Below are positions 1 to 64,000 of a stretch of 64,000 nt of DNA, in pieces; position 1 is the first letter of the stretch; each line of letters opens with the position of its first letter. Below the pieces are notes generated by a model. It saw only the letters and a program-made list of their open reading frames with translations, did not search any database and was not told where the DNA came from. The position numbers were made by a program, and so were the translations under genes. Origin of the DNA: an uncultured archaeon (GTDB lineage: Archaea; Asgardarchaeota; Heimdallarchaeia; Heimdallarchaeales; Heimdallarchaeaceae); assembly GCA_964590855.1 (NCBI GenBank), contig CAZPXJ010000002.1, positions 21,814 through 85,813 of the forward strand, written 5' to 3'.

Positions 1-1011
1 CCTGCATTGGGTTATGATACAATGTTTTTACCTGCCAATAAACTAAAGAGACCAAAAACTGGTCCCGTTTCAATCTTTACTCAAAGTGGTGCTTTTGGAG
101 CTGCTTTTATTGATCAGTTATCTAGACTAGGGTCAGGAAGATGGGTTTCCAAATTCGTATCTTATGGTAATGCTAGTGATATAAATGAAACAGATGCCTT
201 AGAATATGTTGGTGGTGATCCTGATACTAAAATGATTCTCATTTATCTTGAAGATTTCAAAGATGGACGAAGATTTATGGAAAAAGCAAGAAAAATATCT
301 TTGAAGAAACCAATTATGGGAATCAAAGCGAATAGAACAGAAACAGGAGCTAAAGCAGGTGCGTCTCATACAGCTGCTTTATCCTCAGATGATGTTATTG
401 TTGATGATTTACTAAAAGATGCTGGTGTGATAAGAGTTACAACTTGGGATCAATTAGAAGACTGTGTTTTAGCTTTCGGTACTCAACCTCTTCCATTAGG
501 TGATAGAATTGCAATAGTAACAGATGGAGGTGGCGCTGGAGTAATGGCTTCTGATATGGTTTCGGATTGCAATCTGAAACTAGCCGAATTCACTTCAACT
601 GTCCAAACCAAATTGGATGAAATTTTCCCTTCATTTTACGCAACTGGAAATCCTATCGATATTACTGGAAGCGCAACAGCTGAGGATTACAGAATAGCTT
701 TAGAAGCAGCATATAATGATCCGAATGTCGACTCAGTTGTTAATATCTGTATTCCCGTAATTCCAGACTTAGATATCAATGAATACATTGCAATTACAAA
801 AGAAATTGCTTTGAGAAAAGAAAAACCATTTGTTACTTCTATGGTAGGTGGTAAAGAAGCAGATTTTGCAACTACTGAATTACTAAAAGCCGATATTCCC
901 GTCTTTACTAGTCCAGGAAGAGCCGTTAGAGCTTTAGGTATGTTAACTGATTATACGAGATATTTAAAGAAACGAGGAGTGGATCCTCGTTCAATTATGG
1001 TGGAGGATTGA
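1..1011 (+). CDS. acdA: ADP-forming acetyl-CoA synthetase (acyl-CoA ligase) alpha subunit, 5'-truncated by the window edge
   Basis: The frame is open from nt 1; the track start at 7 is an internal TTG. It has succinyl-CoA-synthetase-like CoA-ligase domains with SIFTQSGAFG, YGNASD and the phospho-His loop GAKAGASHTAAL. The beta-subunit gene overlaps its stop. Confidence 0.85.
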   Translation, partial: PALGYDTMFLPANKLKRPKTGPVSIFTQSGAFGAAFIDQLSRLGSGRWVSKFVSYGNASDINETDALEYVGGDPDTKMILIYLEDFKDGRRFMEKARKISLKKPIMGIKANRTETGAKAGASHTAALSSDDVIVDDLLKDAGVIRVTTWDQLEDCVLAFGTQPLPLGDRIAIVTDGGGAGVMASDMVSDCNLKLAEFTSTVQTKLDEIFPSFYATGNPIDITGSATAEDYRIALEAAYNDPNVDSVVNICIPVIPDLDINEYIAITKEIALRKEKPFVTSMVGGKEADFATTELLKADIPVFTSPGRAVRALGMLTDYTRYLKKRGVDPRSIMVED

Positions 1012-1700
1012 AAATGAGCGAAATTATTAATATCATTCAAAAAGCAAGAAATGAAAATCGTGACTCACTTCTAGAACATGAGGCTAAAGGAGTATTGAAA
1101 GCCATGGGTGTTCCTATACCTTCCTCTATACTTGCTCAAAATGAAGAAGAAGCAGTTGCAGCTGCAGAAGCTTTCGGTTACCCTGTTGTAATGAAGCTAA
1201 TGTCTCCAGATGTTCTTCATAAAACAGATGCTAAAGCAGTAGTAATTGATTTAAATTCCTCTGAAGCTGTCAGAAGTACTTTTCAGGATTTTATGAATCG
1301 TTTCCAAAATGTAAATGTTGCAGGAATGCTTGTTGAAAAAATGGTAGACAAAGGTATAGAACTCATTGTCGGAACTAATACTGATGATGATTTTGGACCC
1401 GTGATACTTTTTGGAGTAGGAGGAGTGTTAGTAGAGGCTATCAAAGATGTCGTATTCAGAATGTGTCCTACCGAGAAAGAACAAGCTTTAGATGCAATTA
1501 ACGAGATAAAAGCTAAAGTTATTTTGGAAGGATTTCGAGGACTTCCAGCTGTGAATAAAGGTGAGTTAGCTGATTTAATTGTTAAGATATCAGAACTTGC
1601 TTGGGAATATAGAGATGATATATTAGAAATGGATATCAATCCAATTATTGCTAATAGCTCGGGACTTCATCCAGTTGATGCTAGAATTATTTTGAAATAG
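1008..1700 (+). CDS. acdB: ADP-forming acetyl-CoA synthetase beta subunit (ATP-grasp)
   Basis: Motifs LLEHEAKGVLKAMGVPIP and GYPVVMKLMSPDVLHKTDAKAV are typical of the ACD beta ATP-grasp domain. The TTG at 1008 overlaps the upstream stop. The ATG at 1014, preceded by GGAGGA, is the more likely start. Confidence 0.85.
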   Translation: MKMSEIINIIQKARNENRDSLLEHEAKGVLKAMGVPIPSSILAQNEEEAVAAAEAFGYPVVMKLMSPDVLHKTDAKAVVIDLNSSEAVRSTFQDFMNRFQNVNVAGMLVEKMVDKGIELIVGTNTDDDFGPVILFGVGGVLVEAIKDVVFRMCPTEKEQALDAINEIKAKVILEGFRGLPAVNKGELADLIVKISELAWEYRDDILEMDINPIIANSSGLHPVDARIILK

Positions 1701-1741
1701 TAAATTCTTCTTTTTTTCTTTCTTATTTTATTAGGAATATA

Positions 1742-3943
1742 TTAGATCTCTTCGAAGTATTCTTCGAGTTCTATCTCTTCTTCCTCTTCTTCTGAAGCAA
1801 ATTTCATATCAAGCTCAACTAACGTTTTCTTGATAGTTTCAAGTACTCTGGAATCATCCTCATAATGCTGAGAATCAATGATTCGTTTGTAAATATGTTC
1901 AGGTAGATTATCAACATATCTAATTCCATAAGCTATAGAATCTCTGACTTTAGGATCTCGATCATTTTCTAGAATACTAACTAATCTCTCAAGAGTCTCT
2001 TGGTCTTTTAGATAGAGAAGGCACATTGCAGCAGTTGCTCTTTCAAAGGAGAAATTACTATCCAACATCGAAACGAGGTTCAAATTTGTTTGTACAGATT
2101 CGTTTCTCTTGGTAAGTACCAAAGCTAACCAAATACGTATGAATTCAGGTGACCTTTTAAGATTTTCTTCTATTTTTGATATATCCAAATCTTTTCTCAA
2201 GACTAGCTCCTTCAATGCAGTATCGGTATTGTCTCCAGCCAAGGTTAAAATCAGAGTACCTAAATTATCTCTTTGAAATAGCGGAATTATAATCATTGGA
2301 ATAAAGAAAATGGCGATAAGTGGATAATATCCTACATTGTTGTATACAAGGTTGTTGATTGCTACAAAGAAATAAATTATTCCTCCTATTAGTCCAACAA
2401 CTTTCAAAGGGTATTGATATTTGAATCTACCTCGAGGTATGGGATTTTTGACATAGAAGAACGATATAGCAAAAGCTATTACTCCTATGGAAATGGGAAC
2501 CGCAGTGAAAAGAAAGATTGAGGTTCCAGTTAATGTTTGACTTGTAATAGCTGTAGCAAGATACATTAATACAAAATAAATGATAACAGGAATCCCTGTG
2601 GAAAGAGTCAATATTAGGATTCTTTTTCGAAGTAATTTCTTCTCTAAGAATGAAGATTGTTTTCTCAAAGTAGGTACTATGGGGTCAGTCATTTGAAGAG
2701 TAGCTTGTGTCATAGTTTTCATTAAGCTTGTATAACTTTGTGCGCCATATCGTTTTGTTATTAGAGAATTTACAAGTCCTACTAGAACTATAAAAATTAT
2801 AAGAGAAAATATTATTCCTAAAAATTGGAAAATAAACTGTAGAATCACTTCAATAAGCATAATTGCTATAAAGAATAGTAATATTGCTACACCTTGTTTC
2901 TTGAAAGTTTTCCATGTTTTCTTAGCAAAACTAATTGTATCTCTATAGAAGATAATGGGATAAAGTCCCATTCCAAATAATCCTGCAATCTGGAGGTTTT
3001 TCATAATATCTATCAAAGTTGATGAGATGTAAGAATCTTTGGGGAATCCCCATTTTAAAATGATTAAAAATTCAAAGATATTAGATGTTTCATAACCAAA
3101 TCCAAACCCTAAGAAGAGAATGATAATTGTTAATTCGATTCTTCTACTTAGATGATACACTAATATGGTTACTAACGATACAATCAGATAGTAGAACAGA
3201 TCCGTAAGAAATGGTAATAATAAAGAGAACGATTTTTCTTGAAATGCTGGAATGAGATATTGTGGTATCGAAAATTGAGATAGTAGATAGAACATTAACA
3301 AGATTACAGCTGCTGCAACTGCTACTCCATCTAGAGTGTTGACTTTTTTATTTATTGAGTACATAATTCCTGCATATAATAATGCAAATATAGCTGTTGA
3401 AAGAATGATAGCACCAAGTAGAAAAATATATTCGTTTGTTGCTTTCCAATCTATTTGAACAACAGGTGTAGATGGATCAGAAGGGTTGGGATTTGGATCA
3501 TTTCGATTGATTATTCCTGCAATTTTATTTGCTGCTGGTTGAAGATAAGAATTATATAGAAAAGATAAACCAAGAATAAAAGAAAACCCAAAAAATGCTA
3601 TTTTAAGAATATTCAGCTTGTTCCCTGCTATCTTTTTGGGGGAATTTATCTTTATTCCAAGTTTGATGAAATAATAAACACATAGACCTACAACAGCTAT
3701 CATTGTACCTACATAAATTAAAATGTATGAAAGTGGGTTGATATTTTCACTCTGACCAAAAAGATCACTAAAAACATTTGTACCTACTATAAAACCCAGA
3801 AGAATAGCTAGTAGAATACCTAGAAGTTGCCCTCCAAATTGAACAGTCCAATCCATGAAAATAAGATCTCGTGCTAGAATAATGCTAAAGGATTCAAACT
3901 TTTCTTCTTCAGGTTCAGTTTCTTTAATCCCATCTGTTGACAT
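1742..3943 (-). CDS. Large polytopic membrane protein (about 16-18 predicted TM helices) with a cytoplasmic C-terminal HEAT (PBS-lyase-like) repeat region and an acidic tail; last gene of the MoxR operon
   Basis: Long hydrophobic segments run through the first ~560 aa. The C-terminus has DRDPKVRDSIAYGIRYV-type HEAT repeats and ends EEEEEEIELEEYFEEI. The start lies 2 nt from the upstream gene's stop. Confidence 0.6.
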   Translation of the reverse strand: MSTDGIKETEPEEEKFESFSIILARDLIFMDWTVQFGGQLLGILLAILLGFIVGTNVFSDLFGQSENINPLSYILIYVGTMIAVVGLCVYYFIKLGIKINSPKKIAGNKLNILKIAFFGFSFILGLSFLYNSYLQPAANKIAGIINRNDPNPNPSDPSTPVVQIDWKATNEYIFLLGAIILSTAIFALLYAGIMYSINKKVNTLDGVAVAAAVILLMFYLLSQFSIPQYLIPAFQEKSFSLLLPFLTDLFYYLIVSLVTILVYHLSRRIELTIIILFLGFGFGYETSNIFEFLIILKWGFPKDSYISSTLIDIMKNLQIAGLFGMGLYPIIFYRDTISFAKKTWKTFKKQGVAILLFFIAIMLIEVILQFIFQFLGIIFSLIIFIVLVGLVNSLITKRYGAQSYTSLMKTMTQATLQMTDPIVPTLRKQSSFLEKKLLRKRILILTLSTGIPVIIYFVLMYLATAITSQTLTGTSIFLFTAVPISIGVIAFAISFFYVKNPIPRGRFKYQYPLKVVGLIGGIIYFFVAINNLVYNNVGYYPLIAIFFIPMIIIPLFQRDNLGTLILTLAGDNTDTALKELVLRKDLDISKIEENLKRSPEFIRIWLALVLTKRNESVQTNLNLVSMLDSNFSFERATAAMCLLYLKDQETLERLVSILENDRDPKVRDSIAYGIRYVDNLPEHIYKRIIDSQHYEDDSRVLETIKKTLVELDMKFASEEEEEEIELEEYFEEI

Positions 3944-3945
3944 GT

Positions 3946-5814
3946 CTACACCTCAATATCACTAAGGATGACATCGAATCTTCTTTTTCTACTCTTAACA
4001 TATCTTCTGATTCTTTTAGCAATGAAATAAAAGATCACAATTACAATACCAACTGCTATTGCAATCCCTGTGTAAATAACATTCCAATTTCTGCTAACAA
4101 TAATAAAAATCTGATATGTATTGTCAAACTCATATAGTTCATAGATTTGACTTCCAACATCAACAGAGATTGAAACATTCCATACTCGTAATCCAAACCC
4201 TTGAAATTCATCATATTGAAGATCTAACGTTTCATCAACATCTAAACTTTCAATTTCTCTAGTCATCTTTATGGTGTCATTAAATACTAATGAAACCCAG
4301 AATGGGGCTGAGAGAATAGAACCATTGTTCTGTATTGTAAAATCGATTGTTAATCTTCGAAATTCTGTAGGATTCTCTGGATTTACTATTACTTCTTTTA
4401 CATTGAGATTGGGAAAACGATACCATGAGTATATATCTGTTGCATTTTCATCATATTCGGTAAAGTAGGAAATTATGTTCATAGGGTATAGAACATTCAC
4501 GGAACTATTCCAACTTCTTTCTTCTGGAGCAGAAGTTAGCATTTTGTTAAAGGAATGTCCCGTTCCTATTATTCCTATGGTGTAATTAGAATCATAAGTC
4601 AAAATACTCCCTACTCCCCTTGTAATCATTCCATCTATATCGTAAATTAAAGTTCCATTTTCTTCTAAATACATAGGAATTATTTCTGTCCCATCTTGTA
4701 ATACTATTACTCCCATCTTTTGATTAGAGTAAGACAAAGCAGAATAGAAGATTTCTCCATATTTCATGTTATCTGGTGAGATATATTGAATTCCTGCTTT
4801 ATGTACAGTACCATTGATAGTATAATTGTAAAGTATAGAGAGAGAGAAATTAGAATTGATAAACGAGATATTATAGAAATACTCACCCGCAGGTATAAGG
4901 TCACTTGTAAGTGTAGTTGTTCCATTATTAGGTAAAATAACAAATCCTGAGGTGTCTAGATCAGTTTGATACACAACAATACCTCCTTCTCCCAGAGTAG
5001 AAATAGTAACTTCTGCATCACCATCAATAAGTGGTATTAAATCTGTATCTGGAGGGGGATAAGTATAATATTGGGTTCCCCAAAGAAATTGAGGGATAGC
5101 AGTAAATGCAAAAGCACCTTCGTCAGGTGTAAGCGAATAAAAAACCACGCCAATAGGACCTGATCCTTTAATGACGGTTCCTTCCATTACATCAACATCT
5201 ATTGTTTGTCCAACAAAATCAATGTTTTCAGTTTGATCCACTTCACCTGGATTACTGATTGTCACTTCAGAGTTGTTAAATCCTGCAATAATTTTTGCTT
5301 TCATATTATCATATGGACTCTGATATTCATCTCCCCACATAGACATTACCAAAGGAGAATAAGAAAATGTGTCATCTGAGATAGTGCTCTCCGATAGATG
5401 ATAAACATTGATTTGTAAGGGAACGAATGTTTGAATTAAGGAACCATTTACCATATTTATTTCAGTTGCTGAATTGAGAATGAGTGTCTCATTTGAATTA
5501 AGATAGGTTGTATTTTCGTATGCTACTGGTTCAAAGCCAAATATTATTGGAACTTCATCATAGAGCGTGGTAATTTCGACGATTGTTGGTCCAAATGGAC
5601 CCGCCTCAAAGAGCAATGGGAGTCTATAGTTGAGATATAATCCTCCTGCAGAACTCCCACCTCCTGTATCCTCACCTCCACCAGGAGGAGGAATTTCACC
5701 AGAACTAGGGCTCCCTGCAGATGTATAACTAACTGTATAAGAAGAAGTAACAGAAAAGTGACTAATTACTAGTATGAAGAAAATGAGTATTGTAGCAATA
5801 GTTCTCTTCTTCAT
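3946..5814 (-). CDS. Secreted, C-terminally membrane-anchored surface protein (N-glycosylation-sequon rich; possible CARDB-like domain near the C-terminus)
   Basis: It has an N-terminal signal/anchor (TIATILIFFILVISHF), a Gly/Pro/Ser linker, many N-x-S/T sequons, and a C-terminal TM (IYTGIAIAVGIVIVIFYFIA) followed by a basic tail KRIRRYVKSRKRR. Its ATG overlaps the DUF58 stop (ATGA). Confidence 0.6.
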   Translation of the reverse strand: MKKRTIATILIFFILVISHFSVTSSYTVSYTSAGSPSSGEIPPPGGGEDTGGGSSAGGLYLNYRLPLLFEAGPFGPTIVEITTLYDEVPIIFGFEPVAYENTTYLNSNETLILNSATEINMVNGSLIQTFVPLQINVYHLSESTISDDTFSYSPLVMSMWGDEYQSPYDNMKAKIIAGFNNSEVTISNPGEVDQTENIDFVGQTIDVDVMEGTVIKGSGPIGVVFYSLTPDEGAFAFTAIPQFLWGTQYYTYPPPDTDLIPLIDGDAEVTISTLGEGGIVVYQTDLDTSGFVILPNNGTTTLTSDLIPAGEYFYNISFINSNFSLSILYNYTINGTVHKAGIQYISPDNMKYGEIFYSALSYSNQKMGVIVLQDGTEIIPMYLEENGTLIYDIDGMITRGVGSILTYDSNYTIGIIGTGHSFNKMLTSAPEERSWNSSVNVLYPMNIISYFTEYDENATDIYSWYRFPNLNVKEVIVNPENPTEFRRLTIDFTIQNNGSILSAPFWVSLVFNDTIKMTREIESLDVDETLDLQYDEFQGFGLRVWNVSISVDVGSQIYELYEFDNTYQIFIIVSRNWNVIYTGIAIAVGIVIVIFYFIAKRIRRYVKSRKRRFDVILSDIEV

Positions 5815-6752
5815 CTTACAAGACCTCTTCTTTTTGATCCGAAATAAGTCAGTAATAGTTTTTCCATTAGAACTGTTGTGGGGGCATCTATTACATCAAT
5901 ATTCAAACCAACTACTTTTCGTTTAAATTCATTAATCTCTTTTATCTGCAATCCGAGCTCATACATGAACATTCCTCGTTCAAGAAGATTACTGAAGTTA
6001 ACAGCTAAAACATCCCCTGTTTCTGGATCTTGGAATTTTACTTGTCTTGGATTTTTTGGGAACAAAAATTCTTCTGGATCATGTATGTGAATTAATTTAA
6101 CATCATGATGTTTGATATTGGCAACTTTGAATCCGTCAAGTGCTTTCTCAAGATTACCATGAAGGTCAGTCAGTATGATGATAATTGCTCTTCGTTTTTG
6201 TGCTAATGCAATCTCTCTGATACTCTCACCAATATCTGTGTTCCCTAGTGGGGCAACTTTTAACATTTCATTAAATATAGTATACAGATGAGTTTTTCCA
6301 CCTCTGGGGGGTATATATTTATGGATTTTATCAGAGAATGATACCCAACCAAAATTATCTCTGTTATTCATCACAGTATATGCTAAAGTAGCAATAGCTT
6401 CTACTGCCATTTTAATTCTGGGTGTTGGATCACCTAAAAGCATCGAATAACTTGTATCAAGCATCAGAATAACATTGGTGTTCCTTTCTTGTTCGTAATC
6501 TCTAACAATTAGTTTGTGAGGAACTCTTGAAGATGCATTCCAATCAATAAACCTCAAGTCATCTCCCTCAATATACTCTCTTAAATCAGCATATTCTGTC
6601 CCTGGTCCTCGAAAGATAGATCGTCTATGACCTTGTAAAAAGCTTGTAGACCTCTCTTTCGCAAGAATCTCTAATTTCTTAAGTTTCTTAAGAGGTATTT
6701 TTCCGCTTTCTTTTTTCTCTTTTACTGATTTGGGCTCTTCGACTAGAGTCAT
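5811..6752 (-). CDS. DUF58 family protein (vWA-like fold, intact MIDAS D-x-S-x-S)
   Basis: It carries the signature REYIEGDDLRFIDWNASSR and then VILMLDTSYSM (DxSxS). DUF58 is the classical genomic partner of MoxR ATPases. Confidence 0.85.
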   Translation of the reverse strand: MTLVEEPKSVKEKKESGKIPLKKLKKLEILAKERSTSFLQGHRRSIFRGPGTEYADLREYIEGDDLRFIDWNASSRVPHKLIVRDYEQERNTNVILMLDTSYSMLLGDPTPRIKMAVEAIATLAYTVMNNRDNFGWVSFSDKIHKYIPPRGGKTHLYTIFNEMLKVAPLGNTDIGESIREIALAQKRRAIIIILTDLHGNLEKALDGFKVANIKHHDVKLIHIHDPEEFLFPKNPRQVKFQDPETGDVLAVNFSNLLERGMFMYELGLQIKEINEFKRKVVGLNIDVIDAPTTVLMEKLLLTYFGSKRRGLVR

Positions 6753-6756
6753 GTTC

Positions 6757-8349
6757 TTACCTTCGTTTCATTAATACTTCGTAAACATTTTCAATTGATT
6801 TGAGCGTATTCTGGCCATCTTTTAAAGTATAATTATCATCCCAGAGTAAGCTATCAACAATACTAAAAGCTTGTTTTGCTTCTTTGTGAACTTGTTTTTC
6901 ATCTTTAACCATATCTAGGACAATCTCGTTGATATCTACAAGAACACTAATGTTAATCTCTCCTGTAACAATAAGGGACAAAATCTTCTGGTAAGTTTCA
7001 AGGATTTTGAGAGCTTCTTTACCTTTCATTTTGATTTTCTTAATGTCAATTATAAGAGGTTCTTTAACCTTAACTTTGTCTTTCAGATCTTCTTCAAGAA
7101 TCTCGTCTAGTTCCCTTTCCACTCCTTTGGCTAGACGTAGTTTTCTTTTCTTTATCGCAGCTATATAAGCAAATATTGGAAAGAGATTGAATTGCCAACT
7201 AGGTTCAAATATTCCTTTTTCAGTCATCAATTTCTCAAAATACCTATTTAGAGAGAGTCCTATGGAAATGAGTATTAGGAACAAGTGGCAAATAATCATC
7301 CAAGAGTATGAAGTATTATCTGCATTGAGGAAAACCATTACTGCTACGCTTAGTAGAAACCATATTGCCATTGCAACGAATATATAACTCTCTTTTTGCC
7401 AATATAACCAAACTCCAATAAGACTGGCTATGATTGTAACCCCATAAAAGATTATTATTTGAACTATGGTTATTCTGGACCAGAAAGTAAAGTAAAACAT
7501 AGCTAACATTAGAGTCGAAAACATAGTTGCTCCAATTGCAGCTTGAACTAATTGTCTTACATTGCTCTCAAATTTTATGTCGGATCTAAACTGATTTCTA
7601 TCCAAATTTCCTCTGAATTTTACATAACTCTGATAAAGTACAGCAAACATCATACCACCCATTATAGCGATATCGAGGACAGACATGAAGGTTGTTGTGT
7701 TCAAAAGAGCAGAACCCTCTACTTCATACACTTCAATAAATTGTGCAAAGATATCAGCATGAAAAATCATTGGTGAGAATATTATGATCAATACAGCATA
7801 TAGTAACCACAAGAGGTTGTGTGCTGAACTAATTAGGTCTAATACGATTGGTGGTTCAGAGACATTCCATTCGGCTCCACTCAGGAATTTAGGCATTCTA
7901 TCTTGAATATATCTTGATCGTATTATTCTTTCTAAAATCTCTGAACCTATTATTAATGATGCAATTATGGGTAATGATATCCAAATACCTAAACCATTTG
8001 GACTGGGTCCAAGTAAAAGTAAAAAGAGATTTACACCTGTTGCATTAGCAATTTCAACTCCTACATTTGGGATTGTTGCTTGAAGGATTGAAAATATTAT
8101 GATAAACATATATGGAATAAGTTTCAAGAACGAATACCATAATCTCTCTAATCTGATACGAATACCTACTCCTCTTGCTGTTTCTACAAGTGTTGCATTA
8201 AGTTCATAGGGATAAATTTTACGAGTACCTTTGACTATAGCTCTAGTTTGACTTTTGAATAATCGAGTTCTCATTCCAAAAGATCTCATGAGGACATCCA
8301 TTTTCTGTAAAGATCTTTCCAAAGGTGTTGTTGGTTTTTTCGAGCTCAT
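6757..8349 (-). CDS. Polytopic membrane protein (~10 TM) with a cytoplasmic coiled-coil C-terminal domain; MoxR operon member
   Basis: It has multiple hydrophobic helices between residues ~70 and 400, and a K/E-rich C-terminal ~130 aa. It sits 4 nt from the downstream gene and 1 nt from the upstream gene. Confidence 0.5.
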   Translation of the reverse strand: MSSKKPTTPLERSLQKMDVLMRSFGMRTRLFKSQTRAIVKGTRKIYPYELNATLVETARGVGIRIRLERLWYSFLKLIPYMFIIIFSILQATIPNVGVEIANATGVNLFLLLLGPSPNGLGIWISLPIIASLIIGSEILERIIRSRYIQDRMPKFLSGAEWNVSEPPIVLDLISSAHNLLWLLYAVLIIIFSPMIFHADIFAQFIEVYEVEGSALLNTTTFMSVLDIAIMGGMMFAVLYQSYVKFRGNLDRNQFRSDIKFESNVRQLVQAAIGATMFSTLMLAMFYFTFWSRITIVQIIIFYGVTIIASLIGVWLYWQKESYIFVAMAIWFLLSVAVMVFLNADNTSYSWMIICHLFLILISIGLSLNRYFEKLMTEKGIFEPSWQFNLFPIFAYIAAIKKRKLRLAKGVERELDEILEEDLKDKVKVKEPLIIDIKKIKMKGKEALKILETYQKILSLIVTGEINISVLVDINEIVLDMVKDEKQVHKEAKQAFSIVDSLLWDDNYTLKDGQNTLKSIENVYEVLMKRR

Positions 8350-8350
8350 T

Positions 8351-9118
8351 TTACTTCTTCTCCGCCTTTTTTGCTTTTTTCTGCATTTTCTTTAACCGTC
8401 TCTCTTCCCTTCGTTGTGGGGCGTTTGTAAGAGCTTCTCTTAGTTTTTTATAACCCACTTTGGTAAGCTCAATAGTTTTTGGAATGCCTATGAATAAAGC
8501 TGGAGTAATCATTACCAAGAATATAACTAGAAAGATAATGATCCATCTAGCAAATGTCAGTGGATCAGGGAATCCTGGAAGGTTAATAATTGGATTAGCT
8601 CCTTCTCTTTCAACTTGGATATAGGATTTATCTCCAGGAAATTGTGCAATAAAGAGAGTATCTGACGGATATGATGAACTATGTGCTAATATTTCTATAG
8701 ATATATTGAATAGATTATAATCTGCAGGAGCTACTAATGTTGTGTTAATGAAATATTCTTGATTGGTTTCGTTTAACATGAAATCATCTGCATGAAGATA
8801 TCTTGCTTCCGTTTCATTGTCAGGATAAACATAAGTAATATCAACATAAGTAATTGTGATGTTGTATCCTGGTTGAATATTATTTGCACCAAATGTAATA
8901 TTGAAATTGACATCAGTATTTTCTTCCCAACTCAAAGGAGATTTTGAAACAACGGTGAAGTTAGTAAATTCATCAATTTCAAATCTATAAGTTGGAGAGG
9001 TATATACACTATCCTGCCCTCTCAAAGGATTAATTGTTACAACTGTTGATACTAAAATTGTAATGAATATAAAATATAGAATTGGTTTTTTTAACTTCAT
9101 TTTTGTTCTTTTCTCCAT
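8351..9118 (-). CDS. Small secreted, C-terminally anchored protein; MoxR operon member
   Basis: It has a signal peptide (KLKKPILYFIFITILVSTVVT), a beta-rich ecto-domain with N-x-S/T sites, a TM (WIIIFLVIFLVMITPALFIGI) and a K/R-rich tail. The ATG at 9100 forms an ATGA overlap with the upstream stop and is the likelier start. Confidence 0.6.
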   Translation of the reverse strand: MEKRTKMKLKKPILYFIFITILVSTVVTINPLRGQDSVYTSPTYRFEIDEFTNFTVVSKSPLSWEENTDVNFNITFGANNIQPGYNITITYVDITYVYPDNETEARYLHADDFMLNETNQEYFINTTLVAPADYNLFNISIEILAHSSSYPSDTLFIAQFPGDKSYIQVEREGANPIINLPGFPDPLTFARWIIIFLVIFLVMITPALFIGIPKTIELTKVGYKKLREALTNAPQRREERRLKKMQKKAKKAEKK

Positions 9119-11304
9119 TTTTCAAATTTCTCGATTAACCCCATAACAGATTCTACGTAATCTCTGGATTGGGGTTTAGTATAGTAAACCTGTTCTTCAT
9201 TTAACAAACTGTTGGCAATTCCTCTTCCTATTGAAAGAATTTCTAATGTCTCTGCAATTAAGAAAGATGGAATATATTTTCGAATAGTCTTCTCTTGTAA
9301 ATCTTCATTAACTGCAAGAAGATTAACTGGTACGGTTCGACTTAGATACCCAAGTAATTCCCAATATTCACCTAACATTGCTTTCCAAGGTTCTACAGAA
9401 GCATCAATTTCTCTAGATCTTTTAATTGCATCAATTTGTATTTCTTCAACTGAAACTAGCATCTCATATTTCTGCTCCTCTTCGTGAATCTTCTTAATCA
9501 TACGTCTTCGAATGATGAAATAAGTTAGAAGGAAAGCAAGAATGGGTGCGATCAAGCCTAATAGACTCAGAAAAATGAGGTTGTTCATTAAGGAATTCTT
9601 TTGTTCCTCTGTTAGTTCAGTTTCTACTCTGAAATGCTCGAATCTAGCTGATAAATCTTCTATTGCATCTATGACATCTATAAAAGAATAAGTAATTTGA
9701 GCTGAAAATAGATCGTGATAAGGATCAATCTCTCTATTAGGATGAATGAATCTTATTTTCGTTCTTCCTTCTGGAGTCTTTTCCAATTTTCCTTCCCCAT
9801 CTAAAATCAGATAATTCTCAGGTGAAGCACTATACACGATAGAATCTTCAGGCATAATAACAGTATATTCTATATTTGCTTTGGAATAATTATAATCTGT
9901 TTGAGTGTCATTTTGCAAATCTGGATTTATGAACAAAAGCCAGAAATAATCAAGATATACAAGGATGTTGCTGTTATTGTAATATGTATAAGGTCTAACA
10001 ATTTCATAGTGAATATAACCTTGAACATTTCTGATTAGAAATCTGTCACTAAACTGCTGATAAGATATTGGGACCTCAAACTCATTATATGCATTAAACT
10101 CCAGCACTTCACTAGTATCAATCCAAATACTGTAATTATCTACTGTGAATCCTATGTCAAAACGTACAGTCTCAAAAGCAATCCCGTCTGCATCTAAATC
10201 AACAACTGTTTCATAATCCATCACTTCATCTTGATTTAAGATTGGTTCAGCAGTTTCTATGGTGACCATCTTGTTATTAGCTACTGTCTGTAAACTCACA
10301 TCATCCGTAACTTGATCATTTAAGTGCAAGGTCGGTGATATCAGTAATAAGATAAAGAAAACATTGAACAGCGCCGACACCCGTTTTCTTGGGTCTTGCT
10401 CTCCTTCTATGTCTCTAAGCATTTTCTTTGGTAAGCTTCTTGCTTCATTTAAACGTGATTTGAATTTTCTTTTTGCCCTTAAGTAACCATAAAGAGCTGC
10501 GATAATACTAACTACAACAGCTAGAAAAGCAATTAATCGAAAGTAAGTTTGGAGTAAATCTAATAAACTCTCTATTTGCTCCAGCTCTTGCTCTTGGCTT
10601 TGGTTCTGATACATCTGTTCAGTAAACTGAAGATAAATGGGGTCAAAATTGTAAGTTATTTCATATGTGAGTGGATCATGAAACGGATCCATGGCTCTTT
10701 CCACATAATCCCAAGCTATTCCAAATGATTCCCCTTCTTTGACAATGACTGCATTATCAGTGGGGGCAAAACTGACTAAACCAGCTCCTTTAGGTAATAT
10801 CTGTTTATTGTGATAAGTTACAGGTGCGTATCTTTCTTCCCCTTCTGGTGTAAGATAACTGAACTGCGCCCAAAAGGTATCGAAGATAACTATAAAGTTT
10901 GTATCTATGAAGTTGTCTGGTTCACTATATACTTCTATTTTATAGTACAATTCTCTTGTTCTTGGATATATTCTGATTCGATCGTCTTGAAGATAGTAAT
11001 CCACATCTTGTGTAAGATTACCTATACCGTCCCAAAAAGCAATTAGTTGCATGTTAGGGACATTACCATAGATAGTGAGGTAACCTCCAGGGGAATTAAG
11101 ATCTACCCAATCAATATACCCGTTTGTATCGGTTATATTATCGCGATAATAATATTGATCTTTGCTGATGACAACAGTAAAATCAGTCTCTTGAGCTTGA
11201 ACATTATTGGTCTTTGAATAGAGTACAAAAGCGCTACTACCCACTAAAGCAACGAATTCTAAACTGAGGATTAATATTAAGATTAACTTACGTTCTATCT
11301 TCAT
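9097..11304 (-). CDS. Membrane protein built from two tandem copies of an ecto-domain + coiled-coil + TM module; MoxR operon member
   Basis: It has an N-terminal signal anchor. Each half ends with a similar block (MDPFHDPLTYEITYNF versus IDPYHDLFSAQITYSF) followed by a helical stretch and a TM helix with a basic stop-transfer (RAKRKFKSR / IRRRMIKK). Confidence 0.55.
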   Translation of the reverse strand: MKIERKLILILILSLEFVALVGSSAFVLYSKTNNVQAQETDFTVVISKDQYYYRDNITDTNGYIDWVDLNSPGGYLTIYGNVPNMQLIAFWDGIGNLTQDVDYYLQDDRIRIYPRTRELYYKIEVYSEPDNFIDTNFIVIFDTFWAQFSYLTPEGEERYAPVTYHNKQILPKGAGLVSFAPTDNAVIVKEGESFGIAWDYVERAMDPFHDPLTYEITYNFDPIYLQFTEQMYQNQSQEQELEQIESLLDLLQTYFRLIAFLAVVVSIIAALYGYLRAKRKFKSRLNEARSLPKKMLRDIEGEQDPRKRVSALFNVFFILLLISPTLHLNDQVTDDVSLQTVANNKMVTIETAEPILNQDEVMDYETVVDLDADGIAFETVRFDIGFTVDNYSIWIDTSEVLEFNAYNEFEVPISYQQFSDRFLIRNVQGYIHYEIVRPYTYYNNSNILVYLDYFWLLFINPDLQNDTQTDYNYSKANIEYTVIMPEDSIVYSASPENYLILDGEGKLEKTPEGRTKIRFIHPNREIDPYHDLFSAQITYSFIDVIDAIEDLSARFEHFRVETELTEEQKNSLMNNLIFLSLLGLIAPILAFLLTYFIIRRRMIKKIHEEEQKYEMLVSVEEIQIDAIKRSREIDASVEPWKAMLGEYWELLGYLSRTVPVNLLAVNEDLQEKTIRKYIPSFLIAETLEILSIGRGIANSLLNEEQVYYTKPQSRDYVESVMGLIEKFEKWRKEQK

Positions 11305-11316
11305 TCAATTCAATCT

Positions 11317-12342
11317 CTATGCTTGTACACTAGGGGCTGGAGTATGCTTTAATATTCTATCAATAATAATTTCAGAAGTTGTTCCATCAAATTCATATTC
11401 GGGTTTGATAAGTACTCTGTGTCTTAGAACGTTCTTAGCAACCTTTTGAATATCCAAAGGATTAACATACGTTCTACCATCCATAGCAGCTGTAGCTTTT
11501 GCAGCAATGGTCATCCATAAACTAGCTCTTGGACTAGCACCCATATAGACTTCTTCGCTCTCTCTGGTTAGATTAACAATCCTAACAATATACTTTGTAA
11601 GGTCTTCAGAAATGCTGACTTCTTTTCGAACAATTGTCTGTAATTCCAAAACTTCGTCTCCTGTCATAACAGGAACTATGTCTTCTAATTTATCATAAGA
11701 ATCATATTCACCAGTAAATCGATTTACAATTTCAACTTCATTCTCTTCTTCTGGATAAGTAACTAGAACCTTGAAAGCGAAACGATCAATCTGCGCTTCA
11801 GGTAGAGGATATGTTCCCTCGGTTTCTATGGGATTTTGGGTTGCAAACACTATAAATGGTGCTGGTAACTCATATGTTTTCTTTTCAACTGATACCTGTT
11901 TCTCTTGCATGCTTTCTAACATTGCTGCTTGAGTCTTTGGAGGTGCTCTGTTGATTTCATCTGCTAGAAGAAGATTTGTGAACACTGGACCTTGTTTGAA
12001 GTAAAAGTCTCCTGTTTCTGGTCTAAAAGCCATAACTCCCGTTACATCAGAAGGCATAAGATCTGGTGTAAATTGAATTCTTTTGAAGTCTGCAGATATT
12101 GCTTTTGCTAATGCACGAGCCATGAGTGTTTTTGCAATTCCTGGTACACCTTCAAGAAGAACATGACCATCAGCTAGAATTGCAGCAATCATTGAATCTA
12201 TAACTTTTTCTTGACCAACTATAACTTTGCTGATGCTTTCTTTGATTAGTTGAATTTTTTTAGATATATCTTTGATGCCAACTTTGGTAGATTTTATTTT
12301 TTTCTGTGAAGTTTTTTTCTCCTTAGAACTCATTATTGACAC
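11317..12342 (-). CDS. MoxR-family AAA+ ATPase
   Basis: It has Walker A GVPGIAKT, Walker B LLADEINRAPPKTQ, and QNPIETEGTYPLPEAQIDRF, typical of the MoxR/RavA clade. It is the first gene of the tightly packed minus-strand operon. Confidence 0.9.
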   Translation of the reverse strand: MSIMSSKEKKTSQKKIKSTKVGIKDISKKIQLIKESISKVIVGQEKVIDSMIAAILADGHVLLEGVPGIAKTLMARALAKAISADFKRIQFTPDLMPSDVTGVMAFRPETGDFYFKQGPVFTNLLLADEINRAPPKTQAAMLESMQEKQVSVEKKTYELPAPFIVFATQNPIETEGTYPLPEAQIDRFAFKVLVTYPEEENEVEIVNRFTGEYDSYDKLEDIVPVMTGDEVLELQTIVRKEVSISEDLTKYIVRIVNLTRESEEVYMGASPRASLWMTIAAKATAAMDGRTYVNPLDIQKVAKNVLRHRVLIKPEYEFDGTTSEIIIDRILKHTPAPSVQA

Positions 12343-12428
12343 TCCTTAAGTAGAAAAGGCTAATTCCCTTATAAACATATTTTATTAAAAGAAATTAAAA
12401 CTATCTAAAGACCAAAAAATATTTGGTA

Positions 12429-13142
12429 TCATGTTTCTTCTTTTACAGCTTTCTTACTAGGTTTTGAAGGCAGTTCTTCTTCCCATTCTTCATCAAAATC
12501 CCACTGTGAAAGCGATAAGGTAAATGAAGAATCTTCTTTTCCAGGACATTCGATTCTTATGGTAAGTTGATCTTTGGAAATCTCTTCTACTTCGGGATGT
12601 AAACAGTTTTCTTCAAGAATGTCCATAAGAGCTGCTACATATGTATTTGAAATTTGGTTGATGCTCTCCTCTTGGATTTTGAGACCAACCTCTCCCAATT
12701 TGTAACAGGTTTTACGACCATCTTTGAATTTCTCAACTAAGTTTGCTTGTGTCATTCTATCAGCATGATGTCTTACCGTATCATGATGAATACCTAATGA
12801 TTTGGAAATTACTGTTTGGTGAACGCCTTCATCGTTCAAAATAGCAGCAAAAATCTTTCTTGCAGTAGCATGTTTTAAAACCACAAAAGCTTTTTCTACA
12901 TCTTCATCTCTTAAAGTTCTAGAAAAATAAACTCTTTTCCCTCCGAATTTAGTTGTCTTGATTAAATTAGCTTCCTCCAGTTTCCTGAGATGCCAGTTAA
13001 TAGTACCATGTGGTGCAGTTAACGTACTAGATAATTCAAAAAAATATGCACCAGGAGTTTCGCATACGAGTCTATAAATCTCTCGACGCAATGGATGGAG
13101 AAGCAAAGTGAGACGTTTTTCCTTTTCTCTCCGTGGTACCAA
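12429..13142 (-). CDS. Transcriptional regulator with two ArsR-type winged helix-turn-helix domains
   Basis: The two wHTH units are HPLRREIYRLVCETPGAYFFELSSTL...INWHLRKLEEANLIK and ARKIFAAILNDEGVHQTVISKSLGIHHDTVRHHADRMTQANLVE. It has a TTG start preceded by CTTAAGGAG and lies 86 nt upstream of the MoxR gene on the same strand. Confidence 0.7.
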   Translation of the reverse strand: MVPRREKEKRLTLLLHPLRREIYRLVCETPGAYFFELSSTLTAPHGTINWHLRKLEEANLIKTTKFGGKRVYFSRTLRDEDVEKAFVVLKHATARKIFAAILNDEGVHQTVISKSLGIHHDTVRHHADRMTQANLVEKFKDGRKTCYKLGEVGLKIQEESINQISNTYVAALMDILEENCLHPEVEEISKDQLTIRIECPGKEDSSFTLSLSQWDFDEEWEEELPSKPSKKAVKEET

Positions 13143-13160
13143 AGATGTTCTCTCCTTAAG

Positions 13161-13210
13161 CTATTTATTAATTACTTTATGTATCTACGTTTATTTAACT
13201 ATTTTGCGTG
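13161..13210 (-). promoter_or_regulatory. Candidate promoter/operator of the tandem-wHTH regulator (TATA-like box plus ATGTA-NN-TACGT dyad)
   Basis: It is a near-copy (32/37 nt in the core, by manual alignment) of the element at 13821-13870 and lies at the same ~50 nt distance from the start codon. The dyad is at 13179-13190. Confidence 0.5.
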
Positions 13211-13226
13211 CAATTTATGTTTATCT

Positions 13227-13358
13227 TTATCTAAACAGAAAATGTAAGCTTGAATTAATGAAAAAAATAGGGGTCTCACATACAAGACGGTAAATCTCTC
13301 GGTGTAATGGATGGAGAAGCAAAGTGAGACGTTTGTCCTTTACTCTCCTTTGAACCAA
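13227..13358 (-). pseudogene. Duplicated 5' fragment of the wHTH regulator gene (43-codon ORF; gene remnant or small protein)
   Basis: The first 30 codons give MVQRRVKDKRLTLLLHPLHREIYRLVCETP, compared with MVPRREKEKRLTLLLHPLRREIYRLVCETP in 12429..13142. It has the same TTG start and the same GGAG context. It begins 15 nt after the stop of the upstream gene. Confidence 0.5.
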
Positions 13359-13372
13359 AAACGGTTCACTCC

Positions 13373-13801
13373 TTAAACTGTTAAAGTATCAACTTCTACA
13401 CTTGATACTCCTTCAATTCGCTCAAGTTCATCCTTGATTTGATCAATGCTAACTTCCTTAAGCTCATCAGAGTCAATATAACCTTCATACACACAAGCAG
13501 ATTGAGTAAAACATAGACCTGTACTGTACAGAGTCTTAATACCGAGTCTGATGAAAATAGAACCCATTTTTCGAAGGAAATCAGGAGATAATTTTCCGAT
13601 ATTAATATTGATTTTTGCTACTTCATTAGTGCTTGTAGGAATTATTCTAATGATCCTAGTATTAGGTGCAAGAATCAACACTGCAAAAGTTTTACCATCT
13701 GGTTTGAGAGCTGATAGGAATTCTTCTGGTAGTTCAATTGGCTTCTCGGCCTCTAATTTCACCATCTTTGCGATTGTAACTGATTGTTTTTCGCTGCTCA
13801 T
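13373..13801 (-). CDS. Small putative regulator: AbrB/SpoVT-like N-terminal segment plus ACT-like C-terminal domain (tentative)
   Basis: The N-terminus (VTIAKMVKLEAEKPIELPEEFLSAL...IIRIIP) resembles swapped-hairpin DNA-binding modules. The C-terminus has a beta-alpha-beta-beta-alpha-beta pattern (IFIRLGIKTLY...IDQIKDELERIEGVSSVEV). The domain calls are by eye only. Confidence 0.35.
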   Translation of the reverse strand: MSSEKQSVTIAKMVKLEAEKPIELPEEFLSALKPDGKTFAVLILAPNTRIIRIIPTSTNEVAKININIGKLSPDFLRKMGSIFIRLGIKTLYSTGLCFTQSACVYEGYIDSDELKEVSIDQIKDELERIEGVSSVEVDTLTV

Positions 13802-13820
13802 TTTCTTTTTTCTCCATCTG

Positions 13821-13870
13821 TAACTATTATTGATTACTATATGTAATTACATTTATATAACTATTTTGCC
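13821..13870 (-). promoter_or_regulatory. Candidate promoter/operator (TTATATAAAT TATA box followed by the perfect palindrome ATGTAATTACAT)
   Basis: The palindrome is at 13841-13852. The element is paralogous to 13161-13210 and lies ~50 nt upstream of the start codon at 13801. Confidence 0.5.
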
Positions 13871-14036
13871 TTTCTTAAATACTTTACGCTACTGCGGATG
13901 ATATTCGGGTGTTTTTTTTTATTAAATTTACAAACGTTTAACTAAAGATTCGATTCAAAATTGAACGATCAAAAAATAATGCAATAACTTTTAATAACAC
14001 TCGAACCTTTTTCACTTTATACTCGAGGTAGCTATT

Positions 14037-15581
14037 ATGGGTGAATTAACTGCAAATAAAATTGGCGATGAAATAGAGGATCTTTATTCGATTCCTCATC
14101 CTAAACGATCATTAATAGGTATTTTCATATCAACTTTCTTTCTACGAGTTGCATTTGGAAGCACAACCGTTTTGATGCCAATCTACATCTTTCAACATTT
14201 GAAAGGAATGGATGGGTGGATAGGTCACTTTAGTATTGTTATCGTAGAAATAACCTATGCAGTAGCAGTGATATTAAGTTCGGGATATTTTGGCTTTCGC
14301 TCTGATACATCAAACTCAAAAAGATGGATTTTATTGGGTACTGCTGCTGGAGGAATGATATTGGCAGGTTATGGAATTTGTGCCTTAAATTGGGACGGTT
14401 GGATAGGAATCACGCCATTAGTAAATGGATTACTAATATTTGGGATGAGCGTCTATCACTTCTTACATGGTCTTGCGGGTTCATGTAAAGTAAATGCTTC
14501 ATATGGGTATATTTCCAGATTTTCTGTTTATGAAAATAGAGCTACGCGAATAGGTTTTTACAATGCTTTTGTAACAGGTGGAAGAGCCGTTGGAGTAATT
14601 CTTGCTGGTGTTTTATACGATGCTATTGTTGGAGTAACCGAAATAGATGAAACAACCTGGCATCCAACGAATCCTCATAAGTTAATCTATCTTTATCTGA
14701 TATTTGGTTTCGCAATTATAATCTCAGCTGTTATTGTATATTTCATGTTGGACAAAACAAAATCGGTTGTGCAAGAAGAGAAATACAGTATAAAGAAAGA
14801 ATTGTTAACCTCCTGGAGACTCATAAAGGATAAGGGTAGAAGAGGAATTGTTTTGCCTCTTCTGGGAACAGCTTCAATTATAGGTATTCTAAATAACTGG
14901 GGGTTTTTGATTCTTTCTTTGGAATCAACTCCTGGTTCTGCTAGTTGGACCACTGTCCTCTTTACACTATCTATGGGGGTTCCAATGGCATTGTGGGGTT
15001 GGTTAGCAGATAAAATCGGAAGAAGAAAGACTCTATGGATAGGTGTTGCAGGCTTGCTGATAATGTCAATTATGATTGGAATTGCTTTCTTTGGGAATTA
15101 CCTAACAGGTGGAAATCCATGGTATGATCCTTCTTCACAATTTGACCCAAGTGGTTTCATACAACCTCAGAATCTATGGCTGACCATAATTCTCATTATT
15201 TCTTTACTCATGGGTTCAGCTTATTTTCCTGCAATTAGTGGGAGATTAGGTGATAGTAGTTCTCTTGGAGTTACAGAGAAATCTGTAGATGAAACAGAAG
15301 AACTTGAAAGGACAGCTGAATTTCATGGCGCAACTATGAGTATTCAACAAACAATCCTATCGATCAGCGAAATCATTGGAATAGTTGTAGGAGGGGTTGC
15401 TTTAATGATTGTATACGCATTAGCAAAAACTGCTACTAATTTTGCTTACAATATGATTGGTATGATTGTCCCCATACTGATACTTCTTATCTTTACAACT
15501 ATAGTGTCCTTCTTGTGGCCAGCTGAAGAAGATTTCCTAAAAAATAGTAAAGTAAGAAGAAAAGAGCAGAGTGAAAAGTAG
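14037..15581 (+). CDS. Major facilitator superfamily transporter
   Basis: It has ~12-14 hydrophobic helices, an MFS-like loop motif (DKIGRRKTLWIG) and a hydrophilic central loop. Confidence 0.7.
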   Translation: MGELTANKIGDEIEDLYSIPHPKRSLIGIFISTFFLRVAFGSTTVLMPIYIFQHLKGMDGWIGHFSIVIVEITYAVAVILSSGYFGFRSDTSNSKRWILLGTAAGGMILAGYGICALNWDGWIGITPLVNGLLIFGMSVYHFLHGLAGSCKVNASYGYISRFSVYENRATRIGFYNAFVTGGRAVGVILAGVLYDAIVGVTEIDETTWHPTNPHKLIYLYLIFGFAIIISAVIVYFMLDKTKSVVQEEKYSIKKELLTSWRLIKDKGRRGIVLPLLGTASIIGILNNWGFLILSLESTPGSASWTTVLFTLSMGVPMALWGWLADKIGRRKTLWIGVAGLLIMSIMIGIAFFGNYLTGGNPWYDPSSQFDPSGFIQPQNLWLTIILIISLLMGSAYFPAISGRLGDSSSLGVTEKSVDETEELERTAEFHGATMSIQQTILSISEIIGIVVGGVALMIVYALAKTATNFAYNMIGMIVPILILLIFTTIVSFLWPAEEDFLKNSKVRRKEQSEK

Positions 15582-15648
15582 TTGAAATTATTTGTCAAAA
15601 AATGCTCTTACCCACACTTTTTTAATCTAGTATTTCTGGCATCTTCCA

Positions 15649-16527
15649 ATGAGAAATAATTGGTTGTTTCTAAACCAGATGTCGTTTAATACTGATTTGA
15701 TAGATTCTAACACAACCGTAATTGTAGGTTTTTCAGGTTATGGTTCAGTCGGAACTACTGTTCTGAATCACATCATTGAAAAGCTACAAATTGAATCTAT
15801 TGGTTTCTGGGGAACTATGAGCTGGTTTCATAAAGGAATTTTGGAAACACCAATAACAATTTACAACTTGGATGTTAAATCCAAAGATGAAAAAGAGAAT
15901 TTTGTTTTAGTAACTTCTAGACTACCAATACCTGTTGTAGGACATAATGCCCTACCAGATGCATTCTGGAAATGGCTTTCACAAGAAATTCTCTCATGGA
16001 AAGCTAAACGTTATGTAATCATTGGTGGATTAAGAGAAGATATTCGAAATTCTTCTGATGATTCTTGGACGACTCTAATCCCAACCAAAGAATATACAGA
16101 GATTTATGGAACAAAACGAACTTTCAAAGATGATCTAACAATTAAAGGACCAATCAGTTTTCTTCTTACAGAAGGAACCGCCTATAATCTTCCGGTTCTT
16201 GGTATTTTATCATATTGTAACACTTATGACATAGACTTAGATGCAGCTTTGATGGCTTTGAAAGATCTTGAAAAACAACTTGAATTGGATCTAGACTCAA
16301 AAGAAATAGAGGAGTTTGACCTTTCATTTCTAGAAAATCAACTTGAATTATTCCTAGACGAAGCAGAATTCGACGAAGATTATGATCCTGATTTTGAAGA
16401 AGAGTATGATGAAGAATTCGAAAACTTTGATGCAAAAGAGAATGAAAAACGGCAATTTTCTGCAGATGAAGGTTCTTCTTTTAGCTTAGATAGAACAAAC
16501 AAAGATGATTTGAACAAATATAGATAA
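15649..16527 (+). CDS. PAC2 (proteasome assembly chaperone 2)-like protein with a long acidic C-terminal tail
   Basis: The N-terminal VIVGFSGYGSVGTTVLNHIIEKL matches the G-x-P/S-G-x-G-x-VG pattern of the PAC2/COG1938 family. The tail is D/E-rich (DEAEFDEDYDPDFEEEYDEEFENFD). An alternative ATG lies at 15679. Confidence 0.45.
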   Translation: MRNNWLFLNQMSFNTDLIDSNTTVIVGFSGYGSVGTTVLNHIIEKLQIESIGFWGTMSWFHKGILETPITIYNLDVKSKDEKENFVLVTSRLPIPVVGHNALPDAFWKWLSQEILSWKAKRYVIIGGLREDIRNSSDDSWTTLIPTKEYTEIYGTKRTFKDDLTIKGPISFLLTEGTAYNLPVLGILSYCNTYDIDLDAALMALKDLEKQLELDLDSKEIEEFDLSFLENQLELFLDEAEFDEDYDPDFEEEYDEEFENFDAKENEKRQFSADEGSSFSLDRTNKDDLNKYR

Positions 16528-17445
16528 TCATGAGATTATCTCTTTAAAATCACTTATCTCTTCAAAGGTAATTGCATTTACAGGACATACATTGATACAA
16601 ATTCCACATGCTTTGCAATAGGTTTTGATGACCTTAACTATATCACCTTCTTTATGTATGGTTCCTTCTGGACAGTGGAAGAAACACTGTAAGCACTGAA
16701 TACATTTTTCTTGGTCGATATATGCTTTTTCGCTACTCCAAGCACCAGTTATTCTTGAAACAGCGGCACCAGGACCTATCTTTTGACCTGACTCTAGTTC
16801 CATCTTTGGGATAATCGTTCCAATAGGTAATTCATCAACAGTTGGTAACCAGGTACGAATTTTTGTGTTATTCCCCCCACCTTGAGTCTCTCCAAAAACT
16901 GTTTCTTCATATGCTATTCTTGCTGCTTCAATATTCATTTTGGCCATACGGTTACCCAAACGTGTTCCAAAAACAGACATTATTCCTCTTTCTAAGTTCT
17001 CGAAAGTGATGAATTCTGAACTCCTAACTAAAGCTCCTAACATTGCACTATTAACAACTGGTTGAACTAAGAATTCTTTTGCAATCTTCGTTGCATCAAC
17101 AGCTGCTACTTGTGTTGGTCTTGAAAGCTTTATTTGTTCAGGTTTCTTTGGTGAGTTCAATACTCCTATTCCATCAGGTTTTAAGCCTTGGACTACGTTC
17201 ACTAGCTCTAAAAGAGAATCTTCCAAAACCACAATGATATCGGGTTCATAAATCTGTGTTCTCTTATAGATTTTCTTATCATCAATTCGTGCAAACGCTA
17301 AAACTAAAGCACCTCTTCTTTCAGCACCAAACGAGGGGATAGCAATTGCGTGCTTACCCGAATAAAAAACAGCTTTTGTTAATGCTCTTGATGCTAGAAC
17401 AGAACCTGTCCCACCTCTACCATGGAATCGGATTTCTAACATCAT
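16528..17445 (-). CDS. 2-oxoacid:ferredoxin oxidoreductase gamma subunit fused to a delta (2x[4Fe-4S] ferredoxin) domain
   Basis: The N-terminus (IRFHGRGGTGSVLASRALTKAV...IPSFGAERRGA) matches the POR/VOR gamma signature. The C-terminus has CIQCLQCFFHCP and CKACGICINVCP cluster motifs. Confidence 0.85.
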   Translation of the reverse strand: MMLEIRFHGRGGTGSVLASRALTKAVFYSGKHAIAIPSFGAERRGALVLAFARIDDKKIYKRTQIYEPDIIVVLEDSLLELVNVVQGLKPDGIGVLNSPKKPEQIKLSRPTQVAAVDATKIAKEFLVQPVVNSAMLGALVRSSEFITFENLERGIMSVFGTRLGNRMAKMNIEAARIAYEETVFGETQGGGNNTKIRTWLPTVDELPIGTIIPKMELESGQKIGPGAAVSRITGAWSSEKAYIDQEKCIQCLQCFFHCPEGTIHKEGDIVKVIKTYCKACGICINVCPVNAITFEEISDFKEIIS

Positions 17446-17498
17446 ATGTCACTATAGTCAAAGACCTCTAAGTACAATATAAAATTGTTGGAAGAACA

Positions 17499-18062
17499 TT
17501 ACTCAATTTTTTTAATTGACTCAATATCACTCTCAGATAACCATCTATTAAATTCGGTAGCCAAAGAGACTTCTTTTGTTTGCTTCGGGTTTCTTATCGT
17601 TCGTATTTTATTCTCTAATGTTAGTTTTTCCCTAAATAGTGGAATTATTTTGCTCATATCAACTGCATATAAATCGAATAGAAAAGCAATTGGCTTAAAA
17701 TATATCTCCAAAAATTTTTCAAATTCATCAAAGTACAGCATGAGCTCTTTATGAGTATCTCTTGAAACTACAAGATTGATAATAGTTACAGTTTTTCTCT
17801 TTAATCTGAAATCCTTTGCATCTAGATTTTTGAGATTTAATGCAAAAGCGAAGAGAAATAGATCATCATTTATCTTTGTAGAAGCTAATCCTTTGATATC
17901 TTGATTCTGCATCATCCCCATTAATGTAGGATAAGTTGTTAAAACAATCTCTAATTTCATATCCTCAATATCTGATGCGAAGATTTCAAAACCATTATCT
18001 GCAAAGTATACGATAGCATATCCTTCGATTTTCTGATTTTCCGTATCTAATAGCGTAGTCAA
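17499..18062 (-). CDS. Hypothetical cytoplasmic protein (possible longin/roadblock-like alpha/beta fold, speculative)
   Basis: No recognisable catalytic motif was found. The alternating beta-beta-alpha-beta-beta-beta-alpha pattern was predicted by eye (IEGYAIVYFADNGFEIFA...). Confidence 0.3.
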   Translation of the reverse strand: MTTLLDTENQKIEGYAIVYFADNGFEIFASDIEDMKLEIVLTTYPTLMGMMQNQDIKGLASTKINDDLFLFAFALNLKNLDAKDFRLKRKTVTIINLVVSRDTHKELMLYFDEFEKFLEIYFKPIAFLFDLYAVDMSKIIPLFREKLTLENKIRTIRNPKQTKEVSLATEFNRWLSESDIESIKKIE

Positions 18063-18159
18063 TCTCTTTCACAATTTCATCTTAAGTATAATATAAAAAC
18101 CCCAATTCTGGTTGTGCTTTTTAGTAAGCTAATTATAGAAGAGAGTTTTTTTATTAACA

Positions 18160-18879
18160 ATGGATAAAAAACATCTCAAACGAATGGAGAATTTCAAAAA
18201 TACTCCTGACCGTCTGAAATTTGAATTTCTAAAAGAACTATCTGAACAACCAGAGGACGAAGAAATTGCTGATTTTCTTCTAAATGTAGTTGAAAATGAA
18301 AAATATGATAGAATCAGAATCAATGCTGTTCTTCTTCTAAAAAAGTTTAAAAGTGAAAAAGTGGTTGAGAAACTCAAAACAATTTTCGCATTCGAACATG
18401 ATAAAAGTGTACGATTAGTACTTGTTGAAACTCTTGGCGATAGAGACTCTGAAGATATTGATGATTTCTTTCGCAAAGCAGTCATAAAAGATCTTAATGA
18501 TATTGTTCGGGCAACTGCTATAAGAAAACTCCATGAAAGAGAGAATATAGATCATTCAGATATGCAAGTTCTTTTGTTAGATGTGATTCAGAACGACTCT
18601 TCTGTTTTTCCAAAACAAATTGCGCTAAGTTCTATTCCATGTTATGCTGATTCTTCCACTTACAAAATACTGAGAAATGTTTTCATTAGAGAAGAAATGC
18701 ATCAAATGAAGAAACTTCTATTCAAGACATTGAAAGAAATAGCTGAGAAATTCGAGCTAAAATTAGATGTTGTTGAACCAGAAGATCCAATTTTTGAAGA
18801 TACAAAAGAAGCTAGAAGAAGGAGGAAAAAAGAACGAAAGAAGAAGAAAATGGGGAAAGAGGATTATCTATATTTCTAA
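18160..18879 (+). CDS. HEAT (PBS-lyase-like) repeat protein with a basic C-terminal tail
   Basis: It has repeats of the type D..IRINAVLLLKKF / DKSVRLVLVETLGD / IVRATAIRKLHE. The tail is RRRRKKERKKKKMGK. Confidence 0.6.
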   Translation: MDKKHLKRMENFKNTPDRLKFEFLKELSEQPEDEEIADFLLNVVENEKYDRIRINAVLLLKKFKSEKVVEKLKTIFAFEHDKSVRLVLVETLGDRDSEDIDDFFRKAVIKDLNDIVRATAIRKLHERENIDHSDMQVLLLDVIQNDSSVFPKQIALSSIPCYADSSTYKILRNVFIREEMHQMKKLLFKTLKEIAEKFELKLDVVEPEDPIFEDTKEARRRRKKERKKKKMGKEDYLYF

Positions 18880-18928
18880 CCTTTTGTAACCCTATAAAAC
18901 AATTAAAACTCTGAATAACTGAGTTGGA

Positions 18929-19579
18929 CTATTCAGCTGGTTTTTGAGCAACAGTCCAGACATATCCCCTTCTATCTTTGGGGCGAATCAATCTTACTTC
19001 CTTTGCAATAGAGAATATTTTCCATCCTTTCAAAGCAGTTTTCAATTCAGTCATTGTAATGAATTTTAGAGGAGGTTCTGTTTTGAAATGAGGTTTTACG
19101 TTCCCTCCATACAGAAGAAATCCTCCTGGTTTAACAGCTTTTAGTAGCTCTAACAATTTTGGCAAGGCTTTATCATACAAATATTGCAAACACTGAATAG
19201 CAGAAATTACATCATAACTCTCGGGTTTGAGTTCAAAAGTGCCCATATCTGCTAACAAGATATTCATTTTTTCAGTTACACCCAAAGCTTCAGCACGTTT
19301 TTTCGTGATTTCTATAGCCGATGGAAGGATGTCGATCGCATCAACTTCATATCCAAGTTGAGCTAAAAAGCAAGCATACCTGCCATCACCAGTACCAAGA
19401 TCTAATGCCTTTTTTGCTTCATGTTCTTTCCCCTGAGTGAACATAGAATATTCCTGTAAAGCATAATGGACATGATGAGGTGGTAGTTCTCCTAAATCAC
19501 CTTCCGATTGTTTCTTGTAAACATTATCCCAGCCTTCCATGTATTTATCGGGAACTGGAGTGGTGAATTTCTTAATCAT
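18929..19579 (-). CDS. Class I SAM-dependent methyltransferase
   Basis: Motif I is ALDLGTGDGRYACFLAQLGYEVDAIDI, with post-I and motif II spacing typical of Methyltransf_25/TehB-like enzymes. Confidence 0.8.
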   Translation of the reverse strand: MIKKFTTPVPDKYMEGWDNVYKKQSEGDLGELPPHHVHYALQEYSMFTQGKEHEAKKALDLGTGDGRYACFLAQLGYEVDAIDILPSAIEITKKRAEALGVTEKMNILLADMGTFELKPESYDVISAIQCLQYLYDKALPKLLELLKAVKPGGFLLYGGNVKPHFKTEPPLKFITMTELKTALKGWKIFSIAKEVRLIRPKDRRGYVWTVAQKPAE

Positions 19580-19738
19580 GAGAAGAACTTACTTTGAATA
19601 TTTATAATATTCGTGCATTAAACATAAACATTACTTCAGCAGTATTTACTTATCTTTTTAAGCAAGAAAATTTAATTATGTGAATAACTAGAGGGAGAAT
19701 GAGTTTAAATTTAGATCAAAAATAATTGGGGAGTTAAA

Positions 19739-21409
19739 ATGAACTTGAAGAAAATTCTAATTATTAGTAGTTTACTTTTATTGGTATTAAATCTGTCACC
19801 AGATGTATCCGCAAATAAGGAAAATCCTCAACCTGAATCAAGTCTTATAGTAAATCAAGTTGATTTTTGGTTCAATGTAACAACTATGTATACGGAAATT
19901 TCTATTAGGAGTGATGGATCCATAGACATCTATTATTATATTCAGTTATTTAATCATAATTCACTCAGTGAGCCTATTTGGGTTTTTGATATTGGTTTTC
20001 CAAATGTGTACTATGATTTGAAATCTGTTAGAGCTAAAATCAATGGAACAGAAATTACTAACATTAACAAAAGTCCATATGTGGATATTGGGGTGGAGAT
20101 TCTATTAGGTGCCTATGCTGTACCGGAAGGATACACTGGAATTCTGGAAGTATGGTGTCATAACCCTATAATGGTATTTGATGATTCAGAAGCAGGACAA
20201 GCTTCTACAGTATTTTTGCAAACTTGGTTTGATTATGGTTTTGTATATAGTCAAACCTTTAAGACGGTTCGATTTTACTTCCCTGATGGTTTAGACGATA
20301 TTAATTCAGTAGAACCTCGCGTTGCAGACTCAAGTGATTTTTCTGTATTCGTTCATCCTACAAATTCGTCCTTATCATATGTTGAATTTTCAGAAATAGG
20401 TTATCCTTCTTCAGGATATTGGGTAGGTGTTGCTTTTCCTGAGGATTATGCTCGTATCTATAGTTCATTTTGGAGATTGAAAGTATTTGGAACTATGAAA
20501 CAAAATCCAGTGATGACGATTATTATTTCATTATTTATCGGCGGAATTATTCTTTACATCATCATGAAACGAAGGAATAGAAGGAAATATCTCCCCCCAT
20601 CAATCAGTTCTTTAGGCGGTGGGGTAAGAGAAAAGTTGGAACCTTCCGAAGTAGCAATATTGCTTGAAAGACCATTGACACAAGTTGCTTCATTGATGTT
20701 ATTCGAGATGATGGAAAAAGGTTACATTTCAGTAAGACAAACTGAACCTGCTTTGAGGATGCAAGTTGATATTGATTCTGATAAAACTACCTCCTTACAG
20801 AAATTCGAGAAGTCAATTATTCGAGGAATTGAAAAACGTAATAAAGAAGATATCAAATGGCAAAAAGGTGCTTCTCATGGTGCTATTCCCCCAGAACCAG
20901 TTCATCAAGATGAGATAAAAATGGCTATTGTTCATCATATTAAATCTGTTACTAAGAAAATGAAAGGATTTTCTGCTAGAAAAACTCGTGATTTCTATGA
21001 AGCAATAATTGAAAGAGCATGGCAAGAGATGGCTAAATCGGAACCAGAATTAAGAAATGCATTCTTGTGGATAATGGTTGATGAAAAATATGAACAGCAA
21101 TTGGAAAAACATGGATCAGATTATTATTACCCCAGATGGTACGTAAGCAGTTATTATATCTATCTGGGTAGAACTCACTCCTCAAGTAGTTACTATTCCC
21201 GTATTCCTAGCGGTTCAGTATCGCATACTAGACCTGTAAATATGTTCAATTCTCGTTTGATTAATAAACCTCAATCTCTCCACAATTCAATAAGAAATAT
21301 CACCAGACCCCCATCAACATCTAGTGGAGGATCCCGTGGTGGAGGTGGTGGTGGTGGATGTGCTTGTGCATGTGCTTGTGCATGTGCTTGTGCAGGAGGC
21401 GGAAGATGA
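19739..21409 (+). CDS. DUF2207-like type I membrane protein ending in a Gly7-(Cys-Ala)6-Gly3-Arg tail
   Basis: It has a signal peptide (KILIISSLLLLVLNLSPDVSA), a ~230-aa ecto-domain, one TM (VMTIIISLFIGGIILYIIM KRRNRRK), and a cytoplasmic region with EPSEVAILLERPLTQVASLMLFEMMEKGYISV (DUF2207-type). A Tyr/Ser-rich stretch follows, and the protein ends SRGGGGGGG-CACACACACACA-GGGR. Confidence 0.6.
   Translation: MNLKKILIISSLLLLVLNLSPDVSANKENPQPESSLIVNQVDFWFNVTTMYTEISIRSDGSIDIYYYIQLFNHNSLSEPIWVFDIGFPNVYYDLKSVRAKINGTEITNINKSPYVDIGVEILLGAYAVPEGYTGILEVWCHNPIMVFDDSEAGQASTVFLQTWFDYGFVYSQTFKTVRFYFPDGLDDINSVEPRVADSSDFSVFVHPTNSSLSYVEFSEIGYPSSGYWVGVAFPEDYARIYSSFWRLKVFGTMKQNPVMTIIISLFIGGIILYIIMKRRNRRKYLPPSISSLGGGVREKLEPSEVAILLERPLTQVASLMLFEMMEKGYISVRQTEPALRMQVDIDSDKTTSLQKFEKSIIRGIEKRNKEDIKWQKGASHGAIPPEPVHQDEIKMAIVHHIKSVTKKMKGFSARKTRDFYEAIIERAWQEMAKSEPELRNAFLWIMVDEKYEQQLEKHGSDYYYPRWYVSSYYIYLGRTHSSSSYYSRIPSGSVSHTRPVNMFNSRLINKPQSLHNSIRNITRPPSTSSGGSRGGGGGGGCACACACACACAGGGR
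21359..21394 (+). repeat. Perfect 12-nt tandem repeat (tgtgcttgtgca) x3 encoding (Cys-Ala)6
   Basis: Read directly from the sequence. The same 36 nt is also open in the frame of the downstream gene, where it reads MCLC x3. Confidence 0.95.
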
Positions 21410-22749
21410 TGGATATGAATGATATATTAAGCAAATTAGGGATAAATCGAAATTCTAAGATGTTTCATCAAAGAAACTTGGATACAACTACAAGAATGCA
21501 TCTAAGAAAAGAGAAGAAAGGAAAGAGTCTTCTTTTAGTTAATGCTACAATGATTTTTCATCTAAATAAGACTGCAACAGATTTTGCTTCTAGAATAATT
21601 GATGGAAAAGATGATGCGGAAATAATACGGGAGATGAAAAGAAAATATCGCGTTTCAGAAAAGCAATTAGAATCAGATTTGAAAGAACTCAAAAGCTCTA
21701 TCTCTAGATTAATGGAGGAACCTGATATTGACCCAGTTCAGCATTTATCTCAAGATGTCAGCCCTCTTCTAGAAGCTCATTTTTCTGCTCCTTTAAGAAT
21801 GGATTTAGCTCTTACGTACAGATGTAATAACAAATGTTCAAAGTGTTATGTAGAAAATTATAGAGATGTTAAAGAATTATCAACAATTGAGTGGAAACAA
21901 GTGTTAGACAATCTTTGGGCTCAAGGTATCCCCCATGTTACTTTCACGGGTGGAGAACCAACAATGCGACCTGATCTTCATGAATTAGTTGAATATGCTG
22001 AGGATCTCGGGATTATAACAGGTCTCATTTCCAATGGTAGGAAATTGAAAAATAAAAAATTAGTTACCAACCTCATTGAAGCAGGAATTGATCATTTTCA
22101 AATAACCTTAGAAAGTCATGATGCTTCTATTCATGACTCTTTGTGTGGAGTGCGAGGTGCATGGAAAGAAACTGTGGAGGCTATAAAGAATATTGTTCCG
22201 ACCCCGGTCTATATTATGACTAATACAACTCTGACTCCTTACAATGTTAAAGAGATAGAGAAAACAGTTGAGTTTCTACATTCTATTGGGATTGAGAAGT
22301 TTGCAGCAAATAGCATAATCAGATCTGGAGGTGGAAAACAAGAAGATATGGCACTAACCATTGAAGAACTAGATGAAGCATTAACAAAGATTATGAAGAA
22401 AGCAGATGAATTAGGTATGGGTTTCATTTGGTATAGTCCAACAAGATATTGTGACTTCAATCCAATTGAGAAAGGATTGGGAATGAAACAATGCTCAGCT
22501 GCACACATCGCTATGGCAATAGAACCTGATGGTGAGGTTATACCCTGTCAAAGTTACTTTGAACCTTTGGGGAATATACTTACAACTAGATGGAGAAAAA
22601 TTTGGAACCATAAAACTGCAAAGAATTTAAGAAACATGAAATATCTTCAAGAAGAATGTTTAGACTGTCCAGAAAGAGAATTGTGTGGTGGTGGGTGTCC
22701 TCTAAACTATGCAGCTCCTATGAATGTTTGTAAAACCCCATACTCCTAA
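21406..22749 (+). CDS. Radical SAM enzyme with a C-terminal SPASM domain and an N-terminal PqqD-like (RRE) domain: putative peptide/protein maturase
   Basis: The CX3CX2C motif is LTYRCNNKCSKCY, with the GGEP motif FTGGEPTM. The SPASM cysteines are CSAAH...IPCQ...CLDCPERELCGGGCP. The N-terminal ~100 aa (LLLVNATMIFHLNKTATDFASRIIDGKDDAEIIREMKRKYRVSEKQLESDLKELKSSISRL) fits the PqqD/RRE pattern. The ATG at 21406 overlaps the upstream TGA (ATGA) and is preceded by AGGAGG at 21393-21398. The track start at 21358 lies inside the repeat and was rejected. Confidence 0.85.
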   Translation: MMDMNDILSKLGINRNSKMFHQRNLDTTTRMHLRKEKKGKSLLLVNATMIFHLNKTATDFASRIIDGKDDAEIIREMKRKYRVSEKQLESDLKELKSSISRLMEEPDIDPVQHLSQDVSPLLEAHFSAPLRMDLALTYRCNNKCSKCYVENYRDVKELSTIEWKQVLDNLWAQGIPHVTFTGGEPTMRPDLHELVEYAEDLGIITGLISNGRKLKNKKLVTNLIEAGIDHFQITLESHDASIHDSLCGVRGAWKETVEAIKNIVPTPVYIMTNTTLTPYNVKEIEKTVEFLHSIGIEKFAANSIIRSGGGKQEDMALTIEELDEALTKIMKKADELGMGFIWYSPTRYCDFNPIEKGLGMKQCSAAHIAMAIEPDGEVIPCQSYFEPLGNILTTRWRKIWNHKTAKNLRNMKYLQEECLDCPERELCGGGCPLNYAAPMNVCKTPYS

Positions 22750-22757
22750 TTTTTCTG

Positions 22758-23522
22758 GTGCTTGAAATGTCAGAAAAATCAAGAGATGTTAATTGGGGCC
22801 CTCATATTCATGAACAATTCAAACGACAAGCAAAATGGACAGAAGATTTTAGAAAGCAGATCTATCAGCAAGTGAATTTAGAAAAAGCTAAAAGAGTTCT
22901 AGATGTTGGTTGTGGGACGGGAGTAATAGCTGAAGAACTCAAAAAGAATTCTTCTGCAAAAGTAACTGCCATAGATATGGATAAAGCTATGATAAAAATC
23001 GCGGAGGAGAAAGTAAGAGGAGTACAATTTTTAGTTGAAAACGCTGAGATGATGTCAATGAAAGATGATTACTTTGATGTCGTTTTCTGCCAATATCTAT
23101 TCTTGTGGTTATCAAACCCTAAGAGAGCTTTGGATGAAATGGTTAGAGTGTGTCGAAAAGGAGGACATGTTGTTGCTCTAGCTGAACCAGATTATGGGGG
23201 GTGGATAGAATATCCCGAGTTGAATCTAGGTAAAAACCACATTAAATACCTTGAAAGTGAAGGTGCTGATCCATACATGGGGCGAAAAATCCTAAGTCTA
23301 TTTGAGAAAGCAGGATTACACACATATCTGGTGACAATTGCTCAAAGCTGGAATCAAGAAAATCTTAGAAACAATATTGAAGAAGAATGGCGAAGGGTAT
23401 TAGAATCTGATTTAATAAATGAAGTAGAATATACTGAAATTATTGAAAAAGAGTTAGAACTCATCAACAAAAATCAACGAATGATTTTTATGCCTGTTTT
23501 TTGTGTAATTGGACGAAAATAA
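22758..23522 (+). CDS. Class I SAM-dependent methyltransferase (UbiE/Methyltransf_11-like)
   Basis: It has VLDVGCGTGVIAEELKK...VTAIDMD and FDVVFCQYLFLWL. The start is GTG at 22758 or ATG at 22767. It lies 8-17 nt after the radical SAM gene. Confidence 0.8.
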   Translation: MLEMSEKSRDVNWGPHIHEQFKRQAKWTEDFRKQIYQQVNLEKAKRVLDVGCGTGVIAEELKKNSSAKVTAIDMDKAMIKIAEEKVRGVQFLVENAEMMSMKDDYFDVVFCQYLFLWLSNPKRALDEMVRVCRKGGHVVALAEPDYGGWIEYPELNLGKNHIKYLESEGADPYMGRKILSLFEKAGLHTYLVTIAQSWNQENLRNNIEEEWRRVLESDLINEVEYTEIIEKELELINKNQRMIFMPVFCVIGRK

Positions 23523-23542
23523 CTTCTGATATAAGGGAAAAG

Positions 23543-23668
23543 TGGTCGGGCCTCCGTGATTTGAACACGGGACCTGGCGGTAAATGCGACTGACGACTTG
23601 TTCACTGTTTCCTCACAAGCGCGATTTCTCTACAGCCGCCCGCTCTATGCCAACTGAGCTAAGGCCCG
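23543..23668 (-). tRNA. tRNA-Tyr (anticodon GUA) with a ~48-nt intron at the canonical 37/38 position and encoded CCA
   Basis: Manual fold of the reverse complement: acceptor CGGGCCT/AGGCCCG, D arm GCTC-AGTTGGCATA-GAGC, anticodon stem GGCGG/CCGCC, loop CU-GUA-G|intron|A, variable AGGTC, T arm CCGTG-TTCAAAT-CACGG, discriminator A, then CCA. It is the only clearly GC-rich non-coding patch in the window. Confidence 0.9.
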
Positions 23669-23855
23669 TACTTTTGAAACTTCAACCTAAATTGATGCTT
23701 CTACACTGTTTGCAATTTACTTTCTTCTTAAATTTTTCTTTTCTATTCTATATTTCCATCTTTTCTGATTTTTTCGATTTTATGAAAGCCGTTTATGAAG
23801 TACCACATTTAAGTAAACTTAAAAACATGTACAAGTATATTTTTACTCGATAATT

Positions 23856-24359
23856 ATGAGTGAATCTAACATGCATTTATATAAACTGCAAGAGCATCAA
23901 TATGATGTTGAAGCTGATCTCTATAAAAAATTAGGTGAACTTCAAGATTTTAGAAAGAAGATCGCAGAAGAAAAAAAGGGAAAAGCTAAAGATAAGAGAG
24001 AAAAAGAAGAGCATCTAATTAAGAAAGCAGAATTTGAAGAAAGAGGTTTACCCGATAAAGCTCTTAAGAGTGAAGTTAAATCTATGAATAAAGATACTCA
24101 GATAGCTAAAAAAGATGCTAAAATCAAAGAAATGGAGCGCCGAATTAGGAATATTGAGGAAGAGATTGAGAAACTTGAAGCTGAGCTAAGTGAAGCAGAA
24201 GCTGATGTTAAGGCTCATAAAACTGACGCACCTGTAGATGAAACTTCTGAATGTCAAGATTCTTCTGATGATTCCCTTGAACCATCTGTACTTGAAGATT
24301 CTGAAGATGAAGACGAGGATCAATCAGATCCAGTTGATGATTTAAGTTATCAAGAATAG
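23856..24359 (+). CDS. Hypothetical coiled-coil protein with an acidic C-terminal tail
   Basis: The central region is K/E-rich with heptad-like spacing (IRNIEEEIEKLEAELSEAEADV). The tail is D/E/S-rich. No enzymatic motif was found. Confidence 0.4.
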   Translation: MSESNMHLYKLQEHQYDVEADLYKKLGELQDFRKKIAEEKKGKAKDKREKEEHLIKKAEFEERGLPDKALKSEVKSMNKDTQIAKKDAKIKEMERRIRNIEEEIEKLEAELSEAEADVKAHKTDAPVDETSECQDSSDDSLEPSVLEDSEDEDEDQSDPVDDLSYQE

Positions 24360-24455
24360 AGTTATTTTTCTTCTTTTCATTTTATTTCTATTAATTTTTG
24401 TCTTTCCAAGAAATTTATTTATAGCTAGGGTTTCTCTTTTACTAGGTGACATTCA

Positions 24456-24839
24456 ATGGAATTATATGGAACAGCAGATTGGAAAACAGAAAAACATGTA
24501 CCAGTAATTGAAGCTCCAGATGTAGTTGGATTGGGCGAGAAGACTCCTATCACAGTAAGTGTTGGAAAAGAAATTGCTCATCCAAATAAGACTGAGCACC
24601 ACATTTCTTGGATTAAACTAATGTTTTGGCCAGCAGATGAAAAATATCCTTATCAAGTAGGATTAGTAAACTTCGATGCACATGGTGCATCAATTAAAGG
24701 ACCAGATACAAGTGGAATTTATTCTGAACCTTATGCAGTTTTTCATCTAAAAACTGATAAACCAGGTAAATTGATAGCTACTTCATACTGTAATATTCAT
24801 GGTTTCTGGAAATTTGAAAAAGAAATCAAAGTAGAGTAA
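24456..24839 (+). CDS. sor: Superoxide reductase (1Fe-SOR, neelaredoxin type)
   Basis: It has EKHVPVIE, HPNKTEHHI and SYCNIHGFW, which provide the His4-Cys iron ligands. It is collinear with Pyrococcus-type SOR and 127 aa long. Confidence 0.92.
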   Translation: MELYGTADWKTEKHVPVIEAPDVVGLGEKTPITVSVGKEIAHPNKTEHHISWIKLMFWPADEKYPYQVGLVNFDAHGASIKGPDTSGIYSEPYAVFHLKTDKPGKLIATSYCNIHGFWKFEKEIKVE

Positions 24840-24848
24840 TCTCTTACT

Positions 24849-25778
24849 CTATCTATTTTTTTCCATTTTATTCGTAATTAATTCTGTTATTGTGTCTCCT
24901 ATATCTTCTGGTTGTTCAAACTCCTTCTTAACTGAAGTATAATCCTTTCCACCAACCTTTCTTTTTCTGTATTTCAAAGGATTGAAGTAGTAAAGAGCAA
25001 AGACTATCACACCTACAACAGCTGCTGAAACACCGACTATTATAATAACGAAATTGCCTGCAATTGTACTACGAAGTACAATCGTTATATCAAAACTACC
25101 TAAACTGGTGACATCTGTAACTAACCATAATTCTTGGTCCTCCACTTCAGTTAGTATTTTTTGGTTTCGGACTATGTTTGTACTTTTTAGTAAATCATTC
25201 CAGTCTGGATTAGAATCAGGGTGGTAGAATGAGAACCAAAGCCTTGCACTAATGTCTTCCATCGCAGAGCTAAAGTACAAATTGTAATACCTTCTTTTTA
25301 GAGATTCAATTGATTGTATATTATCCTCAACTCCTGATACAAAGTTCCAACAGAAAATCTTGTCTTTGTGGGAAAAACCACCTGTTTCATCATTTACCAC
25401 TAAAGTAAAACTCTCAATACTAATGGATATTTCCAAGATTTGAGCGTTAGGATTGTCGATTGTAAGTTTGAACGATCCTATTCCAATGAATGTGAAAATG
25501 AAATTCTCCTTTGTGTAATTTGTTCGTGTTGCTTCAAGTCCATCATATTGATTTTTGACGTCTATAGAAAATATCAGCTTAGAGATTGAGTTATCGACTT
25601 CTATGATGAACAAACTCCATGTTTCTTCTGAGAACTCAATAATTAAATTCGAATTTGCTTCAATTTCATAACTTTCTTTCGCATTTGCCTCCTGTGACAT
25701 GTAGGGAGTAAATAAACAAATGAAGATACAAAAAGCAATAATTTTATTTCCTCTTAACATTATGCTCAAAGAGTACAC
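24849..25778 (-). CDS. Secreted, C-terminally membrane-anchored protein of unknown function
   Basis: It has a signal peptide (IIAFCIFICLFTPYMSQEANA), a beta-rich ecto-domain and a C-terminal TM (FVIIIVGVSAAVVGVIVFALYYF) followed by KYRKRK. Confidence 0.5.
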   Translation of the reverse strand: MYSLSIMLRGNKIIAFCIFICLFTPYMSQEANAKESYEIEANSNLIIEFSEETWSLFIIEVDNSISKLIFSIDVKNQYDGLEATRTNYTKENFIFTFIGIGSFKLTIDNPNAQILEISISIESFTLVVNDETGGFSHKDKIFCWNFVSGVEDNIQSIESLKRRYYNLYFSSAMEDISARLWFSFYHPDSNPDWNDLLKSTNIVRNQKILTEVEDQELWLVTDVTSLGSFDITIVLRSTIAGNFVIIIVGVSAAVVGVIVFALYYFNPLKYRKRKVGGKDYTSVKKEFEQPEDIGDTITELITNKMEKNR

Positions 25779-25860
25779 ACAATATATGCTTATTTAAAAC
25801 TTAATATTCAAAATTCAGATAAGTCAACAAATTTAAATTCGTCTAAGACAATACTGATTC

Positions 25861-26634
25861 ATGGAAAATTCAGATATATTGGAATCTAAACAATTATTTG
25901 AGTTATTACTAAAGGATAGTAACACAGCCTTTTCAGGGTGGGATTTTTCATACATAGAAAATAGGATGGTGACAGCTCCATTAACTTGGAGTTATAGTAC
26001 AGAGATATTACCTCATGTTCGAACTGTTAATTCCATGCTAGATATGGGAACCGGTGGAGGTGAGTTTCTCTCAAGATGTGCACCTTTTCCCCCACATACT
26101 TGTGCCACAGAATCATATGAGCCTAATTTTTTAATTGCTAAAGAACGATTGAACCCTTTGGGTATCAATGTTGTGAAAATTGATGGGGATGAGAACCTTC
26201 CATTTAAAGATGAAGAATTTGAATTAGTAATAAACCGACATGAATCTTACTCAATCAAAGAAGTGTATAGGATTCTTACTCCCGGTGGATTCTTCATATC
26301 CCAACAAGTTGGAGGTAAGAATGATCAGCTTCTACGAGAGATGCTAGGGAGTCAGAAGAAGAGTGATCATGAACATTGGACTTTAGATTATGAACTTGAA
26401 GAGTTAGAAAATAATGGCTTTGAAGTATTGAAAAAGAAAGAAGCATTTCCTATAACTCGGTTCTTCGATGTTGGAGCAATAGTCTTCTATTTCCTAGCCA
26501 TTCCTTGGGAATTACCAGGGTTTACCATTGAAAAATACTATGATAAATTGTGGGAAGTTCATAATGTAATTGAAGATAATGGATATATTGATGTTATCAG
26601 TCATCGTTTCTTCTTTAAATCTCAAAAGATTTGA
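25861..26634 (+). CDS. Class I SAM-dependent methyltransferase
   Basis: It has MLDMGTGGGEFLS and FELVINRHESY..ILTPGGFFISQQVG. Confidence 0.7.
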   Translation: MENSDILESKQLFELLLKDSNTAFSGWDFSYIENRMVTAPLTWSYSTEILPHVRTVNSMLDMGTGGGEFLSRCAPFPPHTCATESYEPNFLIAKERLNPLGINVVKIDGDENLPFKDEEFELVINRHESYSIKEVYRILTPGGFFISQQVGGKNDQLLREMLGSQKKSDHEHWTLDYELEELENNGFEVLKKKEAFPITRFFDVGAIVFYFLAIPWELPGFTIEKYYDKLWEVHNVIEDNGYIDVISHRFFFKSQKI

Positions 26635-26681
26635 TTTTTTTCTTTAGATTTGTCTCATACTTACAATGCTGAATGAGAATG

Positions 26682-26711
26682 TTTATATACTTTAACATCC
26701 CATGGGATGTT
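26682..26711 (+). promoter_or_regulatory. TATA box (TTTATATA, 26682-26689) followed by a perfect 18-bp palindrome AACATCCCATGGGATGTT (26694-26711): candidate autoregulatory operator of the RHH gene
   Basis: Read directly. The palindrome lies between the TATA box and the GGTGA RBS / GTG start (26734), where an archaeal TSS would fall. Confidence 0.5.
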
Positions 26712-26733
26712 GAGTAACATCTGGTGAAGGTAT

Positions 26734-27183
26734 GTGAGCAAAAAAACAACTGAAACAACAGAAAAAAATTATGAGAAGATTACAGTGAACTTACCCTTAG
26801 TTGATATTGGTAAGATTGATTATCTAACTGAACATGGTCACTACAATTCTCGTGCAGAATTTATTAGAGTTGCAGTTAAAAATGAAATAAATTCACACAA
26901 ATATGAATTCGATACAATAGCTAGAAGATACCAAGAAGATGAGACGATTAAAATGAATTTCGTAATAGGTTCTTTAACACTAAGTAGAAGTTATCTTGAA
27001 AGACTATTAAAGCGTGGAGAAAAAACAAGAATCTTCGTGATTGGACATCTTAATTTTACAAAGGATGTTGATGTTGAGTTAGTCCAAAAAACCATTACTT
27101 CCTTCAAAGTATATGGAATAAAACGAGGACCTCCTGGAGTAATAGATCTTTTAAAAAATATAGAATATATCAATGAGGATTAG
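26734..27183 (+). CDS. Ribbon-helix-helix (CopG/Arc/MetJ-like) DNA-binding protein with a C-terminal domain of unknown function
   Basis: The RHH pattern is KITVNLPLVDIGKIDYLTEHGHYNSRAEFIRVAVKNEI. It has a GTG start with an upstream GGTGA. Confidence 0.6.
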   Translation: MSKKTTETTEKNYEKITVNLPLVDIGKIDYLTEHGHYNSRAEFIRVAVKNEINSHKYEFDTIARRYQEDETIKMNFVIGSLTLSRSYLERLLKRGEKTRIFVIGHLNFTKDVDVELVQKTITSFKVYGIKRGPPGVIDLLKNIEYINED

Positions 27184-27562
27184 AATCCTCTTTATCTTCT
27201 TTTTTGTTTAACTGATTTGCTGCATTAAGAAATAAATCAATAACAAAACCTACTACAGCACCAATAAATGCACCAAGCACAGCTCCTGCTACAGTCTGAA
27301 GAAGAGGTAATTTTGATGAAACATCTAAATCTCGTATGACTGATAATCCTGGAAATAGTAATTCAGCAGGAATCGCAACAACTATAATGGCTCCAATGAT
27401 TGCTAATAATAAGCTAAAGAAGATAGTAAATCTCTGATTTTCATTTTCTTCTTCAATATGGTCTTTGAATTCGATAAAGGGAAGTTCAGGTTTACTAATA
27501 AGTGCAAGATCCTCAAATTCATTTTCTTCTTCCCACATATCATTCTGATTCATTTGCTTCAA
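27170..27562 (-). CDS. Small membrane protein with an acidic N-terminus and two glycine-zipper-like TM helices
   Basis: It has FTIFFSLLLAIIGAIIVVAI and LLQTVAGAVLGAFIGAVVGFVIDLF. Confidence 0.45.
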   Translation of the reverse strand: MKQMNQNDMWEEENEFEDLALISKPELPFIEFKDHIEEENENQRFTIFFSLLLAIIGAIIVVAIPAELLFPGLSVIRDLDVSSKLPLLQTVAGAVLGAFIGAVVGFVIDLFLNAANQLNKKEDKEDSNPH

Positions 27563-27618
27563 TTCTATATTATTCCTCTAACAAATAAGTTTTTTTGCTA
27601 TACAGCTTTATTTCTCTT

Positions 27619-28167
27619 ATGAGTGAGAAAACAAGTATAACAGCACCTTTTCCAAGACCTGGTTCCGCTGAGTATGGTTTACTTCTTGAAACAGATGTTG
27701 AGAAGAGAAAGAAGGTTCTAAAACGTTGGAAGCAAATGAATAAATACTTCACAATTCCTTTGTACAGAGCTGGAATTTTGCAATTACTTGGAGGACATAA
27801 AATATTCTTACTTCTGTTTACTAAAGGAAGAAAAACAGGAAAAGTAAGAATAACACCTATTGAATATCGTAAAAAAGAAGGTATAGTTCACATTGTTGCT
27901 GGAAGAGGAAAAAAGGCTCATTGGTTTCAAAACATGCTTGCAAATCCTGATGATGTGATGGTAAAACTAGGTTTCAAAAAGAGAAAAGTATCCTTTCAGG
28001 TATTAGAAACAATTGAAGAAAAAAATGAGTTATTCAAATGGTATGTTAGTAAATATCCCAAAGCTGCAAAAATGCTGTTTGGTTGGAATCTAAAAACTGA
28101 TGATCCTGAAACAGCTGATTTTACCTCATTTTCAGAACTAGTAGAAATCGTAAAATTCGATATCTAA
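27619..28167 (+). CDS. Nitroreductase/deazaflavin-dependent oxidoreductase family protein (DUF385, split-barrel fold)
   Basis: LYRAGILQLLGGHKIFLLLFTKGRKTGKVRITPIEYRKKEGIVHIVAGRGKKAHWFQNMLANPDV fits the DDN/DUF385 pattern. The track start at 27595 is TTG; the ATG at 27619 is preferred. Confidence 0.65.
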   Translation: MSEKTSITAPFPRPGSAEYGLLLETDVEKRKKVLKRWKQMNKYFTIPLYRAGILQLLGGHKIFLLLFTKGRKTGKVRITPIEYRKKEGIVHIVAGRGKKAHWFQNMLANPDDVMVKLGFKKRKVSFQVLETIEEKNELFKWYVSKYPKAAKMLFGWNLKTDDPETADFTSFSELVEIVKFDI

Positions 28168-28229
28168 ATTAAGTTTTTTTGCAATGTGATGTAAATCTTT
28201 ATATCTTTTGAGCGAATGTATATCTTACC

Positions 28230-30143
28230 TTGAATCCAAATTCCAGAACGTTTTACGGTTATAGAGGACAAGTGCTCATAGTTGATTTAGAGAAATCAAA
28301 AGTTCAAAAGAAACAGTTGGATCAGAGCTACATTGAGGACTTTCTTGGTGGAAGAGGGTGGGCAATTAAGTATCTTTATGATAATCTAGAAAAGGGAGTT
28401 GACCCACTTGGACCTAACAACATTTTGGTTGTTAGTTTGGGACCACTAACTGGTACTTTAGCTCCTTCTTCTGCTCGATACACAATCGCATCTAAATCTC
28501 CTTTAACTGGAGGTATTGGTTATGCAAATTCTGGAGGGCATTTTGCACCTGAACTTGCTTATGCTGGTTACGATGCGATATTTATTCATGGGCGAGCAAA
28601 GTCTCCAGTATATCTCTATATTCGAGATGATAAGGTTGAGATAAAAGATGCAAGTCATCTGTGGGGAAAGGATACTTGGGAAACTGATGAATTATTGCGG
28701 AAAGAGTATTCAGATAATTTCCAAATTTTGAGTATTGGTCAAGGTGGCGAAAATCTTGTTAGATATGCTGCTATTTTGAACAATCTTTCCAGAGCTGCTG
28801 CAAGGACCGGTGTAGGAGCTGTAATGGGTTCAAAGAATCTAAAGGCTATAGCTGTTAAAGGATCTGGTGCAGTTAAAATAGCTGAACCAAAGGCTTTTGA
28901 TGAGTTTATAGATGAAACCTTGCAAAAAATTTATGATGACCCCGCATATCCAAGTCTTTCTTACTATGGGACAGCTTTTTTGGTAGATTTAGCATACATT
29001 AGTGGAGGTTTGGCAACTAGAAATAATCAAACAGGAATCTTTGAGGATTATGAATCAATTTCAGCTGAAACATTTGATGAAGAATTCAGAATTAAATCTG
29101 AAAGTTGTTTTGCATGTCCAATTCACTGTGGGAAATATTCTAAAGTTGAAACCGGGAAATATGCTGGAACAAAAGGTGGTAGTCCAGAATATGAAACAAT
29201 AGTGTGCTTTGGTTCAAAATGTGGAATTGGCGATTTGTCTGTCATTATTAAAGCTAATGAACTAGCTAACAGATATGGATTAGATACAATCTCTTTGGGC
29301 GACAGTATAGCTTTTGTTATGGAAGCATTCCAAAAAGGGATGCTGACAAAAGAAGATACAGATGGATTAGAAGTTGTATGGGGAAATGAAGATGCTCTGA
29401 TATCTTTGATAGAAAAAGTAGCATTTAGAGAGGGTTTTGGAAACGATTTGGCAGAAGGCACTAAGAAACTATCTGAAAAAATAGGTAAAGGTTCAGAGAA
29501 ATTTGCACATCATATCAAGGGAATGGAACCTCCTGCATATGATGTTAGGACAGCTAAAGCTTTCGGTTTAGGGTGGGCAACAGCAACCAGGGGTGCAGAT
29601 CATCTAGCTGCTCTACCTAATTTTGAATTATTAGGTTACGATCCAGAAAAGGGACTTGAATGGTTTGGGTCAAGAGAATCAGTTGATCCTTTCTCGTGGA
29701 AAGGAAAACCAAGAATGGTTTATTGGCATGAGAATTTTGGTGCAATTGTGGATTCAGCAGAGATGTGTAAATATACTTGTTTTTCTGCTTATGCTGTGAA
29801 ACCTGAAGATATGTCAAAATTTCTAACATATGCAACGGGGATTGATTTTTCTCCGGAAAAACTAATGTTAATTGGAGAAAGAATTTACAATCTCGAAAGA
29901 TTGTTCAATTTGCGTGAAGGAATAGGGAAAGAAGAAGATAGGTTGCCATCTAGATTTACAGATGAACCTCTACCTGAAGGACCAGCAAAAGGAAATTTTG
30001 TTGAACTGGATAAAATGTTACCAGATTACTATAGACTAAGACAATGGGATTTTGAAACCGGATTACCTAGTGTTGCACTTCTCAAGAAATTGAATTTACT
30101 TTCAGAGGCGAAGAAATATGATCTTGTTACAAAGGAGGAATGA
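28230..30143 (+). CDS. aor: Aldehyde:ferredoxin oxidoreductase (tungstopterin AOR family)
   Basis: It has the N-terminal YGYRGQVLIVDL..FLGGRGWAIKYLY, the cluster Cys motif SCFACPIHCGK, and the EYETIVCFGS and GMEPPAYDVR blocks, at 637 aa. The only in-frame start is TTG. Confidence 0.9.
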   Translation: MNPNSRTFYGYRGQVLIVDLEKSKVQKKQLDQSYIEDFLGGRGWAIKYLYDNLEKGVDPLGPNNILVVSLGPLTGTLAPSSARYTIASKSPLTGGIGYANSGGHFAPELAYAGYDAIFIHGRAKSPVYLYIRDDKVEIKDASHLWGKDTWETDELLRKEYSDNFQILSIGQGGENLVRYAAILNNLSRAAARTGVGAVMGSKNLKAIAVKGSGAVKIAEPKAFDEFIDETLQKIYDDPAYPSLSYYGTAFLVDLAYISGGLATRNNQTGIFEDYESISAETFDEEFRIKSESCFACPIHCGKYSKVETGKYAGTKGGSPEYETIVCFGSKCGIGDLSVIIKANELANRYGLDTISLGDSIAFVMEAFQKGMLTKEDTDGLEVVWGNEDALISLIEKVAFREGFGNDLAEGTKKLSEKIGKGSEKFAHHIKGMEPPAYDVRTAKAFGLGWATATRGADHLAALPNFELLGYDPEKGLEWFGSRESVDPFSWKGKPRMVYWHENFGAIVDSAEMCKYTCFSAYAVKPEDMSKFLTYATGIDFSPEKLMLIGERIYNLERLFNLREGIGKEEDRLPSRFTDEPLPEGPAKGNFVELDKMLPDYYRLRQWDFETGLPSVALLKKLNLLSEAKKYDLVTKEE

Positions 30144-30622
30144 CTATGGATAAACAACAGGTGAAGCGCATATTTGTTTTGAAAGAAAGATGCAATGGAT
30201 GCAGAATATGTGAACTCAGATGTTCTTTCTATCATGATCAGGTCTATTCTCCTACTCTATCTAGAATTCATGTAGAAAAGAATGAAATTGAAGGATTCAC
30301 AAAACCTAAAACATGTGTAATCTGTGGAAAATGTATAGAAGCATGCCCAGAAAATGCTATTTCGAAATCTGAAGTTACTGGTGCGATATCTATTAATGAA
30401 GAAATATGTAGTGGGCAGAAGCAATGTGTAGAGGTTTGTCCATTTGCAGTGATGCGGTTTAATCAATCTACAGGAGTAGCTTTCACTTGTGATTTATGTG
30501 ATGGGGACCCACAATGTGTTAAATACTGTCCAGAAGAAGCATTGTTCTATATGACTGCTAAAGAATTTTCGGACTTCAAAAAATCAGCAGAAGAAAAAGA
30601 GAAACCTGAAGTTATACCTTAA
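30140..30622 (+). CDS. 4Fe-4S polyferredoxin-like protein (AOR-associated)
   Basis: It has four Cys clusters: CNGCRICELRCS, CVICGKCIEACP, CSGQKQCVEVCP and CDLCDGDPQCVKYCP. Its ATG overlaps the AOR stop. Confidence 0.85.
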   Translation: MTMDKQQVKRIFVLKERCNGCRICELRCSFYHDQVYSPTLSRIHVEKNEIEGFTKPKTCVICGKCIEACPENAISKSEVTGAISINEEICSGQKQCVEVCPFAVMRFNQSTGVAFTCDLCDGDPQCVKYCPEEALFYMTAKEFSDFKKSAEEKEKPEVIP

Positions 30623-30648
30623 GAAAAACGATAAAAAATCTTTTTCAA

Positions 30649-32451
30649 TTATTTACCATTTTTCAGGTCTTCTTCAAAATCTTGCAAGATATCTACGTCC
30701 TCTTGAAATAGCTCTTTATTTGTTTTAATATCTTGTGCTAGTCGAACTCTGATGTATACATAAAAATTCGTGAATACCCTTTTTATTGCAGCACTAATAG
30801 TCTTGATTTTAATAGCAAAAACTACAATCGCTCCTGTGATAAGAAGCCATAAGGGTAGGAGGTAAACACCATACAATAATGGCCAATTATTGAATTTTCT
30901 GGGGTTGGTGAGATTATGATATTCCTCTAAATTTGTATACCCATCCCCATCTGGATCTTCGTTTGTGCTGATTTCTAGGGGATCCAATCTGTATTCTATT
31001 TCCCAATTATCTGGTAGTAAATCATTATCAGTATCATTGTTGTATATATCAGTATGATAATAGTTTTTTTCAATCAAATCATCTAGAAAATCTCCATCAC
31101 TATCAGGTCGACCATGCCTTAAATAACTACCACCAGAAGCCCACCAAGAGCTAGTGGAATTAGTGGATCCGATTAATTCAAAGCAGTACAAGTCTTTTTG
31201 AGCTGGTCTAGCTACAATTACTTCTAATTTAGAATCTAAATCAATATCAGCAACTAAAGGGGGTTCATCAATCATACTTTGGAGATCTCTATTGAGAATA
31301 AGATGACCATAAGAATTCAGAACAGAAAAATATTCATTACCTTCACTGAAAAGAGTTTCAAGTTTTCCATCATTGTTGATATCTAATAATGTTGGACTAC
31401 CAATTCTCAAAGTTGAATTGAAATTCCAGATATTGTTCCCAGTTGAATTAATGCAATAAACTTGTCCTTCCCCTGTTGCCCAATCATAACTGCCGGATAC
31501 TATTTCCAACATGCCATCATCATTTATATCGGCGATACATGGATTGTAATCCATCAGATTAGTTCTGTTATCAGCGTGCTTTTGTTGATATGTCCATTCA
31601 ACATTCCCTTCATGATCAAAACAGTAAAGTTTGAGAATATTTCCAACACATATCTCTAGAGTGTTATCATTATCCAAATCTGCTATACTAAACAGTGCTT
31701 CTCCTCTTATAATAGGGTCAGCAATCCATTTTTGCTGTCCTTGAAGAGATATACAATGAAGTTTGTTATCATTTCCAACCATTAGTATCTCGATCTCACC
31801 ATCATAATCTAAGTCTACTACTGTTGTTGCTCCTCTGTATATATCTGACCAAAATCCCGAATAAACCATTTCTATATTGAATTGCTTAATTAACTCTCCT
31901 TTATGATTTAATAAGAAAGGTTGACTCGTAGTTTTTGCTGTTGAAACAAAAATATCTAAATGATTATCACCGTTAATATCAAAAATACATGGAGTAAAAT
32001 CTTCTAAATCATAATTCGTAGTATACTCCCAGAGTTTCAATCCTTGTGAGTTCACACAGATTATTGCAGATTCAGCAGTTAGAACAATATCTGGTGCTCC
32101 ATCTTCATTCAAATCAGCTATGACAATATTGCCTGTTAGTAAGCTATCTAGATGTATCTGCCATCTTATAGTCCCGTCTGAGTTTATGCAATATAGATTA
32201 TGAGATGTTGACACTAAGACTTCTTTGTATCCATTTCTATCTAAATCGGTTATGAGTGGTGATCCGACCATTTTCTCACCTATAACTCTCACCCAAGATG
32301 TTTCTAAATACTCATCTCCTACGAAGTCATCATCCAAACCTTTTCCAGAAACCGGTTGATAGAGCACTACTGGTGATAGTATAATAACTAAAGAAAAAAT
32401 AGTAACCAGTTTTAATCTTAGATGGTTTGAATCTCTCACTCTAACAACCAC
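30649..32451 (-). CDS. Integrin-alpha-like FG-GAP/VCBS beta-propeller surface protein with TSP3-like Ca-binding repeats and a C-terminal TM anchor
   Basis: It has eight D-x-D/N-x-D/N-G loops (DLDRNGYKEV, DLNEDGAPDI, DINGDNHLDI, DLDYDGEIEI, DLDNDNTLEI, DINDDGMLEI, DINNDGKLET, DIDLDSKLEV). These are followed by DTDNDLLPDNWE..LDP..DPDGDGYTNLEEY, a TM (LLPLWLLITGAIVVFAI) and a cytoplasmic tail. Confidence 0.75.
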   Translation of the reverse strand: MVVRVRDSNHLRLKLVTIFSLVIILSPVVLYQPVSGKGLDDDFVGDEYLETSWVRVIGEKMVGSPLITDLDRNGYKEVLVSTSHNLYCINSDGTIRWQIHLDSLLTGNIVIADLNEDGAPDIVLTAESAIICVNSQGLKLWEYTTNYDLEDFTPCIFDINGDNHLDIFVSTAKTTSQPFLLNHKGELIKQFNIEMVYSGFWSDIYRGATTVVDLDYDGEIEILMVGNDNKLHCISLQGQQKWIADPIIRGEALFSIADLDNDNTLEICVGNILKLYCFDHEGNVEWTYQQKHADNRTNLMDYNPCIADINDDGMLEIVSGSYDWATGEGQVYCINSTGNNIWNFNSTLRIGSPTLLDINNDGKLETLFSEGNEYFSVLNSYGHLILNRDLQSMIDEPPLVADIDLDSKLEVIVARPAQKDLYCFELIGSTNSTSSWWASGGSYLRHGRPDSDGDFLDDLIEKNYYHTDIYNNDTDNDLLPDNWEIEYRLDPLEISTNEDPDGDGYTNLEEYHNLTNPRKFNNWPLLYGVYLLPLWLLITGAIVVFAIKIKTISAAIKRVFTNFYVYIRVRLAQDIKTNKELFQEDVDILQDFEEDLKNGK

Positions 32452-32513
32452 AAATACGTTATGTGTACAGACAGTTAAAAATATGGTTAAATGAACATTG
32501 ATTTCTGCTCTAC

Positions 32514-32801
32514 TTACCCTCCAGCAATAGCTGGCATAAAAACAACCATGTCATCTTCACACAATTTGGTGTCAAAACCATCCAGTAGATTAATGTTACG
32601 AGCATTTACGATTATTCTGTAAATCTTGCGGATTTCACCTTTATCGTTAAACAGCTCTCTCTCAAGTTCTTGCCCAAATTCTTGAATGAGTTTCGAAATC
32701 AGATCTTTGACAAATGTTGCTTCATAAGAAAATTGTTTTTTTCCTATTATTTTCTTAATATTTGCAAAAGTTATAACATTCACACTGACCATTTGGATCA
32801 C
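32514..32801 (-). CDS. MoaD/ThiS-family ubiquitin-like beta-grasp protein ending in Gly-Gly (MoaD or SAMP-type modifier)
   Basis: It is 95 aa, with VNVITFANIKKIIG at the N-terminus and DDMVVFMPAIAGG at the C-terminus. Confidence 0.75.
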   Translation of the reverse strand: MIQMVSVNVITFANIKKIIGKKQFSYEATFVKDLISKLIQEFGQELERELFNDKGEIRKIYRIIVNARNINLLDGFDTKLCEDDMVVFMPAIAGG

Positions 32802-32847
32802 TCATTCTTATTTTTGTATAATTAACTTCTAATCCAAGAATAAAAAA

Positions 32848-34788
32848 TTATCTTTTGCTTGGAAAAATCATGTTCGCAATATCCTCAATCATGGTTTTTG
32901 AATCTGAAATTAAGGCTTTAGAATATTTCATTGCTTTAATGAGATTCTCCCAAACTGAAGTTGAAGTTCCAATAATTTTAGCAAATGCTTCTAATTTTTG
33001 GGATGCAGCGTAAGTTTGTCCTTTTATTACATATCCAAAAAATAGCGGTTTTTTTGGTTTAAGCAAGACTGTGTATTCCTGATGCTTTATCCTTTCAACA
33101 GATCCTTTTGTAGAAAATGTTTCATTACAGAAATTGATTATAGCTGCAAGAAAACCACCAACTAAAACACCATCCAACTCACTACCTTCTAGAAAGTTTT
33201 TGGTATATAATGGCGTTCCAGAATCGGCTAGAATCAAGAGCATAACAGGTTCTTCATTGATTAATTGGGGAAACTCCACATCTCCTTTGTTACTCAAACT
33301 AACCATTAATTCTCCAAATCTTGTTAATTCTAGTCTATCCTTTAAACTTGCATTTTTGTTAATCAAATCCTCCCAATCACTTAACTGTTCTAGCATAACA
33401 TCGTGTTCATTTGAAATCTTCATTGCTAAATGTTTGAGATTCTTATCTTCAGCTATCTGTTCTGCTTGGGTTAATAATATTCTAGCTTTAACTAAATCCA
33501 AATCAATTAATGCTAATTGACTCTGAAGCAAAAAAGTTTTTGCTAACAAAGTAAATGAATTCTGGTGCTCAGCTATTTCAGAGAGACTTTCGATCATAGT
33601 TTTGATTAAATCTAATAATTCTTGATCTCCTGACATCTTAAGCTCTTCAAGTAGAAGTTCTATGAAATTGAGAAGAGCGGTTATGGTGATTGAATGATCT
33701 AAAACATCGTCTTCTAAAATTCCTTGAAATAGTTCTTGTGCTCTAACCTTATCTTTCATTCGACTACTAGTTTTGAGATAATGAGCTTCTGCAACTCTGC
33801 ATATTTGACTAATGAACTCACTCTTTTCATTTTTTTGGATTTCGAAAATTCTATCTAGATATCTTTTAGCCTTTTCTTTCAATTGCGCATCTAAAGATAC
33901 AGTTACTAAACCATAAAGAGAAAGAACAATGTCTACCTTGTTACCTACTCTTTCTCTCAAATTGAGGCTTTCTTTGTAGTATAAGGCGGATGTTTCCCAA
34001 TCTCCTCTTTGTTGATAAATATCTCCAATATTATACAGAACTAATGCAGTATATTGATTGTTTCCAATTCCTTCCCATAACCTTAGACATTGTTTAAAAC
34101 TTTCCAGAGCTAAATCAATCTCTCCTTTATACAAGTAAATATTTCCAATGTTATTTGTGGCAGTTGCTATGTCATCTTCGTTACCAATCTCCTTGCAGAT
34201 AGCCAAACTCTGTTGATAATATTCTAACGCTCTATCTAATTCACCTTTAGTTCTATAAAGAACTCCGATATTGTTTAGAATAGAACTAATCTCTTTTTGA
34301 TCGTTAAGTTCATTCCAAATCATCTGACTCCTGGAATACAAACTTAGAGCTTTGTCGTAATTTCCTTTAGATTGGTGAATGACACCTTTTAACTTAAGAG
34401 TACTAGCTTGTTGTCTCTTTACTTCTCTTTTTTCTTTCTTTTCTAAAGCTAATAATATCTCATCATTCTGTTTGAGAATTTCAAGTGCTTGATTTAATCT
34501 TCCGAGTCTCCAAAGAGAATATGCTTTTTCGACAATTGAATCCATCAGAACAAGAAGATAATTATTGATCTTGCTTTCTTTAGATGTATTTTCAAGCAAT
34601 TCAAGTGCTTGGGAATAATATCCAAGTTTATTTAAAATTGTACTTTTGCGTACTTGACAAGTAAGGTGTTCCTTAGTTTTTAATTTATCAGATTTCTCGA
34701 GAGTTTCCACTAATCGAAGTGCTTCTTCATACTTTCCTTTAACGATTAGTTGATCAGCTAACGCTAGCTGATTTTGATTTGAAACCAA
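32848..34788 (-). CDS. TPR-repeat protein with a C-terminal roadblock/longin-like alpha/beta domain (C-terminal call tentative)
   Basis: It has at least 8 TPR units (e.g. NNIGVLYRTKGELDRALEYYQQSLAI, NNIGNIYLYKGEIDLALESFKQCLRL). The C-terminal ~120 aa (PVMLLILADSGTPLYTKNF..LVGGFLAAIINFCNETF..YTVLLKP..LFFGYVIKG) shows a beta-beta-alpha-beta-beta pattern. Confidence 0.6.
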   Translation of the reverse strand: MVSNQNQLALADQLIVKGKYEEALRLVETLEKSDKLKTKEHLTCQVRKSTILNKLGYYSQALELLENTSKESKINNYLLVLMDSIVEKAYSLWRLGRLNQALEILKQNDEILLALEKKEKREVKRQQASTLKLKGVIHQSKGNYDKALSLYSRSQMIWNELNDQKEISSILNNIGVLYRTKGELDRALEYYQQSLAICKEIGNEDDIATATNNIGNIYLYKGEIDLALESFKQCLRLWEGIGNNQYTALVLYNIGDIYQQRGDWETSALYYKESLNLRERVGNKVDIVLSLYGLVTVSLDAQLKEKAKRYLDRIFEIQKNEKSEFISQICRVAEAHYLKTSSRMKDKVRAQELFQGILEDDVLDHSITITALLNFIELLLEELKMSGDQELLDLIKTMIESLSEIAEHQNSFTLLAKTFLLQSQLALIDLDLVKARILLTQAEQIAEDKNLKHLAMKISNEHDVMLEQLSDWEDLINKNASLKDRLELTRFGELMVSLSNKGDVEFPQLINEEPVMLLILADSGTPLYTKNFLEGSELDGVLVGGFLAAIINFCNETFSTKGSVERIKHQEYTVLLKPKKPLFFGYVIKGQTYAASQKLEAFAKIIGTSTSVWENLIKAMKYSKALISDSKTMIEDIANMIFPSKR

Positions 34789-34869
34789 TGAAACCCCTAA
34801 TAAAATACTACGTTATAATCAATTAATAAACTTGCGAAGAGGGTAATGACAAATAATGGCAAAAATTTC

Positions 34870-35118
34870 TCATTTTTTACCAAATTTCTCTTTTAAAATC
34901 TGCATAGCTTCATTTATAGGTAATCCCTCCAGCTCTTTCGCAGCCTTGTAATGTTTCTCGCAAAACCATTCAGCATAAGGTGGGTGTCCAACAGATCCTG
35001 TTCGTTCCATCCTTTTAACCCATTTTTTGTCACTTCTACGTTTCTTAAAATAGATAACATCACCTTCTTCTGATGGTGAAAATCTTTTGTCACAGATTAT
35101 ACAAACTGGCGGTTTCAT
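34870..35118 (-). CDS. Small basic protein with a possible C2-CH zinc site
   Basis: It has CIIC near the N-terminus and CEKH ~45 residues later. It is 82 aa, and I did not recognise the family. Confidence 0.35.
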   Translation of the reverse strand: MKPPVCIICDKRFSPSEEGDVIYFKKRRSDKKWVKRMERTGSVGHPPYAEWFCEKHYKAAKELEGLPINEAMQILKEKFGKK

Positions 35119-35162
35119 TAATTTTAACTTTGGATTATTCTATATAAAAATTCAGTGATATA

Positions 35163-36047
35163 CTATTCCAAACGAATACTTCTTCTAATGGCCGTCATTG
35201 TCTCTGTTGCCATTAATCTATTATTTGGGTCTTCATCATTTCTAGCGATTTCCCCCAATATTTCAATAGCCTGAGGTTCTTTTAAAACCCCAATATTACT
35301 TATTGCTTCAAAACGAACTCTAGAATGTGGATCATCTAATGCTCGTAAATTGATTTTATACATGTTGGGGTCTTCTATTTCTCCGATATCAATTAATTTT
35401 CTCAGTTCTTGAAGGGCAAGTAATCTTATTTCCCAATCTTCGTCTTCATAAGCTTTATCTAAATGAGGAACCGGATTTCCTTCAACTCTATATGTCAAAA
35501 ACTCAACAACGACTTCTCTGACCAACTTATTCACATCTAAAATGAATCTAGCTACCAAGGAAGCTGGGACTTTTATCGGAAATTGTAACAAGGTAGTTTT
35601 AGATTCTTCTCTTACAGATTCAGAATCATCTTTCAAAGTTTCAAACAAAGGTTCGATTATTGACATATCATCGAAGTTCTTCAAGTCTCTTGCAGCAGAA
35701 AATCTGACTTGGGGATGTTCATCTTTGAGACCAAAGATTAGAAATTGGACCGTATCAGGATTACTATGCTTTCCAAAAGATGAAATCGCTGCTGCTCTCA
35801 CTTCCCAATCTGTATCTTCCAATGCCTGAGCTAATGGAGCAGATGATTTACTGAATTCTACCTCACCAAGAATTTCTGCTGCATAACTTCGAACATCTGT
35901 ATCCTTGTCTCTCAAAGATTGAATAAGTGCTTGAATAGCTATATCGTGATTCTTATGAGGAATAAGTTGTTCTAAAGCAAGCTGTCTTAAAGCAGGATTG
36001 TCATTTGCAAGAAGTTTAGTGATTTGAAGGATTTGATCATCAGACAT
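35163..36047 (-). CDS. HEAT (PBS-lyase-like) repeat protein, about 7 repeats
   Basis: Repeats include DKDTDVRSYAAEILGEV, DTDWEVRAAAISSFGKH, DEHPQVRFSAARDLKNF, DEDWEIRLLALQELRKL and DPHSRVRFEAISNIGVL. Confidence 0.7.
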   Translation of the reverse strand: MSDDQILQITKLLANDNPALRQLALEQLIPHKNHDIAIQALIQSLRDKDTDVRSYAAEILGEVEFSKSSAPLAQALEDTDWEVRAAAISSFGKHSNPDTVQFLIFGLKDEHPQVRFSAARDLKNFDDMSIIEPLFETLKDDSESVREESKTTLLQFPIKVPASLVARFILDVNKLVREVVVEFLTYRVEGNPVPHLDKAYEDEDWEIRLLALQELRKLIDIGEIEDPNMYKINLRALDDPHSRVRFEAISNIGVLKEPQAIEILGEIARNDEDPNNRLMATETMTAIRRSIRLE

Positions 36048-36185
36048 ATTTCCACCTCGAAACTGAAGGATATCTATTAAAAATTAGTTTTTTGGAAATT
36101 TAAGCGTAGTGGAAGTGTTCAGATAGGTAACAAATCTTATTGCAAAATTTTATATAAAATTGTAGTTTCTCTACATATCGTCTAG

Positions 36186-36199
36186 CTTCTTGCAAGAAG
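36186..36199 (+). promoter_or_regulatory. Perfect 14-bp palindrome CTTCTTGCAAGAAG between a TATA-like box (TTTTATATAAAAT, ~36146-36158) and the transporter start codon
   Basis: Read directly. It is either an operator or a 5'-UTR hairpin. Confidence 0.3.
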
Positions 36200-36209
36200 G
36201 GATTAACAA

Positions 36210-37652
36210 ATGCTAACAAACAGACAGAAGTTTTACTATGCCATCTGCAGATTCGGCTCTACTATTTTGTTAAATATGGTTTTTGTAGCAACTTTCTGGA
36301 TGTATACAAATGAAGTTGAACTAGATCCTATCCTGAACGGAGTAGGAAATGCGGTTGGGAAGTTAGTAATCGGAATATCCTCTCTAGTTTTTGGGTATTT
36401 GTCAGATTCTCTGTCCTCCTCAACGTCAAAATTAGGTCGAAGAAAATTGTTCATCTGGACAGGAGCACCTGCTCTAGCTGTTTCTTTTGTTATGCTTTTT
36501 ACTCCACAGTTTTTCATCCCTGCAGGAAGTCAAGCAATGAAATTTACTTGGTTGCTTGTATGGAATGCAACATTTCATTTATTCTATGGGTATCTTCTAA
36601 TTCCATTTCAAAGCTGGATGCCTGAAATAACAAATGAAGAAGAAAGAGTTCAAGTGTCAGCTCTTCAAAACTCAGTGAATTTGATTGGTAGTGCGGTCGG
36701 GTCAGGATTTGTTATAATTATGTCTGGTTTTATAGCTGATTCTCCTCAGAATATTCTTGCTGGTTATCTGTTCTCTACTCCTCAAGAAATCACTCTATCA
36801 GTTTTCACAACAGGATTACCGACTGGTATTTACGGTCCAGCAGGTACTACTCTTCTAATATTTGCTTTAGTATTTGCGGTTGTTGAAATATTGGTGTTTC
36901 TACCTGCATTATTAAAGATTAAAGAAAAGAAAATAGTTCACACTGAAAAGAGAAAAATATTTAAAGAATTAAAAATTGCATTCAAAAATCGTAATTATAT
37001 GATTTGGGTTGGGAGTTTTACTATTCTAAATATAGGCGTGACAGTTATGACAGCTCTTCTAATTGATTTCTTGGAAAAAGTTGTAGGTGTAGAAAGTGCT
37101 ATACAAAAGACTCTTTTCGGAGCAATTATGTTTTTGATTATTATCATTAGTTTCATTTTTTGGTCAAGGTTTTCCAAGAGATTTGGAAAGAAATGGTCAC
37201 TTATCTTATCTTTCAGTTTCCTTCTGATATGGATGCCTTTAACCCCCTTAGTTGGTGTAATTAAAGTAATTCCACCCATTGTTCAAGGTTACATATTTAG
37301 TGGCGTTGCAATGTTTGGGCTCTCATCTGCCTATCTGTTTCCATATGCAATACTAGCAGATTTTGCAGACGCAGATGAACGAAAAACTCAAGAAAATCGT
37401 TCTGGATTATATACAGGTTTCAAAAGCTTACCTTTCAATATAGCTCAAGCCGCTGGATTCCTTCTTGCAGGACTAATTCGAAAATGGCCAGATGGTTTGA
37501 GATGGTTGGGTACAATAGTTGCACCTTTCTTACTACTTGCCATTCCTATTATATGGCAAGGAGATTTTGATCCTTTTATGAAAGATGAAAAGGTAAAGAA
37601 AACTTCGATATTCAAACAAATATTCAATAAAAATAACGAGGAAAAAGATTAG
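36210..37652 (+). CDS. GPH-family (glycoside-pentoside-hexuronide:cation symporter-like) MFS transporter
   Basis: It has 12 TM helices. The motifs YLSD..S..LGRRKLFIWTGAPALAVSFVMLF and D.ADADERKTQENRSGLYTG are typical of MelB/GPH carriers. It is a paralogue of 47647..49104. Confidence 0.75.
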   Translation: MLTNRQKFYYAICRFGSTILLNMVFVATFWMYTNEVELDPILNGVGNAVGKLVIGISSLVFGYLSDSLSSSTSKLGRRKLFIWTGAPALAVSFVMLFTPQFFIPAGSQAMKFTWLLVWNATFHLFYGYLLIPFQSWMPEITNEEERVQVSALQNSVNLIGSAVGSGFVIIMSGFIADSPQNILAGYLFSTPQEITLSVFTTGLPTGIYGPAGTTLLIFALVFAVVEILVFLPALLKIKEKKIVHTEKRKIFKELKIAFKNRNYMIWVGSFTILNIGVTVMTALLIDFLEKVVGVESAIQKTLFGAIMFLIIIISFIFWSRFSKRFGKKWSLILSFSFLLIWMPLTPLVGVIKVIPPIVQGYIFSGVAMFGLSSAYLFPYAILADFADADERKTQENRSGLYTGFKSLPFNIAQAAGFLLAGLIRKWPDGLRWLGTIVAPFLLLAIPIIWQGDFDPFMKDEKVKKTSIFKQIFNKNNEEKD

Positions 37653-37771
37653 TAGTTGAATACACCATTCTTAGCAGCTAGAGTAAGCTGATTGATTATA
37701 GAGTATTCAGTTGCTAGATTCTTTATTTGTTCTGCGATTTTTTGTTTTTCAGTTTTGACTTTCATTGCCAT
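37649..37771 (-). CDS. Possible 40-aa small protein (MAMKVKTEKQKIAEQIKNLATEYSIINQLTLAAKNGVFNY)
   Basis: It is an ATG-initiated ORF below the track cut-off. GGTG lies ~8 nt upstream of the ATG. Its stop overlaps the convergent transporter stop. There is no homology evidence. Confidence 0.25.
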   Translation of the reverse strand: MAMKVKTEKQKIAEQIKNLATEYSIINQLTLAAKNGVFNY

Positions 37772-37996
37772 TTTTTTGCACCTATCATAACATAAACACC
37801 TCTTTATTAAAGGATTATTTTAATTAATTAGAGTATGAGTTAAACTAAGGGGTCGAATCACATAACCAGATTCTAGAACAAATAAGTACTGTAATTAAGA
37901 GAATTATATAAAAAGTACATGAGTTAAACCAAAAGGTTAAAGCTTGAAAAAATGGATAACTCACAAAGTTTAAGATACAAATAGAAAAGTTAACCC

Positions 37997-38833
37997 ATGA
38001 AAGAATGGACTCTGATTTCTTGGAATGTAAATGGAATTCGAGCTGTTTCGAAGAAAAAAGTACATGAAGAGCTAACCTTCAACGAATGGTTGCATAAGAC
38101 TTCTCCCGATGTATTGTGTCTTCAAGAAACTAAAGCTCATCCTGAACAATTAAATACCAAGCTTCTCAACCCTCAAGGCTTTCTCAGTAATTGGTCTTCC
38201 GCTGAAAGAAAGGGTTACAGTGGTGTTGTCACTTATTCCAAAATTAAACCATTGAGAGTAGATACAGTTCTACTCTCTGAAAAGTACAATAATGAAGGAA
38301 GAGTAATGGAAACAGAATTCTCAGATTTTATTTTGTTGAATGTTTACTTTCCCAATGGAAAGTTAAATGCAACTAGATTAAAATACAAAATGGGATTCTA
38401 TGATTCTTTTCTTGAACATGTGATCAATCTGAGAAATGAAGGAAAATCAGTGGTTATATGTGGGGATGTAAATACTGCTCATACCGAGATAGATTTGTCC
38501 CATCCTAAATCTAACCAAGATGTTTCTGGTTTCCTACCAAAGGAACGCAAATGGATTGATAAATTGATATCAATGGGCTTTGTAGATACATTCAGGCACT
38601 TCAATAAAAATCCAGAACACTATACTTGGTGGTCCGTTAGGAATATTCACAATGGTGTTACTGCTAGAGAGAGAAATGTTGGCTGGAGGATTGATTATTT
38701 CTTCATATCGGATGATTTACTAGATAATCTAGTTGAATCAAAAATGATGACCGAAGTGATGGGATCAGATCATTGTCCAATAAGAATTAAATTAAAATTT
38801 AATTATCGTATGGAGACGAAATCGCATGGCTGA
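37997..38833 (+). CDS. xth: Exodeoxyribonuclease III / AP endonuclease
   Basis: It has LISWNVNGIRA, LCLQETK, VICGDVNTAH, the WW..R..N.GWRIDYFF block and GSDHCPI. Confidence 0.9.
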   Translation: MKEWTLISWNVNGIRAVSKKKVHEELTFNEWLHKTSPDVLCLQETKAHPEQLNTKLLNPQGFLSNWSSAERKGYSGVVTYSKIKPLRVDTVLLSEKYNNEGRVMETEFSDFILLNVYFPNGKLNATRLKYKMGFYDSFLEHVINLRNEGKSVVICGDVNTAHTEIDLSHPKSNQDVSGFLPKERKWIDKLISMGFVDTFRHFNKNPEHYTWWSVRNIHNGVTARERNVGWRIDYFFISDDLLDNLVESKMMTEVMGSDHCPIRIKLKFNYRMETKSHG

Positions 38834-39611
38834 AATAGTTGAACTATTAGATAGAGACGATAAGAGGTTCTGGGACTATGTTCTTAAAGATGTTCCATAC
38901 AATTTCTTCTTTATACTTGATTTAAAACAATATCCTGAAAATAGTCATTTTTTCATGGCATTAGAAAATGATTGCATAGTTGGTCTGTGCCTTATATGGA
39001 AACATCAGGTTGCTCATGTTCGGGGTAAAAATGAAGACGTTGTGAAAACTCTATTCAATGCAATTCCAAAAGAGATTCCGATTACACAAATAAACTTTGA
39101 ATATAAATACAAGGCATTGTTAAAAGATTTAATTCCGAATCCGAAACATGAAATATCCATGCATAGAATGATGCTAAATAAAGAAAAAATTCTTCCTCGA
39201 TTTCCTTTAGATAAGCCATTTACTCAACGAAAACTAACCGAAGAAGATGCACCTCTTATTGCTGAACTTATGGCAAAAGCAGATCCCAAATTCTGGGGCA
39301 ACATGAAAGCCAGTTCTTTCACTTTCGATGAAAATAATATTTATACAGGACTATTTGATGGACAGCAATTAATTTCTTACACTTTAGCTTGGATCGATGA
39401 GGATGCAGCCATTATAGCAACTGCTGTTACACATCCCAAATATCAGAACCAAGGATTAGCTACATATTTGGTCAATGAGAGTATTCACACAATGATGGAT
39501 CGTACAGATATAGCGATTATACACGTGGTTACTGATAATGAACCGGCACTCAAAGTATACTCAAAAGTTGGTTATGAAGTATATGCAACCTTTGCGATGG
39601 TAGGAATATAG
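38826..39611 (+). CDS. GNAT-family N-acetyltransferase
   Basis: The C-terminal acetyl-CoA-binding pattern is TAVTHPKYQNQGLATYLV (Q/R-x-x-G-x-A). It overlaps the xth stop by 8 nt. Confidence 0.65.
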   Translation: MAEIVELLDRDDKRFWDYVLKDVPYNFFFILDLKQYPENSHFFMALENDCIVGLCLIWKHQVAHVRGKNEDVVKTLFNAIPKEIPITQINFEYKYKALLKDLIPNPKHEISMHRMMLNKEKILPRFPLDKPFTQRKLTEEDAPLIAELMAKADPKFWGNMKASSFTFDENNIYTGLFDGQQLISYTLAWIDEDAAIIATAVTHPKYQNQGLATYLVNESIHTMMDRTDIAIIHVVTDNEPALKVYSKVGYEVYATFAMVGI

Positions 39612-39634
39612 GCTAAATTTCATCAACTAAAATT

Positions 39635-40897
39635 TTATTTTTTCTTTGTTTTTATCATAAGAAAATCTGGGAGGGTATCATTATCCATATATGCTTGTCT
39701 TGGATATTTTTCTACTATCTCTTCAGAAGCTTTGGGTTCACTCATCGCTATAATTTCTAAATTATTTTTTACTAATGCATTTACATATTTACTAATAGGT
39801 CTAGGAAAAGCAAGTGAAGGTACATTCCATCCAAATTGAAGTAAAGTCGGTCTTTCATCAAAATAATCTAAAGAAATTTTGCGTTTATCTTCATTTCTTT
39901 GACTATCAGTAGGAACTCGCATAGATGTTGTTGCTGGCCAAGCAAAAGCAGGATGAGCGATACTGAAAACAAATATTCCCCCTCCTTTCAACACAGTTGA
40001 GATATTCTTGATTGTGGTTTCATAATTAGCAATATCCATCAAAGCCATATTACAAACAACCTTATCAAAAGTATCATTTCCGAATTCTTTTTCCAGATCT
40101 TCGGCAGCCATTTTAATATATTTAATACCCAATTTATATCTTTCTTCTCTTTCTTTGGCTCTATCAATCATTTTCGAAATGTCAATACCAGTTACTTTAA
40201 CTCCTAGTTTGGCTAGATGTCTTGCAATCGTTCCCTCACCACACCCAACATCCAAGATTGATTCATTTTCTTGTGCATCAAGTAATCTGTATACTTCGGG
40301 TAGAATTATAACGGTATGGTGATATTCTCCCTCATCCTCCGGTGATACCCAATATTGAGCCATTTTATCCCATGTAGATTTTGGCGAATAATCGTCCAAA
40401 GAATTTAACCTTGTATGTCTGGGTGCATCTCCAAGATAAAGAATTCTTTCTGATCCCCAAGCTTTGTGAGGAAATACTTGTTGTTGTTTTTCTTTATAGA
40501 TTGGCATCCAAATTACGGTATCCTCTTTTGGTTTCAGGTCTCCAATTTGGTATGGATGTTTTCCATCATATTCTGCAAAATCTAAAGCTGGATTTAGAGA
40601 ACCGCACTTATGACATGGAATATTGTAATAGTAATCATAAATGAGGAATTTTTCTCTTACCATTTTTTCTTCTGTACATCTAAGACATGTAAGTACTTTG
40701 CAGTCAGAGCACCATGCAATTCCATTAAAGTGAGTTAACTTACCACAATTGGCACATTCATATTTCCAATGAAGATGACAGCGGGGAGTGAAAGAATCAA
40801 TGTCTTGAGATGCGAAGTTTTGAGGATAGTCTTGTGCAATTTTTGCATATTCAGAACAATAGAAACACGCTTTGTACTCTGGATTAGCCATAAACAC
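39635..40897 (-). CDS. Cys-rich (multi CxxC zinc-ribbon) N-terminal domain fused to a class I SAM-dependent methyltransferase
   Basis: It has five CxxC pairs in the first ~100 aa (CFYC, CANC, CSDC, CLRC, CHKC). The MTase motif I is ILDVGCGEGTIARHLAKLGVKVTGIDIS. Confidence 0.7.
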   Translation of the reverse strand: MFMANPEYKACFYCSEYAKIAQDYPQNFASQDIDSFTPRCHLHWKYECANCGKLTHFNGIAWCSDCKVLTCLRCTEEKMVREKFLIYDYYYNIPCHKCGSLNPALDFAEYDGKHPYQIGDLKPKEDTVIWMPIYKEKQQQVFPHKAWGSERILYLGDAPRHTRLNSLDDYSPKSTWDKMAQYWVSPEDEGEYHHTVIILPEVYRLLDAQENESILDVGCGEGTIARHLAKLGVKVTGIDISKMIDRAKEREERYKLGIKYIKMAAEDLEKEFGNDTFDKVVCNMALMDIANYETTIKNISTVLKGGGIFVFSIAHPAFAWPATTSMRVPTDSQRNEDKRKISLDYFDERPTLLQFGWNVPSLAFPRPISKYVNALVKNNLEIIAMSEPKASEEIVEKYPRQAYMDNDTLPDFLMIKTKKK

Positions 40898-40943
40898 TAT
40901 GAGGTGGAATATTATAAAAAATAATCTATAAAAAAGTATAAAA

Positions 40944-41846
40944 TTAGTTTCCTGTTTTTCTTTTTATTCTTTTTTTTCTATTTAAAATAACTAATGAAAT
41001 GATGGACAATCCAACTAAAATCAAGTTATTGTATTCTACCAGCCATATGTCACTGGATGAATAACCGATTTCTATAATTTTTTCTTCGATTCTTTCATTT
41101 TCCCAAATCCAAGAATACTTAAAACCATTTTCTATCTCTTCAATTTCTGGTTCCTTATTGATCCAGTTAGTTTCATTATAACTATAACAAGAATAACTAT
41201 GAGGTTGTTTTCCGTTTATAGAAAATGTCACAGTTTCAGTGATGTTCCCGTTCCATGCTGCTGCAGTACCAACATCATAGTAGAATCCGTATAAATCCAT
41301 ATTTCTATCCATGGTGGGGTAAGAAATCACATCAAAACAATATCGTATGGTTGTATTCGAATATCCAACGAATGTGACATTGCTTAACGCTAAATACCTC
41401 AAATACCAATTTACGTCGAAATATTCTTCCCAAATTGTATAATTCTCATTTATCTCATATAACTCAAATACTTCGTATTCGAGAACAGTATTTTCTACTT
41501 TAATTTCTATTAAATCCATCATATCTTCATTAAATGAGAAAAATGGTGCGCCTATCATCGATTCAATAGTTTCATTTGGATTAAAAATTGTATAATTTCC
41601 ATCAAAAACAATTCTAAATTGACCTTTCTCCCCAAAAGTCTCATCTATAAAGAATAGAACATCAGCATTTATCATTTGTAAGTTGGTGTTATTTACTGGT
41701 AACAATCCTCCTGCTGCATCGAAAGATACTTCAACAGTATTAGCAGTTCCTAAGTACGACGCATCAGTATTTCCTATGAATGAAATGATCAGAGTTATGA
41801 AAATAAAAAAGCACTTTTGCTTTATTCTTTGTTGCATATTTATCAC
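40944..41846 (-). CDS. Secreted, C-terminally membrane-anchored protein of unknown function
   Basis: It has a signal peptide (CFFIFITLIISFIGNTDA), an N-x-S/T-rich ecto-domain and a TM (LILVGLSIISLVIL) followed by NRKKRIKRK. Confidence 0.5.
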   Translation of the reverse strand: MINMQQRIKQKCFFIFITLIISFIGNTDASYLGTANTVEVSFDAAGGLLPVNNTNLQMINADVLFFIDETFGEKGQFRIVFDGNYTIFNPNETIESMIGAPFFSFNEDMMDLIEIKVENTVLEYEVFELYEINENYTIWEEYFDVNWYLRYLALSNVTFVGYSNTTIRYCFDVISYPTMDRNMDLYGFYYDVGTAAAWNGNITETVTFSINGKQPHSYSCYSYNETNWINKEPEIEEIENGFKYSWIWENERIEEKIIEIGYSSSDIWLVEYNNLILVGLSIISLVILNRKKRIKRKTGN

Positions 41847-41865
41847 ATATACTCCGTTATACTCT

Positions 41866-42483
41866 CTAATATTTCTTTCCCCTAATAAAGAACCAGTATT
41901 TACTTACATTAATCTCTTCTATATTAAAACCAATTTCCTCAAGATATTTTTTGTACATCTCTTCATCCTGATTCTTTATACTAGTTCCATAACCTGTACC
42001 AAACACCTCTTTTCCAGGCAGTGATATACGAAGTGTAATAATGAAAGTTTTCTTGTCAGTATGTATTATTGAATCCCAAATCCAAAGTTCTCCGCCTAGA
42101 GAAAGAACACGGTAAATTTCTTTAATCGCTTGTTCTTTATCTTTATGGCTCATATACATCCCACTAAAGAAAGAAGTAGCATTATCAAATTCCTCATCTT
42201 CGAATGGTAAATTTAGAGCATCAGCTACCATCCAATTAGCATCTGGTGCCTTGTCAAATGCTTCATCAATTTCATCTTGACGTATATCTATTGCAGTCAC
42301 TCTCTTACCTCCCACTTGAGCTATAACGCCTTCACCACCAGCTCCAATATCAATAATAGATCCTTCTGGGATTTTCTCAATTATTATTTGTTGAAATGGC
42401 GTAACTTGAGTTTTTTCTGGGTCAACTCCTGGTATTTCAGGAATTTCTTCGTTTGATTTGTTATCTTTGTTTATATAACTCAC
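41866..42483 (-). CDS. Class I SAM-dependent methyltransferase (Methyltransf_11-like)
   Basis: It has IIDIGAGGEGVIAQ, VTAIDI and LNLPFEDEEFDNATSFFS..LSLGGELWIWD. Confidence 0.7.
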   Translation of the reverse strand: MSYINKDNKSNEEIPEIPGVDPEKTQVTPFQQIIIEKIPEGSIIDIGAGGEGVIAQVGGKRVTAIDIRQDEIDEAFDKAPDANWMVADALNLPFEDEEFDNATSFFSGMYMSHKDKEQAIKEIYRVLSLGGELWIWDSIIHTDKKTFIITLRISLPGKEVFGTGYGTSIKNQDEEMYKKYLEEIGFNIEEINVSKYWFFIRGKKY

Positions 42484-42686
42484 CTTATTGCTACAAATAG
42501 TTTCGATTGGTCACTTATTTTGAATGTTGTGGACCCTTTATATTAACATAAAACCTAGTTGCAAACGCTTTTTCATTATTTTGCAAAGCAGGGGACCTTA
42601 TTGGATGGGACACTATATAAGAACATCCTACCTTCTGGGCAATCGAAATGACCTTTATTTCTAATGGAACAAAAATTGTTGTAAAA

Positions 42687-43364
42687 CTATCTGTTTACGA
42701 TACCTACTCCCCTAATTCCTCTAGTAGCTATCCAATCAATGATTATGTCTCTGAGTTCTTGAATGCCCTCTAGAGTTGCACATGATGTATTAAGTGTTTT
42801 AATGTGATTGATATCAATTGGTAAAGCATGATCACTAGCATATTCTAAGATTGTTGAAGTTACATTCGCAATATTCTTCTCATCAGGTTTATCAAGGTCA
42901 ACTTTGTTGGAAACAAGAACTATCAAGGTATCTTCATATATCCATTCTTTTGCTATGGCAAATCTTAACCAAATCTCCAAAGATTCAAGTGTACTGAATC
43001 TAGTTACATCATAAATTAATAGAAGTACGGAAATCCTCAACAATGCTGGAAAGCAATCGAATACGGAAAGAATCTCATCGAATGTTGTACTCTTATCAGA
43101 AATCTTCTGTCTTTGACCTGGAAAGACATAAAACTGAAGAGTGGTTGTAATCGGTAAATTATCAATAGCAACTTTTTCACTACTGAATTCAATCTCTATA
43201 TTGTAAGATTTTTTTGTTTTTAGTAGTAACTTCTTTAAATCTTCATCTGAAAGATCCGGATTGATAAGTAGTCGTGAAAGGACAGATTTACCTGTAAACC
43301 CGTCACCTAGTGGGATAACCGCTCCTGTAGCATAGTGTTTTAGTTCATCTGCCATATAATTCAT
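42687..43364 (-). CDS. Ras-superfamily small GTPase (Rab/Roc-like), divergent G3
   Basis: G1 is GDGFTGKS, G4 is NKVD and G5 is SCA. G3 reads VFPGQ, so the usual Asp of DxxGQ is absent. There is an insertion after switch II. Confidence 0.7.
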   Translation of the reverse strand: MNYMADELKHYATGAVIPLGDGFTGKSVLSRLLINPDLSDEDLKKLLLKTKKSYNIEIEFSSEKVAIDNLPITTTLQFYVFPGQRQKISDKSTTFDEILSVFDCFPALLRISVLLLIYDVTRFSTLESLEIWLRFAIAKEWIYEDTLIVLVSNKVDLDKPDEKNIANVTSTILEYASDHALPIDINHIKTLNTSCATLEGIQELRDIIIDWIATRGIRGVGIVNR

Positions 43365-43519
43365 CCAATGTCAATTGATTTGCTGAATTGATTCACATAT
43401 ATATTCATGATAATCGAATAAAATTCTTTGCAAAGTAACAATCAATAAACCTTCCTGAATATTCAGTTAGCAGTTATCTCTAGTAACACTTCCTTGTTAC
43501 CATTTTCTATAAGTACCCT

Positions 43520-43765
43520 CTATAATAGGCTCTTGATTTTTTCTGCACTGATAACTCTCCCTTCACTCACAACTTTTCCATCAATTCTCAAAGCTGGAGT
43601 CATGAAGACATCTAAATCAGCGAATTTAGTGATGTCAGTAAAGTGCTCAACTTCATATTCTGCAGTTTTACCTGCTTCATCGACAGCCTGTTTGGCCATT
43701 TCAAATTGTTTTTCGCATTTACTACATCCTTTTCCTACAATTTGTATTAATTTTATTTCTGTCAT
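43520..43765 (-). CDS. Small redox-active disulfide protein (thioredoxin fold, redox_disulf_2 type)
   Basis: It is 81 aa with IQIVGKGCSKCEKQFE (CxxC) and a conserved C-terminal TPALRIDGKVV block. Confidence 0.8.
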   Translation of the reverse strand: MTEIKLIQIVGKGCSKCEKQFEMAKQAVDEAGKTAEYEVEHFTDITKFADLDVFMTPALRIDGKVVSEGRVISAEKIKSLL

Positions 43766-43779
43766 AATTTCACCTTTTT

Positions 43780-45162
43780 TTAAGCAAATGTAATTGGTTC
43801 GTGAGAGACTATTAATCCAAAGAGTAATCCTGCTAGTACTGTAAATATCATTACTAGTAGAACATACACGAAATTCTTCTTATCTCCTATAAATTTTCGT
43901 GTGACCAAAATACTTTGAATTGATAGTTCTGGATCTGCTAAGAGATAAGCAAGTAAAACTCCTCTAGACATACCTAGTTCTAGAAACATCTGCGCAATTG
44001 GTACTTCCATTAATGTTGGAAAATATGCTACAACACCAAATGTAACACCTGCCAAATTTGCCATTACTGTGTTTCTTCCAGCAATGCTCTGAATGAATTC
44101 TGGTGGAATGAGTTGCCTTAACAAACCAGCAAGAAAAACCCCTAGAATTAGATATGGGAAAATTTTCTTAACAAAGATCCATGTTTCCATCATCCATTCT
44201 TTACCATCTTCTTTGTCAAATTTCTTTATAGCATAAACCGCAATAACTATTCCAACAATAAGCGAAAGAACTGCCTTCATACCCATATTTGCTAAATCTA
44301 CTCTAAAAGCTTCAGATGCAAAATACTCCAAAGTTCCCACTAACTCTGATCCTCCCCCAGTTGTAGAAAAATAACTGATTTGTGAGGTACCAGTAAAGAG
44401 AAGATAAGTTAAACCAAGAAAAATATTGGCTCTAGTGTTCTGAATGACTAAACAACAAACGATTAAGAGCAATAGTCCTGAACCCCAGATGATTGTCTGA
44501 ATTAAAGCTGGATTAGTAACACCAACTGACTGTAAATTACTTTTATTTAGAAATGCAATAAGAACACCAATAACGATTACTGAACTAGCCAAAATTCCTT
44601 TCAATATGTTTGCTGGTTTAATCTCTCTTCTTTCTTTAATTTTAGAAATTTGATTTTTTTCTTCGACTTCTTCTTTATTAACTTCTAACTTTTCTTCTCC
44701 ATTTTTTCTATCCCTAAAGATTAGATCCATCAGTAATCCAATAACAACTGCAAATACTAGAGCAAGAATAGCTCTAGCTATAGCAATATCCATACCTATC
44801 AGAGTACCTGTGTAAGTTAATGCTAAAATATTAACTGCAGGGGCTGCAAATAAGAATGTCATCGCAGGACCAAGACCTGCACCTTTTCTCTTAATTCCTG
44901 CAAATAATGGTAAAACTGTACATGAACAAACTGCAAGTAGGAATCCTGAAATTGCTGCAACAGGATACGCTATGTATTTTTTTGAATCTTTTCCCATATA
45001 CTTAATTATCAAATCCTTTGGGACAAAAACAACCATAGCTCCAGCGATAAAGAACGCAGGAATCAAACATAATAACACATGTAGTGATAAATAATCTGCG
45101 AGAGCTAAGACTCCCCCTAAAAGTACTTCTCCTAACTTTTCAATCCAAAGCAATTGAACCAT
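43780..45162 (-). CDS. COG0701/DUF318-type permease (ArsP-like putative metalloid/organoarsenical efflux permease)
   Basis: It has CSCTVLPLFAGIKRKGAGLGPAMTFLFAAPAVN and two 5-6-TM halves joined by a charged linker. It is followed by the thioredoxin-like gene and diverges from an ArsR gene. Confidence 0.7.
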   Translation of the reverse strand: MVQLLWIEKLGEVLLGGVLALADYLSLHVLLCLIPAFFIAGAMVVFVPKDLIIKYMGKDSKKYIAYPVAAISGFLLAVCSCTVLPLFAGIKRKGAGLGPAMTFLFAAPAVNILALTYTGTLIGMDIAIARAILALVFAVVIGLLMDLIFRDRKNGEEKLEVNKEEVEEKNQISKIKERREIKPANILKGILASSVIVIGVLIAFLNKSNLQSVGVTNPALIQTIIWGSGLLLLIVCCLVIQNTRANIFLGLTYLLFTGTSQISYFSTTGGGSELVGTLEYFASEAFRVDLANMGMKAVLSLIVGIVIAVYAIKKFDKEDGKEWMMETWIFVKKIFPYLILGVFLAGLLRQLIPPEFIQSIAGRNTVMANLAGVTFGVVAYFPTLMEVPIAQMFLELGMSRGVLLAYLLADPELSIQSILVTRKFIGDKKNFVYVLLVMIFTVLAGLLFGLIVSHEPITFA

Positions 45163-45179
45163 TACTTCACCATCAATTC

Positions 45180-45203
45180 ATATCGATATTTTTCGATATA
45201 TAA
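45180..45203. promoter_or_regulatory. Candidate ArsR operator in the divergent promoter: palindrome ATATCGATAT plus a repeated half-site TCGATATA, overlapping a TATA-like ATATATAAAT
   Basis: Read directly. It lies in the 77-nt gap between the permease start (45162) and the ArsR start (45240). Confidence 0.45.
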
Positions 45204-45239
45204 ATGTGGTGGTTTTGCGGTTTTAAGCTTTGCTAAAAT

Positions 45240-45710
45240 ATGGTTTTGATAGAAACTCTTATTTCATTAAATGAAAAATGTATAGTGCAAATGTCTAATA
45301 ATCACGAACAATCAAAAAGAGATCTTGAACTAAAATTAGTTCAATTGTATGAACAAGGAGTTGTAAATGAGATTGCGGTAGAGAGAATCTCTGATTTAGA
45401 AAAGATTGAGAAACTTATACCTACTATGAAGAAGGATGAGAAGATAAACAAGATGTTAAAATTGTTCAAAGCATTAGCAAACAAAAATCGTCTACTAATT
45501 CTTTGGTTGTTAATGAATGATGTTAGGTGTGCGTGTGAAATTGAGCATTTGCTTAACTTGTCACAATCTACTGTATCTCACCACATTAGTTCTCTTGTTG
45601 AGGTTGGTGCAATAGATGCAATAAAATCTGGCAAATGGAACTTAGTTGAATTGAATGAAGAAGCTTTTACAAAGGAATTCTTCCTTTCCTTATTGAGTTC
45701 AATAATCTAG
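45240..45710 (+). CDS. arsR: ArsR/SmtB-family metalloregulator
   Basis: It has LFKALANKNRLLILWLLMNDVRCACEIEHLLNLSQSTVSHHISSLVEVG, a wHTH with a CxC metal/metalloid-site motif. An alternative ATG lies at 45291. Confidence 0.85.
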   Translation: MVLIETLISLNEKCIVQMSNNHEQSKRDLELKLVQLYEQGVVNEIAVERISDLEKIEKLIPTMKKDEKINKMLKLFKALANKNRLLILWLLMNDVRCACEIEHLLNLSQSTVSHHISSLVEVGAIDAIKSGKWNLVELNEEAFTKEFFLSLLSSII

Positions 45711-45744
45711 AAATAGTTTGTATCATAGTGAGGGAGAAATCTTT

Positions 45745-45764
45745 AAAGTCATCTTTATGACTTT
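45745..45764 (+). terminator. Hairpin AAAGTCAT-CTTT-ATGACTTT followed by a T-rich tract
   Basis: It is an 8-bp perfect stem 35 nt after the arsR stop. It could alternatively be an operator for the downstream acyl-CoA dehydrogenase. Confidence 0.3.
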
Positions 45765-45794
45765 CTCTTTAATTATTATTTGGAAGTATAAACA

Positions 45795-47039
45795 ATGTAT
45801 GATCAGTTTAGTGAAATCGGTCCTCATTTTGAGTTAAGTGAAACACACAAAATGGTTCGTCAAAGTATTAGAGAATTTGCTGAAGCAGAGATTGCACCAC
45901 ATGTTAAGGAGTGGGATCAAGCTCAGAAATTTCATAGACCAATCTTGAAAAAAATGGCTGAACAAGGAATTTTAGGATTAAGCATTCCTGTGAAATATGG
46001 TGGAGGGGGATTAGATTATCTCTCTCTTGCTATAGCGTGTGAAGAATTAGAACGAATTGATACTGCTTTCAGAGTAATTTTATCTGTCCATAATGGTTTA
46101 GTTAGCTCAACTATTTGGCAATGGGGTACTATGGAGCAAAAGAAGCAATACTTACCAACTTTAGCTGCTGGAGAGAAGATGAGTACATTTGGTTTAACTG
46201 AACCAGCTGCAGGAAGTGATCCAGCAGGACTCTTAGCTACATGTAAGCTAGAAGGAGATGAGTGGATACTTAATGGAGAGAAGATGTGGATCTCATATAC
46301 AGAATCTTCAGACATATTTCTTGTATTTGCATATGAGGTGGATGTTCGTCACAAAGGTATGAGAGCATTTATTATTGAGCGTGATTTTGGTGGAGTAACC
46401 TCTGGAAATATCCATAATAAAATGGGAGTAAAAGCTGGAGAAACTGGATGGGTTAATTTTGAAAACACTCCTGTTCCAAAAGAAAATCTTCTTGGAGAAC
46501 CAGATGAAGGTTTCAAGGTAGCCATGGCAGGTCTAGACTGGGGACGATATACTGTTGCAGCTGGAGCCGTAGGTGGAGCAAAAGCCTCCTTAGAAGCTGC
46601 TGTAAAGTATGCTAATGAACGTGAAACCTTCGGTAAAAAAATCGGTCATCATCAATTTGTACAAGGAATGATTGCAGACAGTGTTGCTGATATTGAAGCC
46701 GCTGAGCTTCTGACATGGAAAGCTGGCTGGACAAAGAACCGTGGAAGAGTAAATACACGTGAAACTGCAATGGCTAAATGGTACGCAACAAATGCTGCAG
46801 TTAGATGTGCAGATCGAGCAATACAGATTCATGGAGCTTATGGATTCTGTGATGATTATCCTGTGGCAAGATATTATAGAAATGTTCGAGGAGCAACCAT
46901 CTATGAAGGAAGCAATGAAATTCAAAAGATTATCCAAGCTAGATACGCTCTAGGTTATTATGAAGATAAACCTCTTCGTTGTATGCCACCAGTATATGAT
47001 CCCGATGAATGGGCTAAAGAAGATACAGATAAATTCTAA
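45795..47039 (+). CDS. Acyl-CoA dehydrogenase
   Basis: It has the ACAD N/M/C domains, GLTEPAAGSDPAG, the catalytic-base region RGATIYEGSNEIQ, and FGKKIGHHQFVQ. Confidence 0.9.
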   Translation: MYDQFSEIGPHFELSETHKMVRQSIREFAEAEIAPHVKEWDQAQKFHRPILKKMAEQGILGLSIPVKYGGGGLDYLSLAIACEELERIDTAFRVILSVHNGLVSSTIWQWGTMEQKKQYLPTLAAGEKMSTFGLTEPAAGSDPAGLLATCKLEGDEWILNGEKMWISYTESSDIFLVFAYEVDVRHKGMRAFIIERDFGGVTSGNIHNKMGVKAGETGWVNFENTPVPKENLLGEPDEGFKVAMAGLDWGRYTVAAGAVGGAKASLEAAVKYANERETFGKKIGHHQFVQGMIADSVADIEAAELLTWKAGWTKNRGRVNTRETAMAKWYATNAAVRCADRAIQIHGAYGFCDDYPVARYYRNVRGATIYEGSNEIQKIIQARYALGYYEDKPLRCMPPVYDPDEWAKEDTDKF

Positions 47040-47165
47040 TATTCTTCTCTTTTCTATTTTAGAACTTCAGAAATCTATTAATGTGGATTATGAAATTTTA
47101 TATTATGAGTGAAGAATTCATTTGTTATGTTTTTTTTCACAATTCTTACTTGGAAAAAAGTGTGC

Positions 47166-47600
47166 TTAGGAAAATCTGCTCTCGATTTCTTTAACAACTT
47201 TTTTCATTATTTCATTGACTTCATCAGCAAGTTCGTTTAGTTTATCTACTTTGACTACACTCATAGCTTCTTTTGGATTCAATGCGGAAACAACTATCTT
47301 TCCCTTTTCGTTTTCATAAATAATGACATTACATGGTAATAGTGCGCCTATTTCCGGAACTAATACAATGGCTTTGTGAGCAAATGGAGGATTACAAGCT
47401 CCGAGAATTTTATAGGGTTTAATGTCAGCCCCTATCTTCTTCTTCAGAGTTTCTTTTGCATCTATCTCTGTTAATATACCAAAACCATGTTCAGCAAGAA
47501 CTTCTCTTGTAACTGTTTCAACTTCACTAAATTTATCATAACCAACGTTAAGTTCAGTGGTAATTACGAGTGACATGATTTTTCGTAGTATTGAAAACAA
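47166..47600 (-). CDS. DUF302 domain protein
   Basis: It has GFGILTEIDAKETLKKKIGADIKPYKILGACNPPFA. Confidence 0.75.
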   Translation of the reverse strand: MFSILRKIMSLVITTELNVGYDKFSEVETVTREVLAEHGFGILTEIDAKETLKKKIGADIKPYKILGACNPPFAHKAIVLVPEIGALLPCNVIIYENEKGKIVVSALNPKEAMSVVKVDKLNELADEVNEIMKKVVKEIESRFS

Positions 47601-47646
47601 ATAAGTTTTTACCTATTTGGTCTTGTGCTAAATCGTGAATCTGATT

Positions 47647-49104
47647 TTATTCCTCTTTTTCTTTCTTTGTGTCATTTAATTTCTTAGAAGTTTTTCTGAT
47701 ACTGTCCATAAATGGATCAAAATTCCCAAAGTAAATTACCGGTAAAGATAACAAGAAGAACGCTGCTACGATAGGACCCATCCATTGAAGACCAACACCA
47801 GATCTGAATTCAAGATATAGGGGAAGCTTACTAATCGTTAAACCTGAACGAATTCCTGAACTGTGAGGAGTATGAATAAAAGGAATTAACAGAAAAGCTG
47901 CAGCTTGAAAAATATTCAATGGAATAGAATTGAAACCTGTATACATTCCAGCTCTAGACTCATTGGTTTTTCTCTCATCTTCATCTGCGAGATCGCCTAT
48001 AATGGCATTAGGTAATAAATAGGTAGTAGACAACCCAAAACCTAAGAAAATCCCAAATACCCAAGTTTCGACTGTATCTGGAATTATTGGAATTTTACCT
48101 AAAACTAATGTTAAAGGAAGAATAACAATAAGGCAACCATAACTGATGAATAGACTATGCCTTTTCCCAATTTTCTTTGACATTTTCTCCCAGAAAATGA
48201 AACTTGCCATCGTCGTCCCAAACATTGCTGCTGCAAAAACAGCAAATTCAGTCATACCAGTGAGTCCTAGAAAACTTATCAAATTAAAAGTCAAAGCTGA
48301 AAAAATTGTCAACCCCATAGAATAGATTCCCTGAGTTATAAACCAGAGAACATAATTTTTATTTGATAGCACTATTTTGAACTCTCTCATAACATTCCTT
48401 TCTTTTCTAATAACTGGTTCTTCTGGGACTTTAAGTAGCGCAGGCAAGAATGCTACAACTTCAATAACTGCGAAAATAATAACTGCAATTAGTATTATTA
48501 ACCCTAATTCACTAAAAATAGCATTAACTGCTCCAACCTCTTTGATTTTTGTATCAAGCATTCCTGAAAAGATGAACGCAAAAGCTAATCCACCAACTGT
48601 TGCTATCAGATTTGCAGTATTTTGAATTCCTGACATTGCTACTCTATCTTGTTCTGTCGTCACTTCTGGCATCCATGCTTGATACGGCGTTGTTAAATAT
48701 CCATAGAAGAGATTAAACAACGAATTCCAGATTAATAACCATGCAAATACAAGCATGTCTTTATCGAGAGGAATAAAATAATGTGGGATAAACAACATAA
48801 CAAAAGTAACTGCTAAAGCTGGAGCACCAGTCCAGACAAAGAATTTTCTTCTACCTAACTTTGGATTTTTCAGAATATCTGAGATATATCCAAAGATAAA
48901 ACCAGAAAAAGCGATTACTATCTTGCCTACAGCATTTCCAATAGCATTTAGTGATTGATCTAACTCAAAAGCGGTACTGTAAATATACACGATTGCAAGA
49001 GTTACAATCTGCATAAATATTGCTGTTCCAAATTTTCCAAAACCAAATGCTATCCTTTGACCTCTAGATAATTTATGACTGACATCACTGGACGTGACTG
49101 ACAT
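47647..49104 (-). CDS. GPH-family MFS transporter (paralogue of 36210..37652)
   Basis: It shares blocks with the paralogue: GNAVGKIVI..FGYISD..LGRRKFFVWTGAPALAVTFVMLFIPHYFIP and DLADEDERKTNESRAGMYTG. Confidence 0.75.
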   Translation of the reverse strand: MSVTSSDVSHKLSRGQRIAFGFGKFGTAIFMQIVTLAIVYIYSTAFELDQSLNAIGNAVGKIVIAFSGFIFGYISDILKNPKLGRRKFFVWTGAPALAVTFVMLFIPHYFIPLDKDMLVFAWLLIWNSLFNLFYGYLTTPYQAWMPEVTTEQDRVAMSGIQNTANLIATVGGLAFAFIFSGMLDTKIKEVGAVNAIFSELGLIILIAVIIFAVIEVVAFLPALLKVPEEPVIRKERNVMREFKIVLSNKNYVLWFITQGIYSMGLTIFSALTFNLISFLGLTGMTEFAVFAAAMFGTTMASFIFWEKMSKKIGKRHSLFISYGCLIVILPLTLVLGKIPIIPDTVETWVFGIFLGFGLSTTYLLPNAIIGDLADEDERKTNESRAGMYTGFNSIPLNIFQAAAFLLIPFIHTPHSSGIRSGLTISKLPLYLEFRSGVGLQWMGPIVAAFFLLSLPVIYFGNFDPFMDSIRKTSKKLNDTKKEKEE

Positions 49105-49166
49105 GGATTAAAGTTTTATCTATCAATTATAAAAGAATTATGTGAAAAAAAAGAAGAATTTAGATT

Positions 49167-50567
49167 TTAGTTTATTTTCTTCTTACGTTTCATGCTTAAA
49201 ACTAATCCAACTGCTGCAAAAACAATAGTGAAACCATACCCTACTGATGAATCAGTAGTAGTGTCTGTTACTGTTATTAATACTTCATCTGATGCACAAT
49301 TTCCACTAGTATCAAAGAAAACGATGGTATAGTTATACTTTCCAGGTTCAAGACCATCTATGTTAAAAATTAGTTGTTCTGAGCTTGTCCATAGGCCAGT
49401 TTCATCTAGTGAACCATTGATATAAAGATAATAGTCAGCTGATTTCATATCAGTTGCAGTCCAAACTATTTCATTCCCGATAGATCCCTCTTCATAAGTA
49501 ATATCTGGTTGTTCTATTAGTTCAGGCATAATTGTGTCAATTACAGTGACATTGACTTCATCATACCCCATATTTCCGAATAAATCATAAAATTCAATTC
49601 GATAAAGATGGGTTCCAAGATCAAGACCATCTATATTGACAGTTATGGATGTTTCATTAGTCCATGTGTCACTATCAAATAAATTACCATCAAGGTATAG
49701 ATTATATGTTGAAGGATTAAAATCAAATGCTTTCCAAACTATATCATTTCCACTTGTACCCAATTCATAGGTAAAATTATCCTGTTCAACTACATTTGGT
49801 TGAGTATCATCTTCTTCAACAGTAACAAGGACTTCATCGAATGCCATGTTTCCAAATAGATCATAAAACTCAATCTTGTATACGTATACTCCAACACTAA
49901 GTCCATCTATGTCTAATTCAATTAGCTCTCCACTTACCCAAGTATGATCAAATTGGTGAGTACTGTTGATGTATATAGAATATGACCAAGGTCTGAGATC
50001 GGTGGCAATCCATTTAATACTGTTTTCAATACTTCCTACTTCATATATTACGTCATTAGACTGTGTAACAATTGGAGCAGTTGTGTCCTCCACTGCAACT
50101 AAAATTTGTTCTGATATGACATAATTGCCAAGAGTATCACTTAATACTAGATAGTAATAATAGTCTCCTATACCTAATCCATCTAAATTTACAACAATAG
50201 ATTGCTTATCTAACCAACTATCATTATATTGGAAAATGCCATCTTTATAGACGCTATAAACATGGGGGTTGAAATCGGATACATTGAACAACAGATTGTT
50301 ATTGGAAGTACCTAACTCAACAAGGAGGTTATCAGTATATTCCAAAATCTCTGGTACAACGTTGTCAATTGTTATCTGTCCAACCGTATCGGTTCCAATA
50401 AGATCTACTAGGTCTCTGGCAACAATACGAATTTCATATAGACTCAGGTAATAACGTTGTGTCCCAAGGTAAAGCATTGCTATAATCACCATCCGAATCG
50501 GAAATAGTTTCCCATTCTGTCCAAATTTCGTTCTCCCAAAACCGATATTGCCAATAAGCATCCACAA
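49167..50567 (-). CDS. C-terminal segment of a frameshift-split giant surface protein: four ~95-aa Ig-like tandem repeats plus a TM anchor
   Basis: The repeats share Y.(V/L)G...N.I.W.A.D..P..Y.(L/I)Y..G......W......I...IDGL..G.Y.Y.I.F.D..GN...DEV.VTV.D. The C-terminus is FTIVFAAVGLVLSM-KRKKK. It has no signal peptide of its own. The first ~43 codons of the track ORF overlap the real frame of 50434..53148 and are probably not coding. Confidence 0.6.
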   Translation of the reverse strand: MWMLIGNIGFGRTKFGQNGKLFPIRMVIIAMLYLGTQRYYLSLYEIRIVARDLVDLIGTDTVGQITIDNVVPEILEYTDNLLVELGTSNNNLLFNVSDFNPHVYSVYKDGIFQYNDSWLDKQSIVVNLDGLGIGDYYYYLVLSDTLGNYVISEQILVAVEDTTAPIVTQSNDVIYEVGSIENSIKWIATDLRPWSYSIYINSTHQFDHTWVSGELIELDIDGLSVGVYVYKIEFYDLFGNMAFDEVLVTVEEDDTQPNVVEQDNFTYELGTSGNDIVWKAFDFNPSTYNLYLDGNLFDSDTWTNETSITVNIDGLDLGTHLYRIEFYDLFGNMGYDEVNVTVIDTIMPELIEQPDITYEEGSIGNEIVWTATDMKSADYYLYINGSLDETGLWTSSEQLIFNIDGLEPGKYNYTIVFFDTSGNCASDEVLITVTDTTTDSSVGYGFTIVFAAVGLVLSMKRKKKIN

Positions 50568-53148
50568 TATCAGCCGATTCTGTACTCCATTCTAATGAAA
50601 TAACTCCCTTTAGCATTTCGTTATCTGTCAAGCTAGTTATTCCTACAGATGGGATGATATTGTCAACAGTATATAGTTGGGTTTCCGCTGTAGTAAATGT
50701 GTTGCCAAAAATATCTGTTACTTTCACTTTGAAAGAGTAGCTCTGACCATTTACCAACGTATCTGTATCTAAATCATAATAACTTGTAGATGTAGAAGCT
50801 ACTGAAGTTGAATCAACAAACCATTCATATGTTCTTATATCTGGATCTTGTCCAGTAACACTTAACCGTGTAATTCCACTGATATAAGTTGTACTTTGGT
50901 CTAGATATGTCGGACTGATATTAGATAAAACTATTTCTGCTCCATGATGTTCGGCCTTATGATCTATACTCAATTTTACACCATATCGCTTAAGTTCTGA
51001 TTCCTTACCTAAATTGTCGAATAGACGATAATCAAGGAAAAACATTGTATCATGAATTTGGAGAGTAGGTAAATCAAATAAATTATCAAGTCTTAGTGTG
51101 TATACTTTGTGTCCTTCTAAGGTATAGACATATGTGAAACCTGTTACAGTACCCTCATAATGAATAACATCTTCCAATGGCCAGGATAAGTCTGTCCAAA
51201 TTCTCACATACATGCTTGCTATCCCATCGTCTCTTTCATTTATACCGACATTATCATAAGCAGTCACTGTCCAATCTGTAGATTCGTGAACATAAGTAGT
51301 ATCATCAACCTTGTAAGCACTACTGAAGAAGGTAGCCTCTTCGTAAAGTACTGGACCCTTGTTGTTTGTTTTAACCCAAATGTTAGAATTTTCTCTGCCA
51401 TTACCCAACCTGTCTTCAGTGTAGTAACTCAATTGATATCCAGGATCAGCATCAGGTAATCCATTGACATTCCAGACGATAGCTCCATCTCCCATACCTA
51501 TGGTCTGCCAATTATTGTAAATGTCCTTATATTTCCAGATATCTTCATCTCTATCCACTCCACAACCACTGTAATCTGTTGGATTTGCATAATCTTGTGC
51601 AAGACTGAGCGTTCCAGACGCAATATCATCTAACGCTACGGAACTAGATTTTACTAGATTATCGTAATTTACATTTGAATATGATCCCGAATAATCCCAA
51701 TAGAAAATTTCTCCATAATCGCGTGTATTCCAATAATAAGTATCCCGAATTTCTACCATGATCATTGCACCACCAGAGCTCCCCTTACTTAAGTATGGGC
51801 TATAACAATAGGTGTAACTTGTTGGTGTCCATGCACTCCAAGTATCACTATCGATCCTCCAACGATATTCATGAGAACCTGTGCTTGGTAATCCTTCTAT
51901 AGGGGTGAAATCAGCTCTAAACATAACATTGTATTTAAGAAATTCAGGATTAGTAACTCTCAATCCACCAGTAAAGTAGTATATGTCATTAATAATCGGT
52001 CCATTCATTGTGGGTGCATCTCTATCATATACAATCAAGAAATAATTGTTAGCTAAAGCTGTTGCAACAACAGTAAGATCTGCTGCTTTTGCAGTAAAAG
52101 CAAAATGTACCATTCGATAGTCATTACCTCCATTACTCCAAGAATGTCCGTCATCTGTCCATGCGCTTAGATCTAAGTCTACATCTATCTTCATTCCAAT
52201 ACAATAACTACCATCAAAAGTGGGTACCTTGTTATACATGTAAACATAATCATCACTAGGGTCACCAAACCATCTGTAAGCAGCTCCCCCAAAATTGACA
52301 TAATCTCCAACATCTAAATCACTTATTTGAAACATGAAAGCGTTTCCCGGAGATTCATGATAAATGATACCATGAATTCTGTTAGCTTCTGCTGTAAGTT
52401 TGACAGTTGATTCTTTAGTAGCATACCATTTACTGGTGGATGAATCATAATATGCTTTTGTAATTTCATGAAGTTGAACATCAACTTCGATTTCAGCATC
52501 TACACCAAAAAACTCCTCTCGTTTTCTGTCTTCAAAATGTCCTGAATTTCCTTCCCATCCTAGTTCAGCGATTGTATCTGATCCAAAAATCGCCGAATAA
52601 TACCCCCCGCTTGCTCCATTAAGTTCATCATTAATTTGTACTAAAGAGGTTGTTTGAGTAGTATAACCTTCAGAAGTGATTATTTCAGCTGTAATAGCTT
52701 TCAAACCAGCATTATTAAAATTAACTTTCAATTCCCATCTCTTGTTGATTTCATTCAATTTACTACTACCTAAGAAAATAGGCCTTGATGGATCTGTTCT
52801 GTCGAAGAAATCTACTTTAGATATACTACCTGAAGAATCTGGAATTAATATATTTTCATCTAGAAATAGTGTGATTGGTTCCGAAACATAATGATTTGAA
52901 GATTCAGAATAAGTTTTCAACTTGATGTCTACTTCATCTTGAATGTTTTCTGATCTTTTTTCCAAAATTCTGTCTTGACTTGAAGTTAAAATTGATTCTG
53001 GAGAATTGTTAATATCCTCTACTAATCCGTTTCCAATAAAGAACCCATTACTTAAAATAAATAAACACAAAAATCCAAATACATACTTTTTCATTTTAAT
53101 ATACCCAAAATCCTTGAGAAATATAAAACTCTTCTCATTTTTAGTCAA
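50434..53148 (-). CDS. N-terminal segment (904 aa) of the giant surface protein; signal anchor plus multiple beta-rich/Ig-like domains
   Basis: It has an N-terminal hydrophobic anchor (YVFGFLCLFILSNGFFIG). Domain borders of the type VDNIIPSV match the repeats in 49167..50440. The last domain is cut mid-way by the stop at 50434. Confidence 0.65.
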   Translation of the reverse strand: MTKNEKSFIFLKDFGYIKMKKYVFGFLCLFILSNGFFIGNGLVEDINNSPESILTSSQDRILEKRSENIQDEVDIKLKTYSESSNHYVSEPITLFLDENILIPDSSGSISKVDFFDRTDPSRPIFLGSSKLNEINKRWELKVNFNNAGLKAITAEIITSEGYTTQTTSLVQINDELNGASGGYYSAIFGSDTIAELGWEGNSGHFEDRKREEFFGVDAEIEVDVQLHEITKAYYDSSTSKWYATKESTVKLTAEANRIHGIIYHESPGNAFMFQISDLDVGDYVNFGGAAYRWFGDPSDDYVYMYNKVPTFDGSYCIGMKIDVDLDLSAWTDDGHSWSNGGNDYRMVHFAFTAKAADLTVVATALANNYFLIVYDRDAPTMNGPIINDIYYFTGGLRVTNPEFLKYNVMFRADFTPIEGLPSTGSHEYRWRIDSDTWSAWTPTSYTYCYSPYLSKGSSGGAMIMVEIRDTYYWNTRDYGEIFYWDYSGSYSNVNYDNLVKSSSVALDDIASGTLSLAQDYANPTDYSGCGVDRDEDIWKYKDIYNNWQTIGMGDGAIVWNVNGLPDADPGYQLSYYTEDRLGNGRENSNIWVKTNNKGPVLYEEATFFSSAYKVDDTTYVHESTDWTVTAYDNVGINERDDGIASMYVRIWTDLSWPLEDVIHYEGTVTGFTYVYTLEGHKVYTLRLDNLFDLPTLQIHDTMFFLDYRLFDNLGKESELKRYGVKLSIDHKAEHHGAEIVLSNISPTYLDQSTTYISGITRLSVTGQDPDIRTYEWFVDSTSVASTSTSYYDLDTDTLVNGQSYSFKVKVTDIFGNTFTTAETQLYTVDNIIPSVGITSLTDNEMLKGVISLEWSTESADIVDAYWQYRFWENEIWTEWETISDSDGDYSNALPWDTTLLPESI

Positions 53149-53247
53149 AGTTTACTCCCACCGCAAACGCAAACTATTATATTTAGTGATTAGGCATTAT
53201 TTAAAGCTACTCAAATAAATTGTAAAAATTAAAAAAGGAAAATGAAA

Positions 53248-54249
53248 TTACCTCATTTTATCTTCGTAGTAATAATTTGGTTTGTAAGTTAATGGCCATT
53301 CAGGCTCATTGTCCAATATCTCATGGATCTGATCCAAAACATCATTAGATAGAACCACATCTGAAGCTTTTACATTTTCAATTACGTGTTCAGGTTTAGT
53401 AACTCCAATTATTGCAGCTGATATTTCTGGTCTTCTTAGAATCCAAGCTAGAGCTAATTGTCCCATAGTAATATCTAAGGTTTTAGCAATTTCTCCTAAT
53501 TTTCTGACTTTATCTAAATTCTCTTCAGTAAGATTCTTCTTCAGAAATTCTGATTTATCAGCTCTACTTCCTTCTGGAATTCCATCATTGTACTTACCTG
53601 TAAGTAATCCCTGTGCAAGTGGAGACCATACGGTGAAACCCATTCCATGAGTTTTAGCAACTGGCATAATTTCCATTTCAATGTGTCTGATGAACATGTT
53701 GTAGAGAGGTTGTTCAACTATGGGTTTGTGTGCTCGAATGTCTTTTGCAATCGCATTTGCTCTTTCTAATTGGGCAGCTGTCCAAACTGATGTACCCCAA
53801 TACCTAACTTTACCGTCTCGTATCAAATCATCTAAAATTTCTACAGTTTCATGCAAAGGTGTCATGTAATCATATCTGTGCATGTAATAGATGTCAATGT
53901 AATCCATGTTTAAACGTTCAAGCGTTCCTTCTATTGCGTTCATCATATTCTTACGACTTAATCCCCATCTGTTCACATCGTAGTCATTCATGGCCCAAAA
54001 TAGCTTACTTGAAATAACTAGATCTTTCCGATTATAAGTTTCATCAGCTAAGAATTCTGCAATAACTTTCTCTGCTCCACCTTTAGCATAGATTTCAGCT
54101 GAATCTATGAAATTAATTCCATTGTCTATAGCTGTAGCTATGCATTTTTTCGCAATTTCATTCTCAACTGATCCACCGAAGGTTAACCATGATCCTAATG
54201 ATATTTCACTTACTTTTAATCCAGATTTACCTACTTTTCTGTACTTCAT
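53248..54249 (-). CDS. Aldo/keto reductase (Kv-beta/AKR-like)
   Basis: It has MKYRKVGKSGLKVSEISLGSW, FIDSAEIYA, IDIYYMHR and VWSPLAQGLLTGKY. Confidence 0.9.
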   Translation of the reverse strand: MKYRKVGKSGLKVSEISLGSWLTFGGSVENEIAKKCIATAIDNGINFIDSAEIYAKGGAEKVIAEFLADETYNRKDLVISSKLFWAMNDYDVNRWGLSRKNMMNAIEGTLERLNMDYIDIYYMHRYDYMTPLHETVEILDDLIRDGKVRYWGTSVWTAAQLERANAIAKDIRAHKPIVEQPLYNMFIRHIEMEIMPVAKTHGMGFTVWSPLAQGLLTGKYNDGIPEGSRADKSEFLKKNLTEENLDKVRKLGEIAKTLDITMGQLALAWILRRPEISAAIIGVTKPEHVIENVKASDVVLSNDVLDQIHEILDNEPEWPLTYKPNYYYEDKMR

Positions 54250-54433
54250 ACAATCACTAATCGATTATTGTCTAAAGAGAAGTTGGAATATACAAAATAA
54301 AAAGGATATGGAATTGCAAATATTGTTAAACAAAAGATGTTCACAAACTCAAAATAGAAGTACACTTTCCACTTTTAAGTATAAAGAAAAAACTATTAAT
54401 GTTAGAACACCATTTCTCAATCGGTGTTAGAAC

Positions 54434-55606
54434 ATGGTTTCAGATAATGAAGTCATATCATACTTCGAAAATCCTAAATCTCCTCTCCCAATGAATTTCA
54501 TCGCAGAGGGTGTAAAGGAAGTTAATACAATAATTGCAGCAATAAATCCAAGGGCAACAGAAGAAGTTATCAGAGGAATCTTAAGAGCTGCAAAAAAGAC
54601 ACTTTCAGTTGTAATTTTTGAATTAGCTTTAAGTGAAATGTCTCTCAAAGGTGGATATACAGGGTATACTCCACAAAAATTTGCTGACCGATGTAAGTCT
54701 GCTGCAGAAAAAGAGAAGTGGTTTGCTTATTCTCTTCATGCAGATCATCTCACTGTAAAAAAAGGTACAGATGAAGAGATGGCAAATGTAATGAAAGAGA
54801 TAGAAGCTAGAGTAGAAAGTGGTTTTACTGGATATGCTATAGATACTTCTTTCCTATTTGATAGAGAATCAAAAAATGTTGAAGGACATCTCAAAAACAT
54901 CCTTGCTAAAGGGCTTATTTTATTTGACTTCTTGAAAGAAAAGATGGGTCAAAAAGAATATGGGCTTGAAGGTGAAGTTGGAGAAATAGGAATAACAGAA
55001 TTTACTTCCGTAGAAGAAGCAACTCACTATGTTAAGTCGTTAGCCGAAAATAATGTTAAGATTGATTATCTCGCAATAGCCAATGGTTCCACTCATGGAG
55101 TAAGTGTTAATGCTAAAGGTGAGGTGGTTCCCCAACTTGGTATAAATGTTCAGAGAACTGTTGAAATAGTAGATGCTCTCAAGAAAATAGGTATCTCAAC
55201 TAGAATTGCTCAACATGGAATCACAGGAACTCCTGTGGATGTTATTGCATCAACGTTCCCCCATGGAAATATTGCTAAGGGAAATATAGGTACATTTTGG
55301 CAAAGATTAGTATATGAGATTCTAGAAGAATATGAACCTGATTTGTATGCAAGAATGAAAAAATGGATTTTAGAAACTTATGGCAAACCTGAAGTTGAAG
55401 ATGCAACAACCTTTGCTAAGAATTCTAAGTATGCCTGGAAAGAATATTTTGATGAGGTGGAAAATATACGTCAGGAAACTAAAGAAGCAATAATTAATAA
55501 AGCTGAAGCAGACATGAGTGCGTTCATTAAAGCTTTGAAAATGAGCAATACTGCTGTAATCTGCTTTAAATATATGGCTGAAAACCAACTGTTAGAAAAA
55601 TATTAG
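54434..55606 (+). CDS. Class II (metal-dependent) ketose-bisphosphate aldolase family protein
   Basis: It has LHADHL (HxDH), a TIM-barrel pattern, LEGEVGEIG, LAIANGSTHG and IAQHGITGTP, corresponding to the FBA-II/tagatose-BP aldolase blocks. Confidence 0.6.
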   Translation: MVSDNEVISYFENPKSPLPMNFIAEGVKEVNTIIAAINPRATEEVIRGILRAAKKTLSVVIFELALSEMSLKGGYTGYTPQKFADRCKSAAEKEKWFAYSLHADHLTVKKGTDEEMANVMKEIEARVESGFTGYAIDTSFLFDRESKNVEGHLKNILAKGLILFDFLKEKMGQKEYGLEGEVGEIGITEFTSVEEATHYVKSLAENNVKIDYLAIANGSTHGVSVNAKGEVVPQLGINVQRTVEIVDALKKIGISTRIAQHGITGTPVDVIASTFPHGNIAKGNIGTFWQRLVYEILEEYEPDLYARMKKWILETYGKPEVEDATTFAKNSKYAWKEYFDEVENIRQETKEAIINKAEADMSAFIKALKMSNTAVICFKYMAENQLLEKY

Positions 55607-55617
55607 GAATTGAAAAA

Positions 55618-56535
55618 ATGTCAATAAAAAAATATCATACTGTAGAATCTTATCTTGAAGAAGTAAAACCTGAAGATCTTAGAGAGATAATCAAGGAATT
55701 GATTACTATTAGCTTAGATGTTCCTAAACAAATACTTACATTTTTACTAGGAGAAAATGATTATTCTGGGACTCTTAATCTCTCAGGTGATAATCAATTG
55801 AGTCTTGATATCGCTACTCAAGAATTATTTCTACAAAGAATGCCCAATAATCTTTACAGTTTATTATTAGGAGAAGAAACTGATGAAGAAAATATAATGA
55901 GAGGAACTGGAGAACTTATTATCTTAGGGGATTTTATAGATGGCTCTTCTATCATCAGAAGTAGAAGCCCTGGAGCAATTGTCAATATTATTGATCAGAA
56001 GGGACATACTATTGCTGCTCTAACAGTTAGTTATACGCTATATCTGCGATTTGATTTAGCAACTGAATTAGGTTTTATTCAATTTGTTTATGATGGTGAA
56101 TCTTTTCGGGTTTTAAGAGATAGTTTAGATATAAGTCCTAGTAAAAATCCTGTTTTTGGTTTAGGCGGGAAATATAATGATCACTCAGCAAAAGAGAAAT
56201 TATTTGTTGATGCTTTAGATATCAAAGGAAAAAATCGTTATGGCGGTTGTATGGTACAAGATATGAATAATGTATTTGAAAAAACTGGTGTATTTGGTTA
56301 TTTTTCACCTAAATTACGTTTTTGTTACGAAGTAATTCCATATCTCTACATTCTGTCAAAAGTAAATGGGGATGGTTTCTACATAACTGCTGATGGTCAT
56401 GAAATTAAGTACGAAAGCTTAAAACCATTAGATGTCAACAAATTAACTTCTCTTCACTATCTCCATCAAAGAGCAGGATTTGTTGGTGGGTCGAAAGACT
56501 TGATTGATCTCTGGTTTAAGATTGAAGATCTTTAA
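55618..56535 (+). CDS. Class I fructose-1,6-bisphosphatase family protein (divergent)
   Basis: It is collinear with the E. coli Fbp blocks: NLSGDNQLSLDIATQELF, LLGEETDE, ILGDFIDGSS (DPLDGSS equivalent, both Asp kept), YGGCMVQDMNNVF, LRFCYEVIP and LHQRAGFVGG. Confidence 0.65.
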   Translation: MSIKKYHTVESYLEEVKPEDLREIIKELITISLDVPKQILTFLLGENDYSGTLNLSGDNQLSLDIATQELFLQRMPNNLYSLLLGEETDEENIMRGTGELIILGDFIDGSSIIRSRSPGAIVNIIDQKGHTIAALTVSYTLYLRFDLATELGFIQFVYDGESFRVLRDSLDISPSKNPVFGLGGKYNDHSAKEKLFVDALDIKGKNRYGGCMVQDMNNVFEKTGVFGYFSPKLRFCYEVIPYLYILSKVNGDGFYITADGHEIKYESLKPLDVNKLTSLHYLHQRAGFVGGSKDLIDLWFKIEDL

Positions 56536-56979
56536 CTAATTTTTTTTCTCAACCCTTTTCTTTTCTTCTTCTGTTTTTCTACGTCTAATTTCTTTTTCAC
56601 TAAGAAGCATATAGATAAAGAATCGAATGGGTTCATGAAGAGGTTGGTAGATATCAGGATTGAAATCTTGAGCATGAGGGCAAAGGTCATCAATCAGAAA
56701 TTCATCTATTTCTAGGTCATATATTAAGGGATAGTAAGTGCATCCTTCAGGTCTATCTTCGTAGATACTACATAAACCATTCTTAAGGAAAAAACATTTG
56801 TTTTCAATATTTCTTAAAACCATAAACCCATCTTGTTCCTCCAGGAATTCATCAATTTTAAATCCTAAATCAGAAATTCTTGTGATATCTTTCTCTGATA
56901 ACGGCATTTCTGTCTCTAGACAACATTCATGGCAGTTTTCAGAATAGGGACAATAAAATTCTGATTTAGTAGTAGTCAT
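56536..56979 (-). CDS. YkgJ-family (UPF0153, CxxCxxCC) zinc/iron-chelating cysteine-cluster protein
   Basis: It has CPYSENCHECC ... CFFLKNGLCSIYEDRPEGCTYYP. Confidence 0.7.
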   Translation of the reverse strand: MTTTKSEFYCPYSENCHECCLETEMPLSEKDITRISDLGFKIDEFLEEQDGFMVLRNIENKCFFLKNGLCSIYEDRPEGCTYYPLIYDLEIDEFLIDDLCPHAQDFNPDIYQPLHEPIRFFIYMLLSEKEIRRRKTEEEKKRVEKKN

Positions 56980-56991
56980 TTTCTTACCTGT

Positions 56992-58368
56992 TTATTGAAT
57001 TTTTGCAATTTCGCCTTTGATTCTTTCCCCAAATTCAAGTGCTAACTCTTCTATGATCTCTATGCTATCAGCTTCTATTGTCATTCTGATTATTGGGGAA
57101 GTGTTTGATGCTCTTATTAGGACCCATCCCTCCTTTAAATTGACTCTCACGCCATCTAGAGTGTTTATGTCTTCATATGTTAAGGAGAGACTTTGTTTAA
57201 GATTTTCAACTGCTATAAATTTAACCTGATCATCACATTCTATTTCTGCTTTTTTTATTGGATATATTGGGATTTTGTCCACTAAAGTTGACAGTCTTTG
57301 TTTTTCTCTATTAAGTATTTCTGCGATTTTTAATGGTGTAACCACAGCATCATCAAACAGAAAATACTCTGGAATAATTATGTGGCCGCTTGATTCTATT
57401 CCTAGTGGTGATTTTTCTTCTTTAGCTTCAATAGTCAAGAAGGTATGTCCAACTGGAATTTGTTTAACTTTGAATCCTAATGGCTCAAGCTGTTCTGCAA
57501 CTGCCTTAGAACACTCAACATTAACTATTATTGTGCCTTTGTACTCAGCTAAACCATATTTTCCAATTATGATTCCAGTTTGATCTGCAGATAGAATTTT
57601 ACCTTTATCATCCACGATTACTGCTCTATCTCCATCTCCATCGAAAGCTACTCCAAAATCGCAGTTTTGCTTTTGAACTGCTTCAACAATCTTTAGAAGG
57701 TTTTTAGGTTTGGGGTCTGAAGGTCTACCTGAAAAAGTTGGGTCAGTTTTACAGAAGATCGGGACAATTTCAATTCCTAATGAAGTAAACAGATTAGGAG
57801 CTGAGAGTGTTGTACTCCCACCACCACAATCTAAAGCAACTTTTAATTTAGTAATGAAATTAAATCTATCTTTGAAGAATGATTCGTAATCGCTTGTAAT
57901 ATCTTTAATCTCCAAATTACCTAGTTTTTTCCATGATACTAAATTGTAATTTTTATTTATCGCTATATCGCGAATCTTCAAGATTTCTTCTTCAGAAAAA
58001 CCTACTCCATCTGAGTGATAGAATTTTATTCCATTCCATTCTGGTGGAAGATGACTTGCTGTGATGAATGCAGTAGCTTTCTTATCTAGCTTCCATCCTG
58101 CATATAATGTTTGTCCAAATGCGGTTGTACCTACATAGGTTATATCTACACCAGTTGAAAGAACTCCTGAGATAAAGGAATAAGTAAGAGGATAACTTGA
58201 TTGTCTGATTTCATTACCAACTGCAACAGCTTTCCCCTTTAGTTTCTGGCTGACATATGTTCCAAACGCTAAGCCAATTTGATACATAATGGTTGAAGTT
58301 AAATCCTCATTGTACAGACCTCGAATATCATACGCCCTGAATATGTGAGATGGAATTTCATCGTTCAT
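56992..58368 (-). CDS. Phosphoglucomutase/phosphomannomutase (or phosphoglucosamine mutase) family enzyme
   Basis: It has IFRAYDIRG, the active-site loop TASHLPPEWNGIKF, the Mg site GVAFDGDGDRAVIVD, GIESSGH and IRASNTSPIIR. Confidence 0.9.
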   Translation of the reverse strand: MNDEIPSHIFRAYDIRGLYNEDLTSTIMYQIGLAFGTYVSQKLKGKAVAVGNEIRQSSYPLTYSFISGVLSTGVDITYVGTTAFGQTLYAGWKLDKKATAFITASHLPPEWNGIKFYHSDGVGFSEEEILKIRDIAINKNYNLVSWKKLGNLEIKDITSDYESFFKDRFNFITKLKVALDCGGGSTTLSAPNLFTSLGIEIVPIFCKTDPTFSGRPSDPKPKNLLKIVEAVQKQNCDFGVAFDGDGDRAVIVDDKGKILSADQTGIIIGKYGLAEYKGTIIVNVECSKAVAEQLEPLGFKVKQIPVGHTFLTIEAKEEKSPLGIESSGHIIIPEYFLFDDAVVTPLKIAEILNREKQRLSTLVDKIPIYPIKKAEIECDDQVKFIAVENLKQSLSLTYEDINTLDGVRVNLKEGWVLIRASNTSPIIRMTIEADSIEIIEELALEFGERIKGEIAKIQ

Positions 58369-58462
58369 TGCTTTAGTTGAAAATTCTTTGTATAAAAATT
58401 TAATTGCTTTTGAAGTTTCTCCAGAAAAATCTTTTATTAAAGCTCAGTAGAGTTTCAGAAAT

Positions 58463-59206
58463 ATGCATCTCGCGGTGGTTTATGTAATTGTCTTTATTAG
58501 CTCATATGTTATAGGTTCTATTCCTTTTAGTTGGATAGTTACAAAGTTAAAAACAGGTCAGGATCTTAGACAAGTGGGTTCAGGAAACGTTGGTGGTAGA
58601 AATGTATATCGTGCAACTCAATCTAGGAACTGGGCATTATTTGCAGGATTTTTGGATGTATTGCGTTCAGTAACCGCTGTAGCTGTACCGTTTATTGTCT
58701 CAAAAATATTATATTTTGATCCTGTATATAGTGGCATCTTAGAACCATTAACTTCTTTCTTTCCAGATACTATCCTTTGTTTTAGTTTAGCAGTATCTGG
58801 TGTTGGTGCAATATTAGGACATAATTGGCCACTTTATCTATTATCTAGTGGTGGCAAGGGGATTACTGTTGTACTTGCTTCCATGCTTGTTGCTAATCCT
58901 ATAATTATTGCATTTTGGATTGTACTATGGCCTATAGTGATTACAATCGTTGGTTACTCTTCAATTACTTACATAGTTGTTACTGCACTTTGTGGAGTAA
59001 TTGCACTTTTTCTACCCGCAGTTATGTTAATGCCTTGGGCTCAATGTAATCTAGCAATTGCAATTCTTCTATTCGTCATAGCATTAGTTATGGTTAGTCG
59101 TCAAAGAGATAATTTCCGTAAAATTAAATCCGGCGAAGCAAAGAAAATGAAAATATGGAAAGCCTTAGGCGGCAAAAAGAAGATGTCTGAAGAAATTTTA
59201 AAGTAA
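58463..59206 (+). CDS. plsY: PlsY-family acyl-phosphate:glycerol-3-phosphate acyltransferase homologue
   Basis: All four PlsY blocks are present: IGSIPFSW, DLRQVGSGNVGGRNVYR, LGHNWPLYL and SGGKGITVV. It has ~6 TM helices. Confidence 0.8.
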   Translation: MHLAVVYVIVFISSYVIGSIPFSWIVTKLKTGQDLRQVGSGNVGGRNVYRATQSRNWALFAGFLDVLRSVTAVAVPFIVSKILYFDPVYSGILEPLTSFFPDTILCFSLAVSGVGAILGHNWPLYLLSSGGKGITVVLASMLVANPIIIAFWIVLWPIVITIVGYSSITYIVVTALCGVIALFLPAVMLMPWAQCNLAIAILLFVIALVMVSRQRDNFRKIKSGEAKKMKIWKALGGKKKMSEEILK

Positions 59207-59230
59207 GATTGAGAACTGTTACTTTCTCTC

Positions 59231-60073
59231 TTATTTGAAAGCAGTAACAGTGATACTTTGAACTGAACTACCAAATGCAATAACATCTTCTTTATCTTCA
59301 CCAAAATCTTCCATGTCAACCTCAGTTCCATCTAGGATTATCTTGAGGTCTGAATCACCCTCTCCTTTTTCGGCATTGATTTCTTGTGTAATCTTTTTTC
59401 CTTTTTCTAACACTTGGATATCCTTGAAACCTGCTTTTTCAATCATACCCAAATAGATGTCCTTCAATTCAGCACCAGCTACACATGCAGCAAGAAGTTT
59501 TTTGTTGTTTCTGACTGATTCTGGAAGTGGTTTAAGTAGAACAATATCTGAGATTGACATTCTTCCTCCTGGTTTAAGAATTCTATATGCTTCATCAAAT
59601 ACTCGTTGTTTTTCTGGTGACAAGTTTATTACACAATTAGATATAATTACATCTGCATGATTATCTGCAACGGGTAAATTTTCTATTTCCCCTAATCTGA
59701 ACTCGACATTTGTTATATTGTTCTTTTCAGCATTGCTTCTTGCCAAATCAATCATATTTGGGGTCATATCTATACCGATAGCTCTTCCAGTTTGACCAAT
59801 TTTTGTAGAAGATAAGAACACATCTAGTCCTCCACCTGATCCTAAATCAACCACTACTTCTCCTTCTTTTAGAGATGCAATAGCTGTTGGATTTCCACAT
59901 CCAAGTCCCAGAATTGATTCAGCTGGAATACTATCTAATTCATCTCTTGTATATCCAATTGCTGTATTGATATTTTCAGTACTGGATTTAGTATCATCAC
60001 AACAAGATGTTTTGTTCCTTGCTATCTTTCCATACTCTCTCCGAACAGTCTTTCTAACTTCATTTTTTTCCAT
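59231..60073 (-). CDS. arsM: Arsenite S-adenosylmethionine methyltransferase
   Basis: It has VRREYGKIA, the N-terminal CC pair, LGLGCGNP, VVDLGSGGGLDVF, GIDMTPNMIDLAR, ISNCVINLSPEK, ILKPGGRMSISD and AACVAGA, giving the full ArsM block order. Confidence 0.9.
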   Translation of the reverse strand: MEKNEVRKTVRREYGKIARNKTSCCDDTKSSTENINTAIGYTRDELDSIPAESILGLGCGNPTAIASLKEGEVVVDLGSGGGLDVFLSSTKIGQTGRAIGIDMTPNMIDLARSNAEKNNITNVEFRLGEIENLPVADNHADVIISNCVINLSPEKQRVFDEAYRILKPGGRMSISDIVLLKPLPESVRNNKKLLAACVAGAELKDIYLGMIEKAGFKDIQVLEKGKKITQEINAEKGEGDSDLKIILDGTEVDMEDFGEDKEDVIAFGSSVQSITVTAFK

Positions 60074-60103
60074 GAGAATTCCTCCTATTTTTTTTATCTT
60101 TAT

Positions 60104-60406
60104 TTATTCTGTCTGATTTCCAATAACACTTTTCATAATTGGTTTCAACGCAATTCTAACCATGTTATCCATTTTATCAGCTTTCATCAGAGAAATACTA
60201 GTTAATTCGCCTTTTTCTCGCATACCAACTACAATTAGTCTGTCTCCTTCATTGATATTCATCTTATCTCGCAAACCTTTAGGTAGAACAATTTGCCCTC
60301 TGCTATCTACATGAACAACACCTTCAATGTGACAGCATCCAAAATCTTTGGTACTAGCAGAGCAACAGGGTTCGGTATTCTTTTGTGAATTCATTGTTCT
60401 CAACAT
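60104..60406 (-). CDS. AbrB/SpoVT-type looped-hinge-helix DNA-binding protein with an N-terminal CC-x8-CC motif
   Basis: VVHVDSRGQIVLPKGLRDKMNINEGDRLIV is a canonical SpoVT-AbrB motif. It is preceded by EPCCSASTKDFGCCH. The gene lies 30 nt upstream of arsM on the same strand. Confidence 0.75.
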   Translation of the reverse strand: MLRTMNSQKNTEPCCSASTKDFGCCHIEGVVHVDSRGQIVLPKGLRDKMNINEGDRLIVVGMREKGELTSISLMKADKMDNMVRIALKPIMKSVIGNQTE

Positions 60407-60432
60407 ACTCTTGTATCGAACGATTATAAGGT

Positions 60433-60469
60433 TTCTGATATTTCAGAAAAATCAGAAAAATCAGAAATT
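60433..60469. promoter_or_regulatory. Inverted repeat TTCTGA-TATT-TCAGAA overlapping three tandem 9-mers (TCAGAAAAA, TCAGAAAAA, TCAGAAATT) in the divergent abrB-arsM / fap7 promoter region
   Basis: Read directly. It lies 27-63 nt upstream of the AbrB-like start (60406). Confidence 0.45.
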
Positions 60470-60518
60470 GCTATATTGTGACTAAATGCTTTTATTCGTT
60501 CACTAATAGTCAATTTTA

Positions 60519-61016
60519 ATGAAAAGAGTTATTGAAGTAACTGGAACTCCAGGTACAGGTAAAACAACTCTAACTCAGCTACTCATAAAAGAAGGGTATA
60601 CTGTGGTAGAACTGAGTCAGAAAATCAAAGATGAACAACTTTACGAGTACTTTGATGAAGACATGCAAAGTTATGTTGTTGATGATGATAAATTAAATGA
60701 GTATCTGCTCAAGATGATTGAAAATCATTCTGCAGAATTACCTTTAATTATTGAAGGACATGTAGCGCGACTCCCCTCCTCCTATGTATTGCACTGCATT
60801 GTTCTCAGATGTTCGGTTCTCAATTTACGACAGAGACTGGTGGTGCGAGATTATGCCGAACCGAAGATCGATGAGAACGTTGAAGCCGAGATTATGGAGG
60901 TTATTTTGACTGACATGCTTCACCTTTACGGTGAAGAAAACGTTACAGTCATCTCAACTGATGGGGCAATTGAGGACTCTTTTGAACGTTTATTGTCAGT
61001 CGTAAGATCAATGTAA
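60519..61016 (+). CDS. fap7: Adenylate kinase isoenzyme 6 / Fap7-type NTPase
   Basis: It has the P-loop VTGTPGTGKTTL, a size of ~165 aa, and IIEGHVA and R..L..R blocks typical of archaeal Fap7. Confidence 0.75.
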   Translation: MKRVIEVTGTPGTGKTTLTQLLIKEGYTVVELSQKIKDEQLYEYFDEDMQSYVVDDDKLNEYLLKMIENHSAELPLIIEGHVARLPSSYVLHCIVLRCSVLNLRQRLVVRDYAEPKIDENVEAEIMEVILTDMLHLYGEENVTVISTDGAIEDSFERLLSVVRSM

Positions 61017-61027
61017 ATAAGAAGATT

Positions 61028-61387
61028 TTATCCTGCGATTCTTATGGATAAAATTCCTCTTTTGTCTTTGATAACTGAGACAGCCTCGTTTGGAGCAACT
61101 ATTGTAAATCCTTTAGTTTTGTTATTTTTTGCAAATAGCTTAGTCCATTTGAAGTCATCTCCACCTTCAATTGAAAACAATTTTATGCCAACGAATTTAT
61201 CATAGTCAATCTTAGTCATTGTTTTTTCAATTAAGGTTAGCTCTTCTGTATGTGAAAGTCCATCTTCGAGAACAAGGATTGTGTTTCTAACAACTTTTGA
61301 TAAGATGTAACTAACTTTTTCTTCTGACGAAAGGTCTGTTGTTTCCGAATAAGGTATAAAATCCACTCTATACTTCATTTCTATCAC
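61028..61387 (-). CDS. Conserved-looking small protein translationally coupled to the upstream GTPase (possibly the archaeal DUF2073-type partner; family name uncertain)
   Basis: Its start overlaps the GTPase stop by 4 nt. It is 119 aa with no recognisable motif. Confidence 0.35.
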   Translation of the reverse strand: MIEMKYRVDFIPYSETTDLSSEEKVSYILSKVVRNTILVLEDGLSHTEELTLIEKTMTKIDYDKFVGIKLFSIEGGDDFKWTKLFAKNNKTKGFTIVAPNEAVSVIKDKRGILSIRIAG

Positions 61388-61998
61388 TTCACCTTCTTCG
61401 CCATACTGGCGATTGTATCGTAAAGAGTGTCTATTCCATCTCCTTGCATAGCTGAAATAGGAACTACGGTATAATCCTGAAAAGCATCTTTAACCATTCT
61501 AATGTCCGCATCAAGTAAATCAATTTTGTTTGGTACGAGTATGAACGGTTTTTTCTGATGTTCTAAATTACCAATAATTGTAAAATTCACTTGATCAAAG
61601 GGTGATCTAGATGCATCTATAACTACTAGCGCCACATCAACATTTTCTAAGAACTTTATTGCATCCACTATTCCTCTGGTTGCTTCTTTAGCTCTTTGCA
61701 TTGCTTCTGATGCCGATAATCCATGTTTCATGAATTCCTTTGGATTAACAGAAGAAGCTATTCCTGGCATATCAATTAAAGTTAGGTCTAGTTGAGTACC
61801 ATTTGAAGCGAAGTTCACTTTCTCAAGTTTTTGTATAGTTCTTGTTTCATGTGGAATTTCACTTACGATTCCCACTTCCTGGTCTGCCCAATCTTTCCCT
61901 ATTTTATTGGCGAGAGTAGTTTTTCCAGCGTTCACTTCACCATAGAACCCTAAATTTATTGATTTTGGCTTAGATTTCAGCCATAATCTCCATGACAA
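61384..61998 (-). CDS. TRAFAC-class small GTP-binding protein (Era/EngB-like)
   Basis: G1 is GEVNAGKTT, G3 is DMPGI, G4 is NKIDL and G5 is SAM. Confidence 0.75.
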   Translation of the reverse strand: MSWRLWLKSKPKSINLGFYGEVNAGKTTLANKIGKDWADQEVGIVSEIPHETRTIQKLEKVNFASNGTQLDLTLIDMPGIASSVNPKEFMKHGLSASEAMQRAKEATRGIVDAIKFLENVDVALVVIDASRSPFDQVNFTIIGNLEHQKKPFILVPNKIDLLDADIRMVKDAFQDYTVVPISAMQGDGIDTLYDTIASMAKKVK

Positions 61999-62186
61999 TT
62001 ATTTCACCTAGTGAATCATTCGCTATAGTTAACTTAAAACGAAATATTATTGACATCACACGCTGGTATTACGTGTTATACTTTTATCATGAGTTTGTGA
62101 CTTATTTTACTTGATGAATATTATTAAAAACTTATTAAAAACGTATTTCTTACAAGATACTAGAGTATCGCGGGATGTAATTTAAC

Positions 62187-63254
62187 ATGTTTATTATGGG
62201 GACAAATTTGAAGCACTGGTTTATACTTCTCCTGAAAAACCGATTTAATATTAGTCTCCGCTATATTCCTCGAATCTTTCTTATTACGGTTATTGTGGTT
62301 CTATTTGCTCCTCTTACCCTTTTTGAACATCTTAGATATGCTAAAAGAATAAAAAACACTGAGATTAAACAGGACCCTATATTCATAATTGGACATTGGA
62401 GAACCGGGACTACCCATCTTCAAAATTTACTTCTAAATGATGATCAATTCGGTTATCTTAATCTTGTAGAGGCTACTTTTCCTCACTTAATTTTAGGTAA
62501 TTACAAATTAATTCGATTCCTCATGAAACCTCTTATTCCTAAAACCAGGCCAATGGATTCTATGAAAATGGACTCTGATACACCTCAAGAACATGAATTC
62601 GCGCTTACTAACCTATGCTTACTTTCTCCACTAACATCCTTATTTTTCTTGAATAAAGAACAAGAATATCTGAAATATGCTTCATTTGATGAAGTATCTG
62701 AAATTGAATTCGGGGAATGGAAACAGGCTTTACAATATTTATTGAAGAAATTAACATACAAAGAAAAAGGAAAGCAATTACTATTAAAAAACCCGCTGGA
62801 TACATTGCGAATGAAGTTACTCCTTGAAATATACCCAAACTCCAAATTCATTCATATCTATAGAAATCCTTACGAAGTATTTTTTTCAATGATTAAACTC
62901 TACCAGACAAATACTAGTCTGTTTTGGTTTCACAATCCAGATTTCAATCTGGAAAATTTTATTTTTCGAACTTATTTGTCCTTTTATCATACATTATATG
63001 AAACTATACCACATATCCCCCCTGATCAGTTTATTGAGATAAAATATGAGGATTTAAGAAATAATCCTTCTCATCAACTAAACAAAATATATTCTCGCTT
63101 ATCTCTTGGTGATTATTATATAGTTAAAGAAAAAATCGAAAATTACATCAATTCTCTTAGAGATTATAAAGTTGATAATTATGATATCTCACAGGAAGAT
63201 AAGCAACTAATTTATGCAAATTGGGGAGAATTTATCAGCAGATGGGAATACTAA
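62187..63254 (+). CDS. Sulfotransferase-family protein with an N-terminal membrane anchor
   Basis: The 5'-PSB loop is IIGHWRTGTTHLQNLL and the 3'-PB motif is IHIYRNPYEVFFS. The N-terminal hydrophobic segment is IFLITVIVVLFAPLTLF. Confidence 0.7.
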   Translation: MFIMGTNLKHWFILLLKNRFNISLRYIPRIFLITVIVVLFAPLTLFEHLRYAKRIKNTEIKQDPIFIIGHWRTGTTHLQNLLLNDDQFGYLNLVEATFPHLILGNYKLIRFLMKPLIPKTRPMDSMKMDSDTPQEHEFALTNLCLLSPLTSLFFLNKEQEYLKYASFDEVSEIEFGEWKQALQYLLKKLTYKEKGKQLLLKNPLDTLRMKLLLEIYPNSKFIHIYRNPYEVFFSMIKLYQTNTSLFWFHNPDFNLENFIFRTYLSFYHTLYETIPHIPPDQFIEIKYEDLRNNPSHQLNKIYSRLSLGDYYIVKEKIENYINSLRDYKVDNYDISQEDKQLIYANWGEFISRWEY

Positions 63255-63322
63255 CGAGCTGGTAAATGATTAACCTCGAAAACTTTCGTAATTATTAAAA
63301 GGAATTAATACTATTATAACAA

Positions 63323-63865
63323 GTGAAAAGAAAGAATCTAGTACTTAGAATTTTATTTGATCTAGGTGGTTCAGCGGTTGGAGCTACATTAGCTTATTTT
63401 GCATTTATAATCATTTTAGATGTTAGTTCTTTAAGTCAGTGGGAACAAATAGTTGGTTTCGCAGTATTACTAGTTGCAAGCGGATTTATTGTTGGTTTTT
63501 TTGCATACAAGAAGGACGGCATCTTACTCTCAGGTACTATAGGTCTTACTTTTCTTATCATACTGACCATTTATGGGATTATAGGTGTTGGTTTGTATGA
63601 TGTTATTGAAAATTACCCCTTAACTCTTATCTTATCTATAGTGGAGGGAATAGTATTTTTCTGCGTTCCTGTTCTAGGAGCTTTTCTTGGGGGTTTACTG
63701 ACACCAACTCTCTGGCAATTCTCCAAAAGAGAGATAAATGAATTAAAAAATGCTAAAGTAGTTGAGAAGGAAGAAGATATTATACAAAGGGTTTACTGCT
63801 TAGCTTGCGGTTCAGAGGTACCAAGACAATCTAGAGTCTGCATTATTTGTGGAAAAAGAGTTTGA
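63323..63865 (+). CDS. Four-TM membrane protein with a C-terminal zinc-ribbon (CxxC-x11-CxxC)
   Basis: It has hydrophobic helices followed by VYCLACGSEVPRQSRVCIICGKRV. Confidence 0.5.
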   Translation: MKRKNLVLRILFDLGGSAVGATLAYFAFIIILDVSSLSQWEQIVGFAVLLVASGFIVGFFAYKKDGILLSGTIGLTFLIILTIYGIIGVGLYDVIENYPLTLILSIVEGIVFFCVPVLGAFLGGLLTPTLWQFSKREINELKNAKVVEKEEDIIQRVYCLACGSEVPRQSRVCIICGKRV

Positions 63866-63900
63866 GATGAAATCGCTTTGAGCTAAAGACATTTCATCTC
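63864..63900. terminator. Perfect 10-bp inverted repeat GAGATGAAAT-N17-ATTTCATCTC between convergent genes
   Basis: Read directly. The arms overlap the stop of 63323..63865 and the last codons of the convergent peptidase gene. Confidence 0.35.
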
Positions 63901-64000
63901 TTTTGGAGTATTAGAAAGCCGAATAGAACCTTCTTTTGTAACAACGCAGTCATCTTCTAGACGAACACCAAATTCATTAGCAAAATAAAGACCTGGTTCG
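63883..64000 (-). CDS. M24-family Xaa-Pro peptidase/aminopeptidase, C-terminal end only (truncated by the window edge)
   Basis: The reverse-strand translation EPGLYFANEFGVRLEDDCVVTKEGSIRLSNTPKEMKCL* matches the EPG.Y....G.R.ED.v.vT..G pita-bread C-terminal signature. Confidence 0.6.
   Translation of the reverse strand, partial: EPGLYFANEFGVRLEDDCVVTKEGSIRLSNTPKEMKCL

Follow-up and report, generated by a model that had tools for sequence, protein, structure and literature searches.

Three tightly packed genes of a Heimdall archaeon, spanning positions 19739-23522 on the forward strand of the window (the whole 64,000-nucleotide stretch of DNA analyzed here), encode a membrane protein with a Cys-Ala repeat tail, an RRE-radical SAM-SPASM enzyme, and a class I methyltransferase. 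Together they probably form a single operon, devoted to RiPP-like maturation of a protein-tethered target. Genomic and structural evidence strongly supports the tail as the very likely substrate of the radical SAM enzyme. The pairing of the first two genes is conserved in both directions across twelve or more bacterial and archaeal phyla. Its recurrence in many anaerobic members of both domains suggests that a whole membrane protein, not a small peptide, undergoes a modification not yet described.

All features lie on the forward strand. Gene 1 (19739..21409), defined by its open reading frame and translation, encodes the 556-aa membrane protein. Gene 2 (21406..22749) encodes the 447-aa enzyme, as identified through Pfam, homologs, AF2 modeling, Foldseek, and PDB sequence matches; its reading from 21406 is backed by homologs with 100% coverage and 82-89% identity, and its stop lies at 22747-22749. 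Gene 3 (22758..23522) encodes the SAM-dependent methyltransferase, recognized by Pfam (Methyltransf_11, 1.6e-25) and by orthologs in cassettes of many phyla. As the initial annotation stated, it begins 8 or 17 nt past the radical SAM stop, at GTG 22758 or ATG 22767. The translational coupling described there was also borne out: the ATG of gene 2 (21406-21408) overlaps the TGA of gene 1 (21407-21409) as ATGA, and an AGGAGG Shine-Dalgarno-like hexamer (21394..21399), located inside Ala-Gly-Gly codons, lies 6 nt upstream of this ATG. The GGA-GGN-GGA codon choice is recurrent in archaeal coupled loci.

The gene 1 product has most of the architecture first ascribed to it. A signal-peptide-like N-terminus (aa 1-25; translation and AF2 layout) precedes a beta-sandwich ecto-domain (aa ~45-234; AF2 model), a single TM helix (aa 257-281; translation and AF2 model) followed by KRRNRRK, and a predicted cytoplasmic wHTH-like and helical region (aa ~300-470; AF2 model). 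The protein ends ...SRGGGGGGG-CACACACACACA-GGGR, and the tail is disordered in the AF2 model (overall pLDDT 74). The earlier label of the cytoplasmic region as DUF2207-like is not supported: the product has no Pfam match, with DUF2207 absent even at E<=10, and only a weak, sub-threshold match to TIGR04222 (18.7 bits against a cut-off of 43) at aa 262-342, just after the TM helix. The family comprises 1311 representative clusters at E<=1e-3, and its alignment contains invariant and nearly invariant columns throughout, beyond the tail as well. These include T522 (invariant) and P524 (nearly so) of a pre-tail motif, IRNITRPPS (21287..21313, aa 517-525), which has the bacterial counterpart 'ITNKTNPxP'. 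Judged from sequence, the RRE may recognize this motif as a leader-like segment.

The tail consists of a Gly7 linker (21338..21358, aa 534-540), the (Cys-Ala)6 core proposed as the modification site (21359..21394, aa 541-552), and the GGGR C-terminus (21395-21406), which extends to 21409 with the TGA stop. The Cys positions of the core are invariant family-wide; GGGR is invariant in tail subtypes A and B, all homologs of which have Gly/Ser-rich linkers. All full-length homologs found (Heimdall and Chloroflexi, 25-50% identical) terminate in (CA)n[G(CA)n]GGGR, and tails with at least five Cys occur in 131 of the 148 top family representatives, the remainder being mostly truncated fragments. Some variation is seen, with four to six CA units among Heimdall relatives and a frameshift that breaks the tail in one Bathyarchaeota genome. 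At the DNA level, the repeat in the window is a regular (TGTGCT TGTGCA)3, and the tail codons vary synonymously across homologs (mixed TGT/TGC and GCA/GCC/GCG/GCT). As the tail is invariant even among homologs with just 25-30% identity and is encoded with mixed codons, the feature is genuine and goes far beyond what chance could produce. It is a protein-level feature, conserved as protein despite codon variation.

That the enzyme would act at the cytoplasmic face on this tail, and not on a small peptide, was a proposal of the initial annotation; it is supported by gene neighborhoods, where linkage is reciprocal. A genome scan for the DNA pattern of the tail returned at least 120 loci. Among the matches listed, the pattern forms an ORF C-terminus in 120 of 120, and the (CA)n-GGGR tail was seen solely on the gene 1 family: 107 loci are significantly similar to the gene 1 product, and the remaining 13 have too short an upstream stretch to tell. 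In the 97 listed loci with at least 1.5 kb of downstream sequence, a radical SAM gene is immediately downstream in 75 and elsewhere in the 8-kb locus in five, while 12 are uninformative (a subtype with upstream radical SAM genes, with too little upstream sequence). Among the matches listed, 80 of the 85 informative loci (94%) therefore have the enzyme within the same 8 kb and five do not. Conversely, a CxC tail was found directly upstream in 71 of 79 informative loci (90%) from a set of 80 metagenome loci with orthologs of the enzyme, a tail one gene further upstream also being counted where the match was a second paralog. Individual Loki, Bathyarchaeota, and hot-spring archaeal orthologs show the same arrangement. 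The partner is not nearby in about 10% of enzyme loci and about 5% of listed tail loci. Cassettes occur in Asgard archaea, Bathyarchaeia, Methanomassiliicoccales, Chloroflexota, Planctomycetota, and others. One MAG holds both an orphan tail locus (L036) and a complete cassette (L088).

The methyltransferase is likewise a recurrent cassette member across many phyla. Among the matches listed, 51 loci extend far enough downstream, and 36 of them carry its ortholog; it remains beside the radical SAM gene even in loci without the membrane gene. Bacterial cassettes also carry a small two-TM Zn-ribbon membrane protein and a catalytically dead radical SAM paralog, in which the RRE is kept and CX3CX2C is missing. 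In one representative (P0252), this inactive paralog is naturally fused to the membrane protein.

The domains first read from gene 2 were all recovered. Pfam detects Radical_SAM (5e-25), SPASM (1.3e-10, aa 363-422), and PqqD (3.2e-6, aa 48-95; 27.8 bits against a cut-off of 23.4). By Pfam and AF2, the PqqD-like RRE (21460..21714, aa ~19-103) is formed by four beta-strands (19-24, 29-35, 41-45, 49-53) and then three helices (55-65, 70-81, 85-103), with 10-residue block means of pLDDT of about 75-94 over aa 21-100; the fold is visible in the full model (pTM 0.81). Its invariant residues are R30, H32, L33, R34, L43, N46, A47, and N54. The translation and ortholog alignment place the radical SAM cluster motif CNNKCSKC (C140-X3-C144-X2-C147) at 21823..21846. 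The SPASM domain (22450..22731; Pfam and alignment) contains C349, C363, C381, C418-X2-C421-X5-C427-X3-C431, and C442, all invariant except C442, which is nearly so. With eight conserved Cys, both auxiliary clusters may be fully ligated; full ligation is less usual in enzymes, such as CteB, that hold the substrate thiolate on an open cluster site, a point against the maturation proposed here.

The enzyme reaches no curated NCBIfam cut-off, all scores being far below among the 25 best-scoring families listed. The best are NirJ2 (148 bits), PqqE (140), and AhbD (120). These scores are similar and far below cut-off, so the chemistry is not fixed by sequence alone; as NirJ2 and AhbD are tetrapyrrole enzymes, similarity of this kind does not by itself assign peptide chemistry. 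None of the components of the system is covered by a model in Pfam or NCBIfam. Among solved structures, those closest to the enzyme belong to the RiPP maturases SkfB, SuiB, and PqqE, with matches that span its full length and take in the RRE; AhbD, anSME, and a tungsten-cofactor maturase are not the closest, in line with the original reading. PDB sequence matches are SkfB (1e-24), PqqE (6e-21), SuiB (9e-15), and CteB (1e-6). The best Foldseek matches are SkfB (TM 0.72 on target) and SuiB, in alignments of 440-457 columns that extend over the RRE, with PqqE also among them. Given a PqqD match above cut-off, an RRE fold, and these structures, the enzyme looks like a peptide maturase.

We propose that the membrane protein would insert N-out/C-in, placing a ~270-aa C-terminal part and the disordered tail (linker, CxC-repeat core, GGGR) in the cytoplasm. 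The N-terminal RRE of the co-translated enzyme would dock either on the conserved segment that immediately precedes the linker or on the tail, which is invariant, and the enzyme would work repeatedly along the Cys-X-Cys-X repeat. The most likely chemistry, which we advance tentatively, would be radical sulfur-to-carbon thioether cross-linking. These thioethers would be sactionine-like, from Cys sulfur to the alpha-carbon of neighboring Ala or Gly, and might form a hairpin ladder. The dedicated methyltransferase would add one or more methyl groups; we know of no need for a methyltransferase in sactipeptide pathways. In Chloroflexota and Planctomycetota, the dead RRE-keeping paralog and the Zn-ribbon protein might assist. 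The modified tail could give a conserved membrane protein a cytoplasmic appendage that is rigid, redox-inert, or able to bind metals.

Alternatively, the tail may be a metal- or Fe-S-binding or tethering element that brings both enzymes to the membrane, with the RRE as anchor only and a lipid, cofactor, or small molecule as true substrate. The unmodified CxC repeat could already bind metals, being similar to metallothionein or CopY-type sites in the literature, and every cassette has a membrane protein, to which bacteria add a second small one. The tetrapyrrole profiles fit this view, as does generic similarity of the radical SAM core to the lipid enzyme GDGT-MAS in PDB sequence and structure comparisons. 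However, characterized RRE-bearing radical SAM/SPASM enzymes, including the closest structures, modify a bound peptide (SkfB, SuiB, PqqD-PqqE logic), and the cassette has no conserved genes for a lipid or cofactor pathway. Invariant Cys alternating with small residues behind a flexible Gly linker is, moreover, the typical RiPP leader-linker-core layout. We consider this alternative unlikely.

It is less probable still that the modified tail is cleaved off to yield a small Cys-derived peptide or cofactor, following PQQ or mycofactocin logic, with the membrane protein serving as an oversized leader or scaffold. In its favor, PqqE and MftC score comparatively well among the profiles, and GGGR and the pre-tail motif could mark processing sites, but the cassette has no conserved protease or exporter, and stoichiometric use of a well-conserved multi-domain protein of ~550 aa would be wasteful. 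The strong conservation outside the tail suggests that the mature membrane protein is the functional entity. Finally, the reading of (CA)6 as a microsatellite or low-complexity read-through, with an unrelated NirJ, AhbD, or PqqE-type cofactor gene downstream by chance, could draw on the regular DNA repeat, the variable unit number, and the frameshift, but is refuted by the tail scan, codon variation across phyla, and reciprocal linkage; the RRE and the lack of haem, PQQ, or d1 genes nearby also speak against it.

The proposed tail modification by the radical SAM enzyme has several relatives among known systems. SkfB (PDB 6EFN), the best sequence and structure match, AlbA, CteB, and the especially close StsB/StsA pair likewise have an RRE, radical SAM, and SPASM/twitch architecture. 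StsB forms three sactionines in a hairpin on the CxCxC...GxGxG core of StsA, every Cys being bonded to the alpha-carbon of a Gly, and so provides a chemical precedent (PMC10288494); the same alternating-Cys and Gly-rich logic is seen in G7-(CA)6-GGG. However, the enzyme is far below sactipeptide cut-offs (SkfB 106 against 300, StsB 82 against 625, AlbA 84 against 850). Whereas sactipeptide substrates are secreted peptides of 40-60 aa, the proposed target is the C-terminal end of a membrane protein of 556 aa, with 6-10 Cys alternating with Ala, a dedicated methyltransferase, and no protease or exporter.

PqqE/PqqD and MftC/MftB share the PqqD-type RRE logic, and PqqE ranks second in the profile, PDB-sequence, and structural comparisons, but scores are below cut-off (PqqE 140 against 381, MftC 100 against 265), the tail lacks the PqqE Glu/Tyr and MftC Val-Tyr substrate motifs, and no pqq or mft genes are present. 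SCIFF/ranthipeptide (PapB family) and ACGX-repeat (TIGR04340) systems also pair radical SAM/SPASM enzymes with adjacent Cys-rich repeats; their targets are short stand-alone peptides with other spacing (CX2-3 D/E, or A-C-G-X), and the enzyme scores only 76 against 340 for PapB and 73 against 400 for the ACGX enzyme. Like the proposed system, anSME and QhpD are SPASM enzymes whose targets are Cys residues in complete proteins: anSME converts sulfatase Cys/Ser to formylglycine, and QhpD installs thioethers in the QhpC subunit. The anSME structure is a moderate match to the model (TM ~0.6 on target), but anSME is not known to carry an RRE, and the C/S-x-P/A-x-R motif that it needs is missing from the tail. 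Neither model is among the 25 best-scoring NCBIfam families, and the locus has no sulfatase or amine dehydrogenase genes.

That a membrane protein's Cys-rich C-tail could serve as a tethered RiPP-like substrate has been put forward before, for another enzyme class: TIGR04222 membrane proteins with low-complexity, Cys-bearing C-tails have been proposed as substrates of adjacent MNIO (DUF692) enzymes (PMC12452194). The present system differs in having a radical SAM/SPASM enzyme and a methyltransferase with no MNIO gene, and in that its CxC repeat is strictly regular and closes with GGGR. Its tail is predicted to be cytoplasmic, whereas TIGR04222 tails are predicted to be periplasmic (PMC12452194). 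The taxa also differ, with anaerobic Chloroflexota, Asgard archaea, and others here and mainly Actinomycetota for TIGR04222/MNIO.

The membrane-protein gene lies at window positions 19739..21409 of the forward strand and encodes 556 aa ending in SRGGGGGGG-CACACACACACA-GGGR. At the DNA level, the G7 linker is encoded at 21338-21358 (+), the (CA)6 core at 21359-21394 (+), where it is spelled (TGT GCT TGT GCA)x3, and the GGGR terminus at 21395-21406 (+). The TGA stop (21407-21409, +) shares bases with the ATG of the RRE-radical SAM-SPASM enzyme (rSAM) at 21406 (+), and an AGGAGG (21394-21399, +) lies 6 nt before that ATG, as expected from the translational coupling proposed in the initial annotation. 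This start is also backed by homologues of 446-447 aa (82-89% identity, 100% coverage). The methyltransferase gene begins 8 nt (GTG) or 17 nt (ATG) past the rSAM stop, which agrees with the spacing and the enzyme class originally assigned (Methyltransf_11, E 1.6e-25), and the operon ends at 23522. A longer rSAM reading frame, from an ATG at 21358 (MCLCMCLC...), was dismissed: it is the +1 frame of the tail, and orthologues begin at or after the tail stop with a spacing of 3 to 588 nt. Across 21358-21405, upstream of the accepted start, the tail repeat reads MCLCMCLCMCLCRRRK in the rSAM frame; similar Cys-Leu strings are seen at other loci and are a by-product of the repeat.

The tail is highly conserved. 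A word-seeded search retrieved 29 homologues of the membrane protein from Heimdallarchaeia and Chloroflexota (25-51% identical), and every full-length homologue ends in (CA)n[G(CA)n]GGGR. Profile searching of 1.84 billion representatives placed 1311 clusters in the family at E<=1e-3, of which 486 pass E<=1e-30. Among the best 148 representatives, 131 have a CxC tail containing five or more Cys and two a shorter tail, while the tailless remainder consists mostly of truncated gene fragments. There are three main tail types: (CA)4-6GGGR in Heimdall and Methanomassiliicoccales; CACACACAG-CACACAGGGR, with 3+3, 5+3, 2+4 and 3+4 variants, in Chloroflexota, Hod/Loki, Planctomycetota and others; and a 10-Cys archaeal type, C[VA]CACAxCACACACVSCACACA[GHS]GG[AV][RGH]. 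Cys positions are essentially invariant, and the residue between them is mostly Ala, but also V, S, T, D, N, H or Y. The codons of 144 parsed tails are mixed for both Cys (TGC 584, TGT 399) and Ala (GCC 533, GCG 191, GCT 169, GCA 90); combined with the invariant amino-acid pattern, this indicates selection on the peptide. Judged from these sequences, the tail is a conserved protein feature rather than a microsatellite accident.

Short tail ORFs at three loci (L052, L057, L094) were considered as small precursors and rejected, as the body of the membrane protein is present in another frame; their occurrence, mostly in MFD-labelled assemblies, points to indel errors. On a Bathyarchaeota chromosome (CP070659, locus L004, 5900-6000), the ORF of the membrane protein terminates at ...RCVCA* and the remainder of the tail, CACACACVSCACACAGGGAR*, runs on in another frame to end 2 nt before the rSAM gene. 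The break reflects either a frameshift within the repeat or faulty assembly.

Linkage of the rSAM to Cys-repeat tails, for which the initial annotation had proposed a gene-neighbourhood check, is conserved in both directions (80 of 85 informative listed tail loci; 71 of 79 informative listed rSAM loci). When one genome per species was scanned for DNA encoding (CA)3GGGR-stop, at least 120 loci were obtained. These are 8-9 kb wide, so that some absences are uninformative, and counts from this and the metagenome scan are samples rather than totals. In all 120 tail matches listed, the pattern forms the C-terminus of an ORF; 107 of these loci show significant similarity to the window membrane protein, and the other 13 have fewer than ~165 codons of upstream sequence. 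Where at least 1.5 kb of downstream sequence was available (97 listed loci), an rSAM orthologue follows the tail immediately in 75 cases, lies elsewhere in the 8-kb locus in five, and is absent from it in five. The remaining 12 are uninformative, being of the Planctomycetota/Hydrogenedentes-type subtype with too little upstream sequence. The arrangement of that subtype is seen among the five loci with the rSAM elsewhere: rSAMs upstream of the tail gene and the methyltransferase directly downstream. One orphan tail locus (L036) shares its MAG with a complete cassette (L088), which suggests action in trans.

The reverse scan, of metagenomes against the rSAM orthologue alignment, gave at least 80 loci with 42-75% identity, one of them uninformative. 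A CxC tail ORF lies directly upstream, or one gene further when the match is the second tandem rSAM paralogue, in 71 of the 79 informative listed loci. It is absent upstream in the other eight, several of which still keep the methyltransferase. Orthologues from Loki, Bathyarchaeota and other archaea, inspected one by one, show the same tail linkage. Translational coupling and reciprocal linkage together provide the enzyme with an adjacent cognate precursor, atypical in being a 556-aa membrane protein, and on this genomic evidence the tail is probably the substrate of the rSAM.

Some loci depart from the usual one-to-one pairing. Four (L151, L160, L173, L154) hold rSAM-methyltransferase pairs without an adjoining tail-bearing membrane protein, and the rSAM of L151 is closely preceded by a hydrophobic ORF of 75 aa. 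Two tail-bearing paralogues per genome, in tandem or at separate loci, occur in others (L100, L112, and L036 with L088); in such cases only one adjoins the rSAM and methyltransferase.

Cassette carriers span both domains. The archaea include Heimdall-, Hod- and Promethearchaeota, Bathyarchaeia and Methanomassiliicoccales/Thermoplasmatota; the bacteria include Chloroflexota (mostly Anaerolineae), Planctomycetota, Acidobacteriota/Aminicenantes, Fermentibacterota, Hydrogenedentes, Zixibacteria, Coatesbacteria, Myxococcota and Bacillota. Among them are Ornatilinea apprima P3M-1, which is in culture, and Ca. Heimdallarchaeum aukensis, whose genome is closed. In the sampled loci, the rSAM is 42-50% identical between Archaea and Bacteria.

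Clustering the ORFs of the 120 listed genome loci resolved four recurrent families: the membrane protein (in 110 loci), the rSAM (in 99, frequently as two tandem copies), a ~120-aa Zn-ribbon protein with two TM helices, CxxC...CxxC and a terminal EEPKW (67 loci), and the methyltransferase (59 loci, including 36 of the 51 with at least 4.5 kb downstream). No homologue of the Zn-ribbon protein or the second rSAM paralogue was detected by tblastn in the window or in Asgard loci; the Asgard cassette, including that of the window, is a minimal three-gene form. In Anaerolineae and Planctomycetota, the second rSAM copy is a pseudo-enzyme, which lacks CX3CX2C and retains the N-terminal RRE-like segment; in Anaerolineae, it also lacks any SPASM cysteines. 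Examples are found in O. apprima (L065, oriented coordinates 4723-5883) and at loci L047 and L068. In one 948-aa family representative (P0252), such a paralogue (aa ~1-340) is fused to a (CA)n-tailed membrane protein, which could be a Rosetta-stone link or result from loss of a stop codon. The window methyltransferase matches Methyltransf_11/25/31 (E 1e-20 to 1e-25), contains LDVGCGTG and conforms to the class I SAM-dependent enzymes (Rossmann-like SAM fold, GxGxG). Candidate methyl acceptors are a thiol, a carboxylate or the C-terminal Arg.

The RRE, radical SAM and SPASM architecture read from the sequence at the outset was recovered by Pfam (Radical_SAM 5e-25; SPASM 1.3e-10; PqqD 3.2e-6 at aa 48-95, with 27.8 bits against a cut-off of 23.4). 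In the AF2 model of the rSAM (pTM 0.81), strands at 19-53 and helices at 55-103 form an RRE-like fold before the barrel, consistent with a fused PqqD-like RRE, an element typically made up of a three-stranded sheet and three helices. Membership of the radical SAM superfamily is indicated by C140-X3-C144-X2-C147, invariant in 21 orthologues, with which the AF2/Foldseek core agrees; in this superfamily, CX3CX2C holds the [4Fe-4S] cluster that cleaves SAM, within a partial TIM barrel. In the orthologue alignment, SPASM residues C349, C363, C381, C418, C421, C427 and C431 are invariant and C442 is present in at least 90%; this matches the 7-8 Cys arrangement C...C...C...CX2CX5CX3C...C and predicts two auxiliary Fe-S clusters. 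The best Foldseek match is SkfB (E 6e-17, TM 0.72 on target), followed by SuiB with or without its peptide (E ~1e-14); the SuiB alignment takes in the RRE, since it covers 440-457 columns, and the alignment to SkfB, likewise RRE-bearing, is also full-length. PqqE comes next, then anSME, MoaA and viperin at the level of the generic core, and PDB sequence matches give the same ranking.

The rSAM resembles RRE-dependent rSAM/SPASM RiPP maturases in its working, yet it falls outside every curated family compared. All NCBIfam models score far below cut-off. PqqE, NirJ and AhbD assignments are contradicted by their scores (140/381 bits for PqqE, 148/500 for NirJ2, the best of all, and 120/500 for AhbD), and no pqq, haem or d1 genes were found flanking the cassette. 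An anSME does not fit, as the last Cys of the tail reads C-A-G-G-G-R rather than C/S-x-P/A-x-R and an RRE is present; Pfam found no sulfatase gene in the window neighbourhood. The ACGX-repeat model TIGR04340 reaches 73 bits against 400, and the window tail differs from that system in its C-A-C-A spacing and its large carrier protein. Sactisynthase cut-offs are missed (SkfB TIGR04403 106/300, AlbA NF012164 84/850, StsB NF045574 82/625 bits), as is that of the ranthisynthase PapB (NF047865, 76/340 bits); the rSAM may possibly work like these enzymes without belonging to their families. The five Ornatilinea cassette proteins are likewise all under NCBIfam cut-offs, and NCBI names are limited to ‘PqqD family peptide modification chaperone’, ‘radical SAM protein’ and ‘hypothetical protein’.

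The AF2 model of the membrane protein (pLDDT 74) comprises a signal-like helix (aa 3-18), a beta-sandwich modelled with confidence (aa 45-234), a TM helix (aa 257-281) followed by KRRNRRK, a wHTH-like unit with a helical bundle, a short helix ending at invariant T522 (aa 511-522) and a disordered C-terminal tail. Given the signal peptide, the single TM helix and the positive-inside rule, the tail is predicted to lie on the cytoplasmic side, within reach of the oxygen-sensitive rSAM. The earlier label ‘DUF2207-like’ did not hold up: Pfam PF09972 gives no match at E<=10 for the window protein, nor does DUF2207 match six other family members at E<=0.01. TIGR04222 scores 18.7 bits against a cut-off of 43 (E 1e-3), covering only profile positions 2-72 of 229 just past the TM helix, and does not match the Chloroflexi homologue P0025; the window protein is possibly a distant relative of that family.

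PDB sequence searches with the membrane protein and with its family profile returned nothing meaningful. By Foldseek, the best PDB matches to aa 45-470 of the model are chain E of the human OST-A/OST-B complexes, which we take from its length to be ribophorin I, and yeast Ost1 (E between 2e-8 and 2e-5, alignments of up to 453 columns, TM only ~0.27), followed by the N-domains of M1 aminopeptidases. The shared plan is a luminal/ecto beta-sandwich, one TM helix and a cytosolic helical domain. As sequence searches give no support, this likeness is treated as a lead only; it is intriguing given the Asgard origin of the window, although bacteria have the family too. Two members of ~770-840 aa (P0150, P0153) have a doubled beta-sandwich ecto-domain.

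Towards its C-terminus, the membrane protein presents a conserved pre-tail motif, a Gly/Ser linker, the invariant Cys core and GGGR. By analogy, this order is that of RiPP leader-linker-core logic, here carried by a membrane protein, and it too marks the tail as the probable substrate of the rSAM. Thioether formation on the tail is the best-supported, still tentative, guess at the chemistry: SkfB, the closest solved enzyme, forms an S-C-alpha bond, and alternating spacing suits residues on one face of a beta-hairpin. In addition, StsB converts a CxCxC...GxGxG core (StsA) into three hairpin Cys-to-Gly sactionines (PMC10288494). Alternatives are anSME-like oxidation at the Cys C-beta, other Cys-derived heterocycles and epimerisation. 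Rival readings of the cassette as a whole, all considered less likely, are that the tail serves for docking and is not modified, that it is a sacrificial precursor, or that the pairing is coincidental. A broader proposal, which we hold just as loosely as thioether formation itself, is that Asgard and other anaerobic archaea and bacteria share an ancient, previously unrecognised maturation system, in which an RRE-guided rSAM/SPASM enzyme works along a cytoplasmic CxC repeat to yield a poly-thioether (or other Cys-derived), methylated, protein-bound structure. In bacteria, the pseudo-enzyme paralogue would assist. If true, the product would not be a secreted natural product but a new protein-derived prosthetic group, or else a rigid appendage with metal or redox activity.

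To our knowledge, work on RRE-bearing radical SAM/SPASM enzymes has dealt almost exclusively with the production of small secreted peptides. Short precursor ORFs are what genome-mining tools search for, and a system whose target is the tail of a ~550-aa membrane protein would escape them. Literature searches on the tail string, CxCxC with radical SAM, Asgard with PqqD, and membrane or C-terminal tails yielded only the MNIO/TIGR04222 (PMC12452194) and StsA/StsB (PMC10288494) papers, and this cassette was not described. The idea that a membrane protein’s Cys-rich tail may serve as a tethered substrate is already published for TIGR04222 proteins and MNIO enzymes (PMC12452194). That system differs from the present one in enzyme class, tail pattern, predicted membrane side and taxa; the conserved cassette genes here are the Zn-ribbon protein, membrane protein, rSAM(s) and methyltransferase only, and Pfam found no DUF692 gene among the window neighbours. 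The parallel between the two pairings suggests that Cys-rich tails on membrane proteins may be a general modification site, targeted convergently.

The family comprises ~1,300 representative clusters from Asgard, Bathyarchaeia, Methanomassiliicoccales, Chloroflexota, Planctomycetota and other anaerobes. If confirmed, the cassette would provide a defined, testable example of protein-tethered RiPP chemistry and a first biochemical handle on a conserved membrane protein; it would probably also bring to light novel reactions on a CxC repeat, by thioether formation or methylation. It is tractable through the cultured host O. apprima P3M-1 and, for heterologous work, through the simple three-gene archaeal version.

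Several features flank the window operon. In the spacer downstream, ARAGORN reported no tRNA and Rfam detected one (48.9 bits, E 2e-9): an intron-containing gene at 23546-23668 (-), which carries a ~51-nt insertion at the anticodon loop and runs convergently towards the methyltransferase gene. An 89-aa ORF at 23584..23853 is considered spurious because it overlaps this tRNA gene. Upstream are a divergent TehB-like methyltransferase (18929-19579, -), which is not conserved with the cassette, and a gene for a 4Fe-4S-motif protein (16528-17445, -). Further downstream, a coiled-coil gene (23856-24359) and a desulfoferrodoxin-family gene (24456-24839, +) show synteny only in a close Heimdall relative (L034).
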